DNA from: Escherichia coli | Lineage (GTDB): Bacteria > Pseudomonadota > Gammaproteobacteria > Enterobacterales > Enterobacteriaceae | Assembly: GCF_029227855.1 (NCBI RefSeq) | Contig: NZ_CP074356.1 | Reading direction: 5' to 3' (one strand) | Length of the DNA stretch: 64,000 bases | In this document: in pieces, positions 1-64,000 of the stretch | How the letters are laid out: the number at the start of each line of letters is the position of its first letter | How positions within the stretch are numbered: the stretch's first letter is position 1 | The notes under the pieces: model-generated | What the model was told of the DNA's origin: nothing | Seen by the model: the letters and a program-made list of their open reading frames with translations, nothing else | The model's database searches: none | Translations under genes and position numbers: made by a program

Positions 1-132
1 ACGCAGTTCACGCCCTACTGTCAGCAGTTCTTCACGCGTGGAGTTCCCCGCCCAATAACTTTCTTGCGCTTTTTTCAGCTCGCGACGCAGGCCAACGCGA
101 GGGAAACCGAGGGTGTGATTAAGAATTGTCAT
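1..132 (-). CDS. metE: 5' end of cobalamin-independent methionine synthase (partial, continues beyond window start)
   Basis: Reverse-complement of 1..132 translates to [37 protein letters not shown]..., the MetE N-terminus; start codon complement at 130..132; divergent from metR. Confidence 0.85.
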
Positions 133-249
133 TATATGCCCCTTATGGAATTTTTAGTATTTAGCCGTCCAGATGTTTACACATCCATAATTGGCGGTTA
201 CTGTATATTCCTCAAGCGCAAATTATTCATGCCGAAGTGAAGGACTTTC
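133..249. promoter_or_regulatory. metE-metR divergent promoter/operator region
   Basis: AT-rich 117 bp between two divergent start codons; expected location of MetR/MetJ sites from established knowledge; individual sites not resolved by eye. Confidence 0.4.
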
Positions 250-1203
250 ATGATCGAAGTAAAACACCTGAAAACGCTACAAGCGTTGCGGAACTGCGGC
301 TCTCTCGCAGCCGCTGCGGCGACGTTGCATCAGACGCAATCCGCCCTGTCTCACCAGTTTAGCGATCTGGAACAACGCCTTGGCTTCCGGCTATTTGTGC
401 GTAAGAGCCAGCCGCTACGCTTTACACCGCAGGGAGAAATCCTGTTGCAACTGGCAAACCAGGTGCTGCCGCAAATTAGCCAGGCACTGCAAGCCTGCAA
501 TGAACCGCAGCAGACGCGTCTGCGCATTGCCATTGAGTGCCATAGCTGTATTCAGTGGCTGACGCCCGCGTTAGAAAATTTCCATAAGAACTGGCCGCAG
601 GTAGAGATGGATTTTAAATCGGGCGTGACGTTTGACCCGCAGCCCGCGTTGCAACAGGGCGAGCTGGATCTGGTGATGACCTCCGATATCCTGCCGCGCA
701 GTGGCCTGCATTATTCGCCGATGTTCGACTATGAAGTGCGTCTGGTGTTAGCACCTGACCATCCACTGGCGGCGAAAACGCGAATTACACCGGAAGATCT
801 CGCCAGCGAGACGCTGTTGATTTATCCGGTGCAGCGTAGTCGACTGGATGTCTGGCGGCATTTTCTTCAGCCGGCAGGCGTCAGCCCGTCACTGAAAAGC
901 GTCGATAACACCTTATTGTTGATTCAGATGGTTGCCGCGCGGATGGGTATTGCCGCGCTACCGCATTGGGTAGTAGAGAGTTTTGAGCGCCAGGGTCTGG
1001 TGGTGACCAAAACCCTGGGCGAAGGCTTGTGGAGCCGACTGTACGCCGCCGTGCGCGATGGCGAGCAGCGTCAGCCAGTTACGGAAGCGTTTATTCGCTC
1101 AGCGCGCAATCACGCCTGCGATCATCTGCCGTTTGTGAAGAGCGCGGAGCGACCCACTTACGATGCACCCACAGTGAGGCCAGGATCACCAGCGCGCCTG
1201 TAA
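250..1203 (+). CDS. metR: LysR-family transcriptional activator MetR
   Basis: 317-aa ORF with N-terminal HTH ([31 protein letters not shown]); length and sequence match MetR; adjacent and divergent to metE. Confidence 0.93.
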
Positions 1204-1990
1204 TAAACGTTGGCCAGTGCGGCTGTTGGTGCCAGATAGCCAGGTTTACCAGCAGCCCTGCCGGAACGTGCATATTATTCATAATGCCCAGCGTTCCGGC
1301 GTCCACCTGCGTCGCGCCGTAGTTCCACATAAAGTAGCCAATCCCGGAAGCCACCACGCCAAGAAACACCAGAATGCCCCATTGCAGCGTGGTTTGCGGC
1401 ATTTTCTGCGCATTTCCCAGCAAGAACCATGCAATTACCGCCACCAGGAACGCGCCAAGATAGAACCACGCAAAGGCGTTATGCTGCGGCATCGGGCGAG
1501 TTTCCATCAGGCGTTTGTAACCCACCATGCCGATGGCAAAAGTGATATTGGAGAGTTGCACCAGCAACAAGCCAGTCCAGAAATGGTCGGTGACCTGATC
1601 ATAGCGAATAATCCCGGCACCAATCACCGCCAGCAAGGCGCTAAAAGCATAGCCCCAGCGCAGACGGCGCTTACTCATGATGTCATAAATCAGCGTGATG
1701 TAGAGCGGCGTCAGCACGGTGAACAGCAGCAGCTCGGAAACCGTCAGGTAGAGATAAGCGCGGAAACTCAGCATATACATCACGCCGAGCTGCATCGCGC
1801 CCACCAGCATATACAGGCCGACTGTTTTCAGGCTATTGCCACGGGTACGCAGAAACGGCAGAAAAACGAGTGCCGCCAGGCCAACGCGCACCAGCACCGC
1901 AAAATAGCTATCGACGTGCCCCGCAAGGTACTCGCCATAAAAGCTAAAGGAGAAGGCCCACAGAATCGTGGTGATGATAAGTAGCGCCAC
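1091..1990 (-). CDS. yigM: EamA/DMT-family inner membrane transporter (YigM/BioP-like)
   Basis: 299-aa multi-pass hydrophobic ORF; synteny between metR and yigL; 3' end overlaps metR 3' end convergently. Confidence 0.85.
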
Positions 1991-2065
1991 AATGGAAAAC
2001 TCTTTGATTAACGAGTATCCATTGTAGCGAAGTATCAGGTTGACAACTGACCAAATAAAGAACGA

Positions 2066-2866
2066 TTACGATAAATAGAGTTTACGCAGATAATGCGGCA
2101 CCGCGTCTTCGGCGTTAGTACCAATCACTTCCAGCTCGGGATGAAGGTCTTTCAGACGCTGGTGCGCACTGCCCATAATGCAGCCTTTCCCCGCCATCGA
2201 CAGCATTTCGGCGTCGTTCATCCCGTCACCAAACGCAATACAATCCTTCAGGCTGTAGCCCAGTTTCTTCGCCACTGCTTCCAGCGCATGGCCTTTCGAC
2301 ACGCCGCCCGCCATCACTTCCAGACAGGTTAAGGTAGAGAAACTGACGTTGACGCGATCGCCCCAGCGAGCGTTAATCGCCTGCTCCAGCGGCAGCAGTT
2401 GTTCATGGGAATCGCAGGTGAAAAACACTTTGCTGACGCCTTCCGGCTCCAGTAATCCAGGCTCATACAGCGCATATTTGAACACCGCTTCTTTAAAAAA
2501 GCGCATCTCTTCCGGGCGATGGCGATTCATAAACCATTCGTCGTCGCGATAAACGTTAGTAATGATGTCCGGATTGTCGTTGACTACGCCAAACAGATCG
2601 CTGGCAATGTCGCGATCCAGGTTATGAGCAAAAATCAGATTACCATCCAGATCGTGAACGCGCGCACCATTGGAGGTAATCATGTAAGACTTAATCTCCA
2701 GATTATCGCGAATTTGCCCCACATCAACGTGGTGACGACCGGTCGCAAACACAAAGTTGATGCCGCGCGCGGTGAGCAGCTTCAGAGTTTCTTTGGCGTA
2801 AGGGGATAACGTATGGTCGGGAGAAAGTAACGTGCCATCTAAATCAGACGCAACAACCTGGTACAT
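2066..2866 (-). CDS. yigL: HAD-superfamily Cof-type sugar phosphatase
   Basis: ORF track gives 308 aa; internal start MYQVVASDLDGTLL carries the HAD motif I (DxDGT) and yields the expected 266 aa; GDGMND motif near the C-terminus. Confidence 0.85.
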   Translation of the reverse strand: MYQVVASDLDGTLLSPDHTLSPYAKETLKLLTARGINFVFATGRHHVDVGQIRDNLEIKSYMITSNGARVHDLDGNLIFAHNLDRDIASDLFGVVNDNPDIITNVYRDDEWFMNRHRPEEMRFFKEAVFKYALYEPGLLEPEGVSKVFFTCDSHEQLLPLEQAINARWGDRVNVSFSTLTCLEVMAGGVSKGHALEAVAKKLGYSLKDCIAFGDGMNDAEMLSMAGKGCIMGSAHQRLKDLHPELEVIGTNAEDAVPHYLRKLYLS

Positions 2867-2873
2867 AAGAAAT

Positions 2874-3896
2874 TTAAACCTCTGTAGAGCGGTTTCCGCT
2901 GGGTGAGTTATGCCTGTTGAAAAAATCAACGATGGCGTGGAGCGCGACTGAGCGCATTGCGTCCTTTTCAAAAAGGATCTCATGGTAAGCACCTTTAATT
3001 ACCAACGGTCGTCCTCCTTCGACAGGATGGCCCGCGGCGGTGCGGAGTTCACAAAAACGGTCATGCATGCGGTTATCCACCACGCGTTCCTCTTCAGCTT
3101 GTAAGAGAAGCGTTGGCGTGGCGTCATCACCCGCACCGGCTAACACCTGTTCGCCAGCCAGAATACTTTCGCGTACCCAATGGTAGGTCGGCCCACCGAC
3201 GCGAATCGTTGGGTCATCAGCATAGAAGCGTAAGTTACGTCGATATCGCTGTCTGCTGTGGGTCAGTACGTTGATAGCAAACGGCAACGCGCGCCAGCGC
3301 CCGGTGCCTATTGCATAGCCATCACGGAAACGTGGATGCGCTTCGGCCCAGTTGAGGATCTGCCGTGCCATAAATGACGGCATACGAATCACGATCCCAA
3401 ACATTGGCGCAGTTAGCGCAATGGCGTCACATACACCTGGATGGCGTTGCAGAAATAATGTGGAGATCGCACCGCCCATCGAATGTGCCAGTATATAGCG
3501 TTTACGCCACGGACCGGGCTGAACCTCCTGCTGCCAGAATGCCGCCAGATCATCAACATAATCATTAAAGCGATTAACATGCCCGAGATGCGGATCGGCT
3601 AACAGGCGACCGGAACGTCCCTGCCCGCGATGGTCGATGATTAAGACATCAAACCCCAAATGGAACAGGTCATAGGCCAGTTCCGCATATTTTACGTAGC
3701 TCTCAATACGCCCCGGGCAGATGACTACCACCCGGTCATGGTGCTGTGCGCGAAAACGGACAAAGCGCACCGGAATGTCATCCACACCAGTAAACTCTGC
3801 TTCATCACGCTGACGCCAGAAATCAGTCAGCGGTCCCATGGTAAAAGCAGCAAACGCGTTTTCTCTTGTTTCCCAGTCTTTTTGCTGCTGAAACAT
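2874..3896 (-). CDS. pldB: lysophospholipase L2
   Basis: 340-aa ORF with alpha/beta-hydrolase GHSMGG nucleophile elbow; synteny. Confidence 0.9.
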   Translation of the reverse strand: MFQQQKDWETRENAFAAFTMGPLTDFWRQRDEAEFTGVDDIPVRFVRFRAQHHDRVVVICPGRIESYVKYAELAYDLFHLGFDVLIIDHRGQGRSGRLLADPHLGHVNRFNDYVDDLAAFWQQEVQPGPWRKRYILAHSMGGAISTLFLQRHPGVCDAIALTAPMFGIVIRMPSFMARQILNWAEAHPRFRDGYAIGTGRWRALPFAINVLTHSRQRYRRNLRFYADDPTIRVGGPTYHWVRESILAGEQVLAGAGDDATPTLLLQAEEERVVDNRMHDRFCELRTAAGHPVEGGRPLVIKGAYHEILFEKDAMRSVALHAIVDFFNRHNSPSGNRSTEV

Positions 3897-4006
3897 CGGG
3901 TAATCTGCCTCTTAAACCACGTAAAATCGTTTTTTTTAGCGTGCCTGACACAACGCTGCGACAGTAGCGTATTGTGGCACAAAAATAGACACACCGGGAG
4001 TTCATC

Positions 4007-4627
4007 ATGACCTTAGAATGGTGGTTTGCCTACCTGCTGACATCGATCATTTTAAGCCTGTCGCCAGGCTCTGGTGCAATCAACACTATGACCACCTCGC
4101 TCAACCACGGTTATCGCGGCGCGGTGGCGTCTATTGCTGGGCTTCAAACCGGACTGGCGATTCATATTGTGCTGGTTGGCGTGGGGTTGGGGACGCTATT
4201 TTCCCGCTCAGTGATTGCGTTTGAAGTGTTGAAGTGGGCAGGCGCGGCTTACTTGATTTGGCTGGGAATCCAGCAGTGGCGCGCCGCTGGTGCAATTGAC
4301 CTTAAATCGCTGGCCTCTACTCAATCGCGTCGACATTTGTTCCAGCGCGCAGTTTTTGTGAATCTCACCAATCCCAAAAGTATTGTGTTTCTGGCGGCGC
4401 TATTTCCGCAATTCATCATGCCGCAACAGCCGCAACTGATGCAGTATATCGTGCTCGGCGTCACCACTATTGTGGTCGATATTATTGTGATGATCGGTTA
4501 CGCCACCCTTGCTCAACGGATTGCTCTATGGATTAAAGGACCAAAGCAGATGAAGGCGCTGAATAAGATTTTCGGCTCGTTGTTTATGCTGGTGGGAGCG
4601 CTGTTAGCATCGGCGAGGCATGCGTGA
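4007..4627 (+). CDS. rhtB: LysE/RhtB-family homoserine/homoserine-lactone exporter
   Basis: 206-aa membrane ORF; divergent from pldB and convergent with paralog rhtC. Confidence 0.9.
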
Positions 4628-4635
4628 AAAATAAT

Positions 4636-4665
4636 GTCGGATGCGGCGTAAACGCCTTATCCGAC
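4636..4665. repeat. REP (repetitive extragenic palindrome) unit
   Basis: gtcggatgcggcgtaaacgccttatccgac, an imperfect palindrome of the canonical GCCGGATG...CATCCGGC family, between convergent rhtB and rhtC. Confidence 0.6.
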
Positions 4666-4688
4666 TTACTCTGAAGACGCGTCTGGCA

Positions 4689-5309
4689 TCACCGCGAAAT
4701 AATCAAATGAATGCCAAATCCGGCAAATAACGCCCCGGCAAAACCATCAATCCACTTCGCCAGACGTTGATAACCACGGCGCATTTGCGGCAGGGCAAAC
4801 AGGCTGGCAACGACGGTAAACCACGCCAGCGTTTCGACAATGATCAGCGCAAAAATGCCCCAGCGCGCGGTAGTGCCAACGTTATCACCGACAAACAATG
4901 AGAACACCGAGCCAAAGTAGATAATCGCTTTCGGATTAGCGAGATTGGTCAGTAAACCTTTCAGGAAACTGCGCCCACTTTTCGCCAGCTCGACCTGTGG
5001 CGCAGGTGCAGAAACTGCCTCTTTTTTCAGCGCGCCGCGCAGCATCTGGTAACCCATCCAGCAGAGATACAGGCCACCGCCAACCATAATCAGCGTATGC
5101 AGCCAGGCCATTTTTTCGATAATCAAATGCAGGCCAAGCAACGCAATCCCAGCCCAAACCATTACGCCGCAGGTAATGCCCAGCACGCCCATCATCGCTT
5201 CTTTACGGGAACGACTGACAGCGGTCTGAGAGACAAAAAAGAAATCGGGACCGGGGCTCATAAGCGCCACAATGTGCACCATGGCGACGGTGAGAAATAA
5301 CATCAACAT
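4689..5309 (-). CDS. rhtC: LysE/RhtB-family threonine exporter
   Basis: 206-aa membrane ORF paralogous to rhtB; synteny upstream of recQ. Confidence 0.9.
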   Translation of the reverse strand: MLMLFLTVAMVHIVALMSPGPDFFFVSQTAVSRSRKEAMMGVLGITCGVMVWAGIALLGLHLIIEKMAWLHTLIMVGGGLYLCWMGYQMLRGALKKEAVSAPAPQVELAKSGRSFLKGLLTNLANPKAIIYFGSVFSLFVGDNVGTTARWGIFALIIVETLAWFTVVASLFALPQMRRGYQRLAKWIDGFAGALFAGFGIHLIISR

Positions 5310-5372
5310 ACATTTGACTCGCGGGGGAAACGTTTACGGAGTCTTCATCCTGGCACTTTTTTATGCTGCTGA

Positions 5373-7202
5373 CTACTCTTCGTCATCGCCATCAACATGC
5401 GCACGAATCAGCGCCATAAACGGTTTGCCAAAGCGTTCCAGCTTGCGCATCCCAACACCGTTAACGCTGAGCATTTCGCTGGCGGTGATCGGCATCTGTT
5501 CAGCCATCTCAATCAAGGTTGCGTCGTTAAACACCACGTACGGCGGGACATTACTTTCATCGGCAATCGATTTACGCAGTTTGCGTAATTTGGCGAACAG
5601 TTTGCGATCATAGTTGCCGCCGAACGATTTCTGCATCGCTTTCGGTTTGAGCGCCACGATACGCGGCACGGCAAGTTGCAAAGAGGATTCGCCGCGCAGC
5701 ACCGGACGCGCGGCCTCTGTCAGTTGGAGGGCAGAATGCTGGGCAATATTTTGCGTCACCAGGCCGAGGTGAATCAACTGGCGGATCACGCTCACCCAAT
5801 GTTCATGACTTTTATCACGGCCCATACCGTAGACTTTTAGTTTGTCATGACCATAGTCGCGGATACGCTGGTTATTAGCGCCGCGAATCACTTCCACCAC
5901 ATAGCCCATACCAAAACGCTGATTCACACGACCAATGGTGGAAAGGGCAATCTGAGCATCGGTTGAACCGTCGTACTGTTTCGGCGGATCGAGGCAGATA
6001 TCGCAGTTCCCGCACGGCTCCTGACGCCCTTCGCCAAAATAGTTCAGCAGTACCAGACGACGGCAAGTTTGCGCTTCGGCAAAAGCGCCCATCGCATTGA
6101 GTTTATGACGTTCGATATCCTGCAACTGCCCCTGCGGCTTCTCTTCCAGACAACGGCGCAGCCACGCCATATCGGCCGGATCGTAAAACAGCATCGCTTC
6201 CGCGGGCAGGCCATCACGCCCGGCGCGACCGGTTTCCTGATAATAGGATTCGATATTGCGCGGAATATCAAAGTGGACCACGAAGCGAACGTTTGGTTTA
6301 TTGATGCCCATGCCGAACGCCACCGTCGCCACCACAATTTGCAGGTCATCGCGCTGGAATTTCTCCTGCACGTCGGCGCGGACATTATTTTCCAGCCCGG
6401 CATGATAGGCCGCCGCGCTAATACCCTTGCTTTGCAGGCGCGCAGCGGTGTCTTCTACTTTCGCCCGGCTGTTGCAGTAGATAATGCCGGACTTACCGCG
6501 CTGTTCCTGCACGTAGCGCATCAACTGATCGAGCGGTTTGAACTTCTCCATCAGCATGTAGCGAATATTCGGACGGTCAAAACTGTTGATTTGAATCAGC
6601 GGATCGTTCAGCCCCAGCAGGCGCACGATATCCTGGCGCGTGGTGTCGTCGGCTGTGGCGGTCAGCGCCATAAACGGCAGCGTCGGGAACCGCTGGCGCA
6701 ACTGACCGAGCGCGGCATATTCCGGGCGGAAATCGTGGCCCCATTGGGAGATACAGTGCGCTTCATCAACGGCTAATAACACCGGATTCCAGTGCGCCAG
6801 ATGCTCAAGAAAGTTATCCAGCATCAGGCGTTCCGGGGCGATATAAAGCAGACGAATTTGCCCGGTGCGGCAGCCTGTCATCACTTCAAGTTGCTGTTCG
6901 CGGGTTTGCGTCGAGTTAAGGCACGCCGCCGCCACGCCGTTGGCTTGCAGTTGATCCACCTGATCTTTCATCAACGAAATCAGCGGTGAAACAACCACGG
7001 TAAGGCCGTTTAGCAATAAGGCAGGAATTTGATAGCAAAGGGATTTTCCGCCACCGGTGGGCATGACGACCAGGCAATCGCGACCGGAAAGCACAGTGTC
7101 GATAATTTCTTCCTGGCCGGGGCGAAACTGTTGGTAGCCAAAGGTTTCTTGTAAAACCTGTTTAGCTCCGGACTCCAGATTCAACACTTCCGCCTGCGCC
7201 AC
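5373..7202 (-). CDS. recQ: ATP-dependent DNA helicase RecQ
   Basis: Walker A ([11 protein letters not shown]), DEAH box ([15 protein letters not shown]), zinc-binding CGNCDIC and C-terminal HRDC region; the ORF could start 2 codons earlier (7208). Confidence 0.93.
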
Positions 7203-7225
7203 ATTCACCCCGATTGCCTGAAATA

Positions 7226-7252
7226 AAAACAGGCGCTATTTTCAGCGCCTGC
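7226..7252 (-). terminator. probable intrinsic terminator downstream of pldA
   Basis: Inverted repeat caggcgct/agcgcctg preceded on the + strand by an A-run (a T-run after the hairpin on the - strand). Confidence 0.5.
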
Positions 7253-7334
7253 GCGAGAAACTGCAATGCTTTTAGTCTCTGAGAGGGTAATCCTGGATGC
7301 TGGATTCCAGATTTGCCAACCACTCAACCGTTCA

Positions 7335-8204
7335 TCAAAACAAATCGTTTAGCATAACCCCCACACCGACACGGGTCTGGTTGAAGTTATAGTCGATGAG
7401 CGATTCGCCATAGCCGCTGTAAACCTGAGTATAAAGGCGCACATGTTTGGTGATCGGGTAACTTAAGCCTAACTCCGCGCCGCCGTAGCCGGTGTTCCAG
7501 TTGTACTGTCCTTTCGCACTGAGCACCGCATCACCGAGGTGATAGCCGATTTTAAGCTGGTAGTAACCCATATATTTGGTGATATCCGGGTTATCGTCAG
7601 TATTACCCACCACATACCACGGCTTCACTTCTACCAGCCAGTTACCGTTTTCTGCCATCAGGCGAGTATAAAGGCGGTTCCAGCTGCGGGAGGTCGGGTC
7701 GGAACGCCCGTTAGAGTCGTGGTTATACCCCATCTCCACATCGCGCAGCGTCCAACCTGCAAAACGGTAATCGGTGGCAAAACCGAGGAACAATTGCGGT
7801 TCGTAGTTGGTTTCACGAAACGGTGAAGACTCTTCGCTATTGGACAGTTGCCACCAGGATTTTTGCGTATAAGACGCACCCAACACCGAGTTCGGGCCTA
7901 AAATCCCACGCCACAGCGGAAATGCCAGGCTCAACTGAAACTTTACTTCATCCTTACGCGCATTTTCCGCCCAGTCGTAACTGGCAATCGCTTCTTTATT
8001 CAGATCGCTGGTTTGGGTGTAAATGAGGTAGTTGGTGTCATAAGGATAGAGCGTGAACGGATTGTCATGCTCCTGCAGCATATTGGCGATAATACTGCCA
8101 CGCACCGCTGGCGCGTCATGCACCTCTTTCACCGTTGCCTCTTGTGCATATACTGCCATAGGCAACATAAACACCGGCAACAACCAGCCCTGCAGAGTCC
8201 GCAT
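7335..8204 (-). CDS. pldA: outer membrane phospholipase A (OMPLA)
   Basis: 289-aa ORF with signal peptide (MRTLQGWLLPVFMLPMAVYAQEA) and a beta-barrel sequence ending in F; matches PldA. Confidence 0.93.
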   Translation of the reverse strand: MRTLQGWLLPVFMLPMAVYAQEATVKEVHDAPAVRGSIIANMLQEHDNPFTLYPYDTNYLIYTQTSDLNKEAIASYDWAENARKDEVKFQLSLAFPLWRGILGPNSVLGASYTQKSWWQLSNSEESSPFRETNYEPQLFLGFATDYRFAGWTLRDVEMGYNHDSNGRSDPTSRSWNRLYTRLMAENGNWLVEVKPWYVVGNTDDNPDITKYMGYYQLKIGYHLGDAVLSAKGQYNWNTGYGGAELGLSYPITKHVRLYTQVYSGYGESLIDYNFNQTRVGVGVMLNDLF

Positions 8205-8368
8205 CGGTCGTGTTCTCCGTAACGAATTATTGATAAGGTGAATATTTTTCTGCGGGCTATTTTACATACTTAACTCCATAGCCGTTAGTTATCCCTTCCT
8301 AAAGTAGAAACCAACAACAAAGAAGCATAAAATCAACATTTCATTAACTAATGAAGTGTAAGGATGAT

Positions 8369-8836
8369 ATGTCTGCCGTACTGACCGCTGAACAAGCCCT
8401 GAAATTAGTGGGTGAGATGTTTGTTTATCACATGCCATTTAACCGCGCATTGGGGATGGAACTGGAGCGTTACGAAAAAGAGTTCGCACAGCTGGCCTTT
8501 AAAAATCAGCCAATGATGGTGGGCAACTGGGCGCAAAGCATTTTGCACGGCGGGGTCATTGCGTCGGCGCTGGATGTCGCCGCCGGTCTGGTGTGCGTGG
8601 GAAGTACCTTAACCCGCCACGAAACCATCAGTGAAGATGAACTACGCCAGCGGCTATCGCGGATGGGGACCATTGATCTTCGCGTTGATTATCTGCGCCC
8701 AGGCAGGGGCGAGCGTTTTACTGCTACCAGTAGCCTGTTGCGTGCAGGCAATAAAGTCGCCGTCGCCCGCGTTGAATTACACAATGAAGAACAGCTTTAT
8801 ATTGCCAGTGCCACCGCCACCTATATGGTAGGTTGA
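8369..8836 (+). CDS. yigI: hotdog-fold (4HBT-type) thioesterase
   Basis: ORF track 161 aa; start at MSAVLTAEQ gives 155 aa; synteny between pldA and rarD. Confidence 0.8.
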
Positions 8837-8887
8837 AGACATAAAAGCAGGTAAACTGCTGTTACCAATTAAAAATGAGTATTCCCG

Positions 8888-9775
8888 ATGGATGCAAAAC
8901 AAACGCGGCAGGGCGTATTACTCGCTCTTGCCGCTTATTTTATTTGGGGTATAGCGCCAGCGTACTTCAAGTTGATTTACTACGTGCCTGCCGATGAAAT
9001 CCTGACGCATCGCGTGATCTGGTCGTTTTTCTTTATGGTGGTGCTGATGAGCATTTGCCGCCAGTGGTCCTATTTAAAAACGCTGATTCAGACGCCACAG
9101 AAAATTTTTATGCTGGCAGTCTCTGCCGTGCTGATTGGTGGCAACTGGCTACTGTTTATCTGGGCGGTGAACAATCACCATATGCTGGAAGCGAGCCTTG
9201 GTTACTTTATTAACCCGCTGGTGAACATTGTGCTGGGGATGATTTTCCTCGGCGAGCGATTCCGCCGGATGCAATGGCTGGCGGTGATTCTGGCGATATG
9301 TGGCGTGTTAGTCCAGCTGTGGACTTTTGGTTCGCTACCTATTATCGCGCTGGGACTGGCATTTAGTTTTGCCTTCTACGGTCTGGTACGCAAGAAGATT
9401 GCCGTTGAAGCGCAAACCGGCATGTTAATCGAAACCATGTGGCTGCTGCCCGTGGCGGCAATTTACCTGTTTGCTATTGCCGACAGCTCAACCAGCCATA
9501 TGGGGCAAAACCCGATGTCGCTGAATTTACTGCTGATCGCCGCCGGTATTGTCACTACCGTACCGCTGTTGTGTTTTACCGCCGCTGCCACGCGCTTGCG
9601 TCTCTCAACGTTAGGCTTTTTCCAGTACATTGGCCCGACGCTGATGTTCCTGCTGGCTGTGACGTTTTATGGTGAAAAACCGGGTGCCGATAAGATGGTG
9701 ACTTTCGCCTTTATTTGGGTGGCGCTGGCAATTTTTGTGATGGATGCGATTTATACGCAGCGTAGAAAAAGTTAA
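8888..9775 (+). CDS. rarD: EamA-family permease RarD
   Basis: 295-aa, 10-TM-like hydrophobic ORF; synteny. Confidence 0.9.
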   Translation: MDAKQTRQGVLLALAAYFIWGIAPAYFKLIYYVPADEILTHRVIWSFFFMVVLMSICRQWSYLKTLIQTPQKIFMLAVSAVLIGGNWLLFIWAVNNHHMLEASLGYFINPLVNIVLGMIFLGERFRRMQWLAVILAICGVLVQLWTFGSLPIIALGLAFSFAFYGLVRKKIAVEAQTGMLIETMWLLPVAAIYLFAIADSSTSHMGQNPMSLNLLLIAAGIVTTVPLLCFTAAATRLRLSTLGFFQYIGPTLMFLLAVTFYGEKPGADKMVTFAFIWVALAIFVMDAIYTQRRKS

Positions 9776-9821
9776 GAATTAACATGGGTAGGCCGTTTAA
9801 AGAGCCTACCCACTGACTTAT

Positions 9822-10136
9822 TTATCTTTTTTTGAAAAAAATTAAGATAAGAAAAAGAACAATATTTGTTACAGGAAATACCCCCAAAACTCCCCAGTAC
9901 TTACTCCATCCTAGAGACATCGTATATCTACCAAGGATTTGACAAAACCCAAAACTTAACCCTATACCTATACTTCTTAAATTTAATGTCGTAGTCAGGC
10001 TTAAAATAAATAGAACAAGGATGGTAATAGCCCACCACAATAACCATGCCTTAACAAAATCAGATTTTTTGCTGTAAGGTTCTTTACCCAAGAACAACTG
10101 CCAAAAGTTACCATTTCCCATATAGAATCCATTCAC
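9822..10136 (-). CDS. small hypothetical membrane protein (104 aa, GTG start), low-GC
   Basis: ORF with 2-3 predicted TM segments (AWLLWWAITILVLFILSLTT; VLGVFPVTNIVLFLILIFF); AT-rich; may correspond to one of the small yigF/yigG-type genes of this interval, but I cannot verify that. Confidence 0.4.
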   Translation of the reverse strand: MNGFYMGNGNFWQLFLGKEPYSKKSDFVKAWLLWWAITILVLFILSLTTTLNLRSIGIGLSFGFCQILGRYTMSLGWSKYWGVLGVFPVTNIVLFLILIFFKKR

Positions 10137-10333
10137 CCAAGATATTGTTTATAGAATAAAAATACATTTCAATTATATTTAATTAAAATATACCCCATCA
10201 ATAAAAACTTACACACTCTAAATTACTACTGTATAGTTATCAATGCAAAGACTGCTATATTGCATATATATATGCAAACCACATAATTCAGGTAATATAT
10301 ATTCAAAACAATTATATATAAAACAGTGTAAAA

Positions 10334-10720
10334 ATGTTCAAATTATCCATCAGAAATATATTCTACCCATCCAGGCTTGAGCGTTTATCACGCTTTCAGT
10401 TCATAATCTATACATTAACATCATGGTCAATATTAATAACTTTGAATGATATCAACCTGGCTTTGAGTTTTATTCTGGTTATTAATAATACCTATGTAAA
10501 TATCAATATTGGAGCAAAAAGAATAAGAGATACTGGATGTAAGGCAATCTACTTTGTATTGATTTCATTGGGCTTGACACTTTTTTCTATTATCTCTGCA
10601 GCAATTGAAGGGATGAGATGTGAGTCATTAAGCGTCCAACTCAACGTGGCATGGATATTATTCACAACAATTATGTTATCTGCGATTCCCTCGGCTAAAA
10701 TGTCGCTGTCAGCACACTAA
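10334..10720 (+). CDS. small hypothetical inner membrane protein (128 aa), low-GC
   Basis: ORF with about 4 hydrophobic segments, preceded by a very AT-rich 200 bp region; ends 25 bp before the duplicated corA 3' fragment (convergent). Confidence 0.45.
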   Translation: MFKLSIRNIFYPSRLERLSRFQFIIYTLTSWSILITLNDINLALSFILVINNTYVNINIGAKRIRDTGCKAIYFVLISLGLTLFSIISAAIEGMRCESLSVQLNVAWILFTTIMLSAIPSAKMSLSAH

Positions 10721-10744
10721 CTTACTCACAGCGACATCGTATAG

Positions 10745-10883
10745 TTACAGCCAGTTCTTACGCTTAAAGTACAGATACGGTGTCAGGCCCGCGAGGATCA
10801 TAAAGATAATCGCGCCAGGGTAGCCGAAGCCCCACTTCAGTTCTGGCATAAACTCAAAGTTCATGCCATAGCTGGAGGCAATC
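10745..10883 (-). pseudogene. duplicated 3' fragment of corA (last ~46 codons and stop)
   Basis: About 135-140 bp nearly identical (about 8 mismatches) to 12456..12595 at the true corA 3' end; encodes ...[43 protein letters not shown] versus ...[29 protein letters not shown] in intact corA. Confidence 0.8.
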
Positions 10884-11071
10884 CGCGTAGGAAAAAGTTT
10901 CCTAATCGGTAAATTCAACATTTTGTTATTAACAATGAGCAAGACCAATCATTAACGAGGTTCTCTTCAGAGATGTAATGAAAAAATGTGAAGTTTACTT
11001 CTTTTTTAAATATTTTTTTACCCTAGCATTTGTTCTCGAATTGATATTGAGCTTAAATATAACCAAGGCAA

Positions 11072-11926
11072 ATGCAAATGAATAACATATTACTTCCGCC
11101 AATTAATATTCCCTGTACACTTTTCGAAACTATTAGTTTATTCGATGATTTTTCTGCTGATGATATGCAATATGGTGATATGGTAGAACAAGACTTTCTC
11201 TCACTCGGCCTAAGCGATATCTCAGCAAAAGTTGATCCTTACAGACTTATTAAATACCATTTCCCTGGCCCAGGTTCTATTAATGTTGCTTTTAGTGCCT
11301 CAAGTTCCGGAACAAAAATATCACAACGTGAATGCACTGATATTTTATTTGCAGAAATGAAAGAACTAGCAAAAATGCTTTCCTTTTTTGGACAATATAA
11401 AACACTTATCGAAGATCTGATTGAACATTTTAGATATGGAAATGGCAGCAATTTTCATAGCCAACAATTAAATTTATCTTTTCATGAAAAAATAAATAAA
11501 TATGGTTATAATAGTCCAATACGAATAATCAAAGAATGTATCGAAAATGGCATTAATTCAACTCCCTCGACAGGATACCAACCTCTTATCCTGCAAAGCA
11601 TTAAAACCAAATTACTTTCATCAAGACTAAATAAATTTAATGACTTCGAGGACAGTTTTAATGGCTTAGGAATCAGTGTTCATGATATTTCAGCTCAAAA
11701 AATATCTCTTTTAAGTTTTCAAAAATACGCTATAGGATGGAGTGCAACAATTCATTTTGTAGCACAGGACCACTTCGGTCTTGATGTAACTGATATCAAA
11801 AACAAGACTTACAGCAAATATAGATTTTTTCGCATATGGTTCTTTTTACAACGGCATAAAGACTTTGCTTTCAAACCTTTTTTCACCAATTTTAACACTA
11901 TCGAAAGAATCGAAAATTATCTATGA
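11072..11926 (+). CDS. hypothetical protein, 284 aa, no recognisable motif; first gene of a low-GC two-gene cassette
   Basis: Long ORF in a region of about one-third G+C; AAGG Shine-Dalgarno 7 nt upstream; no signal peptide or TM segment evident; stop overlaps the start of the next ORF (ATGA). Confidence 0.6.
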   Translation: MQMNNILLPPINIPCTLFETISLFDDFSADDMQYGDMVEQDFLSLGLSDISAKVDPYRLIKYHFPGPGSINVAFSASSSGTKISQRECTDILFAEMKELAKMLSFFGQYKTLIEDLIEHFRYGNGSNFHSQQLNLSFHEKINKYGYNSPIRIIKECIENGINSTPSTGYQPLILQSIKTKLLSSRLNKFNDFEDSFNGLGISVHDISAQKISLLSFQKYAIGWSATIHFVAQDHFGLDVTDIKNKTYSKYRFFRIWFFLQRHKDFAFKPFFTNFNTIERIENYL

Positions 11927-12414
11927 AAAGCAAACTCCAGAAAATTATATTATGTTTATTTCTTCTATGCTGCATCTATAATTTATGGACATTGCGTCCT
12001 GTACAGATTTTGTATACATACTCTGATGCTGGCAATTCAGTCTTTCTGGTCGTTGATCATCTGCCATGGACTGACAGCGATAAAATAAATTGGTATCTGA
12101 AGCATCAGAATGAAATTAAAAATCAACATCCCCTACCAGAAGGTAGTTGGCATACCTGGTATGTCATTGATATCGGTAATGGCTTCACTGACTATAAAAA
12201 ATATATCGAAGGGCCGTATGAAGATCTCTACTGTTTCCCGACAATTAAGAGCAATGATAATTGCATCGTGAAAAATTACTTAATGGTTATTAATGAATAC
12301 CCTTATCGTAACACTCATATTGGTATTAACGATTTTACTGAGTATCAATTAACACAAGAAAATAAAATAGAGCGAGTTTTCAATCCGCATGACTTTAAAT
12401 ACGACAATTTTTAG
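11923..12414 (+). CDS. hypothetical protein, 163 aa, with N-terminal signal peptide or membrane anchor; second gene of the cassette
   Basis: N-terminus MKSKLQKIILCLFLLCCIYNLWTL (basic then hydrophobic); Tyr/Trp/Asn-rich remainder; translationally coupled to the upstream ORF; ends 41 bp before the corA stop (convergent). Confidence 0.6.
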   Translation: MKSKLQKIILCLFLLCCIYNLWTLRPVQILYTYSDAGNSVFLVVDHLPWTDSDKINWYLKHQNEIKNQHPLPEGSWHTWYVIDIGNGFTDYKKYIEGPYEDLYCFPTIKSNDNCIVKNYLMVINEYPYRNTHIGINDFTEYQLTQENKIERVFNPHDFKYDNF

Positions 12415-12455
12415 AAATAAGCCGGATAAAAAAATAGCTTTATCCGGCACTCATA

Positions 12456-13406
12456 TTACAGCCAGTTCTTGCGCTTAAAGTACAGATACGGTGCCAGGCC
12501 CGCGAGGATCATAAAGATAATCGCGCCTGGGTAGCCGAAACTCCACTTCAGTTCTGGCATAAACTCAAAGTTCATCCCATAGCTGGAAGCAACGAGCGTC
12601 GGCGGCAGGAATACCACGGATACCACCGAGAAGATTTTGATGATGCGGTTCTGCTCGATGTTGATAAAGCCCATCGCCGCCTGCATCAGGAAGTTCACCT
12701 TCTGGAACAGGGATTCGTTATGCGGCAGCAGGGATTCGATATCTCGCAGGATTTCACGCGCCTGCTCCAGTTGCCCACCCGGTAAACGCGCCTTGCGTAC
12801 CAGGAAGTTGAGCGCACGCTGGGTATCCATCAGACACAGGCGAACTTTCCAGCCGATATCTTCCAGTTCCGCCAGCGTGGAGAGCGCCTCATCGTACTCA
12901 TCGCCCTGATGCCCTTCCATAATTACCCGGCTCAACTGCTCCAGATCGCTGTAGATATTTTCAATTTCATCTGCCAGCTGTTCGATTTTGGTTTCGAACA
13001 GATCCAACAGCAGCTCGTAGGCGTTACCGTCCACCATTGACTGGCTACGGGCGCGCATACGATACAGACGGAATGCAGGCAGTTCACGCTCACGCAGAGT
13101 AAACAGACGACCATCACGGATGGTAAATGCCACAGTGGAGTTACCGGCGTGATCTTCCGCATCTTCAAAGAAGAAGAAGGAGTGAATATGCAGGCCGTCA
13201 TCGTCTTCAAAGAAACGTGCCGATGCTTCGATGTCTTCCAGTTCCGGGCGGGTTGCCAGGCTCTGGCCAAGTTCAGATTGTACGCGCAGTCGCTCGTCGT
13301 CGTCCGGTTCGACAAGATCAATCCATACTGCATTTACAAGGGGTTGTGACTCTTCGACTTCCAGCCGGGTCAGTCGGTTATTTTCCAGTTGAAATGCGCT
13401 CAGCAT
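12456..13406 (-). CDS. corA: Mg2+/Co2+ transport protein CorA
   Basis: 316 aa from [12 protein letters not shown]; C-terminal TM helices with the YGMNF signature (GMN motif). Confidence 0.93.
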
Positions 13407-13775
13407 GACCGGGACTCCCAATGCTTAAAATATCGGACAGTTCGGTGGGCACACAGAAACAAATTGGGTTTCAGACCATTAAACAGCCTGACTCAGCGCG
13501 ACGGGAAAAATTGAGGTCGCTGACAACCGCTAAGGCTATCAGCAAAAAGGGATAGCCTTAGGAGTTGATCCTGGATGACAGGATAGTGAGCCAGTATCTA
13601 CTGGGTGTGTCCAAGGCGAATGTCCTCTTAGAGTGATCGTGCGCGCATGTTACGCCAGCAAAATTTTGCCGTCAACACGCAACAGAACACCACAGAACAA
13701 TAGTTGAACTTCGCGCTTTTTGGTACTCGTCAAGGTCGCTAACAGGATAAAAAAATCCAACATCCAGGACCTATA

Positions 13776-14540
13776 ATGGCGCATCGGCTACTCATTGGTA
13801 AAGGAATGATCACCTTGAATCTCAAACGGATTTTTCTCGCCCTCACCTTACTTCCCTTGTTTGCTGTTGCCGCTGATGATTGCGCACTCTCAGATCCGAC
13901 GCTGACCGTACAGGCGTATACCGTTAATCCTCAAACAGAGCGGGTGAAAATGTACTGGCAAAAAGCCAATGGCGAAGCGTGGGGAACTTTACATGCTCTG
14001 CTGGCGGATATGAATAGTCAGGGTCAGGTGCAGATGGCGATGAACGGCGGCATCTATGATGAAAGCTATGCGCCGCTCGGTTTGTACATCGAAAACGGTC
14101 AGCAGAAGGTGGCGTTAAATCTCGCTTCAGGTGAAGGGAATTTCTTTATCCGTCCTGGCGGCGAGTTTTATGTCGCGGGAGATAAAGTCGGCATCGTTCG
14201 TCTGGATGCCTTCAAAACCAGTAAAGAGATTCAGTTTGCGGTGCAGTCAGGGCCAATGTTGATGGAAAACAGTGTAATTAATCCGCGTATTCATCCCAAC
14301 GTCGCCTCACGTAAAATTCGTAACGGTGTTGGGATTAATAAACATGGGAATGCCGTGTTTTTGTTGAGCCAGCAGGCGACAAATTTTTATGATTTTGCCT
14401 GTTATGCCAAAGCGAAACTGAACGTTGAGCAGCTGCTTTATCTTGATGGCACGATTTCACATATGTATATGAAAGGCGGGGCAATCCCGTGGCAACGCTA
14501 TCCTTTTGTCACCATGATTTCCGTAGAGCGGAAAGGTTAA
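13776..14540 (+). CDS. yigE: conserved protein of unknown function (YigE-like), probable signal peptide
   Basis: 254-aa ORF with an N-terminal hydrophobic region (IFLALTLLPLFAVAADD); synteny between corA and uvrD. Confidence 0.8.
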   Translation: MAHRLLIGKGMITLNLKRIFLALTLLPLFAVAADDCALSDPTLTVQAYTVNPQTERVKMYWQKANGEAWGTLHALLADMNSQGQVQMAMNGGIYDESYAPLGLYIENGQQKVALNLASGEGNFFIRPGGEFYVAGDKVGIVRLDAFKTSKEIQFAVQSGPMLMENSVINPRIHPNVASRKIRNGVGINKHGNAVFLLSQQATNFYDFACYAKAKLNVEQLLYLDGTISHMYMKGGAIPWQRYPFVTMISVERKG

Positions 14541-14576
14541 AACGATAGTTTTGTGTCAGATACTGAAGATGGCGCA

Positions 14577-14683
14577 GATGCCGGATGCGGCGTAAACGCC
14601 CTATCCGGCCTACATGACGTTGCAATTTATTGAATATGAATGATTTTTTAGGCCAAATAAGGTGCGCAGCACCGCATCCGGCA
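14577..14683. repeat. BIME-like cluster: two REP units flanking an IHF-like motif
   Basis: gatgccggatgcggcgtaaacgccctatccggcctac and ggtgcgcagcaccgcatccggca with tgcaatttattgaat between them; lies between convergent yigE and uvrD. Confidence 0.6.
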
Positions 14684-14686
14684 ACG

Positions 14687-16849
14687 TTACACCGACTCCA
14701 GCCGGGCGTATGCCGCCACCAGCCATTTAATACCCTGGCCCTGGAATGCCACCTGCAAACGGCTATGCTCGCCGCTGCCTTCCATATTGACGATGGTGCC
14801 TTCACCAAACTTAGCGTGGCGTACACGCTGACCGAGCTTGTAGCCGCTGTCGTTCTCGACCATCGGCGTCCCCATCCGTTGATGGCTGACCGGACGACTT
14901 ACCGTAGCGCGCAGGCGCACCTCTTCCACACACTCTTCCGGCAGCTCGCCGATAAAGCGCGACGGGCGATGGTAAACCTCTTTACCATACAGACGGCGGG
15001 TTTCCGCGTAGGTCAGCGTCAGTTTCTGCATCGCGCGGGTTACACCAACGTAGGCCAGACGGCGTTCTTCTTCCAGACGCCCGCCTTCATCCAGCGACAT
15101 CTGGCTTGGGAACATACCCTCTTCCATACCGACAATAAACACCTGCGGGAACTCCAGGCCTTTCGCCGAGTGCAGCGTCATCAACTGCACTGCATCCTGC
15201 CAGGTATCCGCCTGCCCCTCGCCCGCTTCCAGCGCCGCATGGGAGAGGAATGCCTGCAGCGGCATTAAATCTTCATCTTCTTCGTTGTAGCTGAACTGGC
15301 GCGTTGCCGTCACCAGTTCCTCTAAGTTTTCGATACGCGTCTGGCCTTTTTCGCCCTTCTCCTGCTCGTACATGGTGCGCAGGCCGGAGTCTTTAATTAC
15401 CCGGTCAGTCTGTACATGCAGCGGCATATCGGCAGTTTCTTGCGCTAAGGCATCGATTAATTCCATAAATCGCTGCAAGGCGCTGGCAGCTCGCCCGGCG
15501 AGGGCTTTTTCCTGCAACAGTTCACGACATGCCTGCCAGAGTGTTAACTGGCGATCGCGCGATGTCTGACGTACCACGTCCAGCGTCCGGTCACCAATAC
15601 CCCGCGTTGGCGTATTCACCACGCGCTCAAACGCCGCGTCGTCGTTACGGTTGGCAATCAGACGCAGATACGAGAGCGCGTCTTTGATTTCCTGGCGTTC
15701 GAAGAAGCGCATCCCGCCGTAAATACGGTACGGCATACTGGCCTGCAACAGTGCTTCTTCCAGTACACGCGACTGGGCGTTACTGCGGTAGAGAATGGCG
15801 CACTCGGCAAGCGCCCCGCCGTTGTCCTGCCAGGTTTTGATGCGGTTAACCACAAAACGCGCTTCATCGAGTTCGTTAAAAGCGCAATAGAGGGAAATAG
15901 GCTCACCGTCCGCGCCATCGGTCCACAGTTTTTTACCCAGACGCCCGTTATTGTTTTCAATCAGGGCGTTAGCGGCGCTCAGAATATTGCTGGTAGAGCG
16001 GTAGTTTTGCTCCAGACGAATAGTTTCGGCACCGGGGAAATCATTAAGGAAACGCTGAATATTCTCCACCTGCGCCCCGCGCCAGCCGTAGATTGACTGG
16101 TCGTCATCACCGACGATCATCACTTTGCCGGTGTCGCCCGCCAGCAGGCGGATCCACGCGTACTGAATGTTGTTGGTATCCTGGAATTCGTCCACCAGGA
16201 TATTGGTAAAACGTTCGCGGTAGTGTTGTAGGATATGCGGCTTGTTAAGCCACAGTTCGTGAGCGCGCAGCAGCAGCTCGGCGAAGTCCACCAGGCCCGC
16301 GCGGTCACACGCTTCCTGATACGCCTGATACACCTTCTGCCAGGTCTGCTCCACCGGATTACCGTAGCTTTGAATATGATGCGGACGCAGGCCTTCATCT
16401 TTCTGGCTGTTGATGTACCACATTGCCTGGCGCGGCGGCCACTGCTTCTCGTCGAGGTTCATGGCTTTGATCAGACGCTTAAGCAGGCGCAGCTGGTCCT
16501 CGCTATCGAGGATCTGGAAATCCTGCGGCAGATTGGCGTCCATATGGTGCGCACGCAGCAGGCGGTGCGCCAGCCCGTGGAAGGTGCCGACCCACATGCC
16601 GCCCTGGCTGGTGCCCATCAGTTGCCCGATACGATGACGCATCTCCGCCGCCGCTTTGTTGGTAAACGTCACCGCCATAATCGAGTATGGCGAGCAGTTT
16701 TCCACGCTCATCAGCCAGGCGATACGATGCACCAGTACGCGCGTCTTACCACTGCCCGCGCCCGCCAGCACCAGAAGGTTGCTGCGTGGCGCGGCCACCG
16801 CTTCGCGCTGTTTGTCATTAAGGCTGTCGAGCAGGTAAGAAACGTCCAT
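14687..16849 (-). CDS. uvrD: DNA helicase II UvrD
   Basis: ORF track gives 783 aa; true start MDVSYLLDSLNDKQREAVAAP gives 720 aa; Walker A AGAGSGKT; UvrD/Rep family. Confidence 0.93.
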   Translation of the reverse strand: MDVSYLLDSLNDKQREAVAAPRSNLLVLAGAGSGKTRVLVHRIAWLMSVENCSPYSIMAVTFTNKAAAEMRHRIGQLMGTSQGGMWVGTFHGLAHRLLRAHHMDANLPQDFQILDSEDQLRLLKRLIKAMNLDEKQWPPRQAMWYINSQKDEGLRPHHIQSYGNPVEQTWQKVYQAYQEACDRAGLVDFAELLLRAHELWLNKPHILQHYRERFTNILVDEFQDTNNIQYAWIRLLAGDTGKVMIVGDDDQSIYGWRGAQVENIQRFLNDFPGAETIRLEQNYRSTSNILSAANALIENNNGRLGKKLWTDGADGEPISLYCAFNELDEARFVVNRIKTWQDNGGALAECAILYRSNAQSRVLEEALLQASMPYRIYGGMRFFERQEIKDALSYLRLIANRNDDAAFERVVNTPTRGIGDRTLDVVRQTSRDRQLTLWQACRELLQEKALAGRAASALQRFMELIDALAQETADMPLHVQTDRVIKDSGLRTMYEQEKGEKGQTRIENLEELVTATRQFSYNEEDEDLMPLQAFLSHAALEAGEGQADTWQDAVQLMTLHSAKGLEFPQVFIVGMEEGMFPSQMSLDEGGRLEEERRLAYVGVTRAMQKLTLTYAETRRLYGKEVYHRPSRFIGELPEECVEEVRLRATVSRPVSHQRMGTPMVENDSGYKLGQRVRHAKFGEGTIVNMEGSGEHSRLQVAFQGQGIKWLVAAYARLESV

Positions 16850-16897
16850 TGGCACCGCCGCGTAAAAATAGGTTGGGCGGAGAAGCGCAACGCCCTC

Positions 16898-16913
16898 CGC
16901 CAAAAAGCTGGGT
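16898..16913 (-). promoter_or_regulatory. LexA (SOS) box in the uvrD promoter
   Basis: On the uvrD strand reads CTGTATATATACCCAG (CTGT-N8-CCAG, close to CTGT-N8-ACAG), about 50 bp upstream of the uvrD start. Confidence 0.6.
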
Positions 16914-16932
16914 ATATATACAGATTTGCTGA

Positions 16933-17649
16933 TTATATCAGCGAGGTCAGAGATGCCAACCGGGAAATTTCCAGATGCGGCAGTAAACGGCTGTCCCAGG
17001 TTTGCATCAGATCGCCATTTTCCGGTCTGATCCAACAAGCCTGCATTCCGCTGCGAATTGCCCCACCCACGTCAGTGGTGAGATCGTCCCCAACATGTAA
17101 GATCTCGCCGATCGGCACGTTGAGTTTTTCCGCAGCCAAAAAGTACATATCGCTGAACGGTTTTGAGCGCCCGTGCGGGCCAGCGCGCAGCACAAACTCA
17201 AAATAATCCCCCAAACCAAACAGTTCCGGCTGGGCGTTACCGTTGGTGATCGCCACCAGCGGCCATTTCTTCGCCAGCTGTTTTAAGGTGTCGTGAGTTT
17301 GCTGCGGGACGTCGATTCGGCTGCGCCATTTGGCAAAGTTAATCATTGCTGCGTGTGCGCCTGCACTGGCTTCTTCGGCACTCAGCCCGGCGTCGAGCAT
17401 CGCTTGTTCAATCGAACGAAAACGCCAACGCGTCACGTCGTGATAAATCTCGGGTTCCGCTTCCCGTACCGCCTGGCGCAGGCGTTGCAGATCTTCATTC
17501 TGGAAGCTGCGCAGCGCCGGATGATAATTTTGCACAAAGGTAAGCGCCTCTCGCTCGGTGCGCAAAATCACCGGACGGTTATCGTAAAGGGTATCATCCA
17601 GGTCAAAGGTGAGCGCCGAGATGCGCCCCAAAGGCCGGTAAAAACGCAT
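16933..17649 (-). CDS. yigB: HAD-family hydrolase (FMN phosphatase-type) YigB
   Basis: 238-aa ORF with HAD motif I ([11 protein letters not shown]); last gene of the dapF-yigA-xerC-yigB operon. Confidence 0.85.
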
Positions 17650-18545
17650 TATTTCCCCCGTTTGGCGCGTGGATGCGCCGCATCGTACACCGAGGCAAGG
17701 TGTTGAAAATCAAGATGAGTATAGATTTGCGTGGTGGAGAGGTTGGCATGACCCAGCAGCTCCTGCACACCACGAAGATCGCCGCTCGACTCCAGCATAT
17801 GCGTAGCGAACGAGTGACGTAATTTATGTGGGTGAACGTGATTATTCAGCCCTTGTTTTATGCCCCATTCGGCAAAGCGTTTCTGCACATTACGCGCGGA
17901 GATACGCTTGCCCAGTTTCGACAGAAAAAGCGCGTCGTCTTCGCTACCAAACAGGTCGCGCAAATCAAGCCAGTGCTCAATCCACGCCACAGCGTTGCGA
18001 CCAATCGGCAGGCGGCGCTCTTTGCTGCCTTTCCCCATTACCCACACTTCACCAGACTCCAGGTCGAGGTGTTTGATATCCAGCCCCACCAGCTCGGAAA
18101 GACGCAGACCCGCGCCGTACATCACTTCCAGCATTGCACGGTCGCGTACAGCGAGGGGATCGTTGATATCAATATCCAGCAGCCGATTCATATCGTCGAC
18201 GTCGATGTTTTTCGGCAGATGACGCGGCGCTTTCGGTGCCGAAACTCCTTTCGCCGGGTTAGCTTTGAGTTCGTTCTGGCTGACCAGCCAGTCAAAAAAG
18301 CTACGTAGCGCAGAAAGCCGTAACGCGAGGCTTGCTGCTCCCAGCCCTTTACGGCGACTGCGTACAGCAAAATTGCGCACCATCGTCACATCACATTGCT
18401 GCCAGCTTTGCAGGCCGTTTTCGCTGGCAAAATTGATGATCGCCTCAAGCTGACGCTGGTAGTTAAGCAGGGTTATCGGGCTAAGCTGGCGCTCCACGCT
18501 CAGATAACGTAGGTAGCGTTCTACATCGGTGTGTAAATCGGTCAT
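17649..18545 (-). CDS. xerC: site-specific tyrosine recombinase XerC
   Basis: 298-aa ORF with the catalytic region [12 protein letters not shown]...[16 protein letters not shown]; overlaps neighbours by 1-4 bp. Confidence 0.92.
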
Positions 18546-19249
18546 ACGCGTTCAATCCAACGCTCCAGAAGCTCCGGCAACATCAGCGCAATTTCATGAA
18601 GTAACTGCGTTCCTTGCCCTTGTTGATAGTGACTGGCATCGCGACTGGTAAACAGCACGACACCCAAATCAGCATCGCTTCCCAGCATCGACATCGCCAC
18701 CGATCCCACCGCTTTCGCTTCCGGTAGCACCACCAGCAGCTCTGGTCCGTTAAGCGGCCCAAGATAGTGCTGTTCCTGCCCCAAACGCTGAATACGCAGC
18801 GGTTCGAAAGACTGACGGCTTAATGCCAGATGAGTGTGGTTCGACGGCGCACCTAAGCGCCAGCGATCCGGAAACAGGCGCAGACTCGCACCTGCCAGGC
18901 CGAGATCGCGCGCCCAGCGGTGAAAGCGCATCAGCATATCGTCGAGACTGCTGGCGGCGGTGAGACTGCGCTGCAGGTAGAGTAGGCGATAAAACAGGCC
19001 TTCGTTGGCGATAGCCTGTTCCATCAACAGCGCCATGTTCTCTTCCAGAACATGAATATGATTACGTGCGCGGGCCATGTGCCACTCGACCAACGAAACG
19101 GTGCCGCGTACCGGATGCGGCACACGTATCGCTTCTACTGCGCGCGCATTACGGATAAAAAACTCAGGATTTTTAATCAGATAATCGACAACCGCCCGGT
19201 CATCAAGCTCCGTGAGTGTTTCCTGCAGTTCTTCCCCTGGTTGCTTCAT
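18542..19249 (-). CDS. yigA: DUF484-family protein YigA
   Basis: 235-aa ORF between dapF and xerC with 4-bp overlaps (operon). Confidence 0.85.
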
Positions 19250-20070
19250 AGATGAATAAATCCGTCGTAGACATGTACCGCCGGGCCAGTCATATATAAC
19301 GGGTGACCCGGACCTTTCCAGGCGATATCAAGACGACCGCCGGGGAGTTCCACGCGTACTTCTTCGGCCAGCAAACCTTGCTGAATCCCTACTGCAACCG
19401 CCGCACACGCGCCGCTGCCGCAGGCCTGGGTTTCTCCTGCCCCACGCTCATAAACGCGTAAACGAATATGCTCGCGCTTAACCACTTGCATAAAACCGAT
19501 ATTGGCTCGCTCCGGAAAACGCTCGTGGCTTTCCAGAACAGGACCAAGCGTTTCTACCGCCGCGGTATCGACATCATCGACCTGAATCACGCAATGCGGA
19601 TTTCCCATCGACACCACGCCGCATAAGATTGTCTGCTCGGCGGCGCGCATAATATAGGTCTTTTCCGCTTTGTTAGCGCGAAACGGCACGGCGGAAGGTT
19701 CGAAGTTGGGTTCGCCCATATTTACGCGGACCAGATCATCATCGGTGACGGTCAGAACCATCCGCCCGTTGGCGGTGCTGACGCGGATATCGCGCTTATT
19801 GGTCAGCCCTTTCAGACGCACAAAACGGGCAAAGCAGCGCGCACCATTGCCGCACTGCGCCACTTCACTGCCATCAGCATTGAAAATGCGATAGTGAAAA
19901 TCCAGTTCAGGATCATACGGCGGCTCAACCACCAGCAGTTGGTCAAACCCTACTCCCAGGTGCCGATCAGCCAGGCGACGAATCAGCTCCGGTGAAAAAA
20001 AGACATTCTGCGTTACCGCGTCGACGACCATAAAATCGTTGCCAAGGCCATGCATTTTCGAGAACTGCAT
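19246..20070 (-). CDS. dapF: diaminopimelate epimerase
   Basis: 274 aa from [19 protein letters not shown] (GNDF motif) and catalytic Cys motif GNGARC. Confidence 0.92.
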
Positions 20071-20106
20071 CATTTACTCCAATCACGCGGGTACAGAAAC
20101 TGACTT

Positions 20107-20310
20107 TTAGTAATTCACCTGGGATGGACCATCGCCAGTGGCGCGATCGTTTTTATCCGGCACCGTGGATTGCGTTTGCGTCTCTACCGGTTTGGTCGGC
20201 GGCGGTGCGTTTTTATCTGCAGGCGGGAAATAGAGCGGACCTTTCAGACCGCAGCCCGTCAGGCTGAAGAGAGTAAGTAATACAGTGAGTGCCTTAAACA
20301 CGTTTTTCAT
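20107..20310 (-). CDS. yifL: small lipoprotein YifL
   Basis: 67-aa ORF with lipobox LTGC after a signal peptide (MKNVFKALTVLLTLFSLTGCG); immediately upstream of dapF. Confidence 0.8.
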   Translation of the reverse strand: MKNVFKALTVLLTLFSLTGCGLKGPLYFPPADKNAPPPTKPVETQTQSTVPDKNDRATGDGPSQVNY

Positions 20311-20772
20311 TATGGATTGCCTGTAAAGTTCATCGCTTTCTGCTTTCTATCATCGCAGGAGAAGACGTAAAAGCAAGCGTTTAGCGACTCTTTATGAAGT
20401 CTGAAAAGTGAGGAAATGCTGCGAGTATAACGCTTACTCGTGGGGATTTATGTTTTGCTGGTAGTTTCGTGATCGGCACCTCGCGCCAGGATGGCTTTAT
20501 GCACTATCGCAATGTAGTTTGTTTGTTGGCTTTTTTAGTTCCGTCAGCGTGAGGATGCTCGCTCGGTAAACCTGATCATAATGTTTACCAGAAACAGGGA
20601 AAGGCGTGGTGTAACTGCGCCCTAATGAAGAGACAAATCTTTCGCTACACTGAGACATCATTATTCCGGTGACGGATGAATCGTGCCGGAACGCAGCCGC
20701 AGAGGTGCAAACTTTGAAGCCCTGACCCCATGCCGCTATACTGCCGCCATCACTTAAAAACAGGATACAACA

Positions 20773-21093
20773 ATGAACGACAGTGAATTTCATCGCCTGG
20801 CTGATCAACTCTGGCTGACCATTGAAGAACGCCTGGACGACTGGGATGGCGACAGCGATATCGACTGCGAAATCAACGGCGGCGTACTGACCATTACCTT
20901 TGAAAACGGCAGCAAAATCATTATTAACCGCCAGGAGCCGCTGCACCAGGTGTGGCTGGCAACCAAACAGGGCGGCTACCATTTTGACCTAAAAGGCGAT
21001 GAATGGATTTGCGATCGCAGCGGCGAAACCTTCTGGGATTTGCTGGAACAGGCGGCGACACAGCAAGCGGGTGAAACAGTCAGTTTCCGCTAA
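20773..21093 (+). CDS. cyaY: frataxin homolog CyaY (iron-sulfur cluster assembly)
   Basis: 106-aa acidic [36 protein letters not shown]...; matches CyaY. Confidence 0.9.
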
Positions 21094-21132
21094 GATTGCA
21101 TGCCGGATAAGCCTCGCTTTCCGGCACGTTCA

Positions 21133-23679
21133 TCACGAAAAATATTGCTGTAATAGCGGCGTATCGTGATCCTGATTGGCAGGCGGCATGTTACCGATAG
21201 ATTTTGTGCGGAACGGAATCACCTGTTCACGACCATCAACCTTCACAATCTGATAGAACTGCGGCAGGTTGAAGTTGATGAAGCTTGAGCCGTAGGTGAA
21301 GCGGTCGTGCGATGACGAGTAGAAGCGACTGACGTCACGCACCAGTTCCTCTTTGCTGCCTTCGCAGTGGTGATACACCTCAACCCGGTTGCTTTCGTCG
21401 AGAATGTAGATATTAAAGCCATTCTCGTCTTGCGTTTCTTCGAAGAAGAACTGGATGATCCCTTCACTAGCAAAGCCGTCCACCACCGCCGGTAATTTGA
21501 CGTGATTGGTTTCAACCTGCACTGACAAGCCGTGCAGTTTGTTATGCGAAATAGCGCCATAAAACTCGATGGCGTTTTCCAGTTTTTGTACCGATACATT
21601 CAGGCGTTCGAAGAACAACCCCCAGGTTTGACCAGAAACGCGCAGCGCCTTGAAACGCCCGGTTTCCTGGCGGGTGCTGGAAAGGCGCAGTTCAATACAC
21701 TCAGAAACCAGTTGCTGCACGCGAGTACGGATTAACCCGCGCAGATGCTGGCTATAACAGAAGACTTCCACGCTATCTGGCGGTGCGGCGTCCTGATGCA
21801 TTTTGCCGAGAATAGTTTTCAGGGCTTCGATCATCGATTGCTCGCCGTTGAAGTGCAGCGTACGCACTTCGTTCCACGAGTTGCGGTACAGCAGGTCAAC
21901 GCTACCTACCAGGCAATTTTGATTCTCGCCAAAGCTGAAGACATCCAGCTTACGGAAATCAAAATGCACCACCTGATTGCGGAACGCCGCTGTCGGGTCA
22001 TATTCCAGGTTAACGATAATCGCCAGATGGCGGATCTCACACGGGCTGTAGAGCGCCTTCGGTGTCGGTGCAGGTAAGCGCAGCGGGAAATGGTGCGACA
22101 CGTCGGCGACCATCTCCTGCAACTTAGGCAAATCGACAATGCCGTTACCTTTAATATACAAACGGGTGCGCGAGGTCAGCAGGCCGTTAAACCATGCCCA
22201 CGCCACCAGTTTATTCAGGTAACGGTTATATTCCAGCGGCTGATGGCTGATGATCGACTCAATATTTGGCGCGCGGTTATACAGATACCAACCTGAACGG
22301 TTAGCACGGCCCGGCGGCACATAAATAAAGGTCAGATTCGGTTCCGAGAGATCGGGTGAAATCTGCGGGTTTACCAGCGTCACTTTACCTGGTAATGCTT
22401 CAAACGCGGCATACAGCTTACGCGTCAGCACGCCGATATCCTGCGGACTGGCGGAGACGCTAAGGTTATTGCGACGCGCAAAGCGGATCAGATTACGGTA
22501 GCTCTGCATCATCGCGTCGAGCAACTCGTTGTGCGCCTCACGCACCTGATCAATCTTCCAGTTAGCGCGGTTATCGAGCATTGCCAGACGAGCTTCGTCC
22601 CAACCCCACTCGCTCACTAACTGGCTCAACACTGCGCGACGCCAGCCTACGCAGGCGCGTTCACGGCTGAGCTTTTCGCACACTTTTAAATAGAAGCAGC
22701 GACGTACTAAATCCAGACGGGTAAAATCTTCAATCGCCGTCAGGTATTCAGTAACACGCTCCAGCATCATGCAGTATGGATCGAGACCAAACGATACAAT
22801 CTCGCCGTCGTGCAAACGCTGTTTGATATCTTTCGCCAGCAGACGTGGGTTCGGGTATTCCCAGGAATAGGCTTCCAGCAGCAGTGTTTTCAGTACCGCT
22901 TTGTATGGGGAATCGATACTCTTGTAGAGCTGCCAAAGGCTGGCACCAAAGTACTCTTCAGCAGAAAGCGAGCTTAAGCCACCGAGATCCAGCCATTCAT
23001 TTGGCGTCAGCACGCCCTGCGCGTAAAGCGTCATCACATAGTCGTCGTAATGCTCTTCTTCGTCGCACGGCACCATATTCCACAGAATACGCTTACCGGC
23101 GAGACGCACGGCGGTACGATAAAATTCGTCAAGCAGCAGTATATGCTGGGTGGAGCCACAATCTTCGCCCCCCAGGCTGCCGCTTTCATTATGACGGAAG
23201 CGGTTTTCATCAATCAGGAAGAAGCTGACTTCCACACCCAGCGAGGCGGCCCAGCTTTCCAGCAGACTACATTTACGTTGTAGTAACTGGCGCTCTTCGC
23301 TATCGAGCCAGGATTGATGACAGACCCAGATATCCAGGTCAGAGGAACAACTTTGCCCTACGGACGAGGTGCTGCCCATGGTGTATACACCAGTAATTGG
23401 AAGCTCACCTTTCGGTGGGTCCTGTACTGACATTCCACGATACAGTTCAAGCTCGTTCAGGTAGTGGCGTTGAGTTTCATCAGGCGTGTAAAGGCAAATG
23501 CCTTTGGGAACGTTACCATCAAGGTAACCCGGCATTAGCGGATGGTGATAGTGCAACAATGTCGGCAGTAGACTGTAGACCTGTTGGAATGCAGGCCCCA
23601 TAGCAGCAAGCGCGCGATCCACACGCAATTGATTTATGGCATCCAGTCTCTGTTTCAGAGTCTCAATATAGAGGTACAA
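21133..23679 (-). CDS. cyaA: class I adenylate cyclase
   Basis: 848-aa [21 protein letters not shown]...; the initiation codon read from the sequence is TTG (complement of 23677..23679). Confidence 0.93.
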
Positions 23680-24065
23680 GACGTATCGCCTGATTTGCTA
23701 CCCGTCATGACTGTGATTCCGCCAACATCAACGGTAACACGCGGCATTCGGGATATTTCGTATGTCAAAGGTAACCGTTACCACTTTTCGCGCCTGGTTT
23801 TTTTAGTTTCACGACGAAAAAATGGTCTAAAACGTGATCAATTTAACACCTTGCTGATTGACCGTAAAGAAAGATGCGCTACATACAAGTGTAGCACCGT
23901 TTATTCTCTGTAAATTCCTTATTACGACGGCGTGAAACGCCTGTCAGGATCCACTGCCAGACCTCATTTTACGGTTTGCGCAGGCGTCTACGTTTCACCA
24001 CAACACTGACATCACTCTGGCAAGGATGTTAGGATGGACCACGGATGATAATGACGGTAACAAGC
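23680..24065. promoter_or_regulatory. cyaA-hemC divergent promoter region
   Basis: 386-bp non-coding interval between divergent starts; individual promoter and CRP sites not resolved by eye. Confidence 0.35.
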
Positions 24066-25007
24066 ATGTTAGACAATGTTTTAAGAATTGCCACACGCCA
24101 AAGCCCACTTGCACTCTGGCAGGCACACTATGTCAAAGACAAGTTGATGGCGAGCCATCCGGGCCTGGTGGTTGAACTGGTACCGATGGTGACGCGCGGC
24201 GATGTGATTCTTGATACGCCGCTGGCGAAAGTAGGCGGAAAAGGCTTATTTGTAAAAGAGCTGGAAGTCGCGCTCCTGGAGAATCGCGCCGATATCGCCG
24301 TACATTCAATGAAAGATGTGCCGGTTGAATTCCCGCAAGGTCTGGGGTTGGTCACTATTTGTGAGCGTGAAGATCCTCGCGATGCCTTTGTGTCCAATAA
24401 TTATGACAGTCTGGATGCGTTACCGGCAGGCAGTATCGTCGGGACGTCCAGTTTACGTCGCCAGTGCCAACTGGCTGAACGCCGCCCGGATCTGATTATC
24501 CGCTCCCTGCGCGGCAACGTCGGCACTCGCCTGAGCAAACTAGATAACGGCGAATACGATGCCATCATTCTTGCCGTAGCCGGACTAAAACGTTTAGGTC
24601 TGGAGTCCCGCATTCGCGCCGCGTTACCACCCGAGATTTCTCTTCCGGCGGTAGGACAAGGTGCAGTCGGTATTGAATGCCGCCTTGATGATACGCGCAC
24701 TCGCGAGCTGCTTGCCGCGCTGAATCACCACGAAACTGCACTGCGCGTTACCGCAGAACGCGCCATGAATACCCGTCTCGAAGGTGGATGTCAGGTGCCA
24801 ATTGGTAGCTACGCCGAGCTTATTGATGGTGAAATCTGGCTGCGTGCGCTGGTCGGCGCGCCGGACGGTTCGCAGATTATTCGCGGTGAACGCCGCGGTG
24901 CGCCGCAAAATGCCGAACAAATGGGGATTTCGCTGGCAGAAGAGCTACTGAATAACGGCGCGCGCGAGATCCTCGCTGAAGTCTATAACGGAGACGCCCC
25001 GGCATGA
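24066..25007 (+). CDS. hemC: porphobilinogen deaminase (hydroxymethylbilane synthase)
   Basis: Start at [20 protein letters not shown] gives 313 aa; first gene of hemCDXY. Confidence 0.92.
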
Positions 25008-25744
25008 GTATCCTTGTCACCCGCCCGTCTCCCGCTGGAGAAGAGTTAGTGAGCCGTCTGCGCACACTGGGGCAGGTGGCCTGGCATTTTCCGCTGATTG
25101 AGTTTTCTCCGGGTCGACAATTACCGCAACTTGCTGATCAACTGGCAGCGCTGGGGGAGAGCGATCTGTTGTTTGCCCTCTCGCAACACGCGGTTGCTTT
25201 TGCCCAATCACAGCTGCATCAGCAAGATCGTAAATGGCCCCAACTACCTACTTATTTCGCCATTGGACGCACCACCGCACTGGCGCTACATACCGTAAGC
25301 GGACAGAAGATTCTCTACCCACAGGATCGGGAAATCAGCGAAGTCTTGCTACAATTACCTGAATTACAAAATATTGCGGGCAAACGTGCGCTGATATTAC
25401 GTGGCAATGGCGGTCGTGAGCTAATTGGGGATACCCTGACGGTGCGCGGTGCTGAGGTCACTTTTTGTGAATGTTATCAACGATGCGCAATCCATTACGA
25501 TGGTGCAGAAGAAGCGATGCGCTGGCAATCCCGCGAGGTGACGATGGTCGTTGTTACCAGCGGTGAAATGTTGCAGCAACTCTGGTCGCTGATCCCACAA
25601 TGGTATCGTGAGCACTGGTTACTACACTGTCGACTATTGGTCGTCAGTGAGCGTTTGGCGAAACTCGCCCGGGAACTGGGCTGGCAAGACATTAAGGTCG
25701 CCGATAACGCTGACAACGATGCGCTTTTACGGGCATTACAATAA
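25004..25744 (+). CDS. hemD: uroporphyrinogen-III synthase
   Basis: 246-aa ORF overlapping the hemC stop by 4 bp. Confidence 0.9.
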
Positions 25745-25765
25745 CTCTCATAACAGGAAGCCATA

Positions 25766-26977
25766 ATGACGGAACAAGAAAAAACCTCCGCCGTGGTTGA
25801 AGAGACCAGGGAGGCCGTGGACACCACGTCACAACCTGTCGCAACAGAAAAAAAGAGTAAGAACAATACCGCATTGATTCTCAGCGCGGTGGCTATCGCT
25901 ATTGCTCTGGCGGCGGGCGTCGGTTTGTATGGCTGGGGTAAACAACAGGCCGTCAATCAGACCGCCACCAGCGATGCCCTGGCTAACCAACTGACGGCAT
26001 TGCAAAAAGCCCAGGAGAGCCAAAAAGCCGAGCTGGAAGGCATTATTAAGCAACAAGCTGCACAGCTTAAGCAGGCGAATCGTCAGCAAGAAACGCTGGC
26101 AAAACAGTTGGATGAAGTCCAACAAAAGGTCGCCACCATTTCCGGCAGCGATGCTAAAACCTGGCTGCTGGCTCAGGCCGATTTTCTGGTGAAACTCGCC
26201 GGACGGAAGCTGTGGAGCGATCAGGACGTCACGACCGCTGCAGCGTTGCTGAAAAGTGCAGATGCCAGCCTGGCGGATATGAATGACCCGAGTCTGATTA
26301 CCGTTCGTCGGGCAATTACCGATGATATCGCCAGCCTTTCTGCAGTTTCGCAGGTGGATTATGACGGCATCATCCTTAAGCTTAATCAGCTTTCAAATCA
26401 GGTAGATAACCTGCGTCTGGCCGATAATGACAGCGATGGTTCGCCGATGGATTCCGACGGTGAAGAGCTTTCCAGTTCCATCAGCGAATGGCGTATCAAT
26501 CTGCAAAAAAGCTGGCAGAACTTTATGGACAACTTCATTACGATTCGCCGTCGTGATGACACCGCCGTACCGCTGTTAGCGCCAAATCAGGATATCTATC
26601 TGCGCGAAAATATTCGCTCTCGCCTGCTGGTCGCAGCACAAGCTGTACCGCGTCATCAGGAAGAGACTTATCGCCAGGCGCTGGAGAACGTCTCCACCTG
26701 GGTACGTGCTTACTACGATACTGATGATGCCACCACCAAAGCATTCCTCGACGAGGTGGACCAGTTAAGCCAGCAAAATATCTCGATGGATCTTCCGGAA
26801 ACCCTGCAAAGCCAGGCGATGCTGGAAAAACTGATGCAGACTCGCGTGCGTAACCTGCTGGCACAACCGGCAGCGGGGACAACGGAAGCTAAACCTGCAC
26901 CTGCACCTGCACCTGCACCTGCACCTGCACCTGCACCGCAAGGTGATACTCCGGCAGCCGCGCCGCAAGGAGAATAA
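25766..26977 (+). CDS. hemX: HemX membrane protein with coiled-coil and Pro-Ala repeat
   Basis: 403-aa ORF with an N-terminal TM segment, Q-rich coiled-coil region and a C-terminal (PA)n tract. Confidence 0.88.
26894..26929 (+). repeat. perfect hexanucleotide tandem repeat (CCTGCA)x6 inside hemX
   Basis: Six exact CCTGCA copies encoding [12 protein letters not shown], followed by a degenerate seventh unit. Confidence 0.9.
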
Positions 26978-26979
26978 CC

Positions 26980-28176
26980 ATGCTAAAAGTGTTATTACTC
27001 TTTGTTTTGCTGATTGCGGGGATAGTGGTTGGCCCGATGATTGCCGGTCATCAGGGTTACGTGCTGATCCAGACTGACAACTACAATATCGAAACCAGCG
27101 TCACGGGCCTGGCGATTATTTTGATTCTGGCGATGGTAGTGCTGTTTGCCATTGAGTGGCTACTGCGGCGGATCTTCCGCACAGGCGCACACACCCGTGG
27201 GTGGTTTGTCGGACGTAAGCGTCGCCGTGCCCGTAAGCAGACCGAACAGGCGCTGCTGAAACTGGCGGAAGGCGATTATCAGCAAGTTGAAAAGCTGATG
27301 GCGAAAAATGCCGATCACGCGGAACAACCGGTGGTGAACTATCTACTGGCTGCCGAAGCCGCGCAACAACGTGGTGATGAAGCACGCGCCAACCAACATC
27401 TGGAACGCGCAGCAGAGCTGGCCGGCAATGACACCATTCCGGTAGAAATCACCCGTGTACGTCTGCAACTGGCCCGTAATGAAAACCATGCTGCACGCCA
27501 CGGCGTGGATAAGCTGCTGGAAGTTACGCCACGCCATCCGGAAGTATTACGTCTGGCGGAACAGGCGTATATCCGCACAGGTGCATGGAGTTCTCTGCTG
27601 GATATCATCCCATCAATGGCGAAAGCCCATGTTGGTGATGAAGAACATCGTGCAATGCTGGAACAACAGGCATGGATTGGCCTGATGGATCAGGCGCGTG
27701 CCGATAACGGTAGTGAAGGTTTGCGTAACTGGTGGAAAAACCAAAGCCGGAAAACGCGTCATCAGGTAGCGTTGCAGGTGGCAATGGCGGAACATCTTAT
27801 TGAATGTGACGATCATGATACTGCCCAGCAAATTATCATCGATGGCCTGAAACGCCAGTACGACGATCGCCTACTGCTGCCGATTCCTCGACTGAAAACC
27901 AACAATCCGGAACAGCTGGAAAAAGTGCTGCGCCAGCAGATCAAAAACGTCGGCGATCGCCCGCTGTTGTGGAGCACACTGGGCCAGTCACTGATGAAGC
28001 ACGGAGAATGGCAGGAAGCATCGCTCGCCTTCCGCGCGGCGCTGAAACAACGTCCGGACGCCTACGATTACGCATGGCTTGCCGACGCGCTGGACAGACT
28101 GCACAAGCCGGAAGAAGCTGCAGCGATGCGTCGCGACGGTTTGATGTTAACGTTGCAGAACAACCCACCACAGTAG
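26980..28176 (+). CDS. hemY: HemY (TPR-containing inner membrane protein)
   Basis: 398-aa ORF with two N-terminal TM segments; last gene of hemCDXY. Confidence 0.9.
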   Translation: MLKVLLLFVLLIAGIVVGPMIAGHQGYVLIQTDNYNIETSVTGLAIILILAMVVLFAIEWLLRRIFRTGAHTRGWFVGRKRRRARKQTEQALLKLAEGDYQQVEKLMAKNADHAEQPVVNYLLAAEAAQQRGDEARANQHLERAAELAGNDTIPVEITRVRLQLARNENHAARHGVDKLLEVTPRHPEVLRLAEQAYIRTGAWSSLLDIIPSMAKAHVGDEEHRAMLEQQAWIGLMDQARADNGSEGLRNWWKNQSRKTRHQVALQVAMAEHLIECDDHDTAQQIIIDGLKRQYDDRLLLPIPRLKTNNPEQLEKVLRQQIKNVGDRPLLWSTLGQSLMKHGEWQEASLAFRAALKQRPDAYDYAWLADALDRLHKPEEAAAMRRDGLMLTLQNNPPQ

Positions 28177-28223
28177 TTCCTTCTCACCCGGAGGCAAGCA
28201 CCTCCGGGACCTTTCTGATGCAT

Positions 28224-28430
28224 AAAAAAACGCCTGCTCTTATTACGGAGCAGGCGTTAAAACAGGTCTGTATGACAACAAGTGGGTGCTTCACTCAACG
28301 TTGTGTCCATGGTGTCTGATGAGGCATAAGCGACATCTGTCAGTGGACGATAAGCACCGTAAACGGCTCTGCGTCATTCCGGAGTTTATGAGGCACTAAG
28401 GCGAACATAAGAGATGGAATGAGCATCTAC
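28224..28430 (-). ncRNA. glmZ: small regulatory RNA GlmZ (glmS activation pathway)
   Basis: Reverse-complement reads GTAGATGCTCATTCCATCTCTTATGTTCGCC...CCTGCTCCGTAATAAGAGCAGGCGTTTTTTT, matching GlmZ as I recall it, including the terminal hairpin and U-tract; about 207 nt. Confidence 0.85.
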
Positions 28431-28855
28431 CCGTTTATTATGCCACAGAGAATCGGGAAATAACATCCCTTAACACTTGTTATGAGATAATTCTGTAATC
28501 CTCTTTGCTTCCTGAGTAATAACTTCCTGAGTGAATATTTAACCTGAGCTTGATCCTACACATACTTATTATGAATGATAAAATTCATTCAATTAATAAC
28601 ACATATATTAATTGCCGTTAAAACTAAAAAAAAGCATCAATAATCAACGCGATATAATAAACCTGCCTTACATATCAACTGCGCCAGAGGTAGGATTGAA
28701 AACGCTCTCCTGATTTTCCAATTCATTTTCTGGATAAATAAATAATTTATTTTTGTCACTATTATTTATGTAATCATCCTGTCAAGGAGAGGGATCTCAA
28801 TTATCAATGCTTAATTACGTCATCATTTTGATGACATGAAACCGGAGCATTTTGC

Positions 28856-29020
28856 ATGGAATTTTCGTTTTCACCCAAACTTTTTGTTGTTGCTGTCGCC
28901 GCCGCTCTTCCTCTCATGGCCAGCGCAGCAGATACCCCGTCAACTGCCACCGCACGCAAAGGCTTTGCCGGATACGATCACCCAAACCAGTATCCACAGA
29001 ACGCTGCAATTTATTGAATT
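28856..29020 (+). pseudogene. 5' remnant (about 54 codons) of a secreted-protein gene, probably arylsulfatase aslA
   Basis: ATG at 28856 encodes [46 protein letters not shown]... (signal peptide with ASA cleavage motif), then runs into REP sequence and stops; synteny predicts a ~550-aa aslA here but only about 670 bp separate glmZ from aslB. Confidence 0.5.
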
Positions 29021-29030
29021 TGCACGATCA

Positions 29031-29069
<39 letters not shown>

Positions 29070-29100
29070 AACCGCAGGCGGCCACAAAATGGCCGCTTTT

Positions 29101-30336
29101 TTACTTATTCACCACCAGCAAATGTGCCTGCATAATGTCACTGGCCGGGCGACCGTGCGCCAGCAAATCAGCCATTGCTTTAAGATATGGCGGTAGATGG
29201 CGGAAATAACGCTGATACCCGGCACACAAATAATTCAGCCCCGGTTTGCCGCTGGCATCGAGCATGAAGCGGTGTTTCGGGCAGCCTCCCCAGCACGCTT
29301 TTAACACGTTACAACTGCGACACTGCGCCGGTAATTGCTTAAATTTATCTTCACCAAACACCTGCTGTTGCGGGGAATCGATCATTTCTGCAATTGTTTG
29401 CTGATGCATATTCCCCAGCCGATATTGCGGATAAACATAGTGATCGCAGGCGTAAACGTCGCCGTTGTGCTCAACAATCACCGAGCGCCCACAGGTTGGC
29501 TGATGATGGCAAACCGCACCCGGCGCACCGACAAAATTGGCAAACGCCCATTCGATATTCATCACGAAAATCTTGCCGACGTCGCGTTTGATCCAGTGGT
29601 CGAATATCGCCACCAGAAATTCACCAAATTCATCGGGGCGCACCGACCATTCCGTCAGTTCCCCCTGAATATCACCAGGCGCATGTAGTTTCAGTCCATC
29701 GCTGGCAGCTGTTTCATCAGCCAGGCGCTCGACCACCGGAATAAACTGGATGAATTCGACTCCCGCATCGCACAAAAAATCATAAACCTGCAACGGTTGC
29801 TGCGCGCTGGTGCGGTTGACGCAGACCAGCACGTTATAGTCGACATGATGTTTTTGCAGCAGCGTCAGGGCACGCATCACCAGCTTATGCGTTGGTCTGC
29901 CACCTTTGGTCACGCGATATTGATTGTGGATCTCAGCCGGACCGTCCAGCGATAACCCAACAAGAAAATGATTTTCTGCCAGAAATGCACACCATTTATC
30001 ATCGAGCAGCACGCCGTTAGTCTGGAAGCTGTTACTTATCTTCCTGCCAGCACCGTATTTCGCCTGTAACTTTACGGCACGGCGGTAAAAATCCAGCCCG
30101 AGTAACGTTGGTTCGCCGCCCTGCCAGGTAAAAGCCACTTCGTTTTGCGGTTCGCTGGCAGCGATATAGTGACGGACATACGCTTCCAGCGTGTCATCGT
30201 CCATATGCGTGACTGGCTTTTCGCGGTAAAGGGATTGTTTTTCGAGATAAAAACAGTAGTCACAGTTCAGATTACAATCGGAACCACTCGGTTTCGCCAT
30301 CACATGAAAAGCACGCGTTGGAACCTGTTGCAGCAT
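29101..30336 (-). CDS. aslB: anaerobic sulfatase-maturating enzyme homolog (radical SAM)
   Basis: Start at MLQQVPTRAFHVMAKPSGSDCNLNCDYCFY gives 411 aa; CxxxCxxC radical-SAM motif and C-terminal Cys clusters. Confidence 0.88.
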   Translation of the reverse strand: MLQQVPTRAFHVMAKPSGSDCNLNCDYCFYLEKQSLYREKPVTHMDDDTLEAYVRHYIAASEPQNEVAFTWQGGEPTLLGLDFYRRAVKLQAKYGAGRKISNSFQTNGVLLDDKWCAFLAENHFLVGLSLDGPAEIHNQYRVTKGGRPTHKLVMRALTLLQKHHVDYNVLVCVNRTSAQQPLQVYDFLCDAGVEFIQFIPVVERLADETAASDGLKLHAPGDIQGELTEWSVRPDEFGEFLVAIFDHWIKRDVGKIFVMNIEWAFANFVGAPGAVCHHQPTCGRSVIVEHNGDVYACDHYVYPQYRLGNMHQQTIAEMIDSPQQQVFGEDKFKQLPAQCRSCNVLKACWGGCPKHRFMLDASGKPGLNYLCAGYQRYFRHLPPYLKAMADLLAHGRPASDIMQAHLLVVNK

Positions 30337-30451
30337 GGTCACTCCTTGCCTGAAGTCATCCTTCAATACGTTAAGGGCGAAATCATACCGTGGGGCAATG
30401 AGTTATTACGGGCGTTTATTGCGAAGGGAGGGTGACGAAATGCACAGAAAA

Positions 30452-30476
30452 CAAAAAACCCCGCCGAAGCGGGGTT
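30452..30476 (-). terminator. intrinsic terminator of the tRNA operon
   Basis: On the - strand: hairpin CCCCGCTTCGGCGGGG followed by TTTTTTGTTTT, immediately 3' of tRNA-Pro. Confidence 0.7.
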
Positions 30477-30482
30477 CAAAAT

Positions 30483-30559
30483 TGGTCGGCGAGAGAGGAT
30501 TCGAACCTCCGACCCACTGGTCCCAAACCAGTTGCGCTACCAAGCTGCGCTACTCGCCG
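30483..30559 (-). tRNA. proM: tRNA-Pro (anticodon UGG)
   Basis: Reverse-complement CGGCGAGTAGCGCAGCTTGGTAGCGCAACTGGTTTGGGACCAGTGGGTCGGAGGTTCGAATCCTCTCTCGCCGACCA, with encoded CCA. Confidence 0.95.
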
Positions 30560-30600
30560 AAATACTGCTTTTTGAATTTTTAGTTCAATTCTTTAAAGTC

Positions 30601-30687
30601 GTGGTGCGAGGGGGGGGACTTGAACCCCCACGTCCGTAAGGACACTAACACCTGAAGCTAGCGCGTCTACCAATTCCGCCACCTTCG
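30601..30687 (-). tRNA. leuT: tRNA-Leu (anticodon CAG)
   Basis: Reverse-complement GCGAAGGTGGCGGAATTGGTAGACGCGCTAGCTTCAGGTGTTAGTGTCCTTACGGACGTGGGGGTTCAAGTCCCCCCCCTCGCACCA (87 nt, long variable arm). Confidence 0.95.
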
Positions 30688-30717
30688 CATTGTCACAACT
30701 TCTAATAATGGGGTGGC

Positions 30718-30794
30718 TAATGGGATTCGAACCCACGACAACTGGAATCACAATCCAGGGCTCTACCAACTGAGCTATAGCCACCACTACAAAT
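30718..30794 (-). tRNA. hisR: tRNA-His (anticodon GUG)
   Basis: Reverse-complement GGTGGCTATAGCTCAGTTGGTAGAGCCCTGGATTGTGATTCCAGTTGTCGTGGGTTCGAATCCCATTAGCCACCCCA, including the extra 5' G typical of tRNA-His. Confidence 0.95.
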
Positions 30795-30842
30795 CTTGTT
30801 ACGCGGTATTACTACCACCGCAGCTCAAGCGCCGGGACTAAA

Positions 30843-30919
<77 letters not shown>

Positions 30920-31021
30920 TTAGCGCCGTTGCGGGGGTGGATAATACGGACTTCCCACCCCTCTGTCTAGTCCCTTTTTAAATAAATTGCGCGTTTGGTT
31001 ACGGTTTGTGCGTTTTGCTGC

Positions 31022-32407
31022 TTATTCCTCCAGTTTATGCGCTTTCCCGTGGCGATTAAGGCCAAAAACTTTATAAATCGCCGTCACCGCCAGCATAAAG
31101 ATGATGCCAACAAACAGCGACATACGCGTATCTTCATTAAAGTACATGCCGATCAAAACGCAAATCAGGAATGCCATTGTTACGTAGTTGGCCCACGGGA
31201 ACAGGATTGAGCGGAACGGATGGCTGGCAATCGCCGCTTTATGTGCACGCCGAAAACGCAGCTGGCTTATCAATATCACAAACCATGGCACCATCCCCGG
31301 AAGCACGCTGGCACTGTAGACGTAGACAAACACACGCTGCGGATTGGGAATGATGTAGTTCAGGCATGAGCCAATTAGCAGAATAGCAATAGATACTGCC
31401 ACACCCGCAACTGGTACGCCGTGACGGGAAACTTTCGCCATCGCCGCCGGTAACTGACGGTTTTTCGCCAGTGCGTAGAGCATACGTCCGCAACTGTACA
31501 TGCCGCTGTTACAGCCAGAGAGCGCAGCCGTCAGCACCACAAAGTTGATAATGCCCGCCGCTGCGGTAATACCGATTTTGGCAAAAGTCAGTACGAACGG
31601 GCTGCCGTTGCTGCCAATTTCATTCCACGGGAAGATGGTGACGATAACGAAAATCGCGCCTACGTAGAAAATCAGGATCCGCCACAGCACTTTGCCTACG
31701 GCACTGCGCAGCGTCACCTGCGGATTCTTCGCTTCACCGGCAGTAATGCCAATCAGCTCCACGCCCTGGTAGGACGCCACCACAATACACAGCGCGGTCA
31801 GGAACCCTTTCCAGCCACCCGCAAAGAAACCGCCATGCTCTGTGAGATTGCTAAAACCAATCGACTGCCCGCCATTGCCAAAGCCAAAGAAAATCACGCC
31901 CAGGCCAATGACAATCATCACGATAATCGTGGTGACTTTGATCATCGCGAACCAGAACTCGATTTCGCCGTACAACCGCACCGCCGCCAGATTCGCCAAC
32001 GCCACCAGCGCCACTGCGATCAATGCGGGTATCCACTGCGCCATCTCCGGGAACCAGAACTGGACATAAACGCCAATGGCGGTGATTTCTGAGATCCCCA
32101 CGGCCATCCACATAAACCAGTAAGACCAGGCGGTGAGATAACCAAAGAACGGGCTCATATAACGATGCGCATAAACGGCGAACGAACCGGTAACCGGTTC
32201 GAGGAACAACATTTCGCCCATTGAACGCATGATGAAAAAGACGAATAGCCCGGCGATGATATAGGCCAACAATACGGATGGCCCGGCCCATTTCAAGGTA
32301 CTGGCGGCCCCCATAAACAGGCCGACGCCAATGGTGCCCCCCAGGGCGATGAGTTCGATATGTCGAGCTTCCAGCCCACGCTGTAGCTCTGGTTTGTTAT
32401 CTGCCAT
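31022..32407 (-). CDS. yifK: APC-family amino acid permease YifK
   Basis: 461-aa 12-TM ORF ([33 protein letters not shown]...); synteny next to the argX tRNA operon. Confidence 0.9.
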
Positions 32408-32541
32408 AAATCCTCGTGTTGTGTTTGCATGCTTTCCGGTGTTACCGGTTATCGTTATGGGTACATCGAGTGTTGCGAATGTTTTCGTAATTCAGGAGAA
32501 ATGGCAAATAAAGCATTAAAAATTTGAATGCTTTGTGTAAT

Positions 32542-32579
32542 AAAAAAGCAGACAGGCGACGGAGTGACCACTCCGTCGC
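32542..32579 (-). terminator. probable terminator at the end of the wec (ECA) operon
   Basis: Hairpin gcgacggag/ctccgtcgc; on the - strand followed after a short spacer by a T-run; just downstream of the wecG stop. Confidence 0.45.
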
Positions 32580-32597
32580 TTTACAAAGAGAGGAAAA

Positions 32598-33338
32598 TCA
32601 GAGGTTGCCGGTGTAGTGCCAGCGTAAATAACGCAGCAAACGAAGCTGACGCTTAATGCGGCTCGGCTGCGAAAGCAGGCGGTAGAGCCACTCCAGTCCC
32701 AGCGTTTGCCAGATTTTCGGTGCGCGTTTTACGTGACCGGTGAAAACATCGTAAGTCCCGCCAACGCCCATATACAGCGCATCTGGATGCACCAGACGGC
32801 AGTCGCGCATGAAGATCTCCTGCTTTGGCGATCCCATCGCAACGGTGACGATTTGCGCTCCGCTGGCATGAATGCGTTCAAACAGCGCCTGACGCTGCTC
32901 GGGTTTAAAATAACCATCCTGACTGCCAACGATATTCACATTCCACTGGTTGCGCAGTTTAGCTTCAGTTTTCGCCAGCACTTCAGGTTTACCGCCCACA
33001 AGAAATACCGGCGTCCCTTCTTTGCCTGCGCGCGCCATCAGCTCTTCCCAGAGATCAGCACCGGCAACGCGGGAAACCTGCGCCTGCGGGTACTTTTTAC
33101 GTACTGAACGTACAACGCTGATGCCATCCGCATATTTAAATTCGGCAGCGTTAATTAGCTCCCTGACCTCAGCATTATCTTCAATGGTCAGCATTTTTTC
33201 GGCATTAATGGCAACCAGCGTTCCCTGCTTAAGATGCCCGTCAGCAAACAGATAATCGAGGGCGTGCTGCATATCACGCCAACCAATCAACTGTAAGCCA
33301 CGCAGCGTATAGGTCGGTGCCATGGTGTTGTTATTCAT
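32598..33338 (-). CDS. wecG: UDP-N-acetyl-D-mannosaminuronic acid transferase (ECA)
   Basis: 246-aa WecB/TagA/CpsF-family ORF; last gene of the wec cluster. Confidence 0.9.
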
Positions 33339-33340
33339 TG

Positions 33341-34693
33341 TTATCCTTCAACCTGCGTCCGGAGCGATGATTTTGTACGTTTATGAATGAGTCCGGCGCT
33401 TTCAAAAAGCCAGTACAACAGTTTTGCGATCATCAGACATGCGCCGAAGACCACGATAAAAAAGACTACGCGTGAGACAAACGAATCCAGCCCTTCACGT
33501 GCCAGCACGATCATATTGAAGATCGCCCCAAAGCAGAAACTGTGCAATATCGCAGCCTTATAGCGATTAGTCTCGCGGTTGCCCAGCTCATACAGCCAGT
33601 CGAACCATTTGATGATCAGTCCAACCACAATCGCCCCGAGTGGGATGAACAACGCGCCGCCCATCACCACCAGTGAGCCTATAAGCGTAGGCGAGATCGC
33701 CAGTCCGGAGTGGTTATTCAGCACTTCCCAGGTAAAGTAGTTGGCTGAGTTCAGCACCATACTCGGGCGACCCGGCCACAGCCAGGAAGGGATAAAGACA
33801 TAGAAATCGCGGACAATTGGAGCCAGGCCCTGGAAGTCGATGTTGTCGTAGTTCTGCAACAGCAACGCCAGATTCTCCCATGGCGAGAAGGTGTCGCGAG
33901 TGAGATAGAGAAACGTATAGAACGCTTCATCGCCGCTCACATTCATTCCATAGCGTTTTAGCGCCAGCCAGAACATGCCCACAATCCCCAGCACGCCCGC
34001 CGCCGCCAGCATCCACAACGAAATCCAGCCGCGAATAATGCCAATAAACAGGAAGATAGCGAATGCGATGATGATATTGGCGCGAGTGCCGCCGACAATC
34101 ATATAAGTCAGCAAGCCAAAGGCGACCGTGCTGACGAGGAAAAACAGCCACGCTTTGCTATCCTGGCGCAGAAAGTAGACCACCAGCATCGCCGGGATGA
34201 AAAAGTAAAAGAAGCGTTTTAACGCCACGCCGGAGACTTCACTGGAGAAGATCTGACTGTAGGAGTTAAGCCGGAACAGCAAAAAGCCGTTGTGCATGAA
34301 GAAGATGCCGACGCTTACCAGCGCGATGCCCATCAGGATCACCCACGTAAGATTGGTCTCCACGCGATTCATGGTAAACAGCGGACGGCGCGGTACATCA
34401 GCAACGCGTTTGCGTAGGCGGGTTTTGTAGGTGACATAGTAAACCGCGTAGAAGCAGCCCGCAGAAAGCAACGCCTGCAACAAGATTTCTGGCGGCGCGA
34501 CACCAACATCAAAGCGAAATACCAGCACGCTGGTCAGCGGGAAGCCGAAGAAAAAGGTGAGCAAAAACAGCAATGAAAAGAAGACATTGAAGTTAAAGCG
34601 CACACGGCGAAACTCAAACCAGGTCAGCGTGGCAATAAACAGCGTGCAGAGCAGCCAGACCACAAACAGGCCACTGAATTGCAGCAGACTCAT
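33341..34693 (-). CDS. wzyE: ECA polymerase
   Basis: 450-aa polytopic membrane ORF; position in cluster. Confidence 0.9.
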
Positions 34694-35769
34694 GCGCCCT
34701 CCCCGGCGGCAATCGCCAACGCCCGCTGCCAGCCTTGTAGATAGTTAGGGCTAAAGAAGGCAATGGTGTTTTTATCCACCGACGCCAACTGGCGCTGCGC
34801 TTCACGCACAATATCCTCGTTGAGATCGTCGGTAGTAAACAGCACCGGCAAATGCTGTTCCGTCATATCCTGCCAGAACGGATTTTCCCGGTTAAGCACA
34901 CAAGGAATGCCCGCCTGAATCAGTAAGCAAAGCGTACCAATGCCCTGCTGGCGGGCAAAAATAAAGTAACCAAGATCGCACTGACGAAGTAGCGCCAGAT
35001 AGGCGTCAAATTCCAGTTTTTCGCTCAAAATTTGCAGATTTTCTTCGCTGAATAACTCCAGCCCCGCCTGACGAACTTCCTCAATGTACGCTTCGTTATT
35101 AGGCGGATATCCCATCGGCACCACCACTTTTACCGTATCGCCAAATTGCTGATGAACGGCGCACAAGGCAGCAATATGGTCATTGCTGCGGTCACCGGAG
35201 TTCCCCACCAGAATGGTCATTTTCCCTTCACGTTGCCGATCGTTCGCCATCGTATTGAGAGAAGGGTCCATCCGCGTCGGGAAGTACAGCAGTTCGCCCC
35301 GCACCTTTGGATGCGTTTTGGCAAAAAAGCTCAAATCGCCGCGGGTGGCAAATACACAGCCGACTCGCTTTTGCGCCAGGCGACGTAGTGGGTAAAAAAG
35401 CTTATATCTCAAGCCACTGGAAAGCTCATACAGGTCTGCCCCCCAGATATGCCAGAAAAACTGGCTGGGCTTAATGCCACCACTCAGCAGAGCCAGCCAC
35501 AGTGTGGGATTGAACTGACCGTGGAAGAAAAAACGCTGCTGACGGTTAGCTTTTGCTTTCGCGATGACCGCTTCCGCCAGCGATTTTTTCCCAGGGAAAA
35601 ATTGCACAGAAAGCGCCGGACAGCTATCACTTAAGCCGTCGTCCTTGCCAACAACCATAAACTCGCGCGCGTGCTCGCTCGTCGCAGCCAGCGCGTCATT
35701 GAAAAACCGCAAAACGGTTCGGTTATGGTGAGGGATATCCGATCCCAGTACGTGAATCAGTACAGTCAT
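34690..35769 (-). CDS. wecF: TDP-Fuc4NAc:lipid II Fuc4NAc transferase
   Basis: 359-aa ORF overlapping both neighbours by 4 bp; position in cluster. Confidence 0.9.
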
Positions 35770-37016
35770 GCCCGCCTACGCCAGAGTAAAAACACGCCAC
35801 AACAAAGAGAAAAATAGACGATATAAGTTGCCATATATGCCTGCGCCGCGCCCAGTGCACCATGCGCAGGGATTAGCCAGTGGGCAAATACCATCAATAA
35901 AGTGAACTGGCTGATTTCCGCCAGAATATAAAACCGCAATGACGCTTTGGCGATCACCAGATAACCAAAGACATAAGCGCCCACTTTTAACACATCACCC
36001 ACTAACTGCCAGGCAAAGAGATCGCGCATAGCGGTAAATTTATTCGACAACAGCAGCCAGATAGCAAAATCACGCAGCAGCCAGACGGTAAAACTCGCCG
36101 CCGCCACTGCCGGTAAGACGAATTTCAGCGATTTAACCACTTCCCGGGTGATATCGCGCTTTTCCGTTAGCCGCGACAACGTGGGCAGCAAATATACGCT
36201 GAACGATGCCGTAATAAATTGCAGGTAGGCATCGGAAATACTGCTCACCCCTTGCCAGATCCCCACTTCATCCCAGCTATACTGCGCCGCGAGCAGTTTA
36301 CGCATCATGATGTAAGCAACAGGCAAGGTCACCGACGTAATCAACGCCATGAGCGTAAATTTGCTCAACTGCCCTGCCAGACCGTTATCCCAGCTGGGTT
36401 TCAAATAGCTTAACGGGATGACACCACGTTTGATCAACATGATGGCGGCAGGAATTACCACCAGCGCGGGAATCAGCGCCAGACCCAGCAACGCCCCTTC
36501 ATAACCGCCCAAACGGTAACTGACGTAGTACGCGAGAACGCCAATCAAGCTGCCGACAATCAGCGATAACGCATTACCTGCGGCATCGCGAAAGCCTTTC
36601 ATCAGCGCCAGTAACAGGTTGCCCCAGGCGATCCCCATTTGCACCAGCGCCACTAAACGCACCAGCCCCTGATAGTCGGTATTACCAAACAATCCCTGGC
36701 TGATTGGCGCAGCTGCCAGCACAAAAACCAGCGCCATCAGCGTAGAGAAACCAAGTACCATCGCTGATGAAGTGCCGACCACGCGGCGCAGCTGTTGCGG
36801 ATTATCATGGTACTGGGCAACGTATTTGGTTACACCGTTAAAGATGCCAGCTCCGGCAAGCACGCCGAGCACGGTAATCAACTGGCGGAAATTTGCCGCC
36901 AGCCCAAGCCCCGCCGGACCAAATGACACAGCCAGCAACTTACCGACCAGTAACCCGGCACCAATCTTGACCAGTGTACTGGCCGCCGTCCACAAGGACG
37001 CTTTTGCCAACGACAT
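35766..37016 (-). CDS. wzxE: lipid III (ECA precursor) flippase
   Basis: 416-aa 12-TM-like ORF; position in cluster. Confidence 0.9.
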
Positions 37017-37017
37017 A

Positions 37018-38148
37018 TCAGGAGAAGTAGTTCAACAAAGTCGCAATTACCGTACGCTGATTGACGGGCGACAGGTTGTAGAACAGCGGCAGGCGCAGCA
37101 GGCGCTCGCTCTCTTTGGTGGTGTAGCGATCTTCACCGTGGAACTCACCAAAGCGTTCCCCCGCAGGGCAACCGTGCAGCGGAATGTAATGGAACACCGC
37201 CATGATTTCCGCTTCTTTCAGAAAGTTAATCAACGCGCTCCGGTCATCAATATCCCGCAGTTTAATGTAGAACATATGCGCGTTCTGCACGCAGCCATCG
37301 GGAATCGACGGCAGCTCGATACGCCCGGCTTTCGCCAGAGGCGCTAACGCATCGTAGTAGTTTTGCCACAGCGCCAGACGTTGCTGGTTGATACGATCCG
37401 CTGCTTCCAGTTGCGCCCACAGGTACGCAGCTTGCAGATCGGACATCAAATAGCTGGAGCCAATATCGCGCCAGGTATATTTATCGACCTGACCACGGAA
37501 GAACTGGCTGCGGTTAGTGCCCTTTTCACGGATGATCTCGGCTCGTTCGATTAACGCTTTATCGTTAATCAGCGTCGCGCCGCCTTCACCACCCGCCGTA
37601 TAGTTTTTGGTTTCATGGAAGCTAAAGCAGCCAATATGACCAATGGTTCCCAGTGCACGCCCTTTGTAAGTGGATATCACGCCCTGAGCGGCATCTTCTA
37701 CCACAAACAGATTATGCTTTTTCGCCAACGCCATAATGGTGTCCATTTCGCAGGCCACACCCGCGTAATGGACCGGCACGATAACGCGCGTTTTGTCGGT
37801 GATCGCCGCTTCAATCAGCGTTTCGTCGATGTTCATGGTGTCCGGGCGAACATCCACAAAAACGATTTTTGCGCCACGCAGCACAAAGGCATTGGCGGTG
37901 GAGACAAAGGTGTAGCTCGGCATGATCACTTCATCGCCAGGCTGGATATCGAGCAGCAGCGCCGCCATCTCCAGCGAAGCGGTGCAGGACGGCGTCAGTA
38001 ACACTTTGGCGCTGCCAAAACGTTGCTCCAGCCACTGCTGGCAGCGACGGGTAAAACCGCCATCGCCACACAGTTTGCCGCTACCCATTGCCGACTGCAT
38101 ATAGTCGAGTTCGGTTCCCACCACCGGCGGTGCGTTAAATGGAATCAT
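37018..38148 (-). CDS. wecE: dTDP-4-amino-4,6-dideoxygalactose transaminase (DegT/AHBA-synthase family)
   Basis: 376-aa PLP-aminotransferase-like ORF; position in cluster. Confidence 0.9.
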   Translation of the reverse strand: MIPFNAPPVVGTELDYMQSAMGSGKLCGDGGFTRRCQQWLEQRFGSAKVLLTPSCTASLEMAALLLDIQPGDEVIMPSYTFVSTANAFVLRGAKIVFVDVRPDTMNIDETLIEAAITDKTRVIVPVHYAGVACEMDTIMALAKKHNLFVVEDAAQGVISTYKGRALGTIGHIGCFSFHETKNYTAGGEGGATLINDKALIERAEIIREKGTNRSQFFRGQVDKYTWRDIGSSYLMSDLQAAYLWAQLEAADRINQQRLALWQNYYDALAPLAKAGRIELPSIPDGCVQNAHMFYIKLRDIDDRSALINFLKEAEIMAVFHYIPLHGCPAGERFGEFHGEDRYTTKESERLLRLPLFYNLSPVNQRTVIATLLNYFS

Positions 38149-38152
38149 GTGA

Positions 38153-38827
38153 TCACCTGTATAACCAGTACGCGGTGCTTTCTACATTTGCACCACTTTG
38201 TATGTATCGTTTAAGCGCGGCGGTGTTGCCCATTTGGGTCGCCACCCGCAAAGTTGTTTTACCGCGAGCATACGCCCAGTTTAGCGCCGTTTGCATCAGC
38301 TCAGCACCTGCACCGCGTCCAGCCAGCAGGCCAATTCGCGCATCTGTCGCATTGAGTTCCCGTAAAGAGACATAGCCGCGAATATCGCCGGACGCCGCAC
38401 GTAAAATCAGACATTGATGATCAAAGGTGCCGCGCACGGCATTTTCAATCCACTGTGCATAAAAGCGTCTGCTGGCGTCAGGCGCATACCACGGCGCACG
38501 AAAACGGCTTTGCGCAAATGCGGCGCTGGCTAACTGACGTAATGCGGGAATATCGGTCTCTTGTGCCACTACAGCACCACTATCACTGACATTGTTCACG
38601 GGTAGTGCCAAATCAACTTCACCTTCTACCAGGGAGAATCCCAGCTGTTGCAGGGCATCCAGTTCACCCGTATTTGATGCCGCAATTTTGGCCTGCACCC
38701 GTGACCACGGCGCTAACACGTCTGGCGTCAGGAGCGGTGCTTCAGACGTAATGCACACGATGGCGCTGTTAACACCAAAGAAGGCGTTTTCCCAGGTTAG
38801 TGGCTCAATACTGGCGCGGACGGGCAC
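38153..38827 (-). CDS. wecD: dTDP-fucosamine acetyltransferase (GNAT)
   Basis: 224-aa ORF with acetyl-CoA-binding-like segment; overlaps rffH 3' end; actual start may be internal. Confidence 0.85.
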
Positions 38828-39686
38828 GAAGTAACTCCAGCAGATATTGGCCGTAGCCAGTTTTCGCTAATGAACTGGCAGCACGCTTCACACCCTCGTC
38901 ATCGAGCCAGCCGTTACGCCAGGCGATCTCTTCCAGGCAGGCAATCTTAAAGCCCTGGCGTTTTTCTACTGTCTGCACAAAGGTACTGGCTTCAATCAGG
39001 CTGTCGTGAGTGCCAGTGTCCAGCCAGGCAAATCCGCGCCCGAGCAGTTCAACGGTCAGGTTGCCCGCCTCGAGGTACATCTGGTTGATGGAGGTAATCT
39101 CCAGTTCACCACGCTCCGACGGCTTCACCTGCTTTGCGTACTCCACGACTTTACTGTCGTAGAAATAAAGCCCGGTCACCGCCCAGTTTGACTTCGGCTG
39201 TTTTGGCTTTTCTTCCAGCGAGATAGCGCGGAAATTGTCGTCAAACTCCACCACGCCAAAGCGTTCCGGGTCCATCACCTGATAGCCAAATACCGTCGCC
39301 CCTTCCGTGCGCGCCGCAACATGACGCAGCTTCGGACTGAAGCCCTGACCGAAGAAGATGTTATCGCCCAGCACCAGACAAGAAGGTTCACCGTTGAGGA
39401 AGGTTTCACCGATGATAAAGGCCTGCGCCAGACCGTCCGGGCTGGGCTGTTCGGCGTATTCCAGCTGGATACCGAACTCACTACCATCGCCCAGCAGGCG
39501 CTGGAAATAACCTTTATCTTCCGGCGTAGTGATGATGAGAATTTCGCGGATACCGGCCAACATCAGCACCGACAGCGGATAGTAAATCATTGGCTTATCG
39601 TAAATCGGCAACAGTTGCTTCGATACGCCGCGCGTAATCGGATGCAATCGGGTGCCGGAACCGCCCGCCAGGATAATACCTTTCAT
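38805..39686 (-). CDS. rffH: glucose-1-phosphate thymidylyltransferase
   Basis: N-terminus [18 protein letters not shown] (nucleotidyltransferase G-loop); 293 aa. Confidence 0.92.
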
Positions 39687-39704
39687 GTTTGCCTCCGCTG
39701 AAAA

Positions 39705-40772
39705 TTAGCCTTTCAGACCTAAACGCTCGCCCTGATAGCTGCCGTCCTGCACCTGCTTCCACCAGCTTTCATTAGCCAGATACCACTGCACCGTTTTACG
39801 CATTCCACTTTCAAAGGTTTCCTGTGGCAGCCAACCAAGTTCACGGGCAATTTTCGAAGCATCAATGGCATAACGCAGATCATGCCCCGGACGGTCAGCG
39901 ACAAAGGTGATCAAGTCACGATAGTGCGCCACGCCGTGCGGCTTGTTCGGAGCCAGTTCTTCCAGCAGCTCGCAAATGGTTTCCACAACATCGAGATTCT
40001 TACGCTCGTTGTGACCACCAATATTATAGGTTTCACCGACTTTCCCGGTGGTCGCCACGCAATACAGCGCGCGGGCGTGATCTTCCACATACAGCCAGTC
40101 ACGGATTTGCTGCCCGTTGCCATATACCGGCAGCGGTTTACCCGCCAGCGCGTTGAGGATCATCAGCGGGATCAGTTTTTCCGGAAAGTGGTAAGGACCG
40201 TAGTTATTCGAGCAGTTGGTGATCAGCGTCGGCAGACCGTAGGTCCGCAGCCAGGCGCGCACCAGATGGTCGCTACTGGCTTTTGACGCGGAATAAGGGC
40301 TGCTCGGCGCATACGGCGTGGTTTCGGTGAAGAAATCATCCGTCGAGTGCAGGTCACCATATACTTCGTCGGTGGAGATATGATGAAAACGGAACGCTGA
40401 TTTTTTATCTTCCGTCAGCGTATTCCAGTAAGCCCGCGCCGCTTCAAGCAATGTATAAGTCCCGACAATGTTGGTTTCAATAAACGCTGCCGGGCCGTCA
40501 ATAGAACGGTCAACATGGCTTTCGGCTGCCAGATGCATGACACAGTCTGGCTGATGCTCAGTGAATACGCGTGCCAGTTCTGCCCGATCGCAGATATCAA
40601 CTTTCTCAAAGGCAAAGTGCTCGCTTTGCGCGACCGGTGCCAGCGACATCAGGTTTCCGGCGTAGGTCAGCTTATCGACCACTACCACCGCATCGCTCGT
40701 TTCGTTGATGATATAACGCACCAGCGCCGAGCCAATAAACCCGGCACCACCTGTTATCAGAATTTTTCTCAT
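39705..40772 (-). CDS. rffG: dTDP-glucose 4,6-dehydratase
   Basis: N-terminus [20 protein letters not shown] (Rossmann GxxGxxG), YxxxK SDR motif; 355 aa. Confidence 0.92.
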
Positions 40773-42034
40773 CAGCGCCAGACTCCTTTGGCATCGACGA
40801 CATACTGCTGATGGACATTGTCGCCATTGATAACTTTGAACTGACTATGATCGACCAGCATCACCAGCACGTCTGCCGTTGCCAGCGCCTCGTCAAGCTG
40901 CGCCAGAGTACAAAGCCCGGTCAGTTTTTTCGGCAACTGGTGGATGTTAGGCTCAACAACCAGCGTTTCGCCGCTGTGCCACTGGGCGATCAGTTCAGCG
41001 ATTTCCATCGCCGGGCTTTCGCGCAGGTCATCAATATTCGGTTTAAACGCCAGACCAAAGCAGGCGATTTTCAGTTCACTGGCGCGTTTATCGGTAGCAG
41101 CAAGGCAGTCGGCAACCGCCGCTTTCACCTGATCGATAACCCAGAACGGTTTGTGATCGTTAACTTCGCGCGCGGTACGGATAAGCCGCGCCTGCTGGGG
41201 GTTCTGTGCCACGATAAACCACGGATCAACAGCAATGCAGTGACCGCCCACGCCAGGGCCAGGCTGAAGAATATTAACGCGAGGGTGACGATTCGCCAGG
41301 CGAATCAGTTCCCAGACGTTAATCCCCTGATCGGCACAAATCAGCGACAATTCATTAGCAAAAGCGATATTCACATCGCGGAAGCTGTTTTCGGTGAGCT
41401 TACACATTTCCGCCGTCCGCGAGTTAGTGACGACACACTCACCTTCGAGGAAAATTTTGTACAGTTCGCTGGCGCGGGTCGAACAAACCGGCGTCATACC
41501 ACCAATCACGCGATCGTTTTTAATCAGCTCGACCATAACCTGGCCCGGTAACACGCGTTCCGGGCAGTAAGCAATGTTGACGTCCGCCTGCTCGCCCACC
41601 TGCTGTGGGAAAGTGAGATCCGGACGCATCTCTGCTAACCATTCTGCCATCTTCTCGGTTGACCCCACCGGCGAGGTGGATTCAAGGATCACCAGCGCGC
41701 CTTTTTTCAGCACTGGCGCAATGGAGCGAGCAGCCGATTCAACGTAGGTCATATCTGGCTCATGATCGCCTTTAAACGGCGTGGGTACAGCAATCAGCCA
41801 GGCATCCGCTTCAACTGGCGTCGTGCTCGCTCGTAAAAAACCGCCTTCTACGGCAGTTTTTACTACGCTCGCCAAATCAGGCTCGACGATATGGATTTCG
41901 CCACGATTGATGGTATCAACCGCGTGTTGGTTGATATCGACACCAATCACCTGTTTTTGCCGTGAGGCAAACGCTGCTGCTGTAGGCAGCCCGATGTAAC
42001 CCAGTCCGATAACAGAAATGGTCGCAAAACTCAT
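40772..42034 (-). CDS. wecC: UDP-N-acetyl-D-mannosamine dehydrogenase
   Basis: N-terminal NAD-binding [10 protein letters not shown]; 420 aa; UDP-glucose/GDP-mannose dehydrogenase family. Confidence 0.92.
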
Positions 42035-43161
42035 AGTGATATCCGATTATTTTTTAACGCTTCCAGAATGCGAGAGCATGCCTGACCATCACCATACGGG
42101 TTATGGGCGCGGCTCATAGTTTGATATTCGTTTTCGTCTTTTAAAAGACGCGTCACTTCCTCGACAATTCGCTGCTTATCCGTGCCTACCAGACGCACCG
42201 TACCCGCCGTCACCGCTTCCGGACGCTCAGTGGTATCGCGCATCACCAGCACCGGTTTCCCCAGCGAAGGCGCTTCTTCCTGAATGCCGCCTGAGTCGGT
42301 CAAAATCAGCCAGGCGTGGTTCATCAGCCAGACAAACGGTAAATACTCCTGGGGATCGATCAGAATGACATTTTTCACATGCCCCAGAATGCGATTGACC
42401 GGCTCTCTGACGTTCGGGTTGAGATGCACCGGATAGACAATCTGGATGTCCTGGTGCGTGGTGGCGATGTCTGCCAGCGCGTGGCAGATTTCTTCAAAGC
42501 CACGACCGAAACTTTCACGCCTGTGACCGGTCACCAGAATCATCTTTTTATCGGGGTCGATAAACGGGTAATTTGCCGCCAGTTCTGAACGCAGCGTGTC
42601 GCTGCTCATCACCTGATCACGCACCCATAACAGTGCATCAATGACTGTATTACCAGTAATGAAGATTCGGCTATCCGCAACGTTTTCACGCAGCAAGTTT
42701 TGCCGGGAAGTTTCGGTTGGAGAGAAGTGATACATCGCCAGATGCCCGGTCAATGTACGGTTAGCCTCTTCCGGCCACGGCGAATAGAGATCGCCCGTGC
42801 GTAAACCAGCCTCAACGTGACCAACAGGAATACGCTGATAAAACGCCGCCAGGCTGGTTGCCAGCGTCGTTGTTGTGTCGCCGTGAACCAGCACGACGTC
42901 TGGTTTGAACTCGGCAAGAATAGGTTTTAGCCCTTCCAGAATCCGACAGGTTATCTCTGTCAGGCCCTGTCCTGGCTGCATTATGTTGAGATCGTAGTCA
43001 GGTACAATGGAAAAGAGTTTCAGCACCTGATCGAGCATCTCCCGATGCTGCGCAGTGACGCAAACTTTAGCCTCAAAAAAAGGATCTTTTGCCAACGCAT
43101 GCACCAACGGAGCCATCTTGATGGCTTCCGGGCGCGTACCAAATACAGTCAGTACTTTCAC
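42031..43161 (-). CDS. wecB: UDP-N-acetylglucosamine 2-epimerase
   Basis: 376-aa [23 protein letters not shown]... typical of non-hydrolysing UDP-GlcNAc 2-epimerases. Confidence 0.92.
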
Positions 43162-43216
43162 ATCGATTCTCTTCGAATAAGCGGCGAGCGCCTTTGCGCT
43201 CGCCGCAGCAGTGTTG

Positions 43217-44266
43217 CTATTTCGAGCAACGGCGGGTTAATGCGACACCAGCCCCGATCAGCCCCCCGACAATGCCCCACATAATCATCAGGAAGGCACG
43301 ACGTGGGCTATCGCGTTTTACCGGTTCTTCCGGCGTACGCAAATAGCGATAGGTCTGAAAACGCGGATCCAGAGTTGGACCAACATTCAGGGTGTTTAAC
43401 ATGGCCCGATTCTGATCATAGTCGAGATCAAAGGCCGGACCGACGGCCTGTAAATTTTCCAGTCGAGCCTGGAGCATTGGACGCCCAAGCAGGAACATTT
43501 CTGAATCAGGTAATTCCTCGGCAGGCACATCTGTCGCACTGCGCGAAATATTATGCTGCTCAGCAATTTTCAGCGCCTGCTCAATGCTGTTCATCCGGCG
43601 GTCGTAGATGGCTTTCGCCACCTCTTCCTGACGCTTCACCTGAGCTTTCATCTGGATGGTGCGTGCCGCCCATGCGCCTTTCAGCTCATCATTCAGATGG
43701 CTGGCTGCACGCTGGCTGGCAAAAGCAACATACTGACGTAACAGGTTATTAGCGTCAGGCGCGGTTTCGGCAATAAGCTTCACGCTGTCATTGACCGCGC
43801 GAGTAAAGTCTCCGGGGATAAACTGGATGTTGTTAATCATTTCATCCAGCAACGCCGCATCGGCTTTGCTGTTGCCCACCATCCGCTGCTTGTAATAGTC
43901 GGTTTGCAGCCAGAACTCTCTGCGGGTATCCCACGAGGCCAGTTGCATAACAAACTCTTTATAGGCTTCGTCCATGACCGATGGTTGGTCGGCAGAAGCC
44001 ATGTTTGAACGGGCATCCAGGTTACGCAAAAATTGCTGCTGCGAGTAATATCCCCCCAGCATATTCACCGTTGGACGATCGGTAATCGCCGTCGCGCTCC
44101 ACTCTTGTCGAGCAAAAAAAGTATACGCCAGCGCGATTAACGCAAACGCCAGCCCCATGCCAATAATCCATAGCTTCCCAGCCCACAAGGTACGAAACAA
44201 CCCACGAATATCCAGTTCATTTTCAGCGTCTTCGGCCGGTTTCCCAGGCATTGGTTGTGTCATCAC
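43217..44266 (-). CDS. wzzE: ECA polysaccharide chain-length modulator
   Basis: About 348-aa ORF with N- and C-terminal TM segments flanking a large periplasmic domain (Wzz/PCP-1 topology). Confidence 0.9.
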
Positions 44267-44274
44267 ATCCTCAT

Positions 44275-45378
44275 TTATTTGGTTAAATTGGGGCTGCCAC
44301 CACGATTTCTACGCAGTCTGCGTTTTACGCGCTTAATAAAGCGAGCAACTTTCCAGGCACGCTTAATGCAATATCCATAGAGGAAGAATGCTAGCAAAAA
44401 GAGCACCAGCATGACCCACTCCGGGACAAAATGAGAATATTCTGCCAGCACGCCAATGGAAGCGAGCAGTGCTGCGGCAAGGGTAATCAGCACAAACGCC
44501 TGACGGGAAGTAAACCCGGCACGCATGATCAAATGGTGAATATGCTGACGGTCAGGAGAGAATGGGCTCATGCCTTTACGCAGGCGACGGTACATAATCG
44601 CCACCATATCCATTAGCGGAATGGCGATTATCCACAAAGCGGTAACCGGGCTGATGGGATGGGTTTTGCCCTGGGTCGTTTCGAGCAGGATCCAGATAAC
44701 GGTAAAACCAATCAGCGTACTGCCCGCATCACCCATAAAGACTTTGTAGCGGCGACCCAGGATACCAAGGTTAAGCATGATGTATGGCAGGATGGCGGCG
44801 ATCATCGCAAAGCACCAGATTGCGAGGCTGGTTTGCCCGTCGAACCACAAAATCATACCGATTGCTGCAAACGAGACGCAGGACAACCCGCCCAGCAAGC
44901 CATCAATGCCATCAACCATGTTGAACGCATTAATGGCCGCCCAGACGGCAAATAGCGTCAGGAAGTAACCAAACGGTCCGAGCACCATCTCCCAGGAGCC
45001 AAAGATATAACCCAGGCTACTGAGATAAAGTTTGCCGAACACCATCATAACAATGCCAACAGCGGCCTGTATGGTGGCACGGATTTTTACGCTGATATCA
45101 AAACGGTCATCCAGCGCGCCAATGAAAACAAGCACACCGGCACAAGCGAGATAGAGAGATGCATGCGGAATATAGTAATCGACAATTCCGAACGTGAAGC
45201 AAATCCCTGCGTAAACCGAAATCCCCCCAACGAGAGGTATCAATCCCTGGTGACGTTTGCGGAAGTTTGGTTTATCCACTAAACCGACTTTTTTTGCCAC
45301 TTTACGGGCAAAAAACAGAAACAGTGTCGTGAATAAAAAAATACTGATGAGATCAGTACTCACTGTCAGTAAATTCAC
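44275..45378 (-). CDS. wecA: UDP-GlcNAc:undecaprenyl-phosphate GlcNAc-1-phosphate transferase
   Basis: 367-aa polytopic ORF with the MraY/WecA motifs DDxxD (GALDDRFD) and NxxNxxDGIDGL. Confidence 0.92.
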   Translation of the reverse strand: MNLLTVSTDLISIFLFTTLFLFFARKVAKKVGLVDKPNFRKRHQGLIPLVGGISVYAGICFTFGIVDYYIPHASLYLACAGVLVFIGALDDRFDISVKIRATIQAAVGIVMMVFGKLYLSSLGYIFGSWEMVLGPFGYFLTLFAVWAAINAFNMVDGIDGLLGGLSCVSFAAIGMILWFDGQTSLAIWCFAMIAAILPYIMLNLGILGRRYKVFMGDAGSTLIGFTVIWILLETTQGKTHPISPVTALWIIAIPLMDMVAIMYRRLRKGMSPFSPDRQHIHHLIMRAGFTSRQAFVLITLAAALLASIGVLAEYSHFVPEWVMLVLFLLAFFLYGYCIKRAWKVARFIKRVKRRLRRNRGGSPNLTK

Positions 45379-45569
45379 AATGCATGCTCTCAGAGAAAAT
45401 TATTAGCAGAAGTATAACCACGAAGACCTTTATTCAGAAGGGAAAGTCCGTTCCGAACCCACCAGTCCTGTGCAAAAATTAACCATTTGATATGCAAATT
45501 GCATAACATGCCAGCAAATTCCAGGAATTTTCCTAACATCGCCAGCGCGGCATTAAGATTACAGATATA

Positions 45570-45605
45570 AAAGCAAAACGCCACGTAAACACGTGGCGTT
45601 TTTGG
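45570..45605 (-). terminator. intrinsic terminator downstream of rho (bidirectional-looking)
   Basis: Hairpin cgccacgt-aaac-acgtggcg flanked by an A-run on one side and a T-run on the other. Confidence 0.6.
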
Positions 45606-45617
45606 CATAAGACAAAT

Positions 45618-46877
45618 TTATGAGCGTTTCATCATTTCGAAGAAATCGTCATTGGTCTTAGTCATGGCCAGTTTATTAATGAGGAATTCCATTGCATCGA
45701 TTTCGCCCATCGGGTGAATGATTTTGCGCAGGATCCACATTTTCTGCAGTTCTTCCTGAGTCGTGAGCAGCTCTTCTTTACGGGTACCGGAACGGTTGTA
45801 GTCGATAGCCGGGAAGACGCGTTTTTCAGCGATCTTACGAGAGAGGTGCAGTTCCATGTTGCCTGTACCTTTAAACTCTTCGTAAATAACTTCGTCCATT
45901 TTAGAACCGGTATCGATAAGCGCCGTCGCGATAATGGTCAGGCTGCCGCCCTCTTCCACGTTACGCGCCGCACCGAAGAAGCGTTTCGGACGATGAAGGG
46001 CATTGGCGTCCACACCACCGGTCAACACTTTACCTGACGCCGGAACAACAGTGTTGTAAGCGCGCGCAAGACGAGTGATGGAGTCGAGCAGAATGATAAC
46101 GTCTTTCTTGTGCTCAACCAGGCGTTTGGCCTTCTCGATCACCATTTCCGCAACCTGAACGTGGCGAGATGCGGGTTCGTCAAAGGTAGAAGCAACAACT
46201 TCACCTTTTACCAGACGCTGCATCTCGGTTACTTCTTCCGGACGTTCGTCGATCAGCAGAACCATCAGCACACAATCCGGGTGGTTGTAAGCAATGCTCT
46301 GAGCAATGTTCTGCAGCAGCATAGTTTTACCGGCTTTCGGCGGTGCCACAATCAGACCACGCTGACCACGACCGATAGGTGATGCCAGATCCAGTACGCG
46401 AGCGGTTAAATCTTCAGTAGAACCGTTACCACGTTCCATACGCAGACGAGAGTTTGCGTGCAGCGGGGTTAAGTTCTCAAAGAGGATTTTGTTGCGGGCG
46501 TTTTCAGGTTTGTCGAAGTTAACTTCGTTAACTTTCAGCAGCGCAAAATAGCGTTCACCTTCTTTCGGCGGGCGAATCTTACCAGAGATGGTATCACCAG
46601 TGCGGAGGTTGAAACGGCGGATTTGGCTAGGGGAAACGTAGATGTCATCAGGACCGGCGAGGTAGGAGCTGTCTGCGGAACGGAGGAAACCAAATCCATC
46701 CTGCAATATCTCCAGTACGCCATCACCAAAGATATCTTCGCCACTCTTTGCGTGCTGCTTCAGGATGGCAAAAATAATGTCCTGCTTACGCATACGAGCC
46801 AGGTTTTCCAGCCCCATATTTTCGCCGAGAGTGATCAGCTCAGAAACCGGCGTATTCTTTAATTCGGTAAGATTCAT
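45618..46877 (-). CDS. rho: transcription termination factor Rho
   Basis: ORF track gives 443 aa; true start [44 protein letters not shown] gives 419 aa; Walker A APPKAGKT. Confidence 0.95.
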
Positions 46878-46961
46878 AGTGGTGTGAGTTCTTAAACTTG
46901 GGGTAAATCTCGAACTTAATGTTGTGAATGGTATGGCAGGATCATCCATGCCTGTTTACGG

Positions 46962-47063
46962 TCATCGACTCATGTCTTTTCGCTGCCTGGTCACAGGAGA
47001 GTACGCAGAACTGAAACGACAAGACGGATTGAGTGACGAGCCAGAAATCTGTTCACTTCGCAT
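46962..47063 (-). CDS. rhoL: rho operon leader peptide
   Basis: Reverse-complement encodes MRSEQISGSSLNPSCRFSSAYSPVTRQRKDMSR* (33 aa) just upstream of rho. Confidence 0.8.
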   Translation of the reverse strand: MRSEQISGSSLNPSCRFSSAYSPVTRQRKDMSR

Positions 47064-47203
47064 TTAAGATAAAACGGGAAGCGTTGGAAATTACAAGATT
47101 CAAACTTAATAAGGTATGTTTAATACGAAGTCAACACTAAGTTAGCATGACTCACGCCGGGCGTCCAGTTTTTAGCGACGGGGCACCCGAACATGAAATT
47201 CCC

Positions 47204-47533
47204 TTACGCCAGGTTAGCGTCGAGGAACTCTTTCAACTGACCTTTAGACAGTGCACCCACTTTGGTTGCCGCCACTTCACCGTTTTTGAACAGCAGCAGA
47301 GTCGGGATACCACGGATGCCATATTTCGGCGCAGTGCCAGGGTTTTGATCGATGTTCAGTTTTGCAACGGTCAGTTTGCCCTGATATTCGTCAGCGATTT
47401 CATCCAGAATCGGGGCGATCATTTTGCACGGACCGCACCACTCTGCCCAGAAATCGACGAGGATCGCCCCGTCCGCTTTGAGTACATCCGTGTCAAAACT
47501 GTCGTCAGTCAGGTGAATAATTTTATCGCTCAT
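47204..47533 (-). CDS. trxA: thioredoxin 1
   Basis: 109 aa from [50 protein letters not shown] (WCGPC active site); the ORF track upstream extension was rejected. Confidence 0.95.
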
Positions 47534-47663
47534 ATATAACTCCACAGGAATAAGCCTGGCGTGTTGGTTTCGTTGTTGGTGTAACATTAACCAACTAAAG
47601 GTTGACTTTATTTCACCGGATACGCTTTCGTAAAGCAATAGTAAGCTGATATTCTACCACACT

Positions 47664-48929
47664 ATGAGCAAAACACATTTAACAGAACAGAAGTTTTCCG
47701 ACTTCGCCCTGCATCCGAAGGTTGTAGAAGCCCTTGAAAAAAAAGGGTTTCATAACTGTACGCCCATTCAGGCACTGGCCCTTCCGCTGACGCTGGCGGG
47801 TCGTGACGTAGCCGGGCAGGCGCAAACCGGTACCGGGAAAACGATGGCGTTTCTTACGTCAACGTTTCATTATCTTCTCTCTCATCCTGCGATTGCCGAT
47901 CGCAAGGTGAATCAACCACGTGCCTTAATTATGGCACCGACGCGTGAACTTGCCGTGCAGATCCATGCCGACGCAGAACCGCTGGCGGAAGCTACCGGCC
48001 TGAAGCTGGGTCTGGCTTACGGTGGTGATGGCTACGACAAACAGCTGAAAGTGCTGGAAAGCGGCGTTGACATTCTGATTGGCACTACGGGGCGTTTAAT
48101 TGACTACGCCAAGCAGAACCACATTAACCTCGGTGCCATTCAGGTGGTGGTACTGGACGAAGCCGATCGCATGTACGATCTGGGCTTTATTAAAGATATC
48201 CGCTGGCTGTTCCGCCGTATGCCGCCTGCAAACCAGCGCCTCAACATGCTGTTCTCCGCCACGCTTTCGTACCGGGTACGTGAACTGGCGTTCGAGCAGA
48301 TGAACAATGCCGAATATATTGAAGTGGAACCGGAACAGAAAACGGGCCACCGTATTAAAGAAGAGCTTTTCTACCCTTCTAACGAAGAAAAAATGCGTTT
48401 GCTGCAAACGCTGATCGAAGAAGAGTGGCCAGACAGAGCGATTATTTTCGCCAATACCAAACACCGTTGTGAAGAGATCTGGGGCCACCTGGCGGCAGAT
48501 GGTCATCGTGTCGGTTTGTTGACAGGCGATGTCGCGCAGAAAAAACGTCTGCGTATTCTTGATGAATTTACCCGTGGCGATCTGGATATTCTGGTTGCCA
48601 CCGACGTTGCCGCGCGTGGTTTGCATATTCCGGCAGTGACGCACGTCTTTAACTACGATTTACCCGATGACTGTGAAGATTACGTTCACCGTATTGGTCG
48701 TACAGGTCGCGCAGGCGCAAGCGGTCACTCTATTAGCCTGGCGTGTGAAGAGTATGCATTGAATTTGCCTGCTATTGAGACCTATATTGGTCACTCAATT
48801 CCGGTAAGCAAATACAATCCGGACGCATTGATGACCGATCTGCCAAAACCGCTGCGCCTCACGCGCCCACGTACAGGCAATGGTCCGCGTCGTACTGGCG
48901 CTCCGCGTAATCGTCGTCGTTCAGGTTAA
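47664..48929 (+). CDS. rhlB: ATP-dependent DEAD-box RNA helicase RhlB
   Basis: 421-aa ORF with Q motif, Walker [13 protein letters not shown] box (VLDEADRM), [13 protein letters not shown] and an Arg-rich C-terminus. Confidence 0.93.
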
Positions 48930-49062
48930 ATAAAATGTCATACTCAAAATCATTCAAACTGTATCAAGATGGCAAGAGAATGAGTCCCGATGAGCGTACT
49001 GTAGTAAGTGATTCGGGTGAAAGAATGCAGCCAACACAGAGACAGATTGAAGGATGAAGAGT

Positions 49063-50547
49063 ATGGGTTCCACCTCGTCGCTGTATGCAGCCATTGATCT
49101 CGGTTCGAATAGTTTTCATATGCTGGTTGTGCGCGAGGTGGCTGGAAGCATCCAGACGCTGACGCGAATTAAACGCAAAGTGCGTCTGGCTGCTGGCCTG
49201 AATAGCGAAAATGCCCTCTCTAATGAAGCAATGGAGCGCGGTTGGCAATGTCTGCGCCTGTTTGCTGAACGTCTGCAAGATATTCCTCCCTCGCAAATTC
49301 GCGTTGTCGCTACGGCGACATTACGACTTGCCGTCAATGCGGGTGATTTTATTGCCAAAGCGCAGGAAATCCTCGGTTGTCCGGTACAGGTGATCAGCGG
49401 TGAAGAGGAAGCACGTCTGATTTATCAGGGCGTTGCTCACACCACTGGTGGTGCCGATCAGCGCCTGGTGGTGGATATAGGCGGAGCCAGTACTGAACTG
49501 GTAACCGGCACGGGTGCACAAACCACCTCGTTGTTCAGCCTGTCGATGGGCTGCGTCACCTGGCTGGAACGCTATTTTGCCGATCGTAATCTGGGGCAGG
49601 AAAATTTTGATGCTGCAGAAAAAGCGGCACGCGAAGTGTTACGTCCGGTTGCCGATGAATTACGGTATCACGGCTGGAAAGTGTGCGTTGGCGCTTCCGG
49701 CACCGTGCAGGCGTTACAGGAAATCATGATGGCACAGGGAATGGATGAACGCATTACCCTGGAAAAGTTGCAGCAACTGAAACAGCGCGCCATTCATTGC
49801 GGTCGGCTGGAAGAGCTGGAGATTGACGGGCTGACGCTGGAACGTGCGTTAGTGTTCCCGAGTGGTCTGGCGATCCTGATCGCCATTTTTACCGAACTGA
49901 ATATTCAGTGTATGACCCTGGCGGGCGGTGCGCTGCGTGAAGGCCTGGTCTACGGCATGTTGCATCTGGCCGTCGAGCAGGATATTCGCAGCCGTACGCT
50001 GCGTAATATTCAGCGCCGCTTTATGATCGATATTGATCAGGCGCAGCGCGTAGCCAAAGTTGCAGCTAACTTCTTCGATCAGGTGGAAAATGAATGGCAT
50101 CTTGAAGCAATAAGCCGCGATTTGCTCATCAGCGCTTGTCAGCTTCATGAAATCGGCCTGAGCGTTGACTTCAAACAAGCGCCGCAACACGCTGCTTATC
50201 TGGTGCGTAACCTGGATCTTCCCGGTTTTACCCCCGCACAGAAGAAACTGCTGGCGACGCTACTGCTCAACCAGACTAACCCGGTCGATCTCTCATCGCT
50301 GCATCAGCAAAATGCCGTACCACCGCGCGTCGCAGAACAACTCTGCCGTTTACTACGCCTGGCTATCATTTTTGCCAGCCGTCGCCGTGACGATCTCGTG
50401 CCAGAGATGACATTACAGGCTAACCATGAACTGTTGACCTTGACGCTTCCGCAAGGTTGGCTAACCCAACATCCGCTGGGTAAAGAGATTATTGCTCAGG
50501 AAAGCCAGTGGCAGAGCTATGTCCACTGGCCGCTGGAAGTGCATTAA
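49063..50547 (+). CDS. gppA: guanosine pentaphosphate phosphohydrolase / exopolyphosphatase
   Basis: Start at [26 protein letters not shown] gives 494 aa; Ppx/GppA family. Confidence 0.9.
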
Positions 50548-50593
50548 TGAGTAAGTGCCGGATGCGATGCTGACGCATCTTTTCCGGCCTTGA

Positions 50594-52615
50594 TTATTTC
50601 CCTCGTTTTGCCGCCATCATCGCTTTCAAATTCGCCAGATGGCTTTGCCCTTTCTGCATCCGTTCTTCGGCGCTGACCACTTTGCGCTCCTGTTCCCAAA
50701 TCAGATCATCCTGCGGCAGCTCCAGCAAAAAGCGGCTCGGCTCCGGGCGCACCAGTTCGCCATACTGACGGCGTTCTTTACACAGCGTAAAGGTCAATTC
50801 CTTCTGGGCGCGGGTAATGCCGACATAGGCCAGCCGCCGCTCCTCATCGATATTATCTTCATCGATGCTGCTCTGGTGCGGCAAAAACCCTTCTTCCATA
50901 CCGACCATGTAGACATAAGGAAACTCCAGCCCTTTCGACGCGTGGAGAGTCATCAGTTGCACCTGATCCAGCTCTTCTTCACTCTCACCACGCTCCATCA
51001 TGTCGCGCAAAGTAAAGCGCGTCACCACCTGGGTGAGCGTCATCGGCTCATCCAGTTCGCTGCCTTCCAGCATCTCCGTCATCCAGCTAAACAGTTGGTT
51101 GACGTTCTTCATGCGCATTTCGGCGGCTTTCGGGCTGGGCGATGTTTCGTACAGCCAGGATTCATAATCCATGCCGTGGATCAGATCGCGCACCGCAGCA
51201 ATCGGCTCCCGCTCCGCCAGGCGCTGGATTTCTGCCAACCAGTGAGTGAAGCGGGTCAATGCTTCATAACCACGTCCGCTAAGGGTCTGACTCAGGCCCA
51301 TATCAAAGCTGGCGGTAAACATGCTTTTATTGCGCGTCATCGCCCACTCACCCAGCTTTTTCAGCGTCGCCGGGCCAATCTCTCGCTTCGGCGTGTTAAC
51401 GATACGCAGAAATGCGCTGTCATCGTCCGGGTTAGTCAGCACACGCAGATAAGCCAGCAAATCCTTGATTTCAGGACGAGAGAAAAACGACGTACCACCA
51501 GAAATTTTGTACGGGATGCGGTTTTGCATCAGGAATTTTTCAAATACCCGCGACTGATGGTTGCCGCGATAAAGAATGGCGTAATCTTTGTACTGCGTTT
51601 TATTGACGAAGTGATGCGCAATCAGTTCACCGGTGACGCGCTCGGCTTCATGTTCCTCGTTATTCGCGCTTAAAACTTTTAGCTCTGTGCCATAACCCAG
51701 TTCGGAGAACAGACGCTTTTCAAAGACGTGCGGATTATTGGCGATCAGGATGTTCGCCGCTTTCAAAATACGTCCGGAAGAGCGGTAGTTTTGCTCAAGC
51801 TTAATCACCTTCAGCGCCGGAAAATCCTGGCTCAACAGCACCAGGTTTTGCGGACGTGCGCCGCGCCAGGAGTAGATCGACTGGTCGTCATCGCCAACTA
51901 CGGTAAAGCGCGCGCGGCTGCCCACCAGCAGTTTCACCAGTTCATACTGGCTGGTGTTGGTGTCCTGATACTCATCCACCAGCAGGTAGCGAATTTTGTT
52001 CTGCCAGCGCTCGCGGACTTCTTCATTGCGTTGCAGCAGCAACGTCGGCAATAAAATCAGATCATCGAAGTCGAGAACGTTACAGGCTTTCAGGTGTGCA
52101 TCATACAGCCCATAACAATGGGCAAAAATACGATCCCGCTCGCCCTTTGCCTCTGCCGCCGCCTGCGCCGGAGTTTTGAGATCGTTCTTCCAGTTGGAGA
52201 TGGTCGAAATTAGCTGTTGCAGGAGAACTTTGTCATCTTCAATCAGCCCCTCAGTCAGCTCTTTGAGCAACGCCAGCTGATCGGTATCGTCAAACAATGA
52301 GAAGTTCGCTTTCATCCCAAGCGCCGCATACTCACGCTTGATGATATCCAGCCCCAGCGTGTGGAAGGTGGAGATCATCAGCCCTCGCGCCTCTTTGCGA
52401 CCCAGCGTCTGCCCGACTCGCTCTTTCATCTCGCGCGCCGCCTTATTGGTAAAGGTCACCGCCGCGATATGTCGTGCCTGATAACCGCAACCGCGGATCA
52501 GATGGGCGATTTTATTGGTGATAACACGAGTTTTACCGGAACCCGCGCCCGCCAGCACCAGGCAGGGGCCGGTAACGAATTCGACAGCTTGTTGTTGGCC
52601 GGGGTTTAGACGCAT
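50594..52615 (-). CDS. rep: ATP-dependent DNA helicase Rep
   Basis: ORF track gives 690 aa; true start [40 protein letters not shown] gives 673 aa; UvrD/Rep family. Confidence 0.93.
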
Positions 52616-52831
52616 AGGTGTATTGCTCAATCTTCGAACGGGGGGAGGATTGTAGCAGAATCGCATTTGAATGTGACCGAGTGAAAACCGCTAACCGGAT
52701 GGCTGCGGATGTTTAAATCAGAGAGGGAAGGCCGAAACCGGAGTTCATCATGAATCCATTAGACTTAGAAAATATCGGGTCGTAACGTTGTGTTATTACT
52801 TTTTCAGAGTTTACTAAGGAGAGGTTTACTC

Positions 52832-53275
52832 GTGGCGATTAATTTCAGCCCCAAGGTTGGTGAAATACTGGAATGCAACTTTGGTAACTATCCTGTTAGC
52901 CAGAATGGACAGATCAGTACGGCGTATTACGATGGCCGCATTCCACCTGAGATGATAAAAAATAGGTTGGTTGTCGTGCTCAACGGAAAAATTAATGGCA
53001 ACGCATGTATCGTCGTTCCATTATCAACCACTCGCGACCATGACAAGTTAAATCGTGGAATGCATGTTGAAATAGCCAGTAATGTTATCAATGACCTGCA
53101 ATTCTTTGATCAGCAGATACGTTGGGCTAAAGCCGACCTGGTACAACAAGTCAGTCGAAACCGATTAAACAGAGCAAGGACTTATCGGGGTATCTTAATC
53201 AATGTTTGCCACATGAGTTGGTTGCAGACATACAGAGGGCAGTCATCAAGTCAATCAATGCCATATCGCTCATAA
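52832..53275 (+). CDS. yifN: PemK/MazF-fold (toxin-like) protein, intact, no adjacent antitoxin ORF recognised
   Basis: GTG start 8 nt after AAGGAGAG Shine-Dalgarno; segments PKVGEILECNF, RLVVVLNG and NACIVVPLST resemble the PemK/MazF conserved core (GEIWLVDLDP / RPVLIV / LPVVVPVTS) as I recall it; symbol by synteny between rep and ppiC. Confidence 0.55.
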   Translation: MAINFSPKVGEILECNFGNYPVSQNGQISTAYYDGRIPPEMIKNRLVVVLNGKINGNACIVVPLSTTRDHDKLNRGMHVEIASNVINDLQFFDQQIRWAKADLVQQVSRNRLNRARTYRGILINVCHMSWLQTYRGQSSSQSMPYRS

Positions 53276-53408
53276 ATTGACAATAAAATCACCATCCCCG
53301 ATAATGACTCTGTAGCCCATAGAGGCCCTAAGTTTTCTCCCCTTGAGGGACCTGCGAAGCCCGGATTTTCCGGGCTTTTGCCATATATGTCCCCCCCTCC
53401 CTGACTGA

Positions 53409-53714
<306 letters not shown>

Positions 53715-53718
53715 TAGC

Positions 53719-53775
53719 AAGGCCTTCTCCAGGAGAAGGCCTTGAGTGTTTTCTCCCTCTCCCTGTGGGAGAGGG
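53719..53775. terminator. bidirectional terminator region between convergent ppiC and ilvC
   Basis: Two hairpins: aaggccttctcc-agg-agaaggcctt and ccctctccc-tgtg-ggagaggg. Confidence 0.5.
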
Positions 53776-53800
53776 TCGGGGTGAGGGCATCAGCGCGCAC

Positions 53801-55276
53801 TTAACCCGCAACAGCAATACGTTTCATATCTGTCATATAGCCGCGCAGTTTCTTACCTACCTGCTCAATCGCATGGCTGCGAATCGCTTCGTTCACATCA
53901 CGCAGTTGCGCGTTATCTACCGCGCCTTCCGGAATAGCTTTACCCAAGTCGCCCGGTTGCAGCTCTGCCATAAACGGTTTCAGCAACGGCACACAAGCGT
54001 AAGAGAACAGATAGTTACCGTACTCAGCGGTATCAGAGATAACCACGTTCATTTCGTACAGACGCTTACGGGCGATGGTGTTGGCAATCAGCGGCAGCTC
54101 GTGCAGTGATTCATAATATGCAGACTCTTCAATGATGCCGGAATCGACCATGGTTTCGAACGCCAGTTCAACGCCCGCTTTCACCATCGCGATCATCAGT
54201 ACGCCTTTATCGAAGTACTCCTGCTCGCCGATTTTGCCTTCATACTGCGGCGCGGTTTCAAACGCGGTTTTGCCGGTCTCTTCACGCCAGGTCAGCAGTT
54301 TCTTATCATCGTTGGCCCAGTCCGCCATCATACCGGAAGAGAATTCGCCGGAGATGATGTCGTCCATATGTTTCTGGAACAGCGGTGCCATGATCTCTTT
54401 CAGCTGTTCAGAAAGCGCATAAGCACGCAGTTTCGCCGGGTTAGAGAGACGGTCCATCATCAGGGTGATGCCGCCCTGCTTCAGCGCTTCGGTGATGGTT
54501 TCCCAACCGAACTGAATTAGTTTTTCTGCGTATGCCGGATCGGTGCCCTCTTCCACCAGCTTGTCGAAGCACAGCAGCGAGCCAGCCTGCAACATACCGC
54601 ACAGGATGGTTTGCTCACCCATCAGGTCAGATTTCACTTCCGCAACGAAGGACGATTCCAGCACGCCCGCACGGTGACCACCGGTTGCTGCCGCCCATGC
54701 TTTAGCGATCGCCATACCTTCGCCTTTCGGATCGTTTTCCGGGTGAACGGCAATCAGCGTCGGTACGCCGAATCCACGTTTGTACTCTTCACGCACTTCG
54801 GTGCCAGGGCATTTCGGCGCAACCATGACTACGGTGATATCTTTACGGATCTGCTCGCCCACTTCGACGATGTTGAAACCGTGCGAGTAACCCAGCGCCG
54901 CGCCGTCTTTCATCAGTGGCTGTACGGTGCGCACTACATCAGAGTGCTGCTTGTCCGGCGTCAGGTTAACCACCAGATCCGCCTGCGGGATCAGTTCTTC
55001 GTAAGTACCAACTTTAAAACCGTTTTCGGTCGCTTTACGCCAGGACGCGCGCTTCTCGGCAATCGCTTCTTTACGCAGAGCGTAGGAGATATCGAGACCA
55101 GAATCACGCATGTTCAGGCCCTGGTTCAGCCCCTGTGCGCCACAGCCGACGATAACCACTTTTTTATCCTGAAGGTAGCTCGCGCCGTCGGCGAATTCGT
55201 CGCGCCCCATAAAGCGACATTTGCCCAGCTGTGCCAGCTGCTGGCGCAGGTTCAGTGTATTGAAGTAGTTAGCCAT
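53801..55276 (-). CDS. ilvC: ketol-acid reductoisomerase
   Basis: ORF track gives 541 aa; true start [23 protein letters not shown] gives 491 aa. Confidence 0.95.
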
Positions 55277-55425
55277 GGTGATTCCTCGTGATGTTGTGCT
55301 TCTTATTGTTCGGTTCGCGTTTGCGAGATTGAATTCACTATATGACAGGAAATTTATTGCGGAAATTGATATATTCACAACGTCACATTGCAATTTTTGC
55401 AACGTCAACATCGAGGGCTGCGCCA
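55277..55425. promoter_or_regulatory. ilvC-ilvY divergent promoter/operator region
   Basis: 149-bp interval between divergent ilvC and ilvY starts; IlvY operators expected from established knowledge, not individually resolved. Confidence 0.45.
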
Positions 55426-56319
55426 TTGGATTTACGCGATCTGAAAACCTTCCTGCATCTGGCGGAAAGCCGCCATTTTGGCCGCAGCGCGCGGGCGATG
55501 CACGTTAGCCCATCCACGCTCTCACGGCAGATTCAGCGCCTGGAAGAAGATCTTGGTCAGCCGCTATTTGTGCGCGATAACCGCACGGTAACGCTGACGG
55601 AAGCGGGCGAAGAGCTGCGCGTTTTCGCCCAGCAAACGCTGTTGCAGTATCAGCAATTGCGCCACACCATCGATCAGCAAGGGCCGTCGCTCTCTGGCGA
55701 ATTACATATCTTCTGCTCGGTGACCGCTGCCTACAGCCATCTGCCGCCGATTCTGGATCGCTTCCGCGCGGAACACCCGTCGGTGGAGATCAAACTCACC
55801 ACTGGTGATGCGGCAGATGCAATGGAAAAAGTGGTCACGGGAGAAGCGGATCTGGCGATTGCCGGGAAACCGGAGACGCTACCCGGCGCTGTGGCGTTTT
55901 CGATGCTGGAGAATCTGGCAGTAGTGCTGATTGCGCCCGCGCTGCCCTGCCCGGTGCGTAACCAGGTTTCGGCAGAGAAGCCGGACTGGTCTACAGTGCC
56001 GTTTATCATGGCCGATCAGGGACCGGTGCGTCGCCGCATTGAACTGTGGTTTCGACGCAATAAAATCAGCAACCCGATGATTTACGCCACGGTTGGCGGG
56101 CATGAAGCGATGGTATCGATGGTGGCGCTCGGCTGTGGTGTGGCGCTGTTGCCGGAAGTAGTGCTGGAAAACAGCCCCGAACCGGTGCGTAACCGCGTGA
56201 TGATTTTAGAGCGCAGCGATGAAAAAACGCCGTTTGAACTGGGCGTGTGTGCACAAAAAAAGCGGCTGCATGAGCCGCTGATTGAGGCGTTCTGGAGGAT
56301 TTTGCCGAACCACAAATGA
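55426..56319 (+). CDS. ilvY: LysR-family regulator IlvY
   Basis: In-frame TTG at 55426 gives a 297-aa protein beginning (M)[39 protein letters not shown] (HTH); there is no ATG in frame upstream of the HTH. Confidence 0.88.
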
Positions 56320-56324
56320 CGTTG

Positions 56325-56365
56325 TCGCGCGGGTAGGCCTGATAAGCGAAGCGCTATCAGGCATT
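56325..56365. repeat. REP-like palindromic unit
   Basis: gtaggcctgataagcgaagcgctatcaggc between ilvY and ilvA. Confidence 0.4.
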
Positions 56366-56370
56366 TTTCC

Positions 56371-57915
56371 CTAACCCGCCAAAAAGAACCTGAACGCCGG
56401 GTTATTGGTTTCGTCGTGGCAATCGTAGCCCAGCTCATTCAGCCGGGTTTCGAAATCCGGTTCATGGTCGCCAAGTTCGAACGCCGCCAGTACGCGCCCG
56501 TAGTCGGTGCCATGGCTGCGATAGTGGAACAAAGAAATGTTCCAGTGCGTACCCAGCGTGTTGAGGAAGCGCAGCAGCGCGCCCGGTGATTCCGGGAATT
56601 CGAAGCTGTAGAGGCGTTCCTGCAACGGATGTGACGGACGCCCGCCGACCATATAGCGCACATGCAACTTCGCCATTTCGTCGTCGGAGAGATCCACCAC
56701 GCTGTAGCCGCCGTCGTTGAGCATCTGCAAAATTTCTTTGCGCTCTTCGAGGCCGCGGCTCAGGCGCACGCCGACAAAGATGCAGGCGTTTTTGGCATCG
56801 GCAAAACGGTAGTTGAACTCGGTGACCGATCGCCCGCCAAGCAGTTGGCAGAATTTGAGGAAGCTGCCTTTTTCTTCCGGAATGGTCACCGCCAACAACG
56901 CTTCACGCTGTTCGCCCAGTTCGCAGCGTTCCGAGACGTAGCGCAGGCCGTGGAAGTTCACGTTGGCACCGGAAAGAATATGCGCCAGCCGTTCGCCGCG
57001 AATGTTGTGCTGGGCGATATATTTTTTCATTCCCGCCAGCGCCAGCGCGCCAGAGGGTTCCGCCACCGCGCGCACATCTTCGAATAAATCCTTCATCGCC
57101 GCACAGATCGCATCACTATCGACGGTGATGATGTCGTCGAGATACTCCTGGCATAAACGGAAGGTTTCGTCACCGATGCGTTTTACCGCTACGCCTTCAG
57201 CAAATAGCCCTACGCGCGGCAGATCAACCGGATGACCCGCATCCAGCGCTGCTTTCAGGCAGGCGGAGTCTTCCGCTTCTACGGCGATCACTTTGATTTG
57301 TGGCATCAGTTGTTTGATCAGCACCGCAACGCCCGCCGCCAGACCGCCGCCGCCGACTGGCACAAATACGCGGTCGAGATGGGCGTCCTGCTGGAGCAGT
57401 TCCAGCGCCAGCGTGCCTTGCCCGGCAATCACCATCGGATGGTCGAACGGCGGCACCCAGGTGAACCCCTGCTGCTGTGACAGTTCGATCGCTTTAGCTT
57501 TCGCTTCGTCAAAGTTCGCGCCATGAAGCAGCACTTCGCCGCCGAATCCACGTACCGCATCGACTTTGATGTCGGCGGTGGCGGTTGGCATAACGATCAG
57601 GGCCTTCACGCCTAACCGCGCAGAAGAAAACGCGACGCCCTGCGCGTGGTTACCCGCAGAAGCAGTGATCACGCCGTGCGCTTTTTGTTCTTCCGTCAGG
57701 CCCGCCATCATGGCGTATGCGCCGCGCAGCTTAAAGCTGTGCACTGGCTGGCGATCTTCGCGCTTCACCAGAATGACGTTATCAAGACGCGACGACAGTT
57801 TTTCCATTTTTTGTAGCGGCGTAACCTGCGCCGCCTCGTAAACCGGCGCGCGCAGCACTGCTCTTAAATATTCGGCACCTTCCGGAGCACCGGACAGGGG
57901 TTGCGAGTCAGCCAT
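56371..57915 (-). CDS. ilvA: threonine dehydratase (biosynthetic)
   Basis: 514-aa ORF with PLP-binding region (HSFKLRGA) and C-terminal regulatory ACT-like domains. Confidence 0.95.
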   Translation of the reverse strand: MADSQPLSGAPEGAEYLRAVLRAPVYEAAQVTPLQKMEKLSSRLDNVILVKREDRQPVHSFKLRGAYAMMAGLTEEQKAHGVITASAGNHAQGVAFSSARLGVKALIVMPTATADIKVDAVRGFGGEVLLHGANFDEAKAKAIELSQQQGFTWVPPFDHPMVIAGQGTLALELLQQDAHLDRVFVPVGGGGLAAGVAVLIKQLMPQIKVIAVEAEDSACLKAALDAGHPVDLPRVGLFAEGVAVKRIGDETFRLCQEYLDDIITVDSDAICAAMKDLFEDVRAVAEPSGALALAGMKKYIAQHNIRGERLAHILSGANVNFHGLRYVSERCELGEQREALLAVTIPEEKGSFLKFCQLLGGRSVTEFNYRFADAKNACIFVGVRLSRGLEERKEILQMLNDGGYSVVDLSDDEMAKLHVRYMVGGRPSHPLQERLYSFEFPESPGALLRFLNTLGTHWNISLFHYRSHGTDYGRVLAAFELGDHEPDFETRLNELGYDCHDETNNPAFRFFLAG

Positions 57916-57917
57916 TA

Positions 57918-64000: not shown

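Follow-up and report, generated by a model that had tools for sequence, protein, structure and literature searches.

Long convergent overlaps between bacterial genes are rare and often artefactual (Palleja et al. 2008, PMC2478687). Palleja, Harrington and Bork (2008, PMC2478687) listed 54 possibly real cases, most of which are conserved only among very close species, and the metR/bioP (yigM) pair of Escherichia coli is not named in that paper. Like the conserved convergent overlaps described there and by Rogozin et al. (2002), metR/bioP joins two well-characterised genes over more than 60 bp, and like the convergent cases of Palleja et al. its origin is best explained by extension of the 3′ end, with no start-codon annotation problems. 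Unlike most of those cases, its geometry is exact over at least three Enterobacterales families. Another described system is holD-rimI, a co-directional overlap of 32–56 bp whose length differs by genus (Palleja et al. 2008). Both pairs have a coding overlap of tens of bases shared by Escherichia, Salmonella and Yersinia, but metR/bioP is convergent, 113 bp long, and nearly fixed in length.

Excludons and overlapping 3′ UTRs of Listeria and S. aureus are also comparable. In these systems (reviewed in PMC7154746; ExcludonFinder, PMC12288877), convergent neighbours have necessarily overlapping transcripts, as metR and yigM do, and such transcripts can interfere with each other's transcription and be cut by RNase III. 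The definition of an excludon rests on documented long overlapping transcripts and reciprocal expression, whereas the metR/yigM overlap is known from coding sequence.

The overlap itself was already noted by Cote et al. (2016; mBio, PMC5120140). In their work the Keio metR deletion resembled a yigM deletion in biotin uptake, was synthetically lethal with bioA, and was sensitive in LB to the BioA inhibitor MAC13772, and they ascribed the phenotype to disruption of yigM. The overlap is thus known from that work and from standard annotation, and it is real and ordinary. Cote et al. dealt with the same locus without an analysis of conservation, selection pattern or tails; what is new here is the order-level conservation, the switch in constraint, the reading of the two protein ends as passenger tails, and the natural truncation alleles.

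All coordinates below are positions in the window, which is the whole 64,000-nt stretch of E. coli contig NZ_CP074356.1 that was analysed. The genes run in the order metE (minus strand, ending at 132), metR (plus), bioP/yigM (minus), yigL and pldB. MetR is a LysR-type activator of metE and metH. YigM is a biotin transporter (Cote et al. 2016, PMC5120140; Finkenwirth et al. 2013). The features at issue are the following.

250–1203, plus strand: metR CDS, a 317-aa ORF in the RefSeq annotation with NCBIfam and Pfam matches.
1091–1990, minus strand: bioP (yigM) CDS, a 299-aa ORF for a 10-helix EamA/DMT biotin transporter, in RefSeq and matched by Pfam EamA.
1091–1203, both strands: the 113-bp tail-to-tail CDS overlap, which holds MetR aa 281–317 plus stop and YigM aa 263–299 plus stop.
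1201–1206, plus strand: the metR stop TAA and, directly after it, another TAA in frame, as read in the sequence.
1091–1093, minus strand: the yigM stop TAA, antisense to the MetR F281/I282 codons (TTT ATT).

Both ORFs are intact, and each has an unambiguous stop inside the CDS of its partner. The NCBIfam MetR equivalog NF011950 matches the metR product over residues 1–317 of 317, Pfam places HTH_1 at 5–63 and LysR_substrate at 86–288, and TIGR00950 matches YigM residues 11–273. RefSeq has the same metR and bioP CDSs in another strain that is 100% identical over window positions 1–2400, and in K-12 MG1655 bioP lies at 4011076–4011975 and metR at 4011863–4012816, again with an overlap of 113 bp. 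Of 5,426 complete E. coli genomes, 5,423 have the region. Since the sequence recurs in those 5,423 and in over 80 further species, the overlap does not stem from a frameshift or a sequencing error in a single record. The coordinates of the convergent overlap, as given in a first-pass annotation of this DNA, are therefore correct on the evidence of the ORFs, the sequence, and RefSeq both here and in K-12. The same annotation called long convergent overlaps unusual, and this agrees with Palleja et al. and with the five further convergent pairs that the window holds in its first 50 kb, all of which are separated by gaps of 39–107 bp.

4627–4689: convergent pair with a gap of 61 bp.
10647–10690: convergent pair with a gap of 42 bp.
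13006–13051: convergent pair with a gap of 44 bp.
23102–23142: convergent pair with a gap of 39 bp.
30983–31091: convergent pair with a gap of 107 bp.

Two other observations concern the gene content of the window. A 255-aa ORF at 1217–1984 on the plus strand is antisense to nearly all of yigM and is presumably a shadow ORF. Between lptM and cyaY, at 19024–22734, there is a gene for a DUF3304 protein together with two genes for hypothetical proteins; these three genes are not expected at this place from the K-12 gene order, and the trio is probably an accessory island.

Protein searches found the 317-aa MetR and the 299-aa YigM again and again in many genera. One genome per species was scanned, which gave 80 Enterobacteriaceae metR/yigM loci, and the variation profiles used below come from 81 stacked species. 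In 76 of the 80 species both stops and the yigM start each lie at the same distance from the metR start, with an overlap of 113 bp and without a single indel across the 1,741 bp that separate the two start codons. The four exceptions overlap by 98 bp (MetR stop six codons earlier), 116 bp (two loci, MetR stop one codon later) and 68 bp (premature YigM stop). The overlap is kept in orthologous pairs of other genera and families, at least three Enterobacterales families in all, and it is again 113 bp in Yersinia. MetR ranges from 311 to 318 aa across Enterobacterales with YigM at 299 aa, and among the 81 species the metR stop codon is TAA in 49 and TGA in 30. Past yigM the gene content of Yersinia, Dickeya and Rahnella differs, so that the locked block comprises no more than metE-metR-yigM.

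These comparisons bear on the suggestion in the first-pass annotation that one of the two C-termini might be mis-called. The stops are unambiguous, and their positions are free of indels in the 76 species and in Yersinia. A comparison of orthologs for an earlier end that abolishes the overlap gave the opposite result, because the shorter MetR of Dickeya (312 aa) and of Rahnella (311 aa) still overlaps yigM, by 98 and 95 bp, respectively.

We measured constraint along the overlap as nucleotide entropy per codon position in the 81 species. The overlap divides into three segments.

Segment A, 1094–1137: the structured end of MetR (helix 276–292, strand 296–298) is constrained, and the YigM tail (aa 285–299) is a passenger.
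Segment B, 1138–1153: a 16-nt junction (MetR K297–P302, YigM V280–S285) with little variation at all three codon positions.
Segment C, 1154–1200: the end of YigM TM10 (aa 264–279) is constrained, and the MetR tail (aa 303–317) is a passenger.

The substitution pattern flips at about nt 1155. In segment A, entropy at metR codon positions 1/2/3 is 0.10/0.02/0.73, compared with 0.19/0.08/0.94 in the rest of metR, and read as yigM codons the same nucleotides vary most at second positions (0.73) and least at wobble sites (0.02). Because only metR wobble sites vary over 1094–1137, it is the last helix of MetR that is constrained, with the YigM tail as its passenger. In segment C, entropy at yigM positions 1/2/3 is 0.32/0.24/0.97, compared with 0.33/0.15/1.05 in the rest of yigM, and the variable sites are MetR second codon positions. 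Only yigM wobble sites vary over 1154–1200, so here TM10 of YigM is constrained and the MetR tail is the passenger. Entropy in segment B is 0.18/0.31/0.30, and MetR A299, R301 and P302 have no or almost no synonymous diversity. Amino-acid entropy is 0.13 for MetR 281–302, 1.24 for MetR 303–317, and 0.19 for the rest of MetR.

Where yigM lies opposite the MetR tail, its synonymous diversity is 0.47 against a gene average of 0.46, from which it follows that the MetR tail imposes no constraint. Synonymous diversity in metR opposite the YigM tail is somewhat reduced (0.28 vs 0.43 and 0.20 vs 0.32, p ~0.02 each), and most of the drop falls on junction codons 299–302 and on F281/I282. Coding-type purifying selection in both frames was looked for across the overlap and not found; each half has one constrained frame, and the 16-nt junction and the yigM stop are the only places where both are constrained.

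The yigM stop is TAA in all 81 aligned species, and YigM E299 is invariant. The MetR codons F281 (TTT) and I282 (ATT), at window positions 1090–1095, are the antisense of YigM E299 and the TAA stop, and each is a single codon in 81 of 81 species, a fixation matched by only 1 of 64 comparable metR codons elsewhere. Because the synonymous alternatives for F281 and I282 are never used, selection appears to hold the yigM stop in place. Passive read-on does not account for this fixation, which, like the lowered synonymous diversity of metR opposite the YigM tail, counts against the structural reading set out below, and to judge from the aligned codons, the YigM end appears not to be wholly free.

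The structured parts of the two proteins end close to the point at which the constraint switches. The structure of the MetR regulatory domain from N. meningitidis (PDB 4ab5) aligns up to residue 296. An AlphaFold2 model of MetR (50-sequence alignment, mean pLDDT 90.7) puts the last helix at 276–292 and a strand at 296–298, and the block-mean pLDDT is 94 for residues 291–300, 50 for 301–310, and 45 for 311–317. For YigM, Pfam EamA ends at 275 and TIGR00950 at 273, and an AlphaFold2 model places TM10 at 259–279 and gives residues 283–299 a pLDDT below 50; this model comes from a shallow alignment of 24 sequences and has a mean pLDDT of 75.7. MetR 301–317 and YigM 283–299 are thus predicted to be disordered. 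In DNA positions, the folded core of MetR ends at about nt 1149 and that of YigM at about nt 1154, so that the cores abut, and several methods (Pfam, TIGR00950, 4ab5 and AlphaFold2) agree on the switch point. Stops in the antisense phase of the long ORFs in the window occur at 0.044 per codon, and at this rate an open antisense run reaches at least 15 codons with P = 0.51 and at least 20 codons with P = 0.41. Given this stop rate, the length of the overlap is what chance would produce once the two cores abut.

Outgroups show how far beyond the folded core a MetR protein usually runs. Among 42 distant MetR-like representatives, which are 33–50% identical and some of which may be paralogs, the protein ends a median of 3.5 residues (range 0–17) past the V296 column, and that of E. 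coli ends 21 past it. The outgroup library was clustered at 50% identity, which merged closer MetR relatives into few clusters. The nearest informative outgroup, Buchnera, is without yigM. In Buchnera aphidicola of Aphis (locus L086, 3001–4776) the order is metE-metR-yigL, MetR is 311 aa long, and a 30-bp gap separates metR from the convergent yigL-like gene; this locus shows what the metR neighbourhood looks like after yigM has been deleted. A second locus, with a 51% identical MetR, is also without yigM.

As a test of 3′ extension, neither protein is markedly longer than its orthologs within Enterobacterales, and the comparison with distant MetR-like proteins (a median tail of 3.5 aa against 21), together with the end of TIGR00950 at 273, indicates that the extension is real and old and is no error. 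From the MetR outgroups and the family models we infer, as the simplest history, that an early Enterobacterales ancestor would have lost the spacer and the original stops. The idea of a mis-called C-terminus therefore fails as a claim of annotation error and survives in spirit, since both proteins end in a passenger tail of 15–21 residues that is disordered and free of constraint. If only selected sequence is counted, almost nothing of the overlap is left, because the tails are unconstrained, distant MetR proteins are shorter, and the YigM family model ends at residue 273.

Natural alleles with altered tails occur in several lineages. MetR tails are frameshifted after about residue 297 in proteins P0006 and P0090, and YigM alleles of 284–285 aa are found in Kluyvera, Citrobacter and Salmonella. 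In E. coli, a W279amber allele of yigM that occurs on many contigs (TGG to TAG, window positions 1154–1156) gives a 278-aa BioP and cuts the overlap down to 50 bp; the same change is P302 CCC to CCT in metR, where it is synonymous. The allele was seen in loci L088 and L089, at 2335–2337 in each, and it represents a circulating lineage and not a one-off error, because the protein is present in 119 blocks of a public collection. Biotin prototrophs may tolerate loss of YigM; the truncated YigM alleles are known as sequences.

We consider it probable that the overlap is a genuine and ancient tail-to-tail overlap of two functional genes, structural and not regulatory in nature, in which each protein carries a disordered passenger tail encoded over the antisense of its partner. 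The codons for the final folded element of MetR would meet those for the final transmembrane helix of YigM nearly end to end, with no intergenic spacer, and on each strand the ribosome would continue across sequence antisense to the partner's final folded element and halt at the first chance stop. The outcome would be a disordered tail of about 17–21 residues on MetR and about 16–20 on YigM, whose sequences would be set by the coding constraints of the partner gene and not by selection on the tails. As the essential 3′ end of each gene sits inside the ORF of the other, the pair is locked; indels are not tolerated, and deletion of one gene damages the other. The transcripts probably end by Rho-dependent termination after ribosome release, as an arrangement of this kind would leave no space for an intrinsic terminator.

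Scans of 800–1500 and of 1–2400 gave no intrinsic terminator near 1091–1203 on either strand. A bidirectional intrinsic terminator was considered and rejected because there is no GC-rich hairpin with flanking A and T runs at the 3′ ends. Downstream of each stop both strands are C-rich relative to G, as RNA that is antisense to a coding strand typically is. A Rho termination region has been mapped nearby.

About 1362 (MG1655 4011704, plus), minus strand, yigM sense: Rho termination region from Adams et al. (2021, eLife, Supplementary file 2), called from 800-nt windows and hence approximate, with the position converted from MG1655.

Reads upstream and downstream of this region were 98 and 21 in untreated cells and 300 and 326 with bicyclomycin, and the Rho score was 5.07 with p = 1.3e-12 (Adams et al. 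2021). The shift in reads with bicyclomycin indicates that Rho limits yigM-sense transcription into the antisense of metR.

Since the CDSs overlap, each mRNA holds at least 113 nt complementary to the other, and this obligatory complementarity is the starting point for a regulatory reading of the locus, in which complementary 3′ ends or colliding RNA polymerases make the expression of metR and yigM mutually antagonistic, as in an excludon. The conservation of the arrangement across three families would fit such a device, the lack of an intrinsic terminator lets the transcripts run further, and the fixed yigM stop could define a Rho loading point; that biotin synthesis uses SAM, as is generally known, also speaks for it. 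We nevertheless regard a regulatory device as unlikely. Protein-coding constraint explains nearly all of the conservation, and the yigM synonymous sites within the overlap vary as they do elsewhere, which argues against an added constraint at the RNA level. A 141-nt stretch across the overlap has no excess of RNA structure compared with shuffled sequences (z −0.36 on the plus strand and +1.08 on the minus strand), and an Rfam search of 800–1500 at E ≤ 1 gave no match. Rho also cuts yigM-sense read-through about five-fold. The Term-seq tables of Adams et al. (2021) assign no 3′ end to metR or yigM, and in the supplements of that study yigM is named once, for the Rho region, and metR never. Neither gene is named in the supplements of SMRT-Cappable-seq or in that of a p19 dsRNA-capture study, where absence from one data set is weak evidence. 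Antisense interference, which the first-pass annotation also raised, is possible in principle and is not needed to explain the conservation.

RNA structure was also seen beyond the overlap. On the minus strand, downstream of the yigM stop, the 146-nt RNA from positions 960–1105 is more structured than shuffled sequences (z −3.3). An inverted repeat at 991–1020 (CAGGGTCTGGTGGTGACCAAAACCCTG) lies within metR and, when the minus strand is read, 70–100 nt past the yigM stop, and its hairpin is stable in nearly all 81 species (mean −17.6 kcal/mol, weakest −2.1). Most of its paired columns are coding positions that do not vary, which leaves structural selection on the hairpin undemonstrable, and the variable columns in the 81 species favour neither strand.

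The regulatory reading can be given a physiological form. SAM is consumed in biotin synthesis (BioB, BioC and BioA), and for this reason it is plausible that methionine and SAM status could tune the import of biotin. Transcription of metR, under control of MetJ/SAM and homocysteine, would enter yigM, and the reverse would also occur, an excludon-like coupling in which the invariant yigM stop would fix the point of ribosome release and Rho loading. We give this coupling little credence; if true, it would link methionine and SAM status to biotin uptake.

We think it quite improbable that the overlap reflects adaptive dual coding, in which selection would act on both frames and keep each C-terminal tail as a functional peptide. 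The strikingly constant length of both ORFs is in its favour, as are the conservation of the 16-nt junction at every codon position and the invariance of YigM E299 and the stop. Outside the junction, however, the tails vary at their own second positions and are most conserved at their own wobble sites, the reverse of what a coding frame under selection shows, and the MetR tail (303–317) has an amino-acid entropy of 1.24 against 0.19 in the rest of MetR. Both tails are predicted to be disordered, and natural alleles in several lineages do without the tails or have replaced them.

An annotation or sequencing artefact with one mis-called C-terminus has next to no chance of being correct, although Palleja et al. 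(2008, PMC2478687) put 124 of 178 long convergent overlaps down to 3′-end extension artefacts and distant MetR-like proteins have a shorter C-terminus, because a stop codon does not depend on gene calling, 5,423 complete E. coli genomes and over 80 further species share the frames and stops without indels, and deletion of metR abolishes yigM function, as predicted if the C-terminus of YigM is encoded inside metR.

The structural overlap has practical consequences for work on either gene. It spans the last helix of MetR and TM10 of YigM, and the Keio yigM deletion is predicted to clip the last helix of MetR if the standard Keio design applies. An in-frame yigM deletion in EHEC grows in M9; its design is not given, and we therefore set it aside as having no bearing on MetR. 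A substitution can be silent in one gene and yet put a stop codon into its partner, as with yigM W279amber and metR P302 CCC to CCT. A deletion or insertion in metR or yigM also harms the partner, and genetic screens and fitness data for the two genes need to be read accordingly. The locus illustrates cleanly that a long convergent overlap can arise and persist without adaptation.

Follow-up and report, generated by a model that had tools for sequence, protein, structure and literature searches.

Two predicted small membrane-protein genes, divergent about an AT-rich spacer, form an alternative to yigG-yigF between rarD and corA in Escherichia coli

We examined positions 9776..10744 of a 64,000-nucleotide stretch of Escherichia coli contig NZ_CP074356.1 (hereafter, the window). 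The interval lies between rarD on its left (8888..9775, plus strand) and a 3′ fragment of corA on its right (10745..10891, minus strand), giving the gene order rarD(+), ORF99(-), ORF128(+), corA′(-). A first-pass annotation had described two small, strongly hydrophobic membrane-protein ORFs, divergent about an extremely AT-rich spacer, and this description was upheld throughout. Both ORFs are present in the ORF list where they had been placed, at 9822..10136 (minus strand) and 10334..10720 (plus strand), with GRAVY scores of 0.70 and 0.77, respectively. AlphaFold2 models returned three long helices for ORF99/104 and four for ORF128. The sequence separating the ORFs (10137..10333) was 21.8% GC, compared with a window-wide 51.9%; an equally low GC content was seen in only 0.03% of 197-bp windows across the 64 kb, with the minimum (20.8%) starting at 10139. 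Taken as a whole, the interval was 32.2% GC, within the lowest 0.7% of 969-bp windows. An Rfam scan of 9600..11100 yielded a single match, a chance hit to a plant snoRNA (E 0.63).

The minus-strand gene, ORF99 (9822..10121), is predicted from its PGAP annotation, orthologues, and dN/dS to encode a three-helix, 99-aa inner-membrane protein. ORF104 is the mechanical ORF form, of 104 aa with a GTG start at 10136; PGAP annotates a 99-aa hypothetical protein. PGAP and cross-genus comparison both lead us to favor the ATG at 10121 over the GTG at 10136. The GTG is lost through a 1-bp deletion in IAI1-type strains, and the ATG is kept everywhere. A start upstream of the ATG and in the same frame, preceding N-G-F/T-Y/H, is also found in Salmonella and Pseudocitrobacter. 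Orthologues at the same site were found in Pseudocitrobacter (62% identity), Salmonella (60%), and a metagenomic enterobacterium, locus L011 (46%), with dN/dS of 0.15-0.18. The AlphaFold2 model (mean pLDDT 79.8) placed helices at residues 19-43, 48-69, and 74-95.

On the plus strand, ORF128 (10334..10720, ATG start) is predicted from its orthologues, dN/dS, and hhalign comparison to encode a four-helix, 128-aa inner-membrane protein. Orthologues shared 47-48% identity in Pseudocitrobacter and Salmonella and 31% in L011, and dN/dS was 0.12-0.2. Helices were modeled at residues 20-37, 42-66, 71-92, and 99-117 (mean pLDDT 75.9); a Foldseek search of this model against the PDB gave nothing below E 1. 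No CDS annotation for ORF128 was present in the eight RefSeq genomes inspected, and thus a conserved gene under purifying selection is missing from every inspected RefSeq annotation of its E. coli carriers. The start codon reads ATG in ~997 genomes and ATA in ~356. As the ATG is missing from about one-quarter of the E. coli genomes with the cassette, ORF128 may be disappearing. Since dN/dS in unsaturated comparisons was 0.15-0.2 for each, we conclude that both ORFs encode proteins. Searches of PADLOC and PHROGs found no match for either protein, and profile searches against PDB sequences found nothing meaningful.

The two genes diverge from a 212-bp spacer (10122..10333), the most GC-poor stretch of the window, which would hold their promoters and has 22-23% GC and 36 TpA steps. 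Between genera, the spacer is poorly conserved, with the exception of ~25 nt beside the ORF99 start and the block ATATTTAATTA. A candidate sigma-70 promoter for ORF99 (10172..10201, minus strand; TTGATG-18 nt-TATAAT) matches 10 of 12 consensus positions, consensus match being its one line of evidence, and its -10 hexamer falls inside the ATATTTAATTA block common to Escherichia and Salmonella. For ORF128, a consensus scan gave a candidate at 10208..10237 (plus strand; CTTACA-18 nt-TATAGT; 9 of 12 positions), which is weak evidence because other genera do not share it. Promoter-like sites in the spacer were not in excess, at 9 compared with 6.9 ± 2.5 in shuffled sequence. The 10-mer TCGATAAATT, which we take to be a high-affinity H-NS motif, had no match in the spacer at up to two mismatches. 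In K-12, the extended protein occupancy domain that contains yigF-yigG is silenced (PMC8282354), and yigG contains H-NS-repressed intragenic promoters (PMC7229825). By analogy, the spacer described here is a probable H-NS target, and H-NS silencing of the present cassette is plausible.

Each end of the interval carries a hairpin. A G+C-rich hairpin (9784..9813), identified by terminator scanning and folding, lies where rarD and ORF99 converge; its folding energy is -17.3 kcal/mol (z -4.8) on the plus strand and -19.1 kcal/mol (z -4.9) on the minus strand, the z-scores being relative to shuffled sequence. A hairpin occupies the equivalent position in Salmonella locus L009, and that at 9784..9813 is probably a bidirectional terminator. 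At the other end, folding revealed a hairpin with 10-bp arms enclosing the ORF128 stop codon (10700..10737; -23.2 kcal/mol and z -4.6 on the minus strand, -16.7 kcal/mol and z -3.2 on the plus strand). The U-run that follows it on the minus strand marks it as the predicted terminator of an ancestral convergent corA. Positions 10672..10744, which include this hairpin, remain in strains from which the cassette has been lost.

We then examined the distribution of the cassette. Its occurrence within E. coli is patchy: of 5426 complete genomes, ~1430 carry ORF99/ORF128, ~2960 (2962) yigG-yigF, and 2632 a DUF3289/DUF943 module; across these genomes, the three combine freely. The corA fragment in our window belongs to this separate, later DUF3289/DUF943 toxin-immunity insertion. 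Carriers of the present cassette include O157:H7, O104:H4, and many Salmonella serovars; a literature search with the EDL933 locus tags Z5334-Z5339 found nothing. Elsewhere, rarD and an intact corA flank the divergent pair in Pseudocitrobacter (L005), in Salmonella-type contigs (L009/L010), and in L011. The first-pass annotation had proposed that the ORFs are old acquisitions beside an insertion hotspot. Their age is supported by the identical rarD-corA site in four genera, and the interval did prove to be a site of insertion and replacement. We did not find what would have countered that first description, namely clear identity to well-characterized conserved proteins of ordinary base composition throughout their relatives; the orthologous cassettes are all equally AT-rich (32-35% GC). 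True plasmids and phages yielded no relatives: the only two "plasmid" matches were records of 1.0 and 4.8 Mb, and tblastn in 50,697 phage records detected none. A peptide-pattern scan of genome contigs returned only E. coli-like DNA and missed Salmonella; three of its four loci were contigs in metagenome-assembled genomes labeled as gut anaerobes.

Comparison with "empty-site" strains such as S87 showed that an 842-bp segment (9830..10671) is missing from them. S87 retains the ORF99 stop codon and the final 15 codons of ORF128, and the deletion junction carries TTATCT microhomology. As the ends of both ORFs are retained, the "empty" site is a deletion derivative, and the extent of the 842-bp deletion shows the cassette to be the ancestral state in E. 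coli.

Next, we compared the two proteins with those encoded in the K-12 rarD-corA gap. The ORFs had been tentatively named as the small yigF/yigG-type genes of this interval, an identification that did not hold: a different cassette occupies the site. By BLASTP, ORF128 shared 27-29% identity with YigG (~124 aa aligned, E 5e-8 to 7e-5), and ORF104 matched neither YigG nor YigF. Alignment of ORF128 with the YigG family by hhalign (probability 95.6%, E 1.3e-8, 112 columns) indicates homology over the whole length, though only remote. On the NCBIfam YigG equivalog model (NF008474/PRK11371, curated cut-off 217 bits), ORF128 scored 25.9 bits (E 8.2e-6), below the cut-off, and ORF104 had no match. 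K-12 YigG (b3818) is 126 aa in length compared with 128 aa for ORF128, and the two share a four-helix hydropathy pattern, a Y-x2-I-N-x4-R-x-R-D-x-G loop, and a periplasmic-loop cysteine. Both come from the rarD-corA gap, and yigG DNA is just as AT-rich (34.7% GC). However, yigG is the rarD-proximal gene of a tandem with yigF, both co-oriented with rarD, whereas ORF128 is on the corA side and divergent from ORF99. ORF128 and YigG are alternatives, not orthologues. YigF is, like ORF99, a small membrane protein from this gap, but no similarity between the two was detectable by BLASTP, hhalign, or Pfam. The DUF2628 profile (PF10947) is matched by YigF (E 3.7e-10) but, at E up to 10, neither by ORF99 nor by its orthologue in Pseudocitrobacter. 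Overall, the two cassettes resemble each other in site, composition, and the encoding of small membrane proteins, and differ in sequence and gene order. The K-12 cassette is documented as silent and heavily protein-occupied, while silencing of the present one is proposed only by analogy.

Both families also show traces of DUF805 (E. coli YhaH/YhaI, COG3152), whose members have a basic N-terminus, two helices, a basic loop, and a helix with a conserved Pro. Neither of our proteins reached the Pfam gathering threshold (PF05656, 25.7 bits). ORF128 gave a sub-threshold match (13.1 bits, E 0.13), as did K-12 YigG (17.3 bits, E 0.007), and ORF99 itself gave none. Two distant relatives of ORF99, P0110 and P0107, matched the family over its full length (22.8 bits, E 1.3e-4; 15.2 bits, E 0.031), so that matches of YigG, ORF128, and these relatives, all sub-threshold, span most or all of the profile. 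The genomic context of P0107 and P0110, on short metagenome contigs, was uninformative. Between helices 2 and 3, ORF128 carries the DUF805-type basic loop KRIRDTG, which reads RRLHDxG in DUF805; both ORF128 and YigG have a fourth helix in addition to the DUF805 layout. As judged from sequence, ORF128 is a remote YigG homologue with a weak DUF805 signal. ORF99 is likely to be DUF805-like but highly diverged, with a tie to the family that appears to run only through its distant relatives. Its hhalign match to YhaH/YhaI was weak (E 0.015, probability 3%), and its GRYTMSLGWSKYW, followed by VLGVFPV, was weakly paired with YhaH RRLHDTDRSAWWALLFLIPF in this alignment. ORF99 thus seems by inspection to fit the DUF805 architecture, though the fit is not statistically secure. 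IMG places members of both families in COG3152 and labels them "YhaH (DUF805 family)", a 99-aa cluster member among them. Belonging to DUF805, a domain of unknown function, would reveal little about mechanism.

In the literature, genes that are not orthologous share the name yigG. Published phenotypes of Salmonella LT2 yigG (PMC3579871, PMC4219756), the only such data for a gene of this name, were considered as evidence on ORF128 and rejected, as they concern the K-12-type gene; the knock-out primer arms indicate that LT2 carries K-12-type yigG-yigF. The LT2 phenotypes are not transferable to strains with the present cassette.

We can postulate an explanation that joins these observations, and we hold it with moderate confidence: the interval would be an old alternative rarD-corA cassette of two real membrane-protein genes of the DUF805 kind, H-NS-silenced, accessory, and eroding. 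The rarD-corA gap of enterobacteria would hold at least two such old alternative cassettes, of which the present interval is one. Its two genes would be transcribed outward from the 212-bp, ~22% GC spacer, with hairpin terminators insulating them from rarD and corA. Both products are predicted to be of the YhaH/DUF805 kind: small, polytopic, and located in the inner membrane, with a basic cytoplasmic N-terminus, a helix pair, a conserved basic cytoplasmic loop, and then one further helix (99 aa) or two (128 aa). The 128-aa protein would be a distant paralogue of K-12 YigG and the 99-aa protein a yet more divergent relative. During ordinary growth, H-NS would bind and largely silence the cassette DNA, as we infer from K-12 yigG-yigF. 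The products may then be dispensable accessory membrane components that alter envelope behavior, rather than enzymes or transporters. The cassette would evolve fast, yet under purifying selection, and in E. coli it would be eroding as strains delete it outright, lose the start codon of ORF128, or have yigG-yigF in its place.

Other readings of the locus were weighed against this one. Direct orthology with K-12 yigF and yigG could appeal to the shared gap and to the distant similarity of ORF128 to YigG, but is extremely improbable given that the tandem K-12 genes have no nucleotide similarity to the interval, that ORF128 reaches only 25.9 of the 217 bits set as cut-off, that ORF99 is unlike YigF or DUF2628, and that the two cassettes alternate across the 5426 genomes. 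It is also very unlikely, if a little less so, that the ORFs are chance frames or dead pseudogenes in AT-rich non-coding DNA. Such a reading would fit the lack of RefSeq annotation for ORF128, the failure of either ORF to exceed a family threshold, the ~356 genomes with ATA in place of the ORF128 ATG, and the deletion of the whole interval in some strains. Against it, the frames are open and the arrangement is kept across four genera at 46-62% and 31-48% amino acid identity, dN/dS stays at 0.12-0.2 even at dS of 0.6-1.5, and the AlphaFold2 models are confident helical bundles. ORF99 has some features of a holin (~100 aa, three membrane helices, a KKR tail and charged C-terminus, two in-frame starts five codons apart, and AT-rich DNA), which raised the thought of a phage-lysis or mobile-element remnant. 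With no PHROGs match, no tblastn relatives in the 50,697 phage records, "plasmid" matches confined to the two records of 1.0 and 4.8 Mb, and no endolysin, integrase, or repeat boundaries present, such an origin is hardly credible, and the empty PHROGs and phage-record searches led us to reject ORF99 as a holin.

Two further readings assign the proteins a partner. MgtR and MgtS are enterobacterial small membrane proteins that regulate Mg2+ transporters. With these as precedent, the cassette could encode modulators of the flanking CorA Mg2+/Co2+/Ni2+ channel or the RarD EamA exporter, in keeping with a rarD-corA linkage conserved in four genera and with an alternative cassette at the equivalent place. 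This is improbable, as an identical CorA (WP_000947159.1) occurs in many E. coli strains with no cassette at all or with a non-orthologous one, terminators part the genes from both neighbors, and evidence of co-variation or fusion was not found. Alternatively, the proteins could be of immunity type, acting against membrane-targeting T6SS effectors or pore-forming bacteriocins, either linked to DUF3289/DUF943 or standing alone. They are small inner-membrane proteins with three or four transmembrane helices, AT-rich, fast-evolving, and polymorphic; the neighboring DUF3289/DUF943 genes are an effector/immunity pair of a validated type (PMC11148199), and E. coli and S. enterica each seem to be polymorphic for the two cassette types. 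Yet Salmonella, Pseudocitrobacter, and L011 have the pair but not DUF3289/DUF943, and the module is also found with yigG-yigF or with neither cassette. Neither protein matched PADLOC, PHROGs, or any Pfam immunity family, and the divergence is old, with purifying rather than positive selection. We consider an immunity role unlikely.

In practical terms, these results matter mostly for annotation and housekeeping, and their biological value is modest. The locus offers a compact case of alternative AT-rich small-membrane-protein cassettes at one site in several genera, and a convenient test case both for the roles of DUF805-type proteins and for the persistence of H-NS-bound accessory genes under purifying selection. 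Were the proteins exclusion or immunity factors, the locus could represent an ancient polymorphism shared across species at rarD-corA and maintained by balancing or frequency-dependent selection, a reading to which we give little weight. Two non-orthologous cassettes, the divergent ORF99/ORF128 and the tandem yigG-yigF, seem to coexist within both E. coli and Salmonella enterica, and the adjoining colicin-M-like T6SS effector/immunity pair hints at a role against phages or membrane-targeting toxins.

The window holds the E. coli recQ-pldA-yigI-rarD ... corA-ysgD-yigE region, and two small ORFs lie between the 3′ end of rarD (at 9775) and a 3′ fragment of corA (~137–147 nt, from 10745). The smaller, on the minus strand at 9822..10136, encodes 104 aa from a GTG start (ORF104; ORF99 if read from the ATG at 10121), and the larger, ORF128, on the plus strand at 10334..10720, encodes 128 aa from an ATG. 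Both products are strongly hydrophobic, with GRAVY values of 0.70 and 0.77, respectively. The spacer between them (10137..10333) has a GC content of 21.8% against a window mean of 51.9%, a level reached by only 0.03% of 197-bp stretches in the 64 kb, and the lowest-GC stretch of that length (20.8%) begins at 10139. The ORF list, hydrophobicity, AT-richness and location are all as the first-pass annotation had described them. Outside 9.8–12.5 kb, the only other 197-bp stretches in the window with ≤30% GC lie in 28433..28790 and 62887..63160.

The further suggestion that these might be yigF/yigG-type genes did not hold. The order in K-12 MG1655 is rarD-yigG-yigF-corA, the two small genes sharing the strand of rarD, and no DNA similarity was found between the K-12 yigG-yigF segment and the studied interval. 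By BLASTP, ORF104 matched neither K-12 YigF nor YigG, and ORF128 shared 27–29% identity with YigG, scoring 25.9 bits on the NCBIfam YigG model, where the cut-off is 217. YigF matches Pfam DUF2628 (E 3.7e-10), and the 99-aa protein gave no match to that family. With no DNA similarity, 27–29% identity at best and no YigF or DUF2628 match, we rejected identity with K-12 yigF/yigG; the divergent pair and yigG-yigF are alternatives at a site prone to recombination.

At the profile level, the ORF128 and YigG families align over their full lengths (hhalign probability 95.6%, E 1.3e-8), and residues invariant in both include Y54, I57, N58, R63, R65, G68, and C96, with D66 kept in all but one member. 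Helices 2 and 3 of ORF128 are joined by a KRIRDTG-type loop (R63–G68), which resembles the RRLHDxG loop of the DUF805 proteins YhaH and YhaI, though DUF805 matches were sub-threshold for both YigG (E 0.007) and ORF128 (E 0.13). For ORF99, only 16 of 1.84 billion representative proteins were matched in a profile search, and the full-length distant ones (P0107, P0109, and P0110) cover essentially the whole DUF805 profile; the best DUF805 score among these relatives was 22.8 bits (E 1.3e-4), just below the gathering score of 25.7. Direct hhalign of ORF99 against YhaH/YhaI aligned the expected loop and the Pro-containing helix, weakly (E 0.015). In IMG, "YhaH (DUF805 family)" is the label of a 99-aa member as well as of a protein of the ORF128 type. 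In AlphaFold2 models, the 99-aa protein has three long helices (pLDDT 79.8) and ORF128 has four (pLDDT 75.9). The placement of charged residues suggests a cytoplasmic location for the N-terminus of each protein and for the conserved loops.

The pair is best described as a real, old, and dispensable two-gene cassette for small, predicted DUF805/YigG-like inner-membrane proteins, adding members to a known protein kind rather than forming a separate one. No function of DUF805 was found in the searchable literature, and neither protein matched solved structures, defense families, or phage families. That the pair is an immunity or exclusion cassette, maintained as a polymorphism common to several species, strikes us as improbable.

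In three further settings, the divergent pair is again found next to rarD, this time with an intact corA on its other side, bearing out the earlier proposal that the cassette is old; the corA fragment and the DUF3289/DUF943 genes found in the window are absent from all three. In Pseudocitrobacter corydidari, the small protein is 98 aa (62% identity to ORF99) and the large 127 aa (47% to ORF128); in Salmonella enterica-type contigs, 98 aa (60%) and 126/157 aa (48%); and in a metagenomic enterobacterium, 94–101 aa (46%) and 128 aa (31%). NCBI and UniRef both assign the Salmonella protein cluster to Salmonella enterica, with many serovars. These cassettes have 32–35% GC within flanks of ~54%. Nei-Gojobori dN/dS, taken where dS was unsaturated, was 0.15–0.2 for both genes, and dN between E. 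coli and Salmonella was 0.30 and 0.45 for the two small genes, compared with 0.058 for rarD and 0.015 for corA. By these comparisons, both ORFs are real, old genes that are fast-evolving yet constrained. Against locus L006, from an Escherichia lineage, window positions 10100..10500 (L006 5790..6170), taking in the spacer as well as the 5′ half of ORF128, fall to 58–77% identity on a background of 92–95%. Here dS is 1.5 versus 0.2–0.28 in the flanks, with a dN/dS of 0.12, which indicates a recombinational mosaic with an imported allele rather than positive selection.

Across complete E. coli genomes (n = 5426; modules scored at ≥80% coverage), the divergent cassette was present in 1430, the K-12 yigG-yigF cassette (including an allele ~79% identical) in 2962, and the DUF3289/DUF943 module on the corA side in 2632. 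This last module (10745..12602 in the window) is an insertion separate from the ORF99/ORF128 cassette, occurring independently of which small-gene cassette adjoins it. It carries a DUF3289/YPO3983-family gene (11072..11926) and a DUF943 gene (11923..12414), whose products are reported to be a colicin-M-like T6SS effector and the matching immunity protein (PMC11148199). A direct repeat made up of the final ~137 nt of corA flanks the module on both sides, and its two copies, in the fragment (10745..10881) and at the 3′ end of the full gene (12456..12592), are ~93–95% identical. The modules combine freely: K-12 has yigG-yigF alone, GN03551 has DUF3289-DUF943 alone, BL21 has yigG (pseudogene)-yigF followed by the corA fragment and DUF3289-DUF943, and S87 has neither. 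The "empty" site of S87 still contains the 99-aa gene's stop codon along with the final 15 codons of ORF128, with TTATCT microhomology at the junction, so we read it as a deletion of 9830..10671 and not a virgin site. S87 also lacks yigE. A second variable spot (loci L002, L003, and L013–L015; beyond window position ~13600) lies between yigE (or ysgD) and uvrD, where some strains carry a SAM hydrolase/SAM-dependent halogenase family gene, absent from K-12 and from a record labelled DH5alpha.

In Salmonella Typhimurium, "yigG" (STM3954) is chlorine-regulated, and mutants lacking it attach less well (PMC3579871) and are mildly more motile (PMC4219756). The reverse complement of knock-out primer JKS-16 encodes a YigF-like start (MDKDYINDGSLSEKW), and JKS-17 comprises the rarD 3′ end followed by K-12-like spacer; LT2 therefore has the K-12-type cassette rather than the divergent pair. 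These phenotypes were accordingly ruled out as evidence on ORF128, and inform on the YigG family only in general terms. Together with the divergent pair in Salmonella contigs, the primer arms imply that S. enterica, like E. coli, would contain both cassette types.

Hairpins flank the pair at 9784..9813, between the convergent rarD and 99-aa gene (z ~ −4.8 on both strands), and at 10700..10737, enclosing the ORF128 stop codon (z −4.6 on the minus strand); the latter is followed by a U-run on that strand and is therefore read as the terminator of the ancestral convergent corA. An Rfam scan gave no match. Sigma-70 consensus matches of 10/12 and 9/12 lie on fitting strands of the spacer, where such sites are no more numerous than in shuffled sequence, and between genera the spacer is conserved solely in ~25 nt beside the 99-aa start and in a ATATTTAATTA block. 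TCGATAAATT, an H-NS high-affinity site motif, is not enriched in the spacer. Composition makes H-NS binding to the cassette likely, and the cassette is probably H-NS-silenced by analogy with K-12, whose cassette at the same site falls inside a silenced extended protein occupancy domain (PMC8282354) and whose yigG contains intragenic promoters repressed by H-NS (PMC7229825).

In RefSeq, the product of the 99-aa gene is listed as a hypothetical protein. In IAI1-type strains, a 1-bp deletion removes GTG 10136 and creates a frame of 114 aa beginning at an upstream ATG. In O104:H4 FDAARGOS_348, owing to an 18-bp tandem duplication (CCCATATAGAATCCATTC; corresponding to ~10119..10136), the 5′ end of the 99-aa gene encodes residues GNGFYM twice. 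Because the DNA just upstream varies in this way, we favor ATG 10121 as the working start. The ORF128 start (10334..10336) is ATG in ~997 genomes (966 + 31) and ATA in ~356, including IAI1, O104:H4, and TW10828, with the remainder of the frame open; the ATA start is seen at loci L022, L023, L024, L017, and L018. ORF128 had no annotated CDS in the 8 RefSeq (PGAP) genomes inspected, despite conservation in four genera and purifying selection, and no feature among the matches listed in the survey of 5426 complete genomes. It was called, as APY06467.1, in the original GenBank entry for strain XH990.

Several database records holding the locus appear mislabelled. The E. coli locus turns up, at 96–100% protein identity, in contigs (L016, L017, and L018) of MAGs filed under Collinsella sp., Alistipes sp., and Clostridium sp., probably through binning contamination. 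CP061233.1 and NZ_OL790696.1, filed as plasmids in PLSDB (1.0 Mb and 4.8 Mb), contain the chromosomal locus and look like chromosomes or chromosome fragments. Finally, NZ_CP026085.1 (4.83 Mb), labelled E. coli DH5alpha, carries the divergent cassette with DUF3289/DUF943; as yigG-yigF occupies the site in K-12 MG1655, and the same yigG-yigF DNA is present in BW25113, this label looks doubtful.

Follow-up and report, generated by a model that had tools for sequence, protein, structure and literature searches.

A repeated corA 3' end in Escherichia coli probably marks a head-to-tail stack of two alternative rarD-corA interval alleles

Gene content and base composition of the interval

The locus lies in the window (the whole 64-kb stretch of E. 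coli DNA that was analysed) between the core genes rarD on the left (8888..9775, plus strand; identified from its open reading frame (ORF), RefSeq annotation of the identical locus and sequence match) and an intact corA on the right (12456-13406, minus strand; ORF and RefSeq annotation). At the left of the interval lie two ORFs supported by the ORF list and RefSeq annotation, one on the minus strand for a hypothetical membrane protein (9822-10121/10136) and a yigF-like one of 128 amino acids on the plus strand (10334-10720). Pfam searches with these two ORFs gave nothing significant; there was a weak match to NCBIfam PRK11371 (E 8e-6). This cargo (9822..10720) is a divergent low-GC alternative to the yigG-yigF cassette of K-12. 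It is followed by a pseudogene fragment representing the last ~140 nt of corA (corA'; 10745..10884, minus strand), by a gene encoding a DUF3289 (YPO3983-family) protein of 282 amino acids (11078..11926, plus strand) and by a gene encoding a DUF943 protein of 163 amino acids (11923..12414, plus strand). The fragment contains the GMN motif, TM2 and the C-terminus of CorA and is labelled by RefSeq/PGAP as an incomplete CorA pseudogene; depending on the strain, residues that are invariant at the C-terminus of CorA are altered in it (S>G, A>T or Y>D).

A sequence-only reading of the window had described an imperfect direct repeat of the corA terminus of ~135 bp in the same orientation, with diverged copies. 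This repeat is real: from the corA stop onwards, 130 of 137 nt match between 10745-10881 and 12456-12592 (7 differences, 94.9% identity), and both copies open precisely at TTA, the complement of the corA stop codon. The right copy (12456..12602, minus strand) is the 3' end of the intact corA, as indicated by ORF, repeat alignment and RefSeq annotation. The repeat can be lengthened without gaps to 147 nt (10745-10891 / 12456-12602; 11 mismatches), the last ~10 nt of this match overlapping a rarD-derived remnant and a GCGT microhomology and not being clean corA homology. The DNA between the copies had also been read as a low-GC insertion, which holds for the inter-repeat DNA itself (10892-12455, 1564 bp), with 32.2% G+C vs 52.9% in corA and 50.3% in rarD. 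However, the DNA to the left of the corA fragment (9776-10744) likewise has 32.2% G+C and, therefore, the whole rarD-corA interval is low in G+C, not just its repeat-bounded part; the corA fragment (51% G+C) is the sole break in it.

The absence of integrase, IS and tRNA genes stated in the same reading was borne out by ORF, NCBIfam, PADLOC, tRNA and Rfam searches. No tRNA or tmRNA was identified in 7000-16000 and no Rfam family in 8500-14000; there was no IS or integrase ORF among the ORFs of the segment, recombinase families in NCBIfam, Pfam and PADLOC gave no match, leaving the DUF3289 and DUF943 ORFs as its only content, and PADLOC defence models matched none of the four ORFs. Looking for inverted repeats or att-like core sites at the junctions had been proposed as a check, and a search for terminal inverted repeats and att-like cores at 10892 / 12455 returned scattered AT-rich chance pairs only. 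The repeat on either side of the segment consists of coding sequence (~140 nt), and neither a target-site duplication nor a discrete core was seen. A further 33-nt direct repeat (D2; 9899-9931 / 10716-10748, 73%) was considered as an older corA-downstream scar, and is probably due to chance because no corA-like sequence follows it.

A corA'::'rarD junction at the inner edge of the left repeat

The 15 nt following corA' (GCGTAGGAAAAAGTT; 10885..10899, plus strand) match the last 14 nt of rarD (9760-9773, GCGTAGAAAAAGTT), the source type of this remnant, with one indel. This 'rarD remnant is the sole match with one edit or fewer in the 64-kb window and points to the rarD terminus, with 0.007 matches expected by chance. 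It is of the window-type rarD end, which reads …CGTAGAAAAAGTTAA, and stays the same in strains with a K-12-type end on their own rarD. GCGT is common to corA (…CGAGCGTCGG) and rarD (…GCAGCGTAGA) at the breakpoint, the exact crossover being blurred by later substitutions within 10882-10885, where O157 has a C>G change. At 10882-10899, the tail of one unit is fused to the head of another in the same orientation.

The corA'::'rarD junction was present in 1709 of 5426 complete E. coli genomes (31%). Fragments located behind two different left cassettes (the K-12-type yigG-yigF and the window type) had common derived substitutions and an identical junction, and sequence comparison points to a single origin of the E. 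coli junction. Each unit retains its own corA-proximal hairpin. The left one (10700..10737) is an inverted repeat whose arms measure 13 nt and which comes immediately after the corA' stop codon; its sequence trails the intact corA in toxin-cassette-free genomes (NZRM3614 type; alignment of L017 with the window). The right one (12421..12448, minus strand) is terminator-like, separates the stop codons of the DUF943 gene and corA, and is kept wherever the cassette abuts corA, including contig L023 from another genus and plasmid R27.

A candidate toxin and its putative immunity protein

The DUF3289 assignment was based on TIGR03034 (436.6 bits; cut-off 156), PF11692 (E 1.7e-83, full-length coverage) and a structure model. 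A sequence profile of the protein matched the DUF3289 chains 9jdi and 9jg8 in the PDB with E ~1e-27. The AF2 model (pLDDT 87.9) had its best Foldseek match in 9jdi_A, from the BtpeA-CTD/BtpiA T6SS effector-immunity complex (E 1.4e-11, probability 1.0), followed by PaeM (4g76; E 0.02, probability 0.8), a weak structural match with a TM of 0.29. Invariant residues of DUF3289 include D29, H232, D239 and Q258, among others. The product is a candidate colicin-M-like toxin acting in the periplasm, and as such an orphan T6SS effector. The region upstream of its gene (10900..11077, plus strand) is homologous from ~10909 to the upstream region in L002, a locus that has the cassette but not the junction; no consensus sigma-70 or other promoter-like site was found upstream of the toxin gene.

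The start of the DUF943 gene overlaps the stop codon of the toxin gene (ATGA). The encoded protein matched PF06092 (E 1.8e-26) and its hydropathy profile showed one hydrophobic N-terminal segment (residues ~6-24) followed by a hydrophilic body, suggesting a putative cognate immunity protein anchored in the membrane and exposed to the periplasm. This topology agrees with that published for T6IC1, which is N-terminally anchored and faces the periplasm (PMC11148199). Only homologues have been shown to be secreted through a T6SS, to be toxic in the periplasm and to be neutralised by a cognate immunity protein; T6SS delivery of DUF3289 proteins has been demonstrated for Aeromonas and is implied for Yersinia and Bacteroides (PMC11148199, PMC12135965). 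By analogy, the T6SS of the host would deliver the E. coli DUF3289 toxin into the periplasm of prey cells, and the cargo would be an orphan interbacterial-competition module.

Distribution, mobility and loss of the cassette in E. coli

Roughly half of E. coli genomes lack the toxin-immunity cassette; K-12 is one of them and so has no copy of the DUF943 immunity gene. The sequence-only reading is supported to the extent that the duplication is a recombination scar flanking a cassette missing from many strains. We located 2655 cassette places in E. coli, all chromosomal and with a median of one per genome; about 930 E. coli genomes carried a divergent cassette type, as found in L002. Identity between the two E. 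coli toxin alleles is 85.5%, compared with 99.4% between their immunity proteins. Searches of E. coli genomes, plasmids and phages revealed no second locus and no true plasmid or phage copy. Two full-length matches in the plasmid collection were both to chromosome-sized records, the remaining plasmid matches were to a 98-bp cassette edge captured by IS1 on IncHI1 plasmids, and the phage collection gave a single match, to a chromosomal contig of Salmonella. IS1 insertions were present in some genomes. A parental arrangement, with a window-type rarD end followed directly by the cassette, was found in no E. coli genome, and at most ~9 genomes could have it; a scan of genome contigs gave 9 loci, none of them from other Escherichia species and none with the donor arrangement. 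In the literature that was searched, no paper described the rarD-corA locus.

L002 has a junction-less rarD-toxin-immunity-corA arrangement in which the corA fragment is lost and the cassette intact. It was rejected as a pristine ancestor: a 51-nt remnant of the yigG 5' end is joined straight to the cassette and, therefore, L002 is probably a deletion derivative of the stacked form. Empty-site genomes, with which a comparison had been proposed as a check, do exist, but the window-type one examined (NZRM3614) is a secondary deletion and was rejected as a pre-insertion state because the 3' end of its corA is a chimera of O157 corA' (G5, G15) and corA (C120 onward). Aligned to a stacked O157:H7 locus, it gave two blocks with a 148-nt overlap. 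Loss of the cassette by homologous recombination between the corA repeats is thereby shown, at the level of sequence, for one O157-related genome; the same type of arrangement was present in 52 genomes, several of them O157:H7.

Single and stacked units outside E. coli

A single-unit rarD-toxin-immunity-corA arrangement without a corA fragment was found in Salmonella arizonae, in diarizonae and on a contig from a third genus. In the latter, the toxin-immunity-corA block was 75% identical to that of the window and the neighbouring core genes 76–84% identical, so that the divergence of the cargo outside E. coli resembles that of the flanking core genes. The G+C content of the cargo in single-unit arrangements outside E. 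coli was likewise low, at 37–39%. These comparisons suggest that the cargo is an ancient resident of the rarD-corA slot.

In S. enterica subsp. houtenae, the locus contained a 2109-bp tandem repeat with the structure rarD-E-I-corA'(285 nt)::'rarD(210 nt)-E-I-corA, where E-I represents toxin-immunity. Its junction, which has a 1-nt microhomology, was found again in another assembly; other strains have the right-hand toxin allele by itself. Of the 65 differences between the two units, a 200-nt patch of the toxin gene held 42 and a 100-nt patch of the immunity gene 9; outside these two short patches the copies were nearly identical. This stack is independent of the one in E. coli and of the same kind.

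Origin of the arrangement

With a remnant of the rarD 3' end beside corA' and single units occurring elsewhere, the locus is therefore best described as two alleles of the interval stacked head to tail, rarD-yigG/F-like cassette-corA'::'rarD-toxin-immunity-corA. We consider it probable that the segment between the repeats is the right-hand unit of such a stack of two alternative alleles, with the history and function outlined here. The sequence-only reading had come close in suggesting, as its second option, a cassette swap by recombination. Unit 1 would comprise rarD, the yigG/yigF-like membrane-protein cassette and corA', and unit 2 the 15-nt 'rarD, an upstream region of about 180 bp, the genes for the DUF3289 toxin and the DUF943 immunity protein, and the intact corA. 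A single illegitimate crossover at the GCGT microhomology, ~140 nt short of the corA stop codon and ~14 nt short of that of rarD, could have joined them, the recombining copies being either sister chromosomes or a chromosome and incoming homologous DNA from a strain with the other allele; ordinary homologous recombination in a flanking core gene would have resolved the product. Spread between lineages may have occurred by homologous recombination in the conserved flanks. The left unit appears to have been swapped after stacking, as two different left cassettes are followed by one and the same junction. Later trimming would account for L002, in which only the 5' stub of yigG is left, and recombination between the two ~140-nt corA repeats for loss of the cassette. 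In this model, corA' would be a decaying scar with no function of its own, doubling as a built-in deletion handle.

An in situ tandem duplication of one rarD-corA interval, followed by replacement of the cargo of one copy through foreign DNA, would yield the same final structure as direct stacking, but we regard it as the less likely course by a good way. Enterobacteria commonly show tandem duplications joined at short homologies, and the S. houtenae copies, differing mainly in two patches, fit duplication and subsequent patch replacement. However, the right-hand S. houtenae toxin allele exists alone elsewhere and, therefore, stacking of pre-existing alleles explains those data equally well. 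In E. coli, there is no cargo homology at all between the units, so that duplication first would need complete replacement of the cargo as an added second step.

The sequence-only reading had favoured an element integrated into a gene terminus, its mobilising enzyme acting in trans or lost. Such a small non-autonomous element would have targeted the corA 3' end site-specifically and brought a replacement end, which would account for a direct repeat of a gene 3' end flanking the segment with a left copy that begins exactly at the corA stop, for low-GC cargo and for segment-free genomes. This model is largely refuted and very improbable. The inner edge of the left repeat adjoins a rarD remnant, the signature of a tandem join and not of an att site, and the repeats are 93–95% identical without an identical core; the searches above revealed neither a recombinase or tRNA nor terminal inverted repeats or a target-site duplication. 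The cargo is syntenic elsewhere, occupying the same slot without repeats in Salmonella arizonae, diarizonae and houtenae and in another genus, the S. houtenae scar is of different lengths (285 nt of corA and 210 nt of rarD), neither a second locus nor a mobile replicon was detected, and NZRM3614, the single window-type empty site that was examined, arose by deletion through homologous recombination.

Retention of corA' for a function, either as a mini-protein modulating CorA pentamers (a candidate 67-amino-acid ORF with the GMN motif and TM2 and a TTG start; 10745-10948, minus strand) or as a regulatory or promoter element for the divergent toxin gene, is hardly credible: the frame is open in six of six stacked loci compared and the fragment occurs in 1709 genomes, but it has no canonical start codon or promoter, is called a pseudogene by PGAP, is missing from the junction-less L002 with the cassette still intact, and carries changes (Y>D beside the GMN motif, S>G, A>T) at residues invariant in real CorA.

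Implications of the proposed allele stacking at rarD-corA

The right-hand version of the interval carries an already described toxin/antidote pair and, therefore, the case is one of fairly ordinary locus evolution, not a new mobile element or a new kind of system. It provides a worked example of gain, stacking and loss of orphan T6SS toxin/immunity genes between housekeeping genes by no process other than ordinary recombination, and offers an origin for a RefSeq pseudogene annotation present in roughly one-third of E. coli genomes. Low G+C at rarD-corA is not evidence of recent import. The presence/absence polymorphism, involving about half of E. coli and several allele types, could affect competition between strains in the gut.

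More speculatively, the rarD-corA slot might be a long-lived competition locus, its alternative cassettes (the colicin-M-like toxin/immunity pair or yigG-yigF-type membrane proteins) a trans-species polymorphism and repeated head-to-tail stacking, anchored in both flanking core genes, a selected route by which a new toxin/immunity specificity is added while the old one is kept; we hold this to be a tentative idea with the balance against it. If it were true, the core-gene stub would be a RecA-dependent handle allowing renewed loss of the cassette, and genes of the yigG/yigF type could be an unrecognised immunity or toxin module.

Comparison with known systems

Genomic islands at the 3' ends of genes (tRNA, tmRNA or protein genes) share with this locus a 3'-end direct repeat that brackets low-GC DNA and leaves the target gene intact. 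In contrast to such islands, the locus lacks both an integrase and an att core. Its inner boundary consists of sequence left over from the flanking gene on the opposite side, and the cargo keeps its synteny across genera and is confined to one insertion site.

The head-to-tail units, the corA'::'rarD join with an apparent microhomology of 1–4 nt and the repeat-mediated deletion resemble illegitimate tandem duplications in enterobacteria. Unlike simple tandem duplications, which are unstable and transient, the E. coli stack is old and fixed in many lineages, and its units carry different cargo, which therefore indicates allele stacking rather than simple amplification. Orphan toxin/immunity arrays downstream of rhs, cdiA and T6SS loci, in which displaced toxin tips lie with their immunity genes, are similar in that recombination gathers alternative alleles at one locus and leaves truncated remnants, and in that most of the S. 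houtenae divergence falls in one specificity patch in each of the toxin and immunity genes. They differ from the present case in that the remnant here is a piece of a housekeeping gene (corA, rarD) and not of a toxin gene, and in that the left unit of E. coli has no recognisable toxin.

The closest relatives of the cargo are the DUF3289/DUF943 T6SS pairs, namely T6EC1/T6IC1 of Yersinia pseudotuberculosis, an orphan effector of Aeromonas jandaei and BtpeA-CTD/BtpiA of Bacteroides fragilis. The E. coli toxin differs from these in being a stand-alone protein of 282 amino acids without a PAAR, VgrG, Hcp or WHIX carrier domain, and the pair, known here from sequence, is located between two housekeeping genes without linked T6SS genes. 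It belongs to the same families, however, and has in common with them the order of toxin and then immunity gene, the overlap of the toxin stop with the next start codon, the fold and the single N-terminal anchor of the immunity protein (PMC11148199; PMC12135965).

Results

The corA 3'-end direct repeat described in the sequence-only reading was present, with 10745-10881 and 12456-12592 in the same orientation and mismatched at 7 of 137 nt; a gap-free extension to 147 nt contained 11 mismatches. Both copies began exactly at the complement of the stop codon of corA (12456-13406, minus strand), and the DNA outside them was unrelated. The G+C content was 32.2% in the 1,564 bp separating the copies and 50–53% in the flanking genes, as expected for the proposed low-GC insert, but the AT-rich tract also included 9776-10744 to the left of the corA fragment (again 32.2%). 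The entire interval between rarD (8888-9775, plus strand) and corA is thus low in G+C, with the fragment, labelled in RefSeq as an incomplete CorA pseudogene, forming a 51% G+C island inside it. The reported lack of integrase, IS and tRNA was borne out, as no tRNA, Rfam family, transposase or integrase was found at the locus. A further 33-nt direct repeat of 73% identity (9899-9931, inside a hypothetical 104-aa ORF, and 10716-10748, just downstream of the stop of the corA fragment) is probably due to chance.

Homology of the left repeat copy (corA', 10745-10884, minus strand) to corA stopped at about position 10884, and the following 15 nt (10885-10899, GCGTAGGAAAAAGTT) aligned to the final 14 nt of rarD (9760-9773) apart from one indel. 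No other stretch of the 64-kb window gave such a match, with 0.007 expected by chance, and GCGT at the breakpoint was common to corA and rarD. The remnant represented the window-type rarD end and stayed the same in strains with a different end to their own rarD; it is therefore part of the junction and not a later conversion. Because corA' runs directly into this rarD 3'-end remnant ('rarD), the locus appears to consist of two complete versions of the interval joined tail to head, (rarD … corA')::('rarD … toxin-immunity-corA), and both units retained their own hairpin beside the corA end. Since corA' had derived substitutions in common and an identical junction behind two unrelated left cassettes, the comparison indicates one founding event for the junction. 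That the interval was duplicated first and its cargo replaced later, instead of two alleles being stacked directly, is a less likely course of events that would lead to the same final structure.

The two genes between the repeats overlapped at ATGA and encode a YPO3983/DUF3289 protein of 282 aa (11078-11926; TIGR03034, 436.6 bits; PF11692, E 1.7e-83) and a DUF943 protein of 163 aa (11923-12414; PF06092, E 1.8e-26), the latter with a single N-terminal hydrophobic anchor followed by a hydrophilic body. A profile built from 34 toxin homologues matched PDB chains 9jdi and 9jg8 ('DUF3289 family protein') at E ~1e-27. The AlphaFold model of the toxin (pLDDT 87.9) was most similar to BtpeA-CTD/BtpiA, a T6SS effector-immunity complex of Bacteroides fragilis (E 1.4e-11), followed by PaeM, a colicin-M-like bacteriocin (E 0.02). 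Published work shows that a DUF3289 domain from Yersinia is toxic in the periplasm of E. coli, where it makes cells round up and its DUF943 partner neutralises it (PMC11148199), and that Aeromonas jandaei has an orphan DUF3289 protein acting as a true T6SS effector (PMC12135965). Based on the family matches, the toxin fold and the published homologues, the cargo is a toxin/immunity pair of a known kind, for which toxin activity and secretion in E. coli would be expected by analogy.

Among 5,426 complete E. coli genomes, 2,648 contained the cassette, always on the chromosome and normally as a single copy. The corA' junction was present in 1,709 genomes and the whole arrangement as in the window in 1,405, with O157:H16 strain Santai being 100% identical to the window over 3 kb. 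K-12 has rarD-yigG-yigF-corA, to which strains F11, E4, CH10508 and MB56 add corA' and the cassette (MB56 with IS1 inside the toxin gene), and the window type has a different left cassette. One genome examined (L002) had rarD-cassette-corA without corA'; its more divergent cassette type (80–95% identity) occurred in about 930 genomes. In a further arrangement the window-type left cassette lay directly on intact corA (52 genomes). IS1 inside or beside the toxin gene recurred in several E. coli genomes (L003, 3313-4010; H6, H11 and H36), inactivating the toxin and leaving the immunity gene intact. In 4/4 strains with the K-12-type left cassette plus the toxin cassette, PGAP annotated yigG (L003, L016, L020) or yigF (L021), both intact in K-12, as a pseudogene interrupted by an internal stop; the left unit may decay after stacking, although these strains are few and probably partly clonal.

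L002 was rejected as a pristine junction-less form, as it retained 51 nt from the 5' part of yigG (94% identity to K-12), fused directly to the cassette at a point corresponding to ~10909 in the window; most simply, it would be a deletion derivative of a stacked form. Between the window (11078-12414) and L002 (1890-3226), the toxins had 85.5% amino acid identity and the immunity proteins 99.4%, which makes the cassette a recombination mosaic and raises the question whether a single immunity protein might protect against both toxin alleles. The breakpoint was near the toxin/immunity gene boundary. A window-type 'empty site' as the original state was likewise rejected in the one genome examined, NZRM3614, which has the window-type left cassette without the toxin cassette. 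Its alignment to the stacked O157:H7 locus gave two blocks with a 148-nt overlap, and its corA 3' end was a chimera that agreed with the O157 corA' at positions 5 and 15 and with corA from position 120 on, the product of homologous recombination between the repeats. This arrangement was common to several O157:H7 strains.

The amino acid changes in corA' (S>G, A>T or Y>D) differed by strain, whereas the CorA C-terminus was invariant, and corA' had patches in common with local corA alleles. This fits a decaying pseudogene with occasional conversion; a functional mini-CorA is unlikely given these changes and the loss of the fragment in L002, where the cassette is still intact.

Discussion

A parallel to the E. 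coli stack, independent of it, is found in Salmonella enterica subsp. houtenae, with the order rarD-toxin-immunity-corA'(285 nt)::'rarD(210 nt)-toxin-immunity-corA. It forms a 2,109-bp tandem repeat with 1-nt microhomology at the join (ATCC BAA-1581; L015, 2515-6733), and the identical junction was present in a second, near-complete assembly (L028). The right-hand toxin allele was also found alone in other strains, and the two copies look like specificity alleles kept side by side. Of 65 differing sites, 42 fell in a 200-nt stretch of the toxin gene and nine in a 100-nt stretch of the immunity gene, the pattern expected of a specificity-determining interface.

A single rarD-toxin-immunity-corA unit was present in S. 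arizonae, S. diarizonae and a metagenomic contig of another genus, in which the toxin-immunity-corA block was 75% identical to the window and neighbouring core genes 76–84%. The cargo has thus resided here for long and was not imported recently. Because the cassette has 37–39% G+C in all three, low G+C is a standing property of the gene pair. A site-specific integrative element, the origin proposed in the sequence-only reading as a small element integrated at the corA terminus, is very improbable, failing on each of the defining features tested: a recombinase, a clean att and a second site are all absent, a rarD remnant lies at the boundary and the cargo is syntenic across genera.

Two short contigs, 99% identical to the E. 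coli locus from rarD to uvrD, are assigned to two metagenome-assembled genomes that serve as species representatives, one of Bacteroidota (L005, CASFSC010000051.1, 'uncultured Alistipes sp.') and one of Firmicutes (L006, USQA01000181.1, 'uncultured Clostridium sp.') and are evidently mis-binned E. coli DNA. IncHI1 plasmids of Salmonella and E. coli (R27, pHCM1 and ~50 others) carry a 1,699-bp chromosomal copy, 97.9% identical to the window (12358-14056; R27, L014, NC_002305, 2501-4199), which covers 98 bp at the 3' end of the DUF943 gene, corA and ysgD, and extends into yigE. It begins directly at an IS1 end (…AAGTTGGCAGCATCACC) and looks like an IS1-mediated capture from a strain with the cassette beside corA.

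Both genes, the corA' pseudogene and the toxin family had been annotated or published before; the new findings are modest, namely the origin of the scar, recurrent stacking at the slot and repeat-mediated loss. In Enterobacter, Trabulsiella, Huaxiibacter and Serratia the toxin-immunity pair occurs at other positions, often in arrays. Those away from corA in Trabulsiella guamensis (L011), Huaxiibacter (L009) and Enterobacter (L024) contain full pairs and, after them, fragments of toxin genes and additional DUF943 genes, the pattern of orphan-immunity arrays.

Follow-up and report, generated by a model that had tools for sequence, protein, structure and literature searches.

A 67-codon open reading frame beside corA in Escherichia coli is very probably a relic of a displaced corA tail

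Introduction

Elements that integrate at the 3' ends of genes classically leave a repeat of the target 3' end and supply a replacement tail, as at e14/icd and at tRNA-gene islands. In Escherichia coli K-12, icdC is reportedly the 3' fragment of icd displaced by the integration of e14. The corA locus described here resembles icdC/e14 in that a housekeeping gene has received an insert at its 3' end, together with a replacement tail of slightly altered sequence, while the old tail persists as a far-side repeat pseudogene. It differs in the nature of the insert: e14 is prophage-like, with an integrase and an att site, whereas the corA insert is a 1.56-kb two-gene module with no recombinase.

At rhs and cdiA loci, a new module replaces the 3' end of the gene, and the old toxin tip and its immunity gene are pushed downstream without a promoter. 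The displaced piece at those loci is a toxin tip, whereas here it is the tail of the neighbouring housekeeping gene, corA. A further parallel is homology-facilitated illegitimate recombination, which is said to have been defined experimentally in Acinetobacter transformation. The corA product has the corresponding structure, with one end anchored by homology in corA and the other at the microhomology CC-ACGC, although at corA the process is reconstructed from the structure of its product alone.

The genes of the insert belong to families with described functions. DUF3289 is a colicin-M-like toxin that acts in the periplasm, with DUF943 as its immunity protein (PMC11148199), and Aeromonas jandaei possesses a DUF3289 protein that is a genuine T6SS effector (PMC12135965). 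The E. coli pair resembles the pairs of both studies in its strong Pfam matches and in its effector-then-immunity order, and differs in being an orphan pair.

Here we analyze a 64,000-nt stretch of E. coli DNA (contig NZ_CP074356.1 of assembly GCF_029227855.1; hereafter, the window), in which a short open reading frame (ORF) on the far side of this insert ends in the last codons of corA. We conclude that the ORF is very probably a non-functional relic of the corA tail, displaced by the effector-immunity module.

The ORF and its corA-derived part

The ORF spans 10745-10948 on the minus strand and comprises 67 codons; the ORF list and the sequence itself agree with the protein quoted in a preliminary description of this DNA. 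Its TTG start codon is directly preceded by TAA TGA, and an ATG at 10921 (codon 10) would yield a 58-amino-acid form. A repeat search revealed a 147-nt direct repeat, 93% identical, between 10745-10891 and 12456-12602, confirming the proposed displaced corA 3' fragment 1.7 kb from the intact gene. The left copy (10745-10891, minus strand) is identified as the displaced, ancestral corA 3' end by this repeat, by BLAST, by profile matches and by its PGAP annotation as a pseudogene. The two copies agree poorly at the beginning of the repeat, where the first ~10-15 nt contain five mismatched positions (CCTACGCGGATTGCC in one copy vs CCGACGCTCGTTGCT in the other), and the BLAST alignment spans only 137 nt. 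Clean homology thus begins near 10881, and about 45 residues of the ORF are CorA-derived.

Profile searches place these residues at the very end of CorA. The Pfam CorA profile matches the ORF at 46.1 bits over positions 246-292 of 292, and TIGR00383 matches it at 78.4 bits (cut-off 200.75) over profile positions 273-320 of 320 only. The CorA-derived residues run from the end of TM1, with YGMNF, through the MPEL loop and TM2 to the C-terminal KRKNWL, so that both the GMN motif and the last transmembrane helix attributed to the ORF can be read in the window copy. The ORF does not encode a functional CorA channel, since it has no N-terminal cytoplasmic domain and only its ~45-48 C-terminal residues come from CorA.

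The remainder is a 19-codon N-terminal extension (10892-10948, minus strand) of insert-derived, AT-rich DNA, which is unrelated to CorA and too polar to form a membrane helix. Hydropathy analysis leaves TM2 as the sole segment hydrophobic enough for that role, and the N-terminal part of the ORF carries four basic residues, K9, R16, K17 and R22. The coordinates, the sequence and the CorA tail given in the preliminary description hold; its start codon (TTG, not ATG), the extent of the repeat and the shortness of the extension required correction. The frame does run on into the AT-rich insert, as had been described, for 19 codons. In the AT-rich DNA at 9800-12450, a run of 19 or more open codons precedes 36% of positions, and an open extension of this length is therefore no more than expected by chance.

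Past the stop codon of the fragment, 10700-10738 (minus strand) can fold into a hairpin (−27.2 kcal/mol, z −4.0) followed by UUUU, which looks like a terminator shared by the fragment and a convergent plus-strand ORF ending at 10720. The latter, a 128-aa ORF at 10334-10720 (+), is distantly homologous to YigG (27% identity, E 9e-8; NF008474, E 8e-6) and has no PGAP annotation in any carrier examined. It lies in a stretch, 9776-10744, where other AT-rich DNA (26-37% GC) replaces yigF-yigG, both here and in O157:H7. The same stretch contains a membrane ORF of 99-104 aa at 9822-10136 (−), annotated as 'hypothetical'.

The module between the two corA tails

An AT-rich spacer (10949-11077), about 83% identical to the same DNA in strains that lack the fragment, separates the ORF from a divergent gene for a DUF3289/YPO3983 family protein at 11078-11926 on the plus strand (Pfam PF11692, E 1.5e-83; TIGR03034, 436.6 bits). 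This gene is followed in the same orientation, with a 4-nt overlap, by a gene at 11923-12414 (+) for a protein of DUF943 (PF06092, E 1.6e-26), the immunity family for DUF3289, so that the effector comes first. The Pfam matches and the published roles of the families identify the insert as an orphan effector-immunity pair, by family of the type VI kind, whose secretion and toxicity are predicted. No T6SS genes were found beside the pair in the stretch examined, hence the term orphan. DUF3289 and DUF943 are the only products encoded in the 1.56-kb insert, which contains no integrase, recombinase or remnant of either in any carrier examined.

Beyond the pair, the intact corA gene has its own intrinsic terminator, a hairpin at 12421-12448 (−) unlike that of K-12 corA. 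The right repeat copy, 12456-12602 (−), is the working corA 3' end. The intact gene itself occupies 12456-13406 (−), is 951 nt long and encodes WP_000947159.1. In the mechanical ORF list corA begins at a TTG at 13421, and the RefSeq start is the ATG at 13406. A small leader ORF, ysgD (corL), is annotated upstream of corA at 13558-13614 (−).

The occurrence of DUF3289 proteins elsewhere was surveyed in a scan of one genome per species, which returned nine loci; the E. coli representative of that scan lacks the module. In Salmonella enterica subsp. arizonae and diarizonae (L016 and L019, 3873-7336) a 65-74%-identical pair is present, with neither yigF/yigG nor a displaced corA tail; the diarizonae effector matches in two overlapping segments and may be frameshifted or mosaic. 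In Trabulsiella guamensis (L020, 5001-9427) and Huaxiibacter chinensis (L018, 5001-6918) additional DUF943 genes and C-terminal fragments of DUF3289 come after a full pair, forming arrays reminiscent of those of orphan toxin tips and immunity genes at rhs and cdi loci. In Enterobacter asburiae (L017, 4532-7182), 143-nt REP-like repeats that are 94% identical lie on both sides of the pair, and part of the adjacent FGGY-type kinase gene, from its 3' region, recurs after the pair at 6376-6567 as a decayed duplicate with 88-89% identity. The latter is a second case in which the 3' region of a neighbouring gene is duplicated beside a DUF3289/DUF943 module. Contigs from metagenome bins labelled 'uncultured Alistipes sp.' and 'uncultured Clostridium sp.' are 99% identical to the locus, corA fragment included, and are almost certainly mis-binned E. 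coli DNA.

Origin of the displaced tail

The context of the two copies differs in a manner that reveals which is ancestral. In four strains that retain yigF-yigG, the K-12 corA terminator and yigF come next after the displaced fragment; after the intact corA gene come another hairpin and DUF943. In every carrier of the module, the 3'-terminal 147 nt of intact corA differ from K-12 by 3.4-5.4%, and the preceding 804 nt by 0.1-2.6%. In one of the four strains (L012), intact corA differs from K-12 at six positions in the last 147 nt (4.1%) and at one in the first 804 (0.12%). All differences of the right copy from K-12 are synonymous. The K-12 downstream context at the displaced copy, together with the diverged tail of intact corA, indicates that the displaced tail is the ancestral one and that the working tail and its terminator were imported.

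These observations suggest a model in which an ancestor with the K-12 arrangement, corA followed by yigF-yigG-rarD, received DNA consisting of a corA 3' part, a terminator, DUF943, DUF3289 and about 186 nt. One end of the incoming DNA would have recombined by homology inside corA, while the other would have been joined illegitimately ~137-147 nt upstream of the stop codon of the resident corA, at the imperfect microhomology CCTACGC/CCGACGC (CC-ACGC). The junction of the insert with the displaced corA tail reads AGGAAACTTTTTCCTACGCGGATTGCC. A single crossover of a circular intermediate is an alternative route that would give the same product. By either route the imported tail would complete corA, and the resident tail would be moved 1.7 kb and left without a promoter, a start codon or the other 85% of the gene. 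The frame would have remained open by chance for 19 codons into the insert, meeting a TTG and an ATG, which is why ORF finders call the fragment. Since then the fragment would have drifted neutrally and been deleted in many lineages.

A plausible donor arrangement is found in Salmonella enterica subsp. arizonae and diarizonae. There, the order is rarD-DUF3289-DUF943-corA with a single corA 3' end, and a similar hairpin (GCCGGAT...ATCCGGC) follows corA; the pair thus adjoins a lone corA tail, as the incoming DNA would have done. A donor with the same junction was not identified in the one-genome-per-species DUF3289 scan, which reached close relatives alone.

Distribution and the role of the repeats

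Of 5426 complete E. coli genomes, 2633 carry the module; 1706 of the 2633, or ~31% of all 5426, also carry the fragment with its upstream DNA. About 930 genomes carry the module and lack the fragment, with module identity falling in bands of 80-95%. This class was sampled through four genomes taken from the 88-92% bands (L003, L023, L024 and L025), all of them without the fragment and with the order rarD, a 310-bp gap, DUF3289, DUF943 and corA. In L003, the upstream DNA of the module ends ~10 nt short of the junction and is followed by the first ~87 nt of yigG, an arrangement that reflects either a separate insertion event or a deletion that took out the fragment together with yigF and the bulk of yigG. 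We considered the fragment-less state as a deletion derivative of the state seen in the window; the modules differ by 8-17%, yet the imported corA tails are nearly identical, a pattern compatible with either origin. Loss by another route is seen in E. coli EM18-18-42 (L026, 1788-2648), where IS1 replaces yigF, the corA fragment, DUF3289 and most of DUF943, and a 147-nt remnant of DUF943 is left beside corA, the product of an IS1-associated deletion. The presence of the module without the fragment in ~930 genomes and the IS1-linked loss show that the fragment is dispensable.

The interval between corA and rarD is a hotspot, with at least five arrangements. E. coli A42 (L013, 2732-2861) has no module: corA leads directly into the hairpin context that trails the fragment in the window. 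In this strain the AT-rich cassette corresponding to about 9830-10671 of the window is deleted, and 128 bp separate corA from rarD. In E. coli S1-KEN-07-A (L025, 1601-2932), DUF3289 is frameshifted and DUF943 is intact, so that the locus looks like an orphan immunity gene without its effector. Among E. coli lineages, the effector-immunity genes share 88.9-100% DNA identity (up to 11% different) and the upstream DNA differs by ~17%; the imported corA tails beside these variable modules are nearly identical, the flanking genes are highly alike and the yigI protein is identical in nearly all loci. Such a variable module between conserved flanks is consistent with a pair that is under diversifying selection or has been replaced repeatedly.

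The foremost alternative to a passive relic is that the fragment persists because the repeats serve as a recombination handle: a RecA crossover between them would excise the module precisely and restore corA, and the resulting circle, with one repeat, could re-integrate at another site through a single crossover, making the module a mobile cassette. Direct repeats of ~140 nt at 93% identity are a usable RecA substrate. Variants common to the fragment and the intact copy within one genome suggest exchange between the copies, and in L012 the donor-type corA SNPs begin only inside the repeat. The joining of corA directly to the post-fragment context in A42 is what excision would leave, although we do not take it as proof of repeat-mediated excision, as it is equally compatible with a strain that never carried the module. 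Against a selected handle, recombination is a passive property of any scar of this kind and requires no selection, and ~930 genomes keep the module without the repeat, which shows the module to be independent of it. We regard a handle function as unlikely, if the least improbable of the alternatives.

Slightly less likely still is a second alternative, in which the repeats are attL/attR-type ends of an integrative element that entered at the corA 3' end and has since been stripped of its integrase and most of its cargo. The overall architecture is the one expected, with direct repeats of the target 3' end flanking an insert that brings a working replacement tail. Three features argue otherwise: none of the carriers examined retains an integrase, a recombinase or a remnant of one in the 1.56-kb insert; homology fades into mismatches at the junction and does not end at a sharp core site; and the pair of Salmonella arizonae occupies the same interval without any repeat. 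Illegitimate joining anchored by homology, as in our preferred model of a displaced relic, appears the likelier mechanism than integration of the e14 type.

Constraint on the fragment

Selection was compared over the last 147 nt of corA in 10 fragment copies and 13 intact copies. The fragment copies contain six nonsynonymous and eight synonymous segregating sites (n = 10), the amino-acid changes being R/P, Y/D inside YGMN, S/G, A/T, Y/H and R/L. In contrast, the intact copies contain no nonsynonymous and 14 synonymous sites, the CorA protein being identical in 13/13 genomes (6N:8S vs 0N:14S, Fisher p = 0.016). The difference is sharper for sites private to the fragment (6N:3S vs the intact copy, p = 0.0008), for which the neutral expectation is ~3.4:1. 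The near-neutral ratio at private sites, coupled with the absence of amino-acid change in the intact copy, demonstrates that constraint on the fragment is relaxed, and no purifying selection on the protein of the ORF was detected. The overall 6:8 ratio in the fragment copies is lower than the neutral ratio. Five of the eight synonymous variants of the fragment also segregate in intact copies, suggesting gene conversion between the two, and conversion from the intact copy would account for the synonymous excess in the fragment.

The variation extends over the whole ORF. The 19-codon extension is polymorphic among strains (L/P, K/N and M/I), and the only upstream ATG is lost in the O157:H7 lineage. 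A 90% protein cluster containing both forms of the ORF comprises 111 distinct sequences, and the 15 cluster members listed include S to N and Y to S changes next to GMN, P to S, L to F, L to V and R to C changes, and a premature stop. The preliminary description had proposed comparing the conservation of the ORF across carriers. Amino-acid changes proved common and frame disruption rare: 10/10 haplotypes keep the frame open behind a TTG start, and the protein variants listed include one premature stop. Because 4% of possible substitutions in the ORF would create a stop, the probability that the ~18 substitutions among the sampled copies include none is 0.48; the ten open haplotypes therefore carry no weight as evidence of selection.

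The near-neutral changes and the repeated loss of the fragment support the reading that the preliminary description itself preferred, that of a decaying pseudogene. Its accompanying suggestion, that the terminus is 'not just a scar', fares poorly in view of the chance-level extension, the near-neutral changes, the lack of consensus expression signals, the loss of the ATG in O157:H7 and the ~930 carriers without the fragment. The corA fragment is an ordinary pseudogene, a neutral insertion scar.

Expression signals

A promoter and a ribosome-binding site upstream of 10948 on the minus strand had been proposed as a check on expression; no consensus match to either was found. No sigma-70 consensus match of at least 9/12 is present on the minus strand of 10949-11300, and a laxer scan upstream of 10948 on this strand gave 8/12 matches at best. 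The best predicted duplex of the TTG start with the anti-Shine-Dalgarno sequence has −2.9 kcal/mol, at a spacing of 13 nt, and the ATG has none, as compared with −6.8 kcal/mol for corA and −6.6 kcal/mol for pldA. The genes of the module are also weak in this respect (−3.0 and −0.9 kcal/mol), so that a weak Shine-Dalgarno sequence does not exclude translation in this DNA. On the same strand, the ORF is preceded by the corA terminator and by 1.5 kb of module DNA in antisense orientation. A scan of 9500-13900 against Rfam at E ≤ 1 returned two chance-level matches and no RNA family.

Ribosome-profiling data offered a further check. Among the novel translated intergenic ORFs of O157:H7 Sakai identified by Ribo-seq and annotated by blastp (PMC5597208, 15 supplements), there is no corA or magnesium entry and no peptide SSYGMNFEF. 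ORFs that were already annotated would be excluded from that study, and absence from it is therefore weak evidence. These results suggest that the ORF is probably not expressed.

The preliminary description had raised the possibility that the fragment interferes with assembly of the CorA pentamer, and nothing beyond the presence of TM2 and GMN speaks for it. For an expressed chimeric small membrane protein, with a new N-terminus fused to GMN and TM2, to modulate or poison the pentamer, weak transcription from the AT-rich divergent region would have to yield a low-abundance 58-67-aa peptide that tunes CorA Mg2+/Co2+ flux, and we consider each of these propositions highly improbable. The open frame with its TTG start in all ten haplotypes, the retention of YGMNF, the MPEL loop, TM2 and the basic C-terminus, and the terminator-like hairpin past the ORF are all compatible with a translated gene, and spurious or bidirectional initiation from the adjoining divergent, AT-rich promoter region is conceivable. 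These features are outweighed by amino-acid changes that occur freely, even in YGMN, and are absent from the intact copy, by the missing O157:H7 ATG, by the want of a consensus promoter or Shine-Dalgarno sequence, by the deletion of the fragment in ~930 module carriers and, to a small degree, by its absence from the Sakai set. Topology would pose a further difficulty, as placing the GMN loop in the periplasm would break the positive-inside rule, given K9, R16, K17 and R22. With TM2 as the sole hydrophobic helix behind four positive N-terminal charges, correct insertion beside CorA appears doubtful.

Annotation of the ORF

The corA fragment is already known as an annotated pseudogene. The region is 100% identical to the RefSeq record of E. 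coli O157:H16 Santai, in which 10745-10891 is annotated by PGAP as a pseudogene, 'CorA family divalent cation transporter, incomplete, missing N-terminus' (e.g., CH99_RS22415), and the same PGAP annotation was found in every carrier examined. Other records treat the ORF as a gene. An exact protein look-up found the 58-aa form on at least 1000 contigs as 'magnesium transporter CorA', and the 67-aa form is deposited as 'hypothetical protein EcE24377A_4339' (E24377A and others). PGAP thus annotates just the 147 CorA-derived nt, whereas in older annotations the ORF, at 58 or 67 aa, is given as a protein. A search of the literature on corA pseudogenes and fragments returned nothing on this fragment. 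The ORF was also compared with the small regulators of Mg2+ transport of the MgtS/MgtR kind: its sequence is not conserved, no expression evidence was found and no sequence relationship to them was detected.

Significance

The corA fragment is of little importance in itself. Were the peptide expressed after all, it would represent the de novo birth of a strain-specific, channel-modulating micro-protein from an insertion scar. As a relic, it explains why a third of E. coli genomes have a 58-67-aa ORF listed as 'magnesium transporter CorA', and the ORF should stay flagged as a pseudogene. The locus as a whole provides a clean example of an orphan type VI effector-immunity pair, predicted as such by family, that enters a conserved site together with a replacement end for the neighbouring gene.

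Follow-up and report, generated by a model that had tools for sequence, protein, structure and literature searches.

[quoted passage not shown] The pair was studied within a stretch of 64,000 nucleotides from contig NZ_CP074356.1, hereafter the window. The basis in hand comprises the family membership of both proteins, a match of both folds to the chains of a solved complex, the conserved adjacency of the two genes, the topology of the second product and purifying selection. On homologues, others have demonstrated toxicity in the periplasm with rescue by a DUF943 protein, as well as T6SS-dependent delivery. For this strain, we infer T6SS delivery, the route of loading and lipid II as the substrate. 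It can be hypothesised that OrfA would attach to the T6SS tube or spike by non-covalent contacts and be fired into the periplasm of a neighbouring Gram-negative cell, where it would harm the biogenesis or integrity of the cell wall, leading to loss of the rod shape and death; published work has proposed that it attacks the precursor lipid II in the manner of colicin M. OrfB, fixed to the inner membrane by a single N-terminal helix and exposing its globular domain to the periplasm, would bind the toxin arriving from sister cells and block its C-terminal catalytic region. The overlap of the two genes would couple their translation, such that immunity is made whenever the toxin is made.

The two reading frames are found where the original prediction had placed them (Table 1), the stop codon of orfA and the start codon of orfB sharing the tetranucleotide ATGA, with one correction at the 5' end. 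The start annotated by RefSeq is the second ATG, at 11078 (282 aa), which is better spaced from the AAGG Shine-Dalgarno sequence and is likely the true start of orfA. The GC content of the cassette segment is 32.7%, compared with about 52% in the flanks, and at the composition of the segment the chance of the frame staying open is 3.9e-10 for orfA and 4.0e-6 for orfB. Since such long open frames are improbable by chance, and both are under purifying selection, orfA and orfB are genuine genes. A consensus scan of the 5' region found no sigma-70-like site, and no promoter was identified there. At the other end, the stop codons of orfB and corA face each other across the GC-rich hairpin, which is probably a terminator shared by the two.

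Table 1. Coordinates, in the window, of the cassette and of the features that surround it.
Feature	Position	Strand	Size	Description
Hypothetical membrane ORF	9822-10136	-	104 aa	WP_000526430.1 in RefSeq; no family match
Distant YigG relative, membrane ORF	10334-10720	+	128 aa	29% identity, E 7e-5; NF008474, E 8e-6; unannotated by RefSeq in the closest genome
corA 3'-end remnant	10745-10891	-	last ~47 codons	direct repeat of the intact corA 3' end at 12456-12600 (-); left cassette junction
5' untranslated/promoter region of the cassette	10892-11077	+		AAGG Shine-Dalgarno at 11065-11068
orfA	11072-11926	+	284 aa	stand-alone DUF3289 / YPO3983-family protein; putative T6SS antibacterial effector (toxin)
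orfB	11923-12414	+	163 aa	DUF943 protein; putative cognate immunity protein
GC-rich hairpin	12421-12448		11-bp stem	terminator-like in a consensus scan, scored on the minus (corA) strand

Both proteins give matches that span a whole family profile. OrfA scores 436.6 bits against the NCBIfam model TIGR03034 ('YPO3983 family'), whose curated cutoff is 156.45, over positions 1-274 of the 274 of the model. Its sole Pfam match is DUF3289 (PF11692; E 1.7e-83, model positions 2-270 of 272), which spans residues 12-280 of the 284. OrfB is matched by Pfam DUF943 (PF06092) with an E value of 1.8e-26 over positions 1-150 of 151. The original reading of the locus is therefore not borne out where it held that neither protein could be assigned to a family, whereas its suggestion that a ~280-aa DUF co-occurs in Enterobacteria with a ~160-aa, N-terminally anchored DUF proved apt, these being DUF3289 and DUF943. 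The effector/immunity architecture that it listed first is likewise supported by the two families and their homologues; its suggestions of an undescribed system and of a defence module fared less well, as set out below.

The topology of the two products is as had been predicted. OrfA contains no hydrophobic segment of transmembrane (TM) strength, its best 19-residue Kyte-Doolittle mean being 1.44. The expected signal or anchor of OrfB is found as a hydrophobic segment at residues 8-26 (19-residue mean 1.79), which coincides with an AlphaFold helix at 2-24, is preceded by K2, K4 and K7, and is accompanied by no lipobox in the protein; the richness in Asn (9.2%), Tyr (8.6%) and Trp (3.1%) is also confirmed. 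Two cysteines of the globular part, Cys104 and Cys114, are invariant among OrfB homologues, which would fit a periplasmic disulfide. We therefore describe OrfB as a putative bitopic inner-membrane protein with a TM helix at ~8-26 and an alpha/beta domain in the periplasm, the N-in orientation being an interpretation of these features.

The invariant residues of DUF3289 are concentrated in the last third of the domain, at Q232-D233-H234-F235-G236-L237-D238 and D241, then F253, W256, L259, Q260, R261, P269 and F270; across the 39 sequences aligned, D233, H234, F235, G236, D241, W256, L259, Q260 and P269 are invariant. A second and small invariant group (D31, M32, D36) lies near the N-terminus. 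The C-terminal motif, Q-D-H-F-G-L-D..D followed by F..W..LQR..PF, is common to stand-alone, PAAR-fused and long relatives. Its matching columns are invariant in 22 long relatives and are aligned in the crystallised effector BtpeA. Among 463 representative relatives, three kinds of architecture are found: stand-alone proteins of ~280 aa, to which OrfA belongs; proteins of ~400-450 aa, in which a full DUF3289 follows a PAAR motif or another N-terminal module; and proteins of 600-1,450 aa, in which the match is limited to the C-terminal ~190 residues (OrfA 85-280). The partner domains seen in 22 extended relatives are PAAR (6), Peptidase_M23 (3), SH3_3 (2-3), PG_binding_1 (2), Peptidase_M14 (2), VWA (2), a glycoside-hydrolase-like domain (1) and an eCIS core domain (1). 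The fusions to spike-tip domains support delivery by contractile injection, and those to domains that bind or cleave peptidoglycan support a target in the cell wall. In the literature, DUF3289 has been described as the C-terminal toxin of PIX-domain effectors of Enterobacterales, on PAAR proteins and, in Enterobacter, beside VgrG; T6SS-associated clusters of Klebsiella link it with DUF943. As a separate observation, the C-terminal module of DUF3289 has evidently been reused outside the T6SS, beside other cell-wall enzymes, in a set of long relatives (P0245-P0301).

The two families travel as a pair. At a coverage of at least 80%, the pair is present in 2,633 of 5,426 complete E. coli genomes, or about half, including O157:H7 and E. 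coli B, and a DUF3289 gene with a co-oriented DUF943 gene directly downstream recurs across the loci compared (L005/L006, L007/L008, L009, L010-L013, L015, L017). Contigs from Klebsiella and from metagenomes show the arrangement PAAR, PAAR-DUF3289, DUF943. At an unrelated locus, an Enterobacter contig (L009 6499-9319, Logan SRR11948719) carries the DUF3289-DUF943 pair twice in a row, the first effector being shortened to 225 aa; tandem arrays of this type are a usual feature of diversifying effector-immunity pairs. Divergent alleles gave dN/dS values of 0.11-0.22 (orfA) and 0.13-0.17 (orfB), compared with at most 0.02 for corA and 0.03-0.06 for rarD: both genes are kept by purifying selection, yet evolve faster than their core neighbours. 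At synonymous sites, the orfA alleles of E. coli have diverged further (0.30-0.44) than the flanking genes have (0.04-0.16), which indicates that the alleles are old or were imported. One allele is a mosaic (L011 3003-4339, aligned with window 11078-12414): the first ~600 nt of its orfA are 81-90% identical to the window, and the last third of orfA together with all of orfB is 98-100% identical. The recombination breakpoint lies inside the toxin gene, so that the toxin's catalytic end and the antidote travel together.

No T6SS genes are found in the window. A Pfam search revealed no PAAR, VgrG, Hcp, Rhs, PIX or WHIX determinant, and the immediate neighbours of the pair are the corA remnant and corA. 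Such marks are dispensable, as cargo effectors that lack them exist, one example being an orphan DUF3289 protein of Aeromonas jandaei (PMC12135965). The genome closest to the window, E. coli Santai, contains in its aspV island a complete T6SS cluster that includes an Hcp-VgrG-Rhs module (L003 19855-47618). Two genes in this genome are annotated as pseudogenes, tssH (ClpV) for an internal stop and the VasL-domain gene for a frameshift. The pair is also present in E. coli B, which has no T6SS at the aspV site. In strain SCU-485, orfA is frameshifted, with 10 in-frame stops (L012 3003-3857), and the DUF943 gene is intact, possibly an 'orphan immunity' state.

The lack of a loading domain, the annotated pseudogenes of Santai, the situation of E. 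coli B and the broken toxin of SCU-485 would all be expected if the locus were mainly an island of immunity, the pair being kept in many E. coli lineages for OrfB as protection against the DUF3289 toxins of competitors while OrfA, for want of a functional T6SS or loading partner, goes undelivered and slowly decays. We regard this as unlikely, although it is the best supported of the rival explanations: an intact orfA is found in Salmonella and in four of five sampled E. coli alleles, dN/dS is just as low for it as for orfB, which argues against neutral decay, and the orphan effector of Aeromonas is delivered by the T6SS (PMC12135965). It may be viewed as a variant of the toxin-antidote reading that applies to T6SS-defective lineages. 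The same observations, namely a domain with no PAAR, PIX or VgrG module that remains under purifying selection even in E. coli B, leave some room for a further proposition, which we consider doubtful: the bare DUF3289 proteins of E. coli and Salmonella could be exported or used in a way that is as yet undescribed. One possibility is that the conserved N-terminal ~80 residues of DUF3289 constitute a built-in signal for T6SS loading; another is that the toxin reaches its targets, or the periplasm of its own producer, by a T6SS-independent route. The function of the rarD-corA pair would then not be limited to contact-dependent killing.

At the level of the locus, the gene order in the window is pldA-yigI-rarD, a variable spot, and then corA-yigE-uvrD. 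The view of the cassette as an insertion in a conserved core locus is upheld, K-12 having yigG-yigF at the rarD-corA spot with the cassette absent, and the cassette adjoining a 3' remnant of corA. This remnant (137-147 nt) shares ~94% identity with the 3' end of the window's own corA and 96.4% over 137 nt with that of K-12, and it is recorded as a partial CorA pseudogene in the RefSeq annotation of the closest genome. Four layouts were distinguished at the spot. Besides that of K-12, a simple layout, rarD-pair-corA, is found in E. coli and likewise in the subspecies houtenae and arizonae of Salmonella enterica. Strain EC11 has yigG-yigF, then a 147-nt corA 3' remnant, the pair and an intact corA. 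The window and O157:H7 show a composite layout like that of EC11 with a different left part, in which two small membrane ORFs (Table 1) form the left half of the AT-rich island in place of yigG-yigF. Homology with the simple layout (L010) starts at window position ~10892, directly after the remnant, and covers the whole pair at 89% identity. Judging from this arrangement, the composite looks like a recombination join of yigGF-type and pair-type loci through the corA 3' end, rather than a mobile-element insertion, because the remnant is repeated and the homology with the simple layout begins right after it. No association with an integrase or transposase was found. The window is identical to none of the genomes examined. 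Relative to Santai, it also lacks a SAM hydrolase/halogenase-family gene between yigE and uvrD (junction ~14540-14687), two hypothetical genes that lie side by side between cyaY and lptM (441 and 492 aa; junction ~20652) and ~1.6 kb covering most of aslA (junction ~28995).

The genomic context also bears on the defence functions that had been listed for the pair, namely defence against phages, abortive infection or an intracellular toxin-antitoxin module. The two genes are small, AT-rich, translated together and placed in a variable spot, which is the generic architecture of such modules, and the resemblance stops there. A search of PADLOC-DB 2.0 matched none of the four ORFs of the island, orfA and orfB included, at E <= 0.1; the surroundings (rarD, the yigG-like ORFs, corA) are not those of a defence island; and no true carriage of the pair by phages or plasmids was found. 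Furthermore, a homologous toxin is toxic when targeted to the periplasm and acts there rather than in the cytoplasm of its producer, the globular domain of the antidote is periplasmic, and both folds match a T6SS effector-immunity crystal complex. We consider these options unsupported and a defence role very improbable. Elsewhere in the window, the interval between rep and ppiC contains a lone toxin gene of the PemK/MazF family (~52829-53278, mapped from L016 5658-6107), with no antitoxin annotated alongside it in the closest genome; it is presumably yifN of K-12.

In practical terms, genes that RefSeq names 'YPO3983 family protein' and 'DUF943 family protein' in thousands of genomes could be renamed in annotations, the first as a putative T6SS cell-wall effector and the second as the immunity protein to it. 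The presence of a DUF943 immunity gene in about half of the complete E. coli genomes, the B/BL21 lineage among them, matters wherever DUF3289 toxins are expressed in such strains or the strains are used as prey.

The toxin-antidote reading places OrfA and OrfB among systems that have been described in some depth. A recent study (Geller et al, 2024, Mol Syst Biol; PMC11148199) names DUF3289 and DUF943 as a pair in its abstract and reports that a PAAR-DUF3289 protein, T6EC1, from a T6SS operon of Yersinia pseudotuberculosis IP32881 was toxic in the periplasm of E. coli BL21, the cells becoming round, and the cells were rescued by the downstream DUF943 protein T6IC1, which has a TM helix at 7-26 and is otherwise periplasmic. 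The evidence for T6EC1 is this periplasm-targeted toxicity, the authors stating that T6SS-dependent secretion was not demonstrated; a colicin-M-like action on the cell wall was proposed from a Foldseek similarity to PaeM (4G76) (PMC11148199). The pair described here has the identical Pfam families in the same order, with the same N-terminal TM segment and periplasmic domain of DUF943, but OrfA consists of DUF3289 alone, and its gene is distant from all T6SS genes. Secretion was addressed in A. jandaei DSM 7311, where the orphan DUF3289 protein WP_042032936.1 was found in the T6SS-dependent secretome, and competition assays confirmed that it forms an effector-immunity pair with its downstream gene (Fridman et al, 2025, PLoS Biol; PMC12135965). 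This orphan resembles OrfA in that it does not lie beside T6SS genes and is followed by an immunity gene; the immunity protein, however, is 95 aa long with a signal peptide and three TM helices, whereas OrfB is a 163-aa single-pass DUF943 protein.

Colicin M, PaeM and pectocin M, with the immunity protein Cmi, have been the proposed analogue, in that the toxin acts on a cell-wall precursor in the periplasm and immunity is membrane-anchored and periplasmic. It could accordingly be asked whether OrfA is itself a released bacteriocin of this type, freed by lysis or leakage, entering through an outer-membrane receptor and TonB and cleaving lipid II, with OrfB in the role of Cmi and no part for the T6SS. 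OrfA is about the size of colicin M, Cmi shares with OrfB the topology of a membrane-anchored periplasmic protein, the stand-alone form persists in a lineage with no T6SS at aspV, and the published resemblance of DUF3289 to PaeM was weakly reproduced here (Foldseek probability 0.57). At the level of sequence, no Colicin_M match to OrfA was obtained in Pfam at E <= 10, a profile of the OrfA family retrieved no ColM, PaeM or pectocin chain from the PDB at E <= 10, and a regular-expression search showed that the catalytic signature of colicin M, DxYDx5HR, is absent from OrfA, the family motif being DHFGLDxxD. We hold a released bacteriocin to be quite improbable.

The closest structural counterpart is PDB entry 9JDI (also 9JG8 and 9JG9), deposited as 'type VI secretion system effector-immunity complex BtpeA CTD-BtpiA from Bacteroides fragilis'. 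The folds of OrfA and OrfB match both chains of this complex, that of OrfB matching the immunity chain BtpiA. The structure of BtpeA and BtpiA (Bfe5 and its immunity protein) was reportedly presented by Li W and colleagues in 2025 in Cell Host Microbe 33:1901. The resemblance holds across a different phylum and T6SS subtype, with a sequence identity of only ~17-20%, and BtpiA is undetectable by sequence as a DUF943 protein. BtpeA further differs in its length of 608 aa, with a long N-terminal part, and in its need for the adaptor BtapC and for co-secretion with BtaeB (PMC13402684). With the pair named in a published abstract (PMC11148199) and a homologous complex crystallised (9JDI), the earlier view of the cassette as the best candidate in the window for an undescribed system is not supported; orfA and orfB are an unremarkable instance of a kind of effector-immunity pair that is already published and known in structure, and they add little to it that is new.

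Follow-up and report, generated by a model that had tools for sequence, protein, structure and literature searches.

The closest described system is the corA leader of Salmonella enterica and Escherichia coli K-12, which is the same element as the one analysed here, with the same position, promoter, 18-codon UUG-initiated uORF (corL/ysgD) and stems A-E. In Salmonella, this leader folds either into stems A and B or into stems C and D; formation of B exposes a rut region (nt 89-177), while C and D sequester it. The corL frame overlaps stem A, and its efficient translation promotes B and thereby Rho-dependent termination (PMC5314796). Stem-loop E (nt 152-172) governs where Rho acts, and RNA polymerase pauses at U192 and at U240, the latter inside the corA start codon (PMC5314796; this article by Kriner & Groisman, NAR 2017, recapitulates their own 2015 J Mol Biol paper).

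In E. coli, regulation of corA by Mg2+ requires the 5′ region and not the promoter (Vezina Bedard 2024, RNA Biol, PMC11552253). According to the same study, corL lies within a three-way junction whose stem A sequesters the uORF's Shine-Dalgarno sequence, a Rho R66S mutation leads to more polymerase in the open reading frame as judged by RNA polymerase ChIP, and Rho/NusG-dependent termination occurs in vitro at U211 and G216-U220. Mutants for the ON state and for the OFF state act as predicted, changing the corL start codon from UUG to AGG raises corA expression while changing it to AUG lowers it, and a corL-lacZ fusion rises 1.7-fold with Mg2+ (PMC11552253). YsgD has been found to be translated as a small protein by ribosome profiling and also by reporter-transposon mapping (PMC12350097 for the latter), and a table in a 2025 review includes the corA leader system. 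This leader is a textbook case of translation efficiency being converted into a Rho-dependent transcription decision, and it sets how much of its main Mg2+ channel the cell makes.

Other leaders share this logic. The mgtA leader with its uORF mgtL (Rfam Mg_sensor, RF01056) likewise places a uORF inside a 5′ three-way junction, adopts two exclusive folds and, in Salmonella, uses Rho-dependent termination to repress a Mg2+ importer at high Mg2+, but it has no detectable sequence or structure homology with the corA leader. Furthermore, corL contains a single proline, whereas mgtL is proline- and acid-rich, and the corA promoter, unlike that of mgtA, is not controlled by PhoP; corA also responds to Mn2+ (PMC11552253). 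In the mgtCBR operon (uORFs mgtM and mgtP) and the tna operon (tnaC), as in corA, access of Rho to the nascent RNA depends on whether a short leader ORF is translated. Neither has any sequence relationship with the corA leader, and they differ from it in that mgtCBR uses a Rho-antagonising RNA element and in tna tryptophan makes a ribosome stall, which then shields the rut site.

The window considered here is a 64,000-nt stretch of an E. coli genome, in which corA and yigE are divergently transcribed. We conclude with high confidence that the interval between the two genes consists of the corA promoter and a leader of about 234 nt that acts as a translation-coupled, Rho-dependent transcription attenuator. 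The anatomy of the interval, its two alternative folds, their conservation and the identity to the K-12 sequence come from our own analysis; published experiments supply Rho dependence, the response to Mg2+, the consequences of mutating the corL start codon or the stems, and the positions of pausing and termination.

Anatomy of the corA-yigE interval

The features of the interval and its borders are as follows, where leader nucleotide numbers are obtained by subtracting the window position from 13641.

13407-13775, strand-neutral: corA-yigE intergenic region, 369 nt (from open reading frames, reading of the sequence, and RefSeq annotation of other E. coli in which the region is identical)
12456-13406, minus strand: corA coding sequence, 316 codons, ATG at 13406-13404 and stop at 12456 (open reading frame; protein identity to K-12)
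13419-13415, minus strand: corA Shine-Dalgarno sequence GGGAG
13647-13675, minus strand: corA sigma-70 promoter, −35 TTGACG at 13675-13670, 17-nt spacer, −10 TAACAT at 13652-13647
13638-13640, minus strand: corA transcription start; A13640 is the Salmonella +1 and G13638 the +1 of the E. coli constructs
13407-13640, minus strand: corA 5′ leader of the mRNA, 232-234 nt (from start site, corA ATG, fold and column identity)
13623-13629, minus strand: corL Shine-Dalgarno sequence AAGAGGA (leader nt 12-18), 8 nt before the UUG, paired with CCCUU in stem A in the fold of nt 1-95
13558-13614, minus strand: corL (ysgD) uORF (leader nt 27-83), 18 codons plus stop with a UUG start, encoding MDTPSRYWLTILSSRINS*; a RefSeq coding sequence, 'YsgD/CorL family protein'

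The sequence-only reading had pointed to a long gap between corA and yigE, and this gap is exactly the 369-nt intergenic region, with the ATG of yigE on the plus strand at 13776. It had, however, taken the whole gap as a corA leader of about 370 nt. Only about 232-234 nt are leader, given the start site from the literature; the remainder is the corA promoter and the yigE upstream region, which accounts for about 100 nt on the yigE side. Nor is the interval wholly non-coding, as had been assumed, since RefSeq annotates the 18-codon ysgD/CorL within it; when the interval was compared with complete E. coli genomes by megablast, every match listed carried a coding sequence named ysgD, 'protein YsgD' or 'YsgD/CorL family protein'. 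The accompanying suggestion that the leader might hold a short ORF is borne out by the same annotation (13614-13558). In an annotation, the gap should not appear as empty intergenic DNA; it should carry the corA promoter, the leader and ysgD/corL.

The promoter TTGACG-17-TAACAT is the sole promoter-like site that a consensus scan found in the region. Its left border is indicated by an E. coli strain with a different divergent neighbour gene, in which homology to the window starts at 13683, 8 nt upstream of the −35 hexamer; this position therefore marks the left edge of the corA module.

Placement of the start site draws on two sets of published coordinates. Salmonella positions C47-A54, 152-172 and C175-177 fit the window only if +1 is 13640, and the Salmonella pairing of C47-A54 with U148-G155 is in register on the window, with a 2-nt offset past the variable loop. 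Primers oFM4, PBADCorArev, F-pLacUV5-corA and corA41-71txR set +1 at GATCAC, which is 13638. The start sites used by the two laboratories for numbering the leader thus differ by 2 nt, and the in vitro termination positions agree with 13639. Coordinates carried over from the corA leader papers have an uncertainty of ±2 nt.

Alternative folds of the leader and their conservation

The leader as a whole is strongly structured: its predicted fold has a free energy of −78.8 kcal/mol (z = −4.35), and 0 of 200 shuffles was as good. ViennaRNA folded nt 1-128 into A and B (−40.4 kcal/mol) and nt 1-146 into C and D (−44.3 kcal/mol). Structure prediction, which the sequence-only reading had proposed as a check on its suggestion of a regulatory RNA, thus reproduced both folds, and what was found is not a short leader lacking conserved structure but one of 232-234 nt in which the structure is conserved; alternative stem-loops that gate Rho-dependent termination are also what has been published (PMC5314796, PMC11552253). 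The corA leader is accordingly predicted to have two mutually exclusive conformations, A+B (OFF) and C+D (ON), built from the following elements.

13547-13629, minus strand: stem A, a three-way junction of the OFF state (leader nt 12-94; −22.2 kcal/mol, z −1.95), the minimum-free-energy fold of nt 1-95 and of the segment
13617-13611 with 13561-13555, minus strand: base helix of stem A (leader nt 24-30 with 80-86), in which the corL start region pairs with the stop region
13604-13591 and 13584-13568, minus strand: two hairpins inside stem A (leader nt 37-50 and 57-73)
13517-13545, minus strand: stem-loop B of the OFF state (leader nt 96-124; −16.7 kcal/mol, z −5.1; 96% of cells paired), with the flanking pyrimidine-rich rut exposed
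13524-13567, minus strand: stem-loop C of the ON state (leader nt 74-117; −20.4 kcal/mol, z −6.0; 98.6% of cells paired)
13498-13520, minus strand: stem-loop D of the ON state (leader nt 121-143; −4.7 kcal/mol, z −3.6), GCGAC/GUCGC with a pyrimidine-rich loop of variable length
13471-13491, minus strand: stem-loop E (leader nt 150-170, Salmonella nt 152-172; −7.4 kcal/mol, z −4.4)
13468-13466, minus strand: CCC after stem-loop E, corresponding to Salmonella C175-177

The 5′ arm of stem-loop C begins at the corL stop codon, and C is mutually exclusive with both A and B. The assignment of these stems is independently confirmed by published mutants, because the mutant primers change exactly the B and C arms that we had assigned: the OFF mutant primer corAOFF1F rewrites both arms of stem B in a compensatory manner and destroys the 3′ arm of C, and the ON mutant swaps the outer CAACU/GGUUG helix of stem C, which breaks B. 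Furthermore, the bases mutagenised in Salmonella (G155 G156 C157 U158, G166 G167 U168 C169 and C175-177) are all in register in the window.

For a comparative set, one genome per species was scanned for exact matches to the pattern TCAGGCT-N7-GGTCTGAAACCC. This yielded 73 loci from Escherichia, Salmonella, Citrobacter, Enterobacter, Kluyvera, Kosakonia, Leclercia, Lelliottia, Atlantibacter, Phytobacter, Pseudescherichia and other genera, a set in which stem-loop E is invariant by construction, since loci were ascertained by an exact match to it, and from which taxa with a diverged E, such as Klebsiella, are absent. The 60 distinct 316-nt segments have a mean column identity of 88%. Across these 60 Enterobacteriaceae leaders, 97.4% of the cells that should pair do so under the OFF model and 96.6% under the ON model, as against 15-47% in slid controls. 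All cells (100%) are paired in the base helix of stem A and in stem-loop D, where the only changes are G-U wobbles. Unguided RNAalifold also recovered both hairpins within stem A, as well as C, D and E.

Compensatory covariation in the stems amounts to one pair, a U-A/A-U exchange in the second stem A hairpin (leader nt 57-73; 30 versus 23 sequences), and all other positions show one-sided changes or no change. Support from covariation is thin because the leader is almost invariant. At alignment column 164, an A/G polymorphism leaves the position paired in B as well as in C, which is what dual constraint on a base would predict.

The corL reading frame and its signals are among the most constant parts of the alignment. 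All 60 aligned enterobacterial sequences share both promoter hexamers without change, and the corL Shine-Dalgarno sequence (GAGGAC at this site), the UUG start codon (60/60) and the first nine corL codons are likewise invariant. The length of corL is 18 codons in 59 of the 60 leaders, and its N-terminus is conserved as DTPS[RKT][YC]WL, while its C-terminus varies. A conserved length and N-terminus together with a variable C-terminus are consistent with the site at which corL ends, the foot of stem C, having a role.

An extended alignment of 66 distinct enterobacterial sequences places these values in context. Leader columns have a mean identity of 0.94 and promoter columns one of 0.92, compared with 0.69-0.79 in the 100 nt proximal to yigE; in corA itself, the value is 0.95-0.97 at codon positions 1-2 and 0.70 at position 3. 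As a separate observation, the first ~25 nt of corA (13406-13381) are 98-99% conserved between genera, third positions included, whereas the next 60 nt are 75-80% conserved. This pattern suggests that the regulatory element, in the form of a pause/termination zone or ribosome binding, may extend into the first corA codons.

Rho-dependent attenuation and competing explanations

The published experiments and the anatomy described above can be combined into the following mechanism. RNA polymerase would initiate at 13640/13638 and transcribe the 18-codon corL first. A higher intracellular Mg2+ concentration would favour efficient translation of corL, so that the ribosome proceeds as far as the stop codon, where stem C has its foot, and blocks formation of C. 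Without stem C, the downstream RNA would fold into stem-loop B, leaving the pyrimidine-rich rut single-stranded. Rho could then load and catch a polymerase paused near the end of the leader, with termination at about 13429-13420, just ahead of the corA start codon (OFF). At low Mg2+, poor translation of corL would instead permit C and D to form, sequestering the rut nucleotides; in this state there would be less pausing, and polymerase would continue into corA (ON). Stem-loop E would tune the site and efficiency of Rho action. The features specific to this step were mapped from the published work.

13466-13552, minus strand: rut region, by homology to Salmonella nt 89-177 (PMC5314796); putative Rho binding in the window
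13451, minus strand: probable equivalent of the major Salmonella RNA polymerase pause U192, by homology mapping with a 2-nt offset
13420-13429, minus strand: zone of Rho/NusG-dependent termination in vitro in E. coli (U211 and G216-U220; PMC11552253)

The base identities of U211 and G216-U220 fit 13429 and 13424-13420, respectively, with a numbering uncertainty of ±1 nt. The homologous rut region contains 15 YC dinucleotides, 24 C and 20 G, so its excess of C over G is only mild. A literature search found no E. coli Term-seq or bicyclomycin data on corA. Not all regulation passes through Rho and corL: in the Rho R66S strain, Mg2+ regulation is only lowered, from 3.3-fold to 2.4-fold, the corL-AGG mutant is still regulated 1.3-fold, and about 24% termination occurs in vitro without Rho (PMC11552253). 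These residual effects imply that additional layers exist.

The residual regulation of the corL-AGG mutant is one reason to consider that the leader could be a direct Mg2+-sensing riboswitch, in which Mg2+ acting on the RNA itself selects A+B and translation of corL is secondary. According to the E. coli study, Mg2+ may act either on the folding of the RNA or on translation of corL, and at mgtA, whose leader the corA leader resembles in architecture, Mg2+-dependent folding alone modulates Rho termination in vitro (PMC11552253). On the other hand, changes to the corL start codon strongly shift corA expression in the expected direction, and the corL-lacZ fusion itself responds to Mg2+. The strict conservation of the start, length and N-terminus of corL also argues that its translation matters. 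Moreover, neither Mg_sensor nor any other riboswitch family was matched in an Rfam cmscan of 13200-14000 even at E ≤ 10; the only hits, to mir-76, AaHKsRNA54 and sR53, were at chance level and far below gathering scores, and the Rfam release scanned contains no corA leader family. We consider direct sensing of Mg2+ by the RNA to be unlikely as the primary mechanism.

It is also conceivable that hairpin C is mainly a processing site for RNase III, so that the leader would act through the stability of corA mRNA and not through transcription. Hairpin C is a nearly perfect duplex of 16 bp, the E. coli paper refers to work in which RNase III controls the decay of corA mRNA (Lim et al. 2012), and ribonucleases have been proposed as contributors to the residual regulation (PMC11552253). 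RNase III would, however, constitute an additional layer and does not replace the attenuator, since RNA polymerase ChIP and in vitro termination show an effect on transcription (PMC11552253). As an account of what the leader mainly does, processing by RNase III is quite unlikely.

We give still less weight to the idea that the attenuator carries a further layer in the form of either a translated +1 frame overlapping corL or a hairpin occluding the Shine-Dalgarno sequence and AUG of corA. The former, called CDS177, was reported from PIRT-seq as a 32-codon +1-frame ORF with a putative AUC start at leader nt 4, overlapping ysgD/corL, and the same reporter-transposon study noted a ribosome-profiling signal past the ysgD stop codon (PMC12350097). 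In the window, this frame runs from 13637 to 13539 on the minus strand, with a UGA at 13541-13539. If CDS177 were translated, its ribosomes would enter the arms of stems B and C. Among the 60 leaders, 53 keep all 32 codons of this frame open and 4 have it truncated to 12 codons, but it is open mainly because the nucleotides are invariant, and we found no independent support for CDS177 as a conserved gene. The hairpin, at 13425-13402 on the minus strand (GCAUUGGG...CCCG...AUGC), was predicted by RNAalifold and pairs the corA Shine-Dalgarno sequence and start codon; if real, it would add translational control of corA. Its changes are one-sided (wobble-compatible) only, and at −7.7 kcal/mol (z = −0.7) it is indistinguishable from shuffles, so we did not retain it. 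A second ORF past the corL stop, starting at a TTG at 13545 in the corL frame, was likewise rejected as a conserved gene: its start is absent in several genera, and its length ranges over 16-25 codons because the length of the stem D loop changes by non-multiples of 3.

As in a classical attenuator, stem-loop B (13545-13517) followed by the U-rich run CCTCAATTTTT might form an intrinsic, Rho-independent terminator. A scan with a loose consensus does list stem-loop B as terminator-like, with 12 pairs followed by a T-rich tail, and the Rho-free termination seen in vitro (PMC11552253) could be viewed in the same light. However, 6 nt (CCUCAA) separate the stem from the U run, and many of the pairs in the stem are G-U or A-U. 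The mapped products end about 90 nt further downstream, at U211 and G216-U220, and rise with Rho/NusG (PMC11552253), and the spacer and U run are the least conserved and most length-variable part of the leader. On grounds of geometry and of the published termination sites, we regard an intrinsic terminator at stem-loop B as very improbable.

Finally, although divergent gene pairs often have long intergenic regions and the ~100 nt proximal to yigE are poorly conserved, there is next to no chance that the interval is a mere divergent promoter spacer without leader function, given the annotated uORF, the strong structure, conservation at the level of protein-coding sequence and published genetics, and this reading is refuted by reporter fusions that are regulated only when they include the 5′ region, whichever promoter is used (PMC11552253).

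The element in this strain and across E. coli

Rho-dependent attenuation coupled to corL translation is the reading that we carry over to the strain analysed here. The genome used for comparison is of the K-12 type (L002), with ysgD coordinates that differ by no more than 1 nt from those given for BW25113; relative to it, the interval has a single difference, at 13759. This SNP lies upstream of the corA start site, at a distance of 119 nt, and is separated from the ATG of yigE by 17 nt; promoter, leader and corL show no mismatch, and the CorA protein is identical to K-12 CorA (WP_000947159.1). Thus, there is no leader difference relative to K-12, and the only local peculiarities, namely this SNP and an insertion that follows the corA stop codon, are both outside the element. 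Relative to the Salmonella leader, the one in the window is ~4 nt shorter, 2 nt of the difference falling in the stem D loop of variable length and the other 2 nt close to the 3′ end. We infer that the same mechanism operates in this strain, in which corA expression would be inversely coupled to corL translation and to intracellular Mg2+.

The insertion had raised the concern, in the sequence-only reading, that regulation of corA might be disturbed from the other end of the gene. Collinearity with K-12 stops exactly past the corA stop codon, and the next 1,564 nt (10892-12455) have 32% G+C. On either side of the insert lies a 147-nt direct repeat of the corA 3′ end, intact at 12456-12602 and orphan at 10745-10891, the two copies being 93% identical. 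It contains two plus-strand ORFs, at 11072-11926 and 11923-12414, annotated as YPO3983 family and DUF943 family in a strain with identical context. The insert looks like a small island that integrated into the 3′ end of corA and regenerated the reading frame. Since it starts past the corA stop codon, corA is not truncated and the 5′ control region is untouched; the concern is thus unfounded, the nearby island leaves corA and its regulation as they are, and the current understanding of this system is unchanged.

The interval is present in 5425 of 5426 complete E. coli genomes as judged by megablast, and the best match has at least 99% identity in 4864 of the 5443 matching records. The element is therefore one that is already known and well characterised, occurs in nearly all E. 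coli and is unaltered here.

Two minor observations concern the surroundings of the leader in databases. In about 118 of 5,425 E. coli genomes, less than 80% of the interval is covered, and in some E. coli, for example strain ECN24 (L076, 1912-3000), a gene of the SAM hydrolase/SAM-dependent halogenase family takes the place of yigE. In addition, corA leaders identical or near-identical to that of E. coli occur on contigs labelled 'uncultured Alistipes sp.' (L043) and 'MAG: Paenibacillus sp.' (L069), which probably reflects contamination or mis-binning of those metagenome-assembled genomes.

Follow-up and report, generated by a model that had tools for sequence, protein, structure and literature searches.

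BIME-1 elements, reportedly described by Gilson in 1991 and Bachellier in 1994, are said to be of the same class as the RIB elements of Boccard and Prentki (1993) and the RIP elements of Oppenheim (1993). The labels y, z1 and z2 for the REPs of such elements follow the general nomenclature, together with a consensus drawn from Escherichia albertii. A BIME-1 consists of a z1 and a y REP separated by a long conserved L linker in which an IHF site is frequent (PMC3333891; PMC2817692). REP pairs can also collapse, and the REPINs of Pseudomonas provide a precedent for reduction to "long palindromic REP singlets" (PMC3337134). The REP-associated transposase TnpA-REP (RAYT) has been characterized in vitro, where it (i) cuts CC^TAC in the CTAC foot of inverted REPs (site II) as well as C^T linker-type sites, (ii) needs a GTAG-bearing REP in cis, (iii) acts over considerable distance, and (iv) joins the cut sites (PMC3333891).

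The DNA analysed here, referred to as the window, is a stretch of 64,000 nt of Escherichia coli that runs opposite to the K-12 coordinates of ~3.97-4.03 Mb. It holds two copies of one 15-nt motif, both of which are very probably the conserved core of the L linker of BIME-1-type (RIP/RIB; REP doublet/REPIN) elements between convergent genes. The motif thus belongs to a repeat class known since the early 1990s, E. coli K-12 has both sites as well, and the motif finding is ordinary because it concerns the core of a well-known REP-pair linker. A modestly interesting by-product is the series of alleles at aslA-aslB, which combines an inversion with a joint at transposase-type sites and deserves specialist attention.

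Two copies of the motif

The 15-mer TGCAATTTATTGAAT is present in exactly two copies in the window, both on the + strand, at 14621-14635 and 29005-29019. An earlier note on this DNA had placed the two copies at 14615..14629 and 29006..29020; the copies are real, and these coordinates are off by 6 and 1 nt, respectively. The note was right that a REP palindrome adjoins each copy, which is seen at both loci, and that the second copy sits at the aslA deletion junction, where it starts 10 nt to the right of the joint 28994|28995.

A lone repeated 15-mer in 64 kb is not above chance. Mononucleotide shuffles of the window contain ~5 repeated 15-mer pairs, 32 independent repeat runs are present before shuffling, and lone 15-mer pairs are numerous in the window, all of which would suit a coincidence between two sequences of no common origin. 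Against such a coincidence, the two linkers are identical at 27/35 positions in direct alignment (16/35 when one is inverted), REPs flank both copies, and among the matches listed in a species scan REP-flanked copies number 30 in E. albertii versus 0/91 in unrelated genomes. The match is considered real because the identity spans the whole linker, REPs adjoin both copies, and the genome-wide pattern agrees. Extended homology and the census together lead to rejection of a chance repeat, whose probability is negligible.

The yigE-uvrD element

Locus 1 lies between the convergent genes yigE (stop 14538-14540) and uvrD (stop 14687-14689, - strand) and has the following features:

14579..14613, + strand: left REP, canonical y-type in "inverted REP" orientation, ending in CTAC, tgccggatgcggcgtaaacgccctatccggcCTAC; matches the E. 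albertii y-REP consensus
14614..14647, + strand: L linker of 34 nt, atgacgt TGCAATTTATTGAAT atgaatgatttt, with the motif at 14621-14635
14623-14635, - strand: IHF-like core ATTCAATAAATTG
14648..14683, + strand: right REP, non-canonical, TTAGgccaaataaggtgcgcagcaccgcatccggca, with the foot TTAG instead of GTAG

The left REP starts 38 nt past the yigE stop codon, and the right REP ends 3 nt from the stop codon of uvrD. A REP just past a stop codon reportedly stalls terminating ribosomes and lowers expression (Liang, Rudd and Deutscher 2015), and the right REP may act in this way on uvrD. The spacers around the motif, 7 and 12 nt, are inside the family range. In the minimum-energy fold of 14570-14695, the left REP pairs with the right REP into a long hairpin of which the linker is the loop (-47 and -60 kcal/mol; z-scores of -4.2 on the + strand and -6.8 on the - strand), and locus 1 therefore displays the REP-against-REP hairpin in single strand by which a REPIN is recognized.

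The spacer itself (window 14541-14690) is dimorphic. Its 146-bp REP-pair form is found in 3,011 genomes, and ~2,400 genomes (O157, ST131, and others) carry in its place a 903-bp gene annotated as belonging to the SAM hydrolase/SAM-dependent halogenase family. In the two genomes read, O157 Z1825 and one ST131, the 903-bp gene is followed by a palindrome whose arms are the outer arms of the window's two REPs; the outer arm of the right REP is common to the window and this single palindrome of O157/ST131.

The aslA-aslB element

In intact alleles (K-12, O157, and others), locus 2 consists of a long z2-like REP...CTAC, a 34-nt linker, and a GTAG...canonical y REP. The window carries a shortened version with the following features:

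28856..29017, + strand: truncated aslA frame of 53 codons, made up of 46 aslA codons and 7 read through the linker, with the stop TGA inside the motif
28994..28997, + strand: aslA deletion joint; aslA ends with c28994, c28995-a-c28997 is what remains of the CTAC foot of the lost REP, and 28995 is changed from T to C relative to a simple joint
28998..29031, + strand: L linker of 34 nt, agaacgc TGCAATTTATTGAAT ttgcacgatcat, with the motif at 29005-29019
29007-29019, - strand: IHF-like core
29032..29066, + strand: canonical y REP in REP orientation, starting with GTAG, GTAGgccggataaggcgtttacgccgcatccggca; the sole REP remaining at aslA-aslB in the window
29076..29102, + strand: terminator-like hairpin 3' of the y REP with a T-run that overlaps the stop codon of aslB at 29101-29103 (- strand)

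The region folds into a separate REP hairpin and a terminator hairpin, with the y REP hairpin predicted on both strands. The aslA copy in the window is a half element, the remainder of a REP-L-REP element that already existed when the deletion occurred.

Two observations concern the surroundings of this element. The terminator-like hairpin gcggccacaaaatggccgc followed by a T-run, 3' of the y REP (window 29067-29102), is shared by the window, O157, and all deletion alleles, and K-12, 10R, and PK8276 have a shorter variant, gcggccgccgatttc, that is devoid of it. Elsewhere in the window, the single REP at 50557-50592 (tgccggatgcgatgctgacgcatcttttccggcc) shares its unusual tip, gatgcgatgctgacgcatc, with the REP lost at aslA, and this REP subtype therefore recurs within the window.

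Membership in the linker family

The reach of the motif was assessed with a species scan of one genome per species using the pattern TGCAATWTATTGAAT, and all figures from it hold among the matches listed. The matches listed include 91 loci in unrelated organisms, each with a single match and none with a REP beside the motif (0/91), and 30 copies in E. albertii. All 30 listed E. albertii copies share one layout: z-type REP...CTAC, 7-9 nt, motif, 11-13 nt, GTAG...y-type REP. The left spacer is 8 nt in 22 of the 30 and the right spacer 12 nt in 23; in a few, one REP is degenerate or absent, and in 0/30 does the y REP lie on the CTAC side of the linker. The linker consensus of E. albertii, read on the opposite strand, is CTAC-AAAA-tcnTgcA-AATTCAATATATTGCA.

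The detailed census comprises E. albertii and BLAST counts for E. coli, whose genomes have a median of at least 19 sites with a match to both the motif and the linker's right half, the median of 19 being a lower bound. The motif thus behaves as a dispersed family restricted to enterobacteria, with 30 listed copies in E. albertii, a median of at least 19 in E. coli, and REP-free matches in unrelated organisms. The earlier note had proposed a genome-wide search for the motif and its association with REPs; among the matches listed, the motif is REP-flanked in E. albertii and REP-free at the 91 unrelated loci. Its reading of the elements as composite BIME/RIP-type structures is borne out by architecture, linker homology, and census, and the literature agrees.

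Other traits point the same way. Within the window, the single REPs at ~4635 and 50557 are without the motif, and both paired sites have it. An inverted REP pair is found at locus 1 and, at locus 2, in intact alleles only. Both linkers measure 34 nt, in agreement with the length of the L linker (34-35 nt), and fit the consensus of the 30 listed E. albertii copies. Each site holds a single extragenic copy at the 3' ends of convergent genes, yigE(+)/uvrD(-) and aslA(+)/aslB(-). The strict arrangement, in which z1 is paired with y and y lies on the GTAG side of a linker oriented TGCAAT..., is found at neither locus. Locus 1 has y on the CTAC side and aslA-aslB has a z2-like partner, and both are therefore L-bearing "atypical" variants in strict nomenclature. 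The RefSeq K-12 record annotates no REP/RIP feature at either site, and no Rfam family matches at either locus.

A putative IHF-type site

On the strand opposite the motif, the sequence ATTCAATAAATTG matches the IHF core consensus WATCAANNNNTTR at 12/13 positions. The resemblance on which the earlier note remarked, between the reverse complement of the motif and an IHF-binding consensus, is real. The core match alone is weak evidence for IHF because 61 sites in the window match equally well (2 exact and 59 with one mismatch). An A-tract accompanies the core at locus 1 (- strand; T-run at 14644-14649) and is absent at locus 2, and in the E. albertii family consensus the A-tract, core, and TTG follow one another and are spaced as they are in strong IHF sites. 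To judge by family membership, IHF may bind at both sites. No locus-level IHF binding at the two sites is given in the supplements of Kasho 2021, and the texts of Kasho 2021 and Prieto 2012 contain no mention of REPs.

By analogy with the literature, the parts of such an element could work as follows. The putative IHF-type site of the linker, on the strand opposite the motif, would comprise the A-tract, ATTCAA, and TTG, and IHF would bind the linker in double-stranded DNA and bend it sharply. Each of the two convergent genes may yield a transcript whose 3' end folds into hairpins at the REP arms, and these hairpins would stabilise or terminate the transcripts. Alternatively, the arms may pair into one long hairpin in single-stranded DNA, which would be the form of substrate recognised by the REP-associated transposase.

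REP-bounded alleles at aslA-aslB

The aslA-aslB site exists as four or five alleles over 5,426 genomes, and all differences between them break in or at a REP. One comparison is with E. albertii, whose orthologous spacer matches E. coli in its flanks and in the 11-nt outermost arms (TGCCGGATGCG ... CGCATCCGGCA), with the 84 nt between these outer arms, i.e., the REP tips, inner arms, and linker, reverse-complemented. Core identity is 76/84 without gaps after flipping versus 61/90 with gaps when unflipped. By this alignment, the difference between the two species is evidently an in-situ inversion bounded by complementary outer arms. The REPIN literature searched makes no mention of in-situ core inversion, and the older BIME literature was covered only in part.

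Two further alleles are collapsed forms. B2 strains such as JJ1886 have a single palindrome with a z-type tip, tgccggatgcgatgctgacgcatccgaca, which equals the K-12 element minus the stretch between two CGCATC repeats. Strain EC2202095 has one y REP in inverted orientation, ttgccggatgcggcgtgaacgccttatccggcaatcaacc, with ~561 genomes in its identity band; this allele is exactly what remains of the E. albertii-orientation element after deletion between ATCCGGC repeats. E. coli therefore holds descendants of both orientations. No simple deletion yields the EC2202095 allele from the K-12 orientation.

An active invertible switch, in which linker or core would flip back and forth, was rejected. The full flipped core at aslA-aslB is found in no E. 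coli genome (best match 89.8%), nor is a flipped linker found at yigE-uvrD (best match 92.1%). The flips are rare fixed events.

Linker orientation

The earlier note had described the motif as lying in opposite orientation to the REP at the two loci. This is correct for the canonical y REP, which is 5' of the motif at yigE-uvrD (14579-14613) and 3' of it at aslA-aslB (29032-29066), but the contrast is partly one of loss because intact elements have REPs on both sides and the window has lost the left one at aslA. A survey of y-type REP feet with a linker upstream found 39 canonical y-REP/linker pairs and one true exception, yigE-uvrD, in ~359 kb of Escherichia DNA; two further "inverted" calls are the z side of aslA-aslB. 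The aslA-aslB element follows the family rule that y lies on the GTAG side, whereas yigE-uvrD breaks it. The yigE-uvrD copy is complete but atypical because a canonical y REP occupies the side usually taken by a z-type REP.

One tentative explanation for the y REP on the left at yigE-uvrD is that the linker flipped by exchange between complementary inner REP arms, a smaller version of the core flip at aslA-aslB. No other true y REP among the ~40 pairs examined has its linker inverted, and inversion of a whole core bounded by outer arms is documented at aslA-aslB (76/84 after flipping). However, the opposite linker orientation at yigE-uvrD is found in 0/5,426 genomes, with a best full-length match of 92.1%, and gene conversion of REP tips or a y-L-y' chimeric origin fits equally well. 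A linker flip is accordingly regarded as possible and not probable.

The aslA deletion and its joint

The deletion, as measured from gene coordinates, is 1,578 bp long, and aslA codons 47-551 were lost with it, together with the 3' spacer and all of the left REP. Of 5,426 complete genomes, 1,728 (~32%) carry this deletion. Its joint was defined by comparison with intact aslA alleles, which places the right breakpoint precisely at the CTAC foot of the REP that was lost. All intact alleles examined have cagtatCTggtt at the left breakpoint and ccagcCTACagaacgc (ccagcCTACag) at the right, and a simple joint between them would read tatCTacag, with a 2-bp CT microhomology. This T joint is found in 3 genomes; the other 1,725 of 1,728, i.e., the window and 1,724 others, carry the C joint tatcCacag.

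Compared with ATCC 8739, which has the C joint, two of the T-joint strains show 2 SNPs in 3 kb. The remaining T-joint genome (Z1323PEC0010) has a stretch of ~500 bp with many unique substitutions in the 3' part of aslB, ~140-650 nt into the right flank and starting near the joint, which looks like an import from a divergent lineage. The T joint thus occurs on two haplotypes, one near-identical to a C-joint strain and one with a divergent patch, and a change in either direction takes one mutation. On priors, we lean toward an ancestral T joint, because a clean joint is likelier than a joint with an odd base.

The earlier note took the motif at the aslA truncation point as support for REP-mediated rearrangement there. 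Involvement of a REP in the deletion is plausible and is strengthened by a right breakpoint at the REP foot and three other REP-bounded events. The element predates the deletion. Template switching at a REP hairpin and the action of TnpA-REP are two candidate mechanisms that depend on the REP and fit the data.

Slippage or template switching comes a little short of an even chance. A REP hairpin would stall synthesis at its foot, and the nascent end would re-pair at a CT microhomology 1.6 kb off, so that the event is stimulated by the REP and not catalysed by an enzyme. The intact breakpoints give a simple joint with a 2-bp microhomology, this joint is present in 3 genomes, the right end is exactly at the foot of the hairpin, and two other aslA-aslB alleles are explained by loss of the DNA between short direct repeats within REPs (CGCATC and ATCCGGC). 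Yet a microhomology of 2 bp is weak evidence and the flanks are compatible with either joint as the ancestral one; moreover, 1,725 of the 1,728 deletion genomes have C and not T, and slippage therefore needs an extra substitution. A two-step origin of the joint via a 4-bp TATC microhomology inside the REP arm was also considered and needs two events.

Ordinary illegitimate recombination, with the right end at a REP foot by coincidence, is a weaker though still sizeable possibility. Only one of the two breakpoints touches a REP, and the chance that an endpoint falls within 1 nt of a REP boundary in the 158-bp spacer is roughly estimated at ~5-8%. Set against this are at least three other independent rearrangements at aslA-aslB and one at yigE-uvrD with breakpoints in REPs. 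A REP-independent origin is less likely because the other rearrangements at both sites break in REPs.

The deletion might also be a footprint of TnpA-REP, which is unlikely. Bound to the y REP, the enzyme would have made two cuts in the same strand, one at CC^TAC in the adjacent inverted REP and one far away at a C^T within aslA, and then joined the ends. In K-12, both ends of the deleted segment fall at a C^T, namely tatC^Tgg on the left and exactly ccagCC^TACa on the right, with the y REP on that strand as well, 34 nt farther downstream. This breakpoint pattern (both C^T, one CC^TAC, a GTAG REP in cis) fits the reconstructed parents and the 3 T-joint genomes; the window and 1,724 others carry C. 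Several points tell against the enzyme: the joint of most deletion genomes shows C where T is predicted; a C^T turns up roughly every 16 nt, which makes the left site uninformative; position -4 of the right site is A, where the consensus has G or T; and most B1 strains today are, per the literature, without tnpA-REP. The tnpA-REP gene lies at yafL-fhiA, outside the window, and we know of no RAYT-mediated deletion in E. coli in vivo.

Other features of the window

A run of 6-bp tandem repeats lies inside hemX (window 26893-26940), and the annotated length of hemX ranges from 1,182 to 1,242 bp among the strains compared, which suggests that variation in repeat number changes the length of the protein. 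The stretches 10745-10864 and 12456-12575, ~1.7 kb apart, have exact direct repeats of up to 33 nt in common. Rfam matches at 28224-28430 (-), 30486-30919 (-), 47504-47603 (-), and 62708-63000 (-) correspond to the GlmZ sRNA, four tRNAs, the TrxA 5' UTR thermometer, and a "Rev39 5' UTR" element. The tRNA cluster of O157 holds one more copy of tRNA-Leu.

Significance of the allele series

The gene aslA encodes an arylsulfatase and is a reported virulence-associated gene. The series of alleles at aslA-aslB makes this site a compact natural test case for deletion, collapse, and inversion of REP pairs. The series is also relevant to the question of whether the REP-associated transposase of E. coli acts on the chromosome in vivo. 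One reading of the series is that REP pairs of Escherichia rearrange in place via their own complementary arms (a core inversion, two collapses, and the 1,578-bp deletion). The boldest form of this reading, which is improbable, has the transposase as the catalyst of the aslA deletion and perhaps also of the flips. If true, it would provide a natural in vivo RAYT footprint, left by an event that destroyed a host gene which a third of sequenced E. coli now lack.

Comparison with known systems

The H' site of lambda attP, a canonical IHF site, consists of WATCAANNNNTTR with an A-tract upstream. The order of AAAA(A), 7-8 nt, ATTCAA, 4 nt, and TTG is shared with that site, and all three parts are present at locus 1 and in the family consensus. 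Unlike H', the linker core has T and not A at position 2, locus 2 is without the A-tract, and the site is known here from its sequence.

The deletion resembles the sites of TnpA-REP (Ton-Hoang 2012) in that its right end is CC^TAC ("iREP II"), its left end is C^T, and a GTAG REP is in cis. It differs in that the published reactions were performed in vitro on oligonucleotides and a 4.1-kb circle, whereas here there is one natural joint, which is one base off the product predicted for TnpA-REP in 1,725 of 1,728 genomes.

Like REPINs (Bertels and Rainey 2011), locus 1 folds REP against REP into one long hairpin, and the B2, O157, and ST131 alleles, as single palindromes of outer arms, are like the REPIN "long palindromic REP singlets". 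In contrast, the REPINs described are those of Pseudomonas, whose REP sequences differ and which have no IHF linker.

The closest likeness is to BIME-1. The elements differ from it as follows: at locus 1, a y REP occupies the usual z1 side and is paired with a non-canonical REP whose foot is TTAG; in intact alleles of aslA-aslB, the partner is longer and z2-like, with CCGG arms, rather than z1, and in the window the left REP is deleted so that a half element remains. The traits shared with BIME-1 are (i) two inverted REPs, (ii) a conserved linker of ~34 nt with a putative IHF-type site, (iii) a single copy per site, (iv) an extragenic position at the 3' ends of convergent units, and (v) tens of copies per Escherichia genome.
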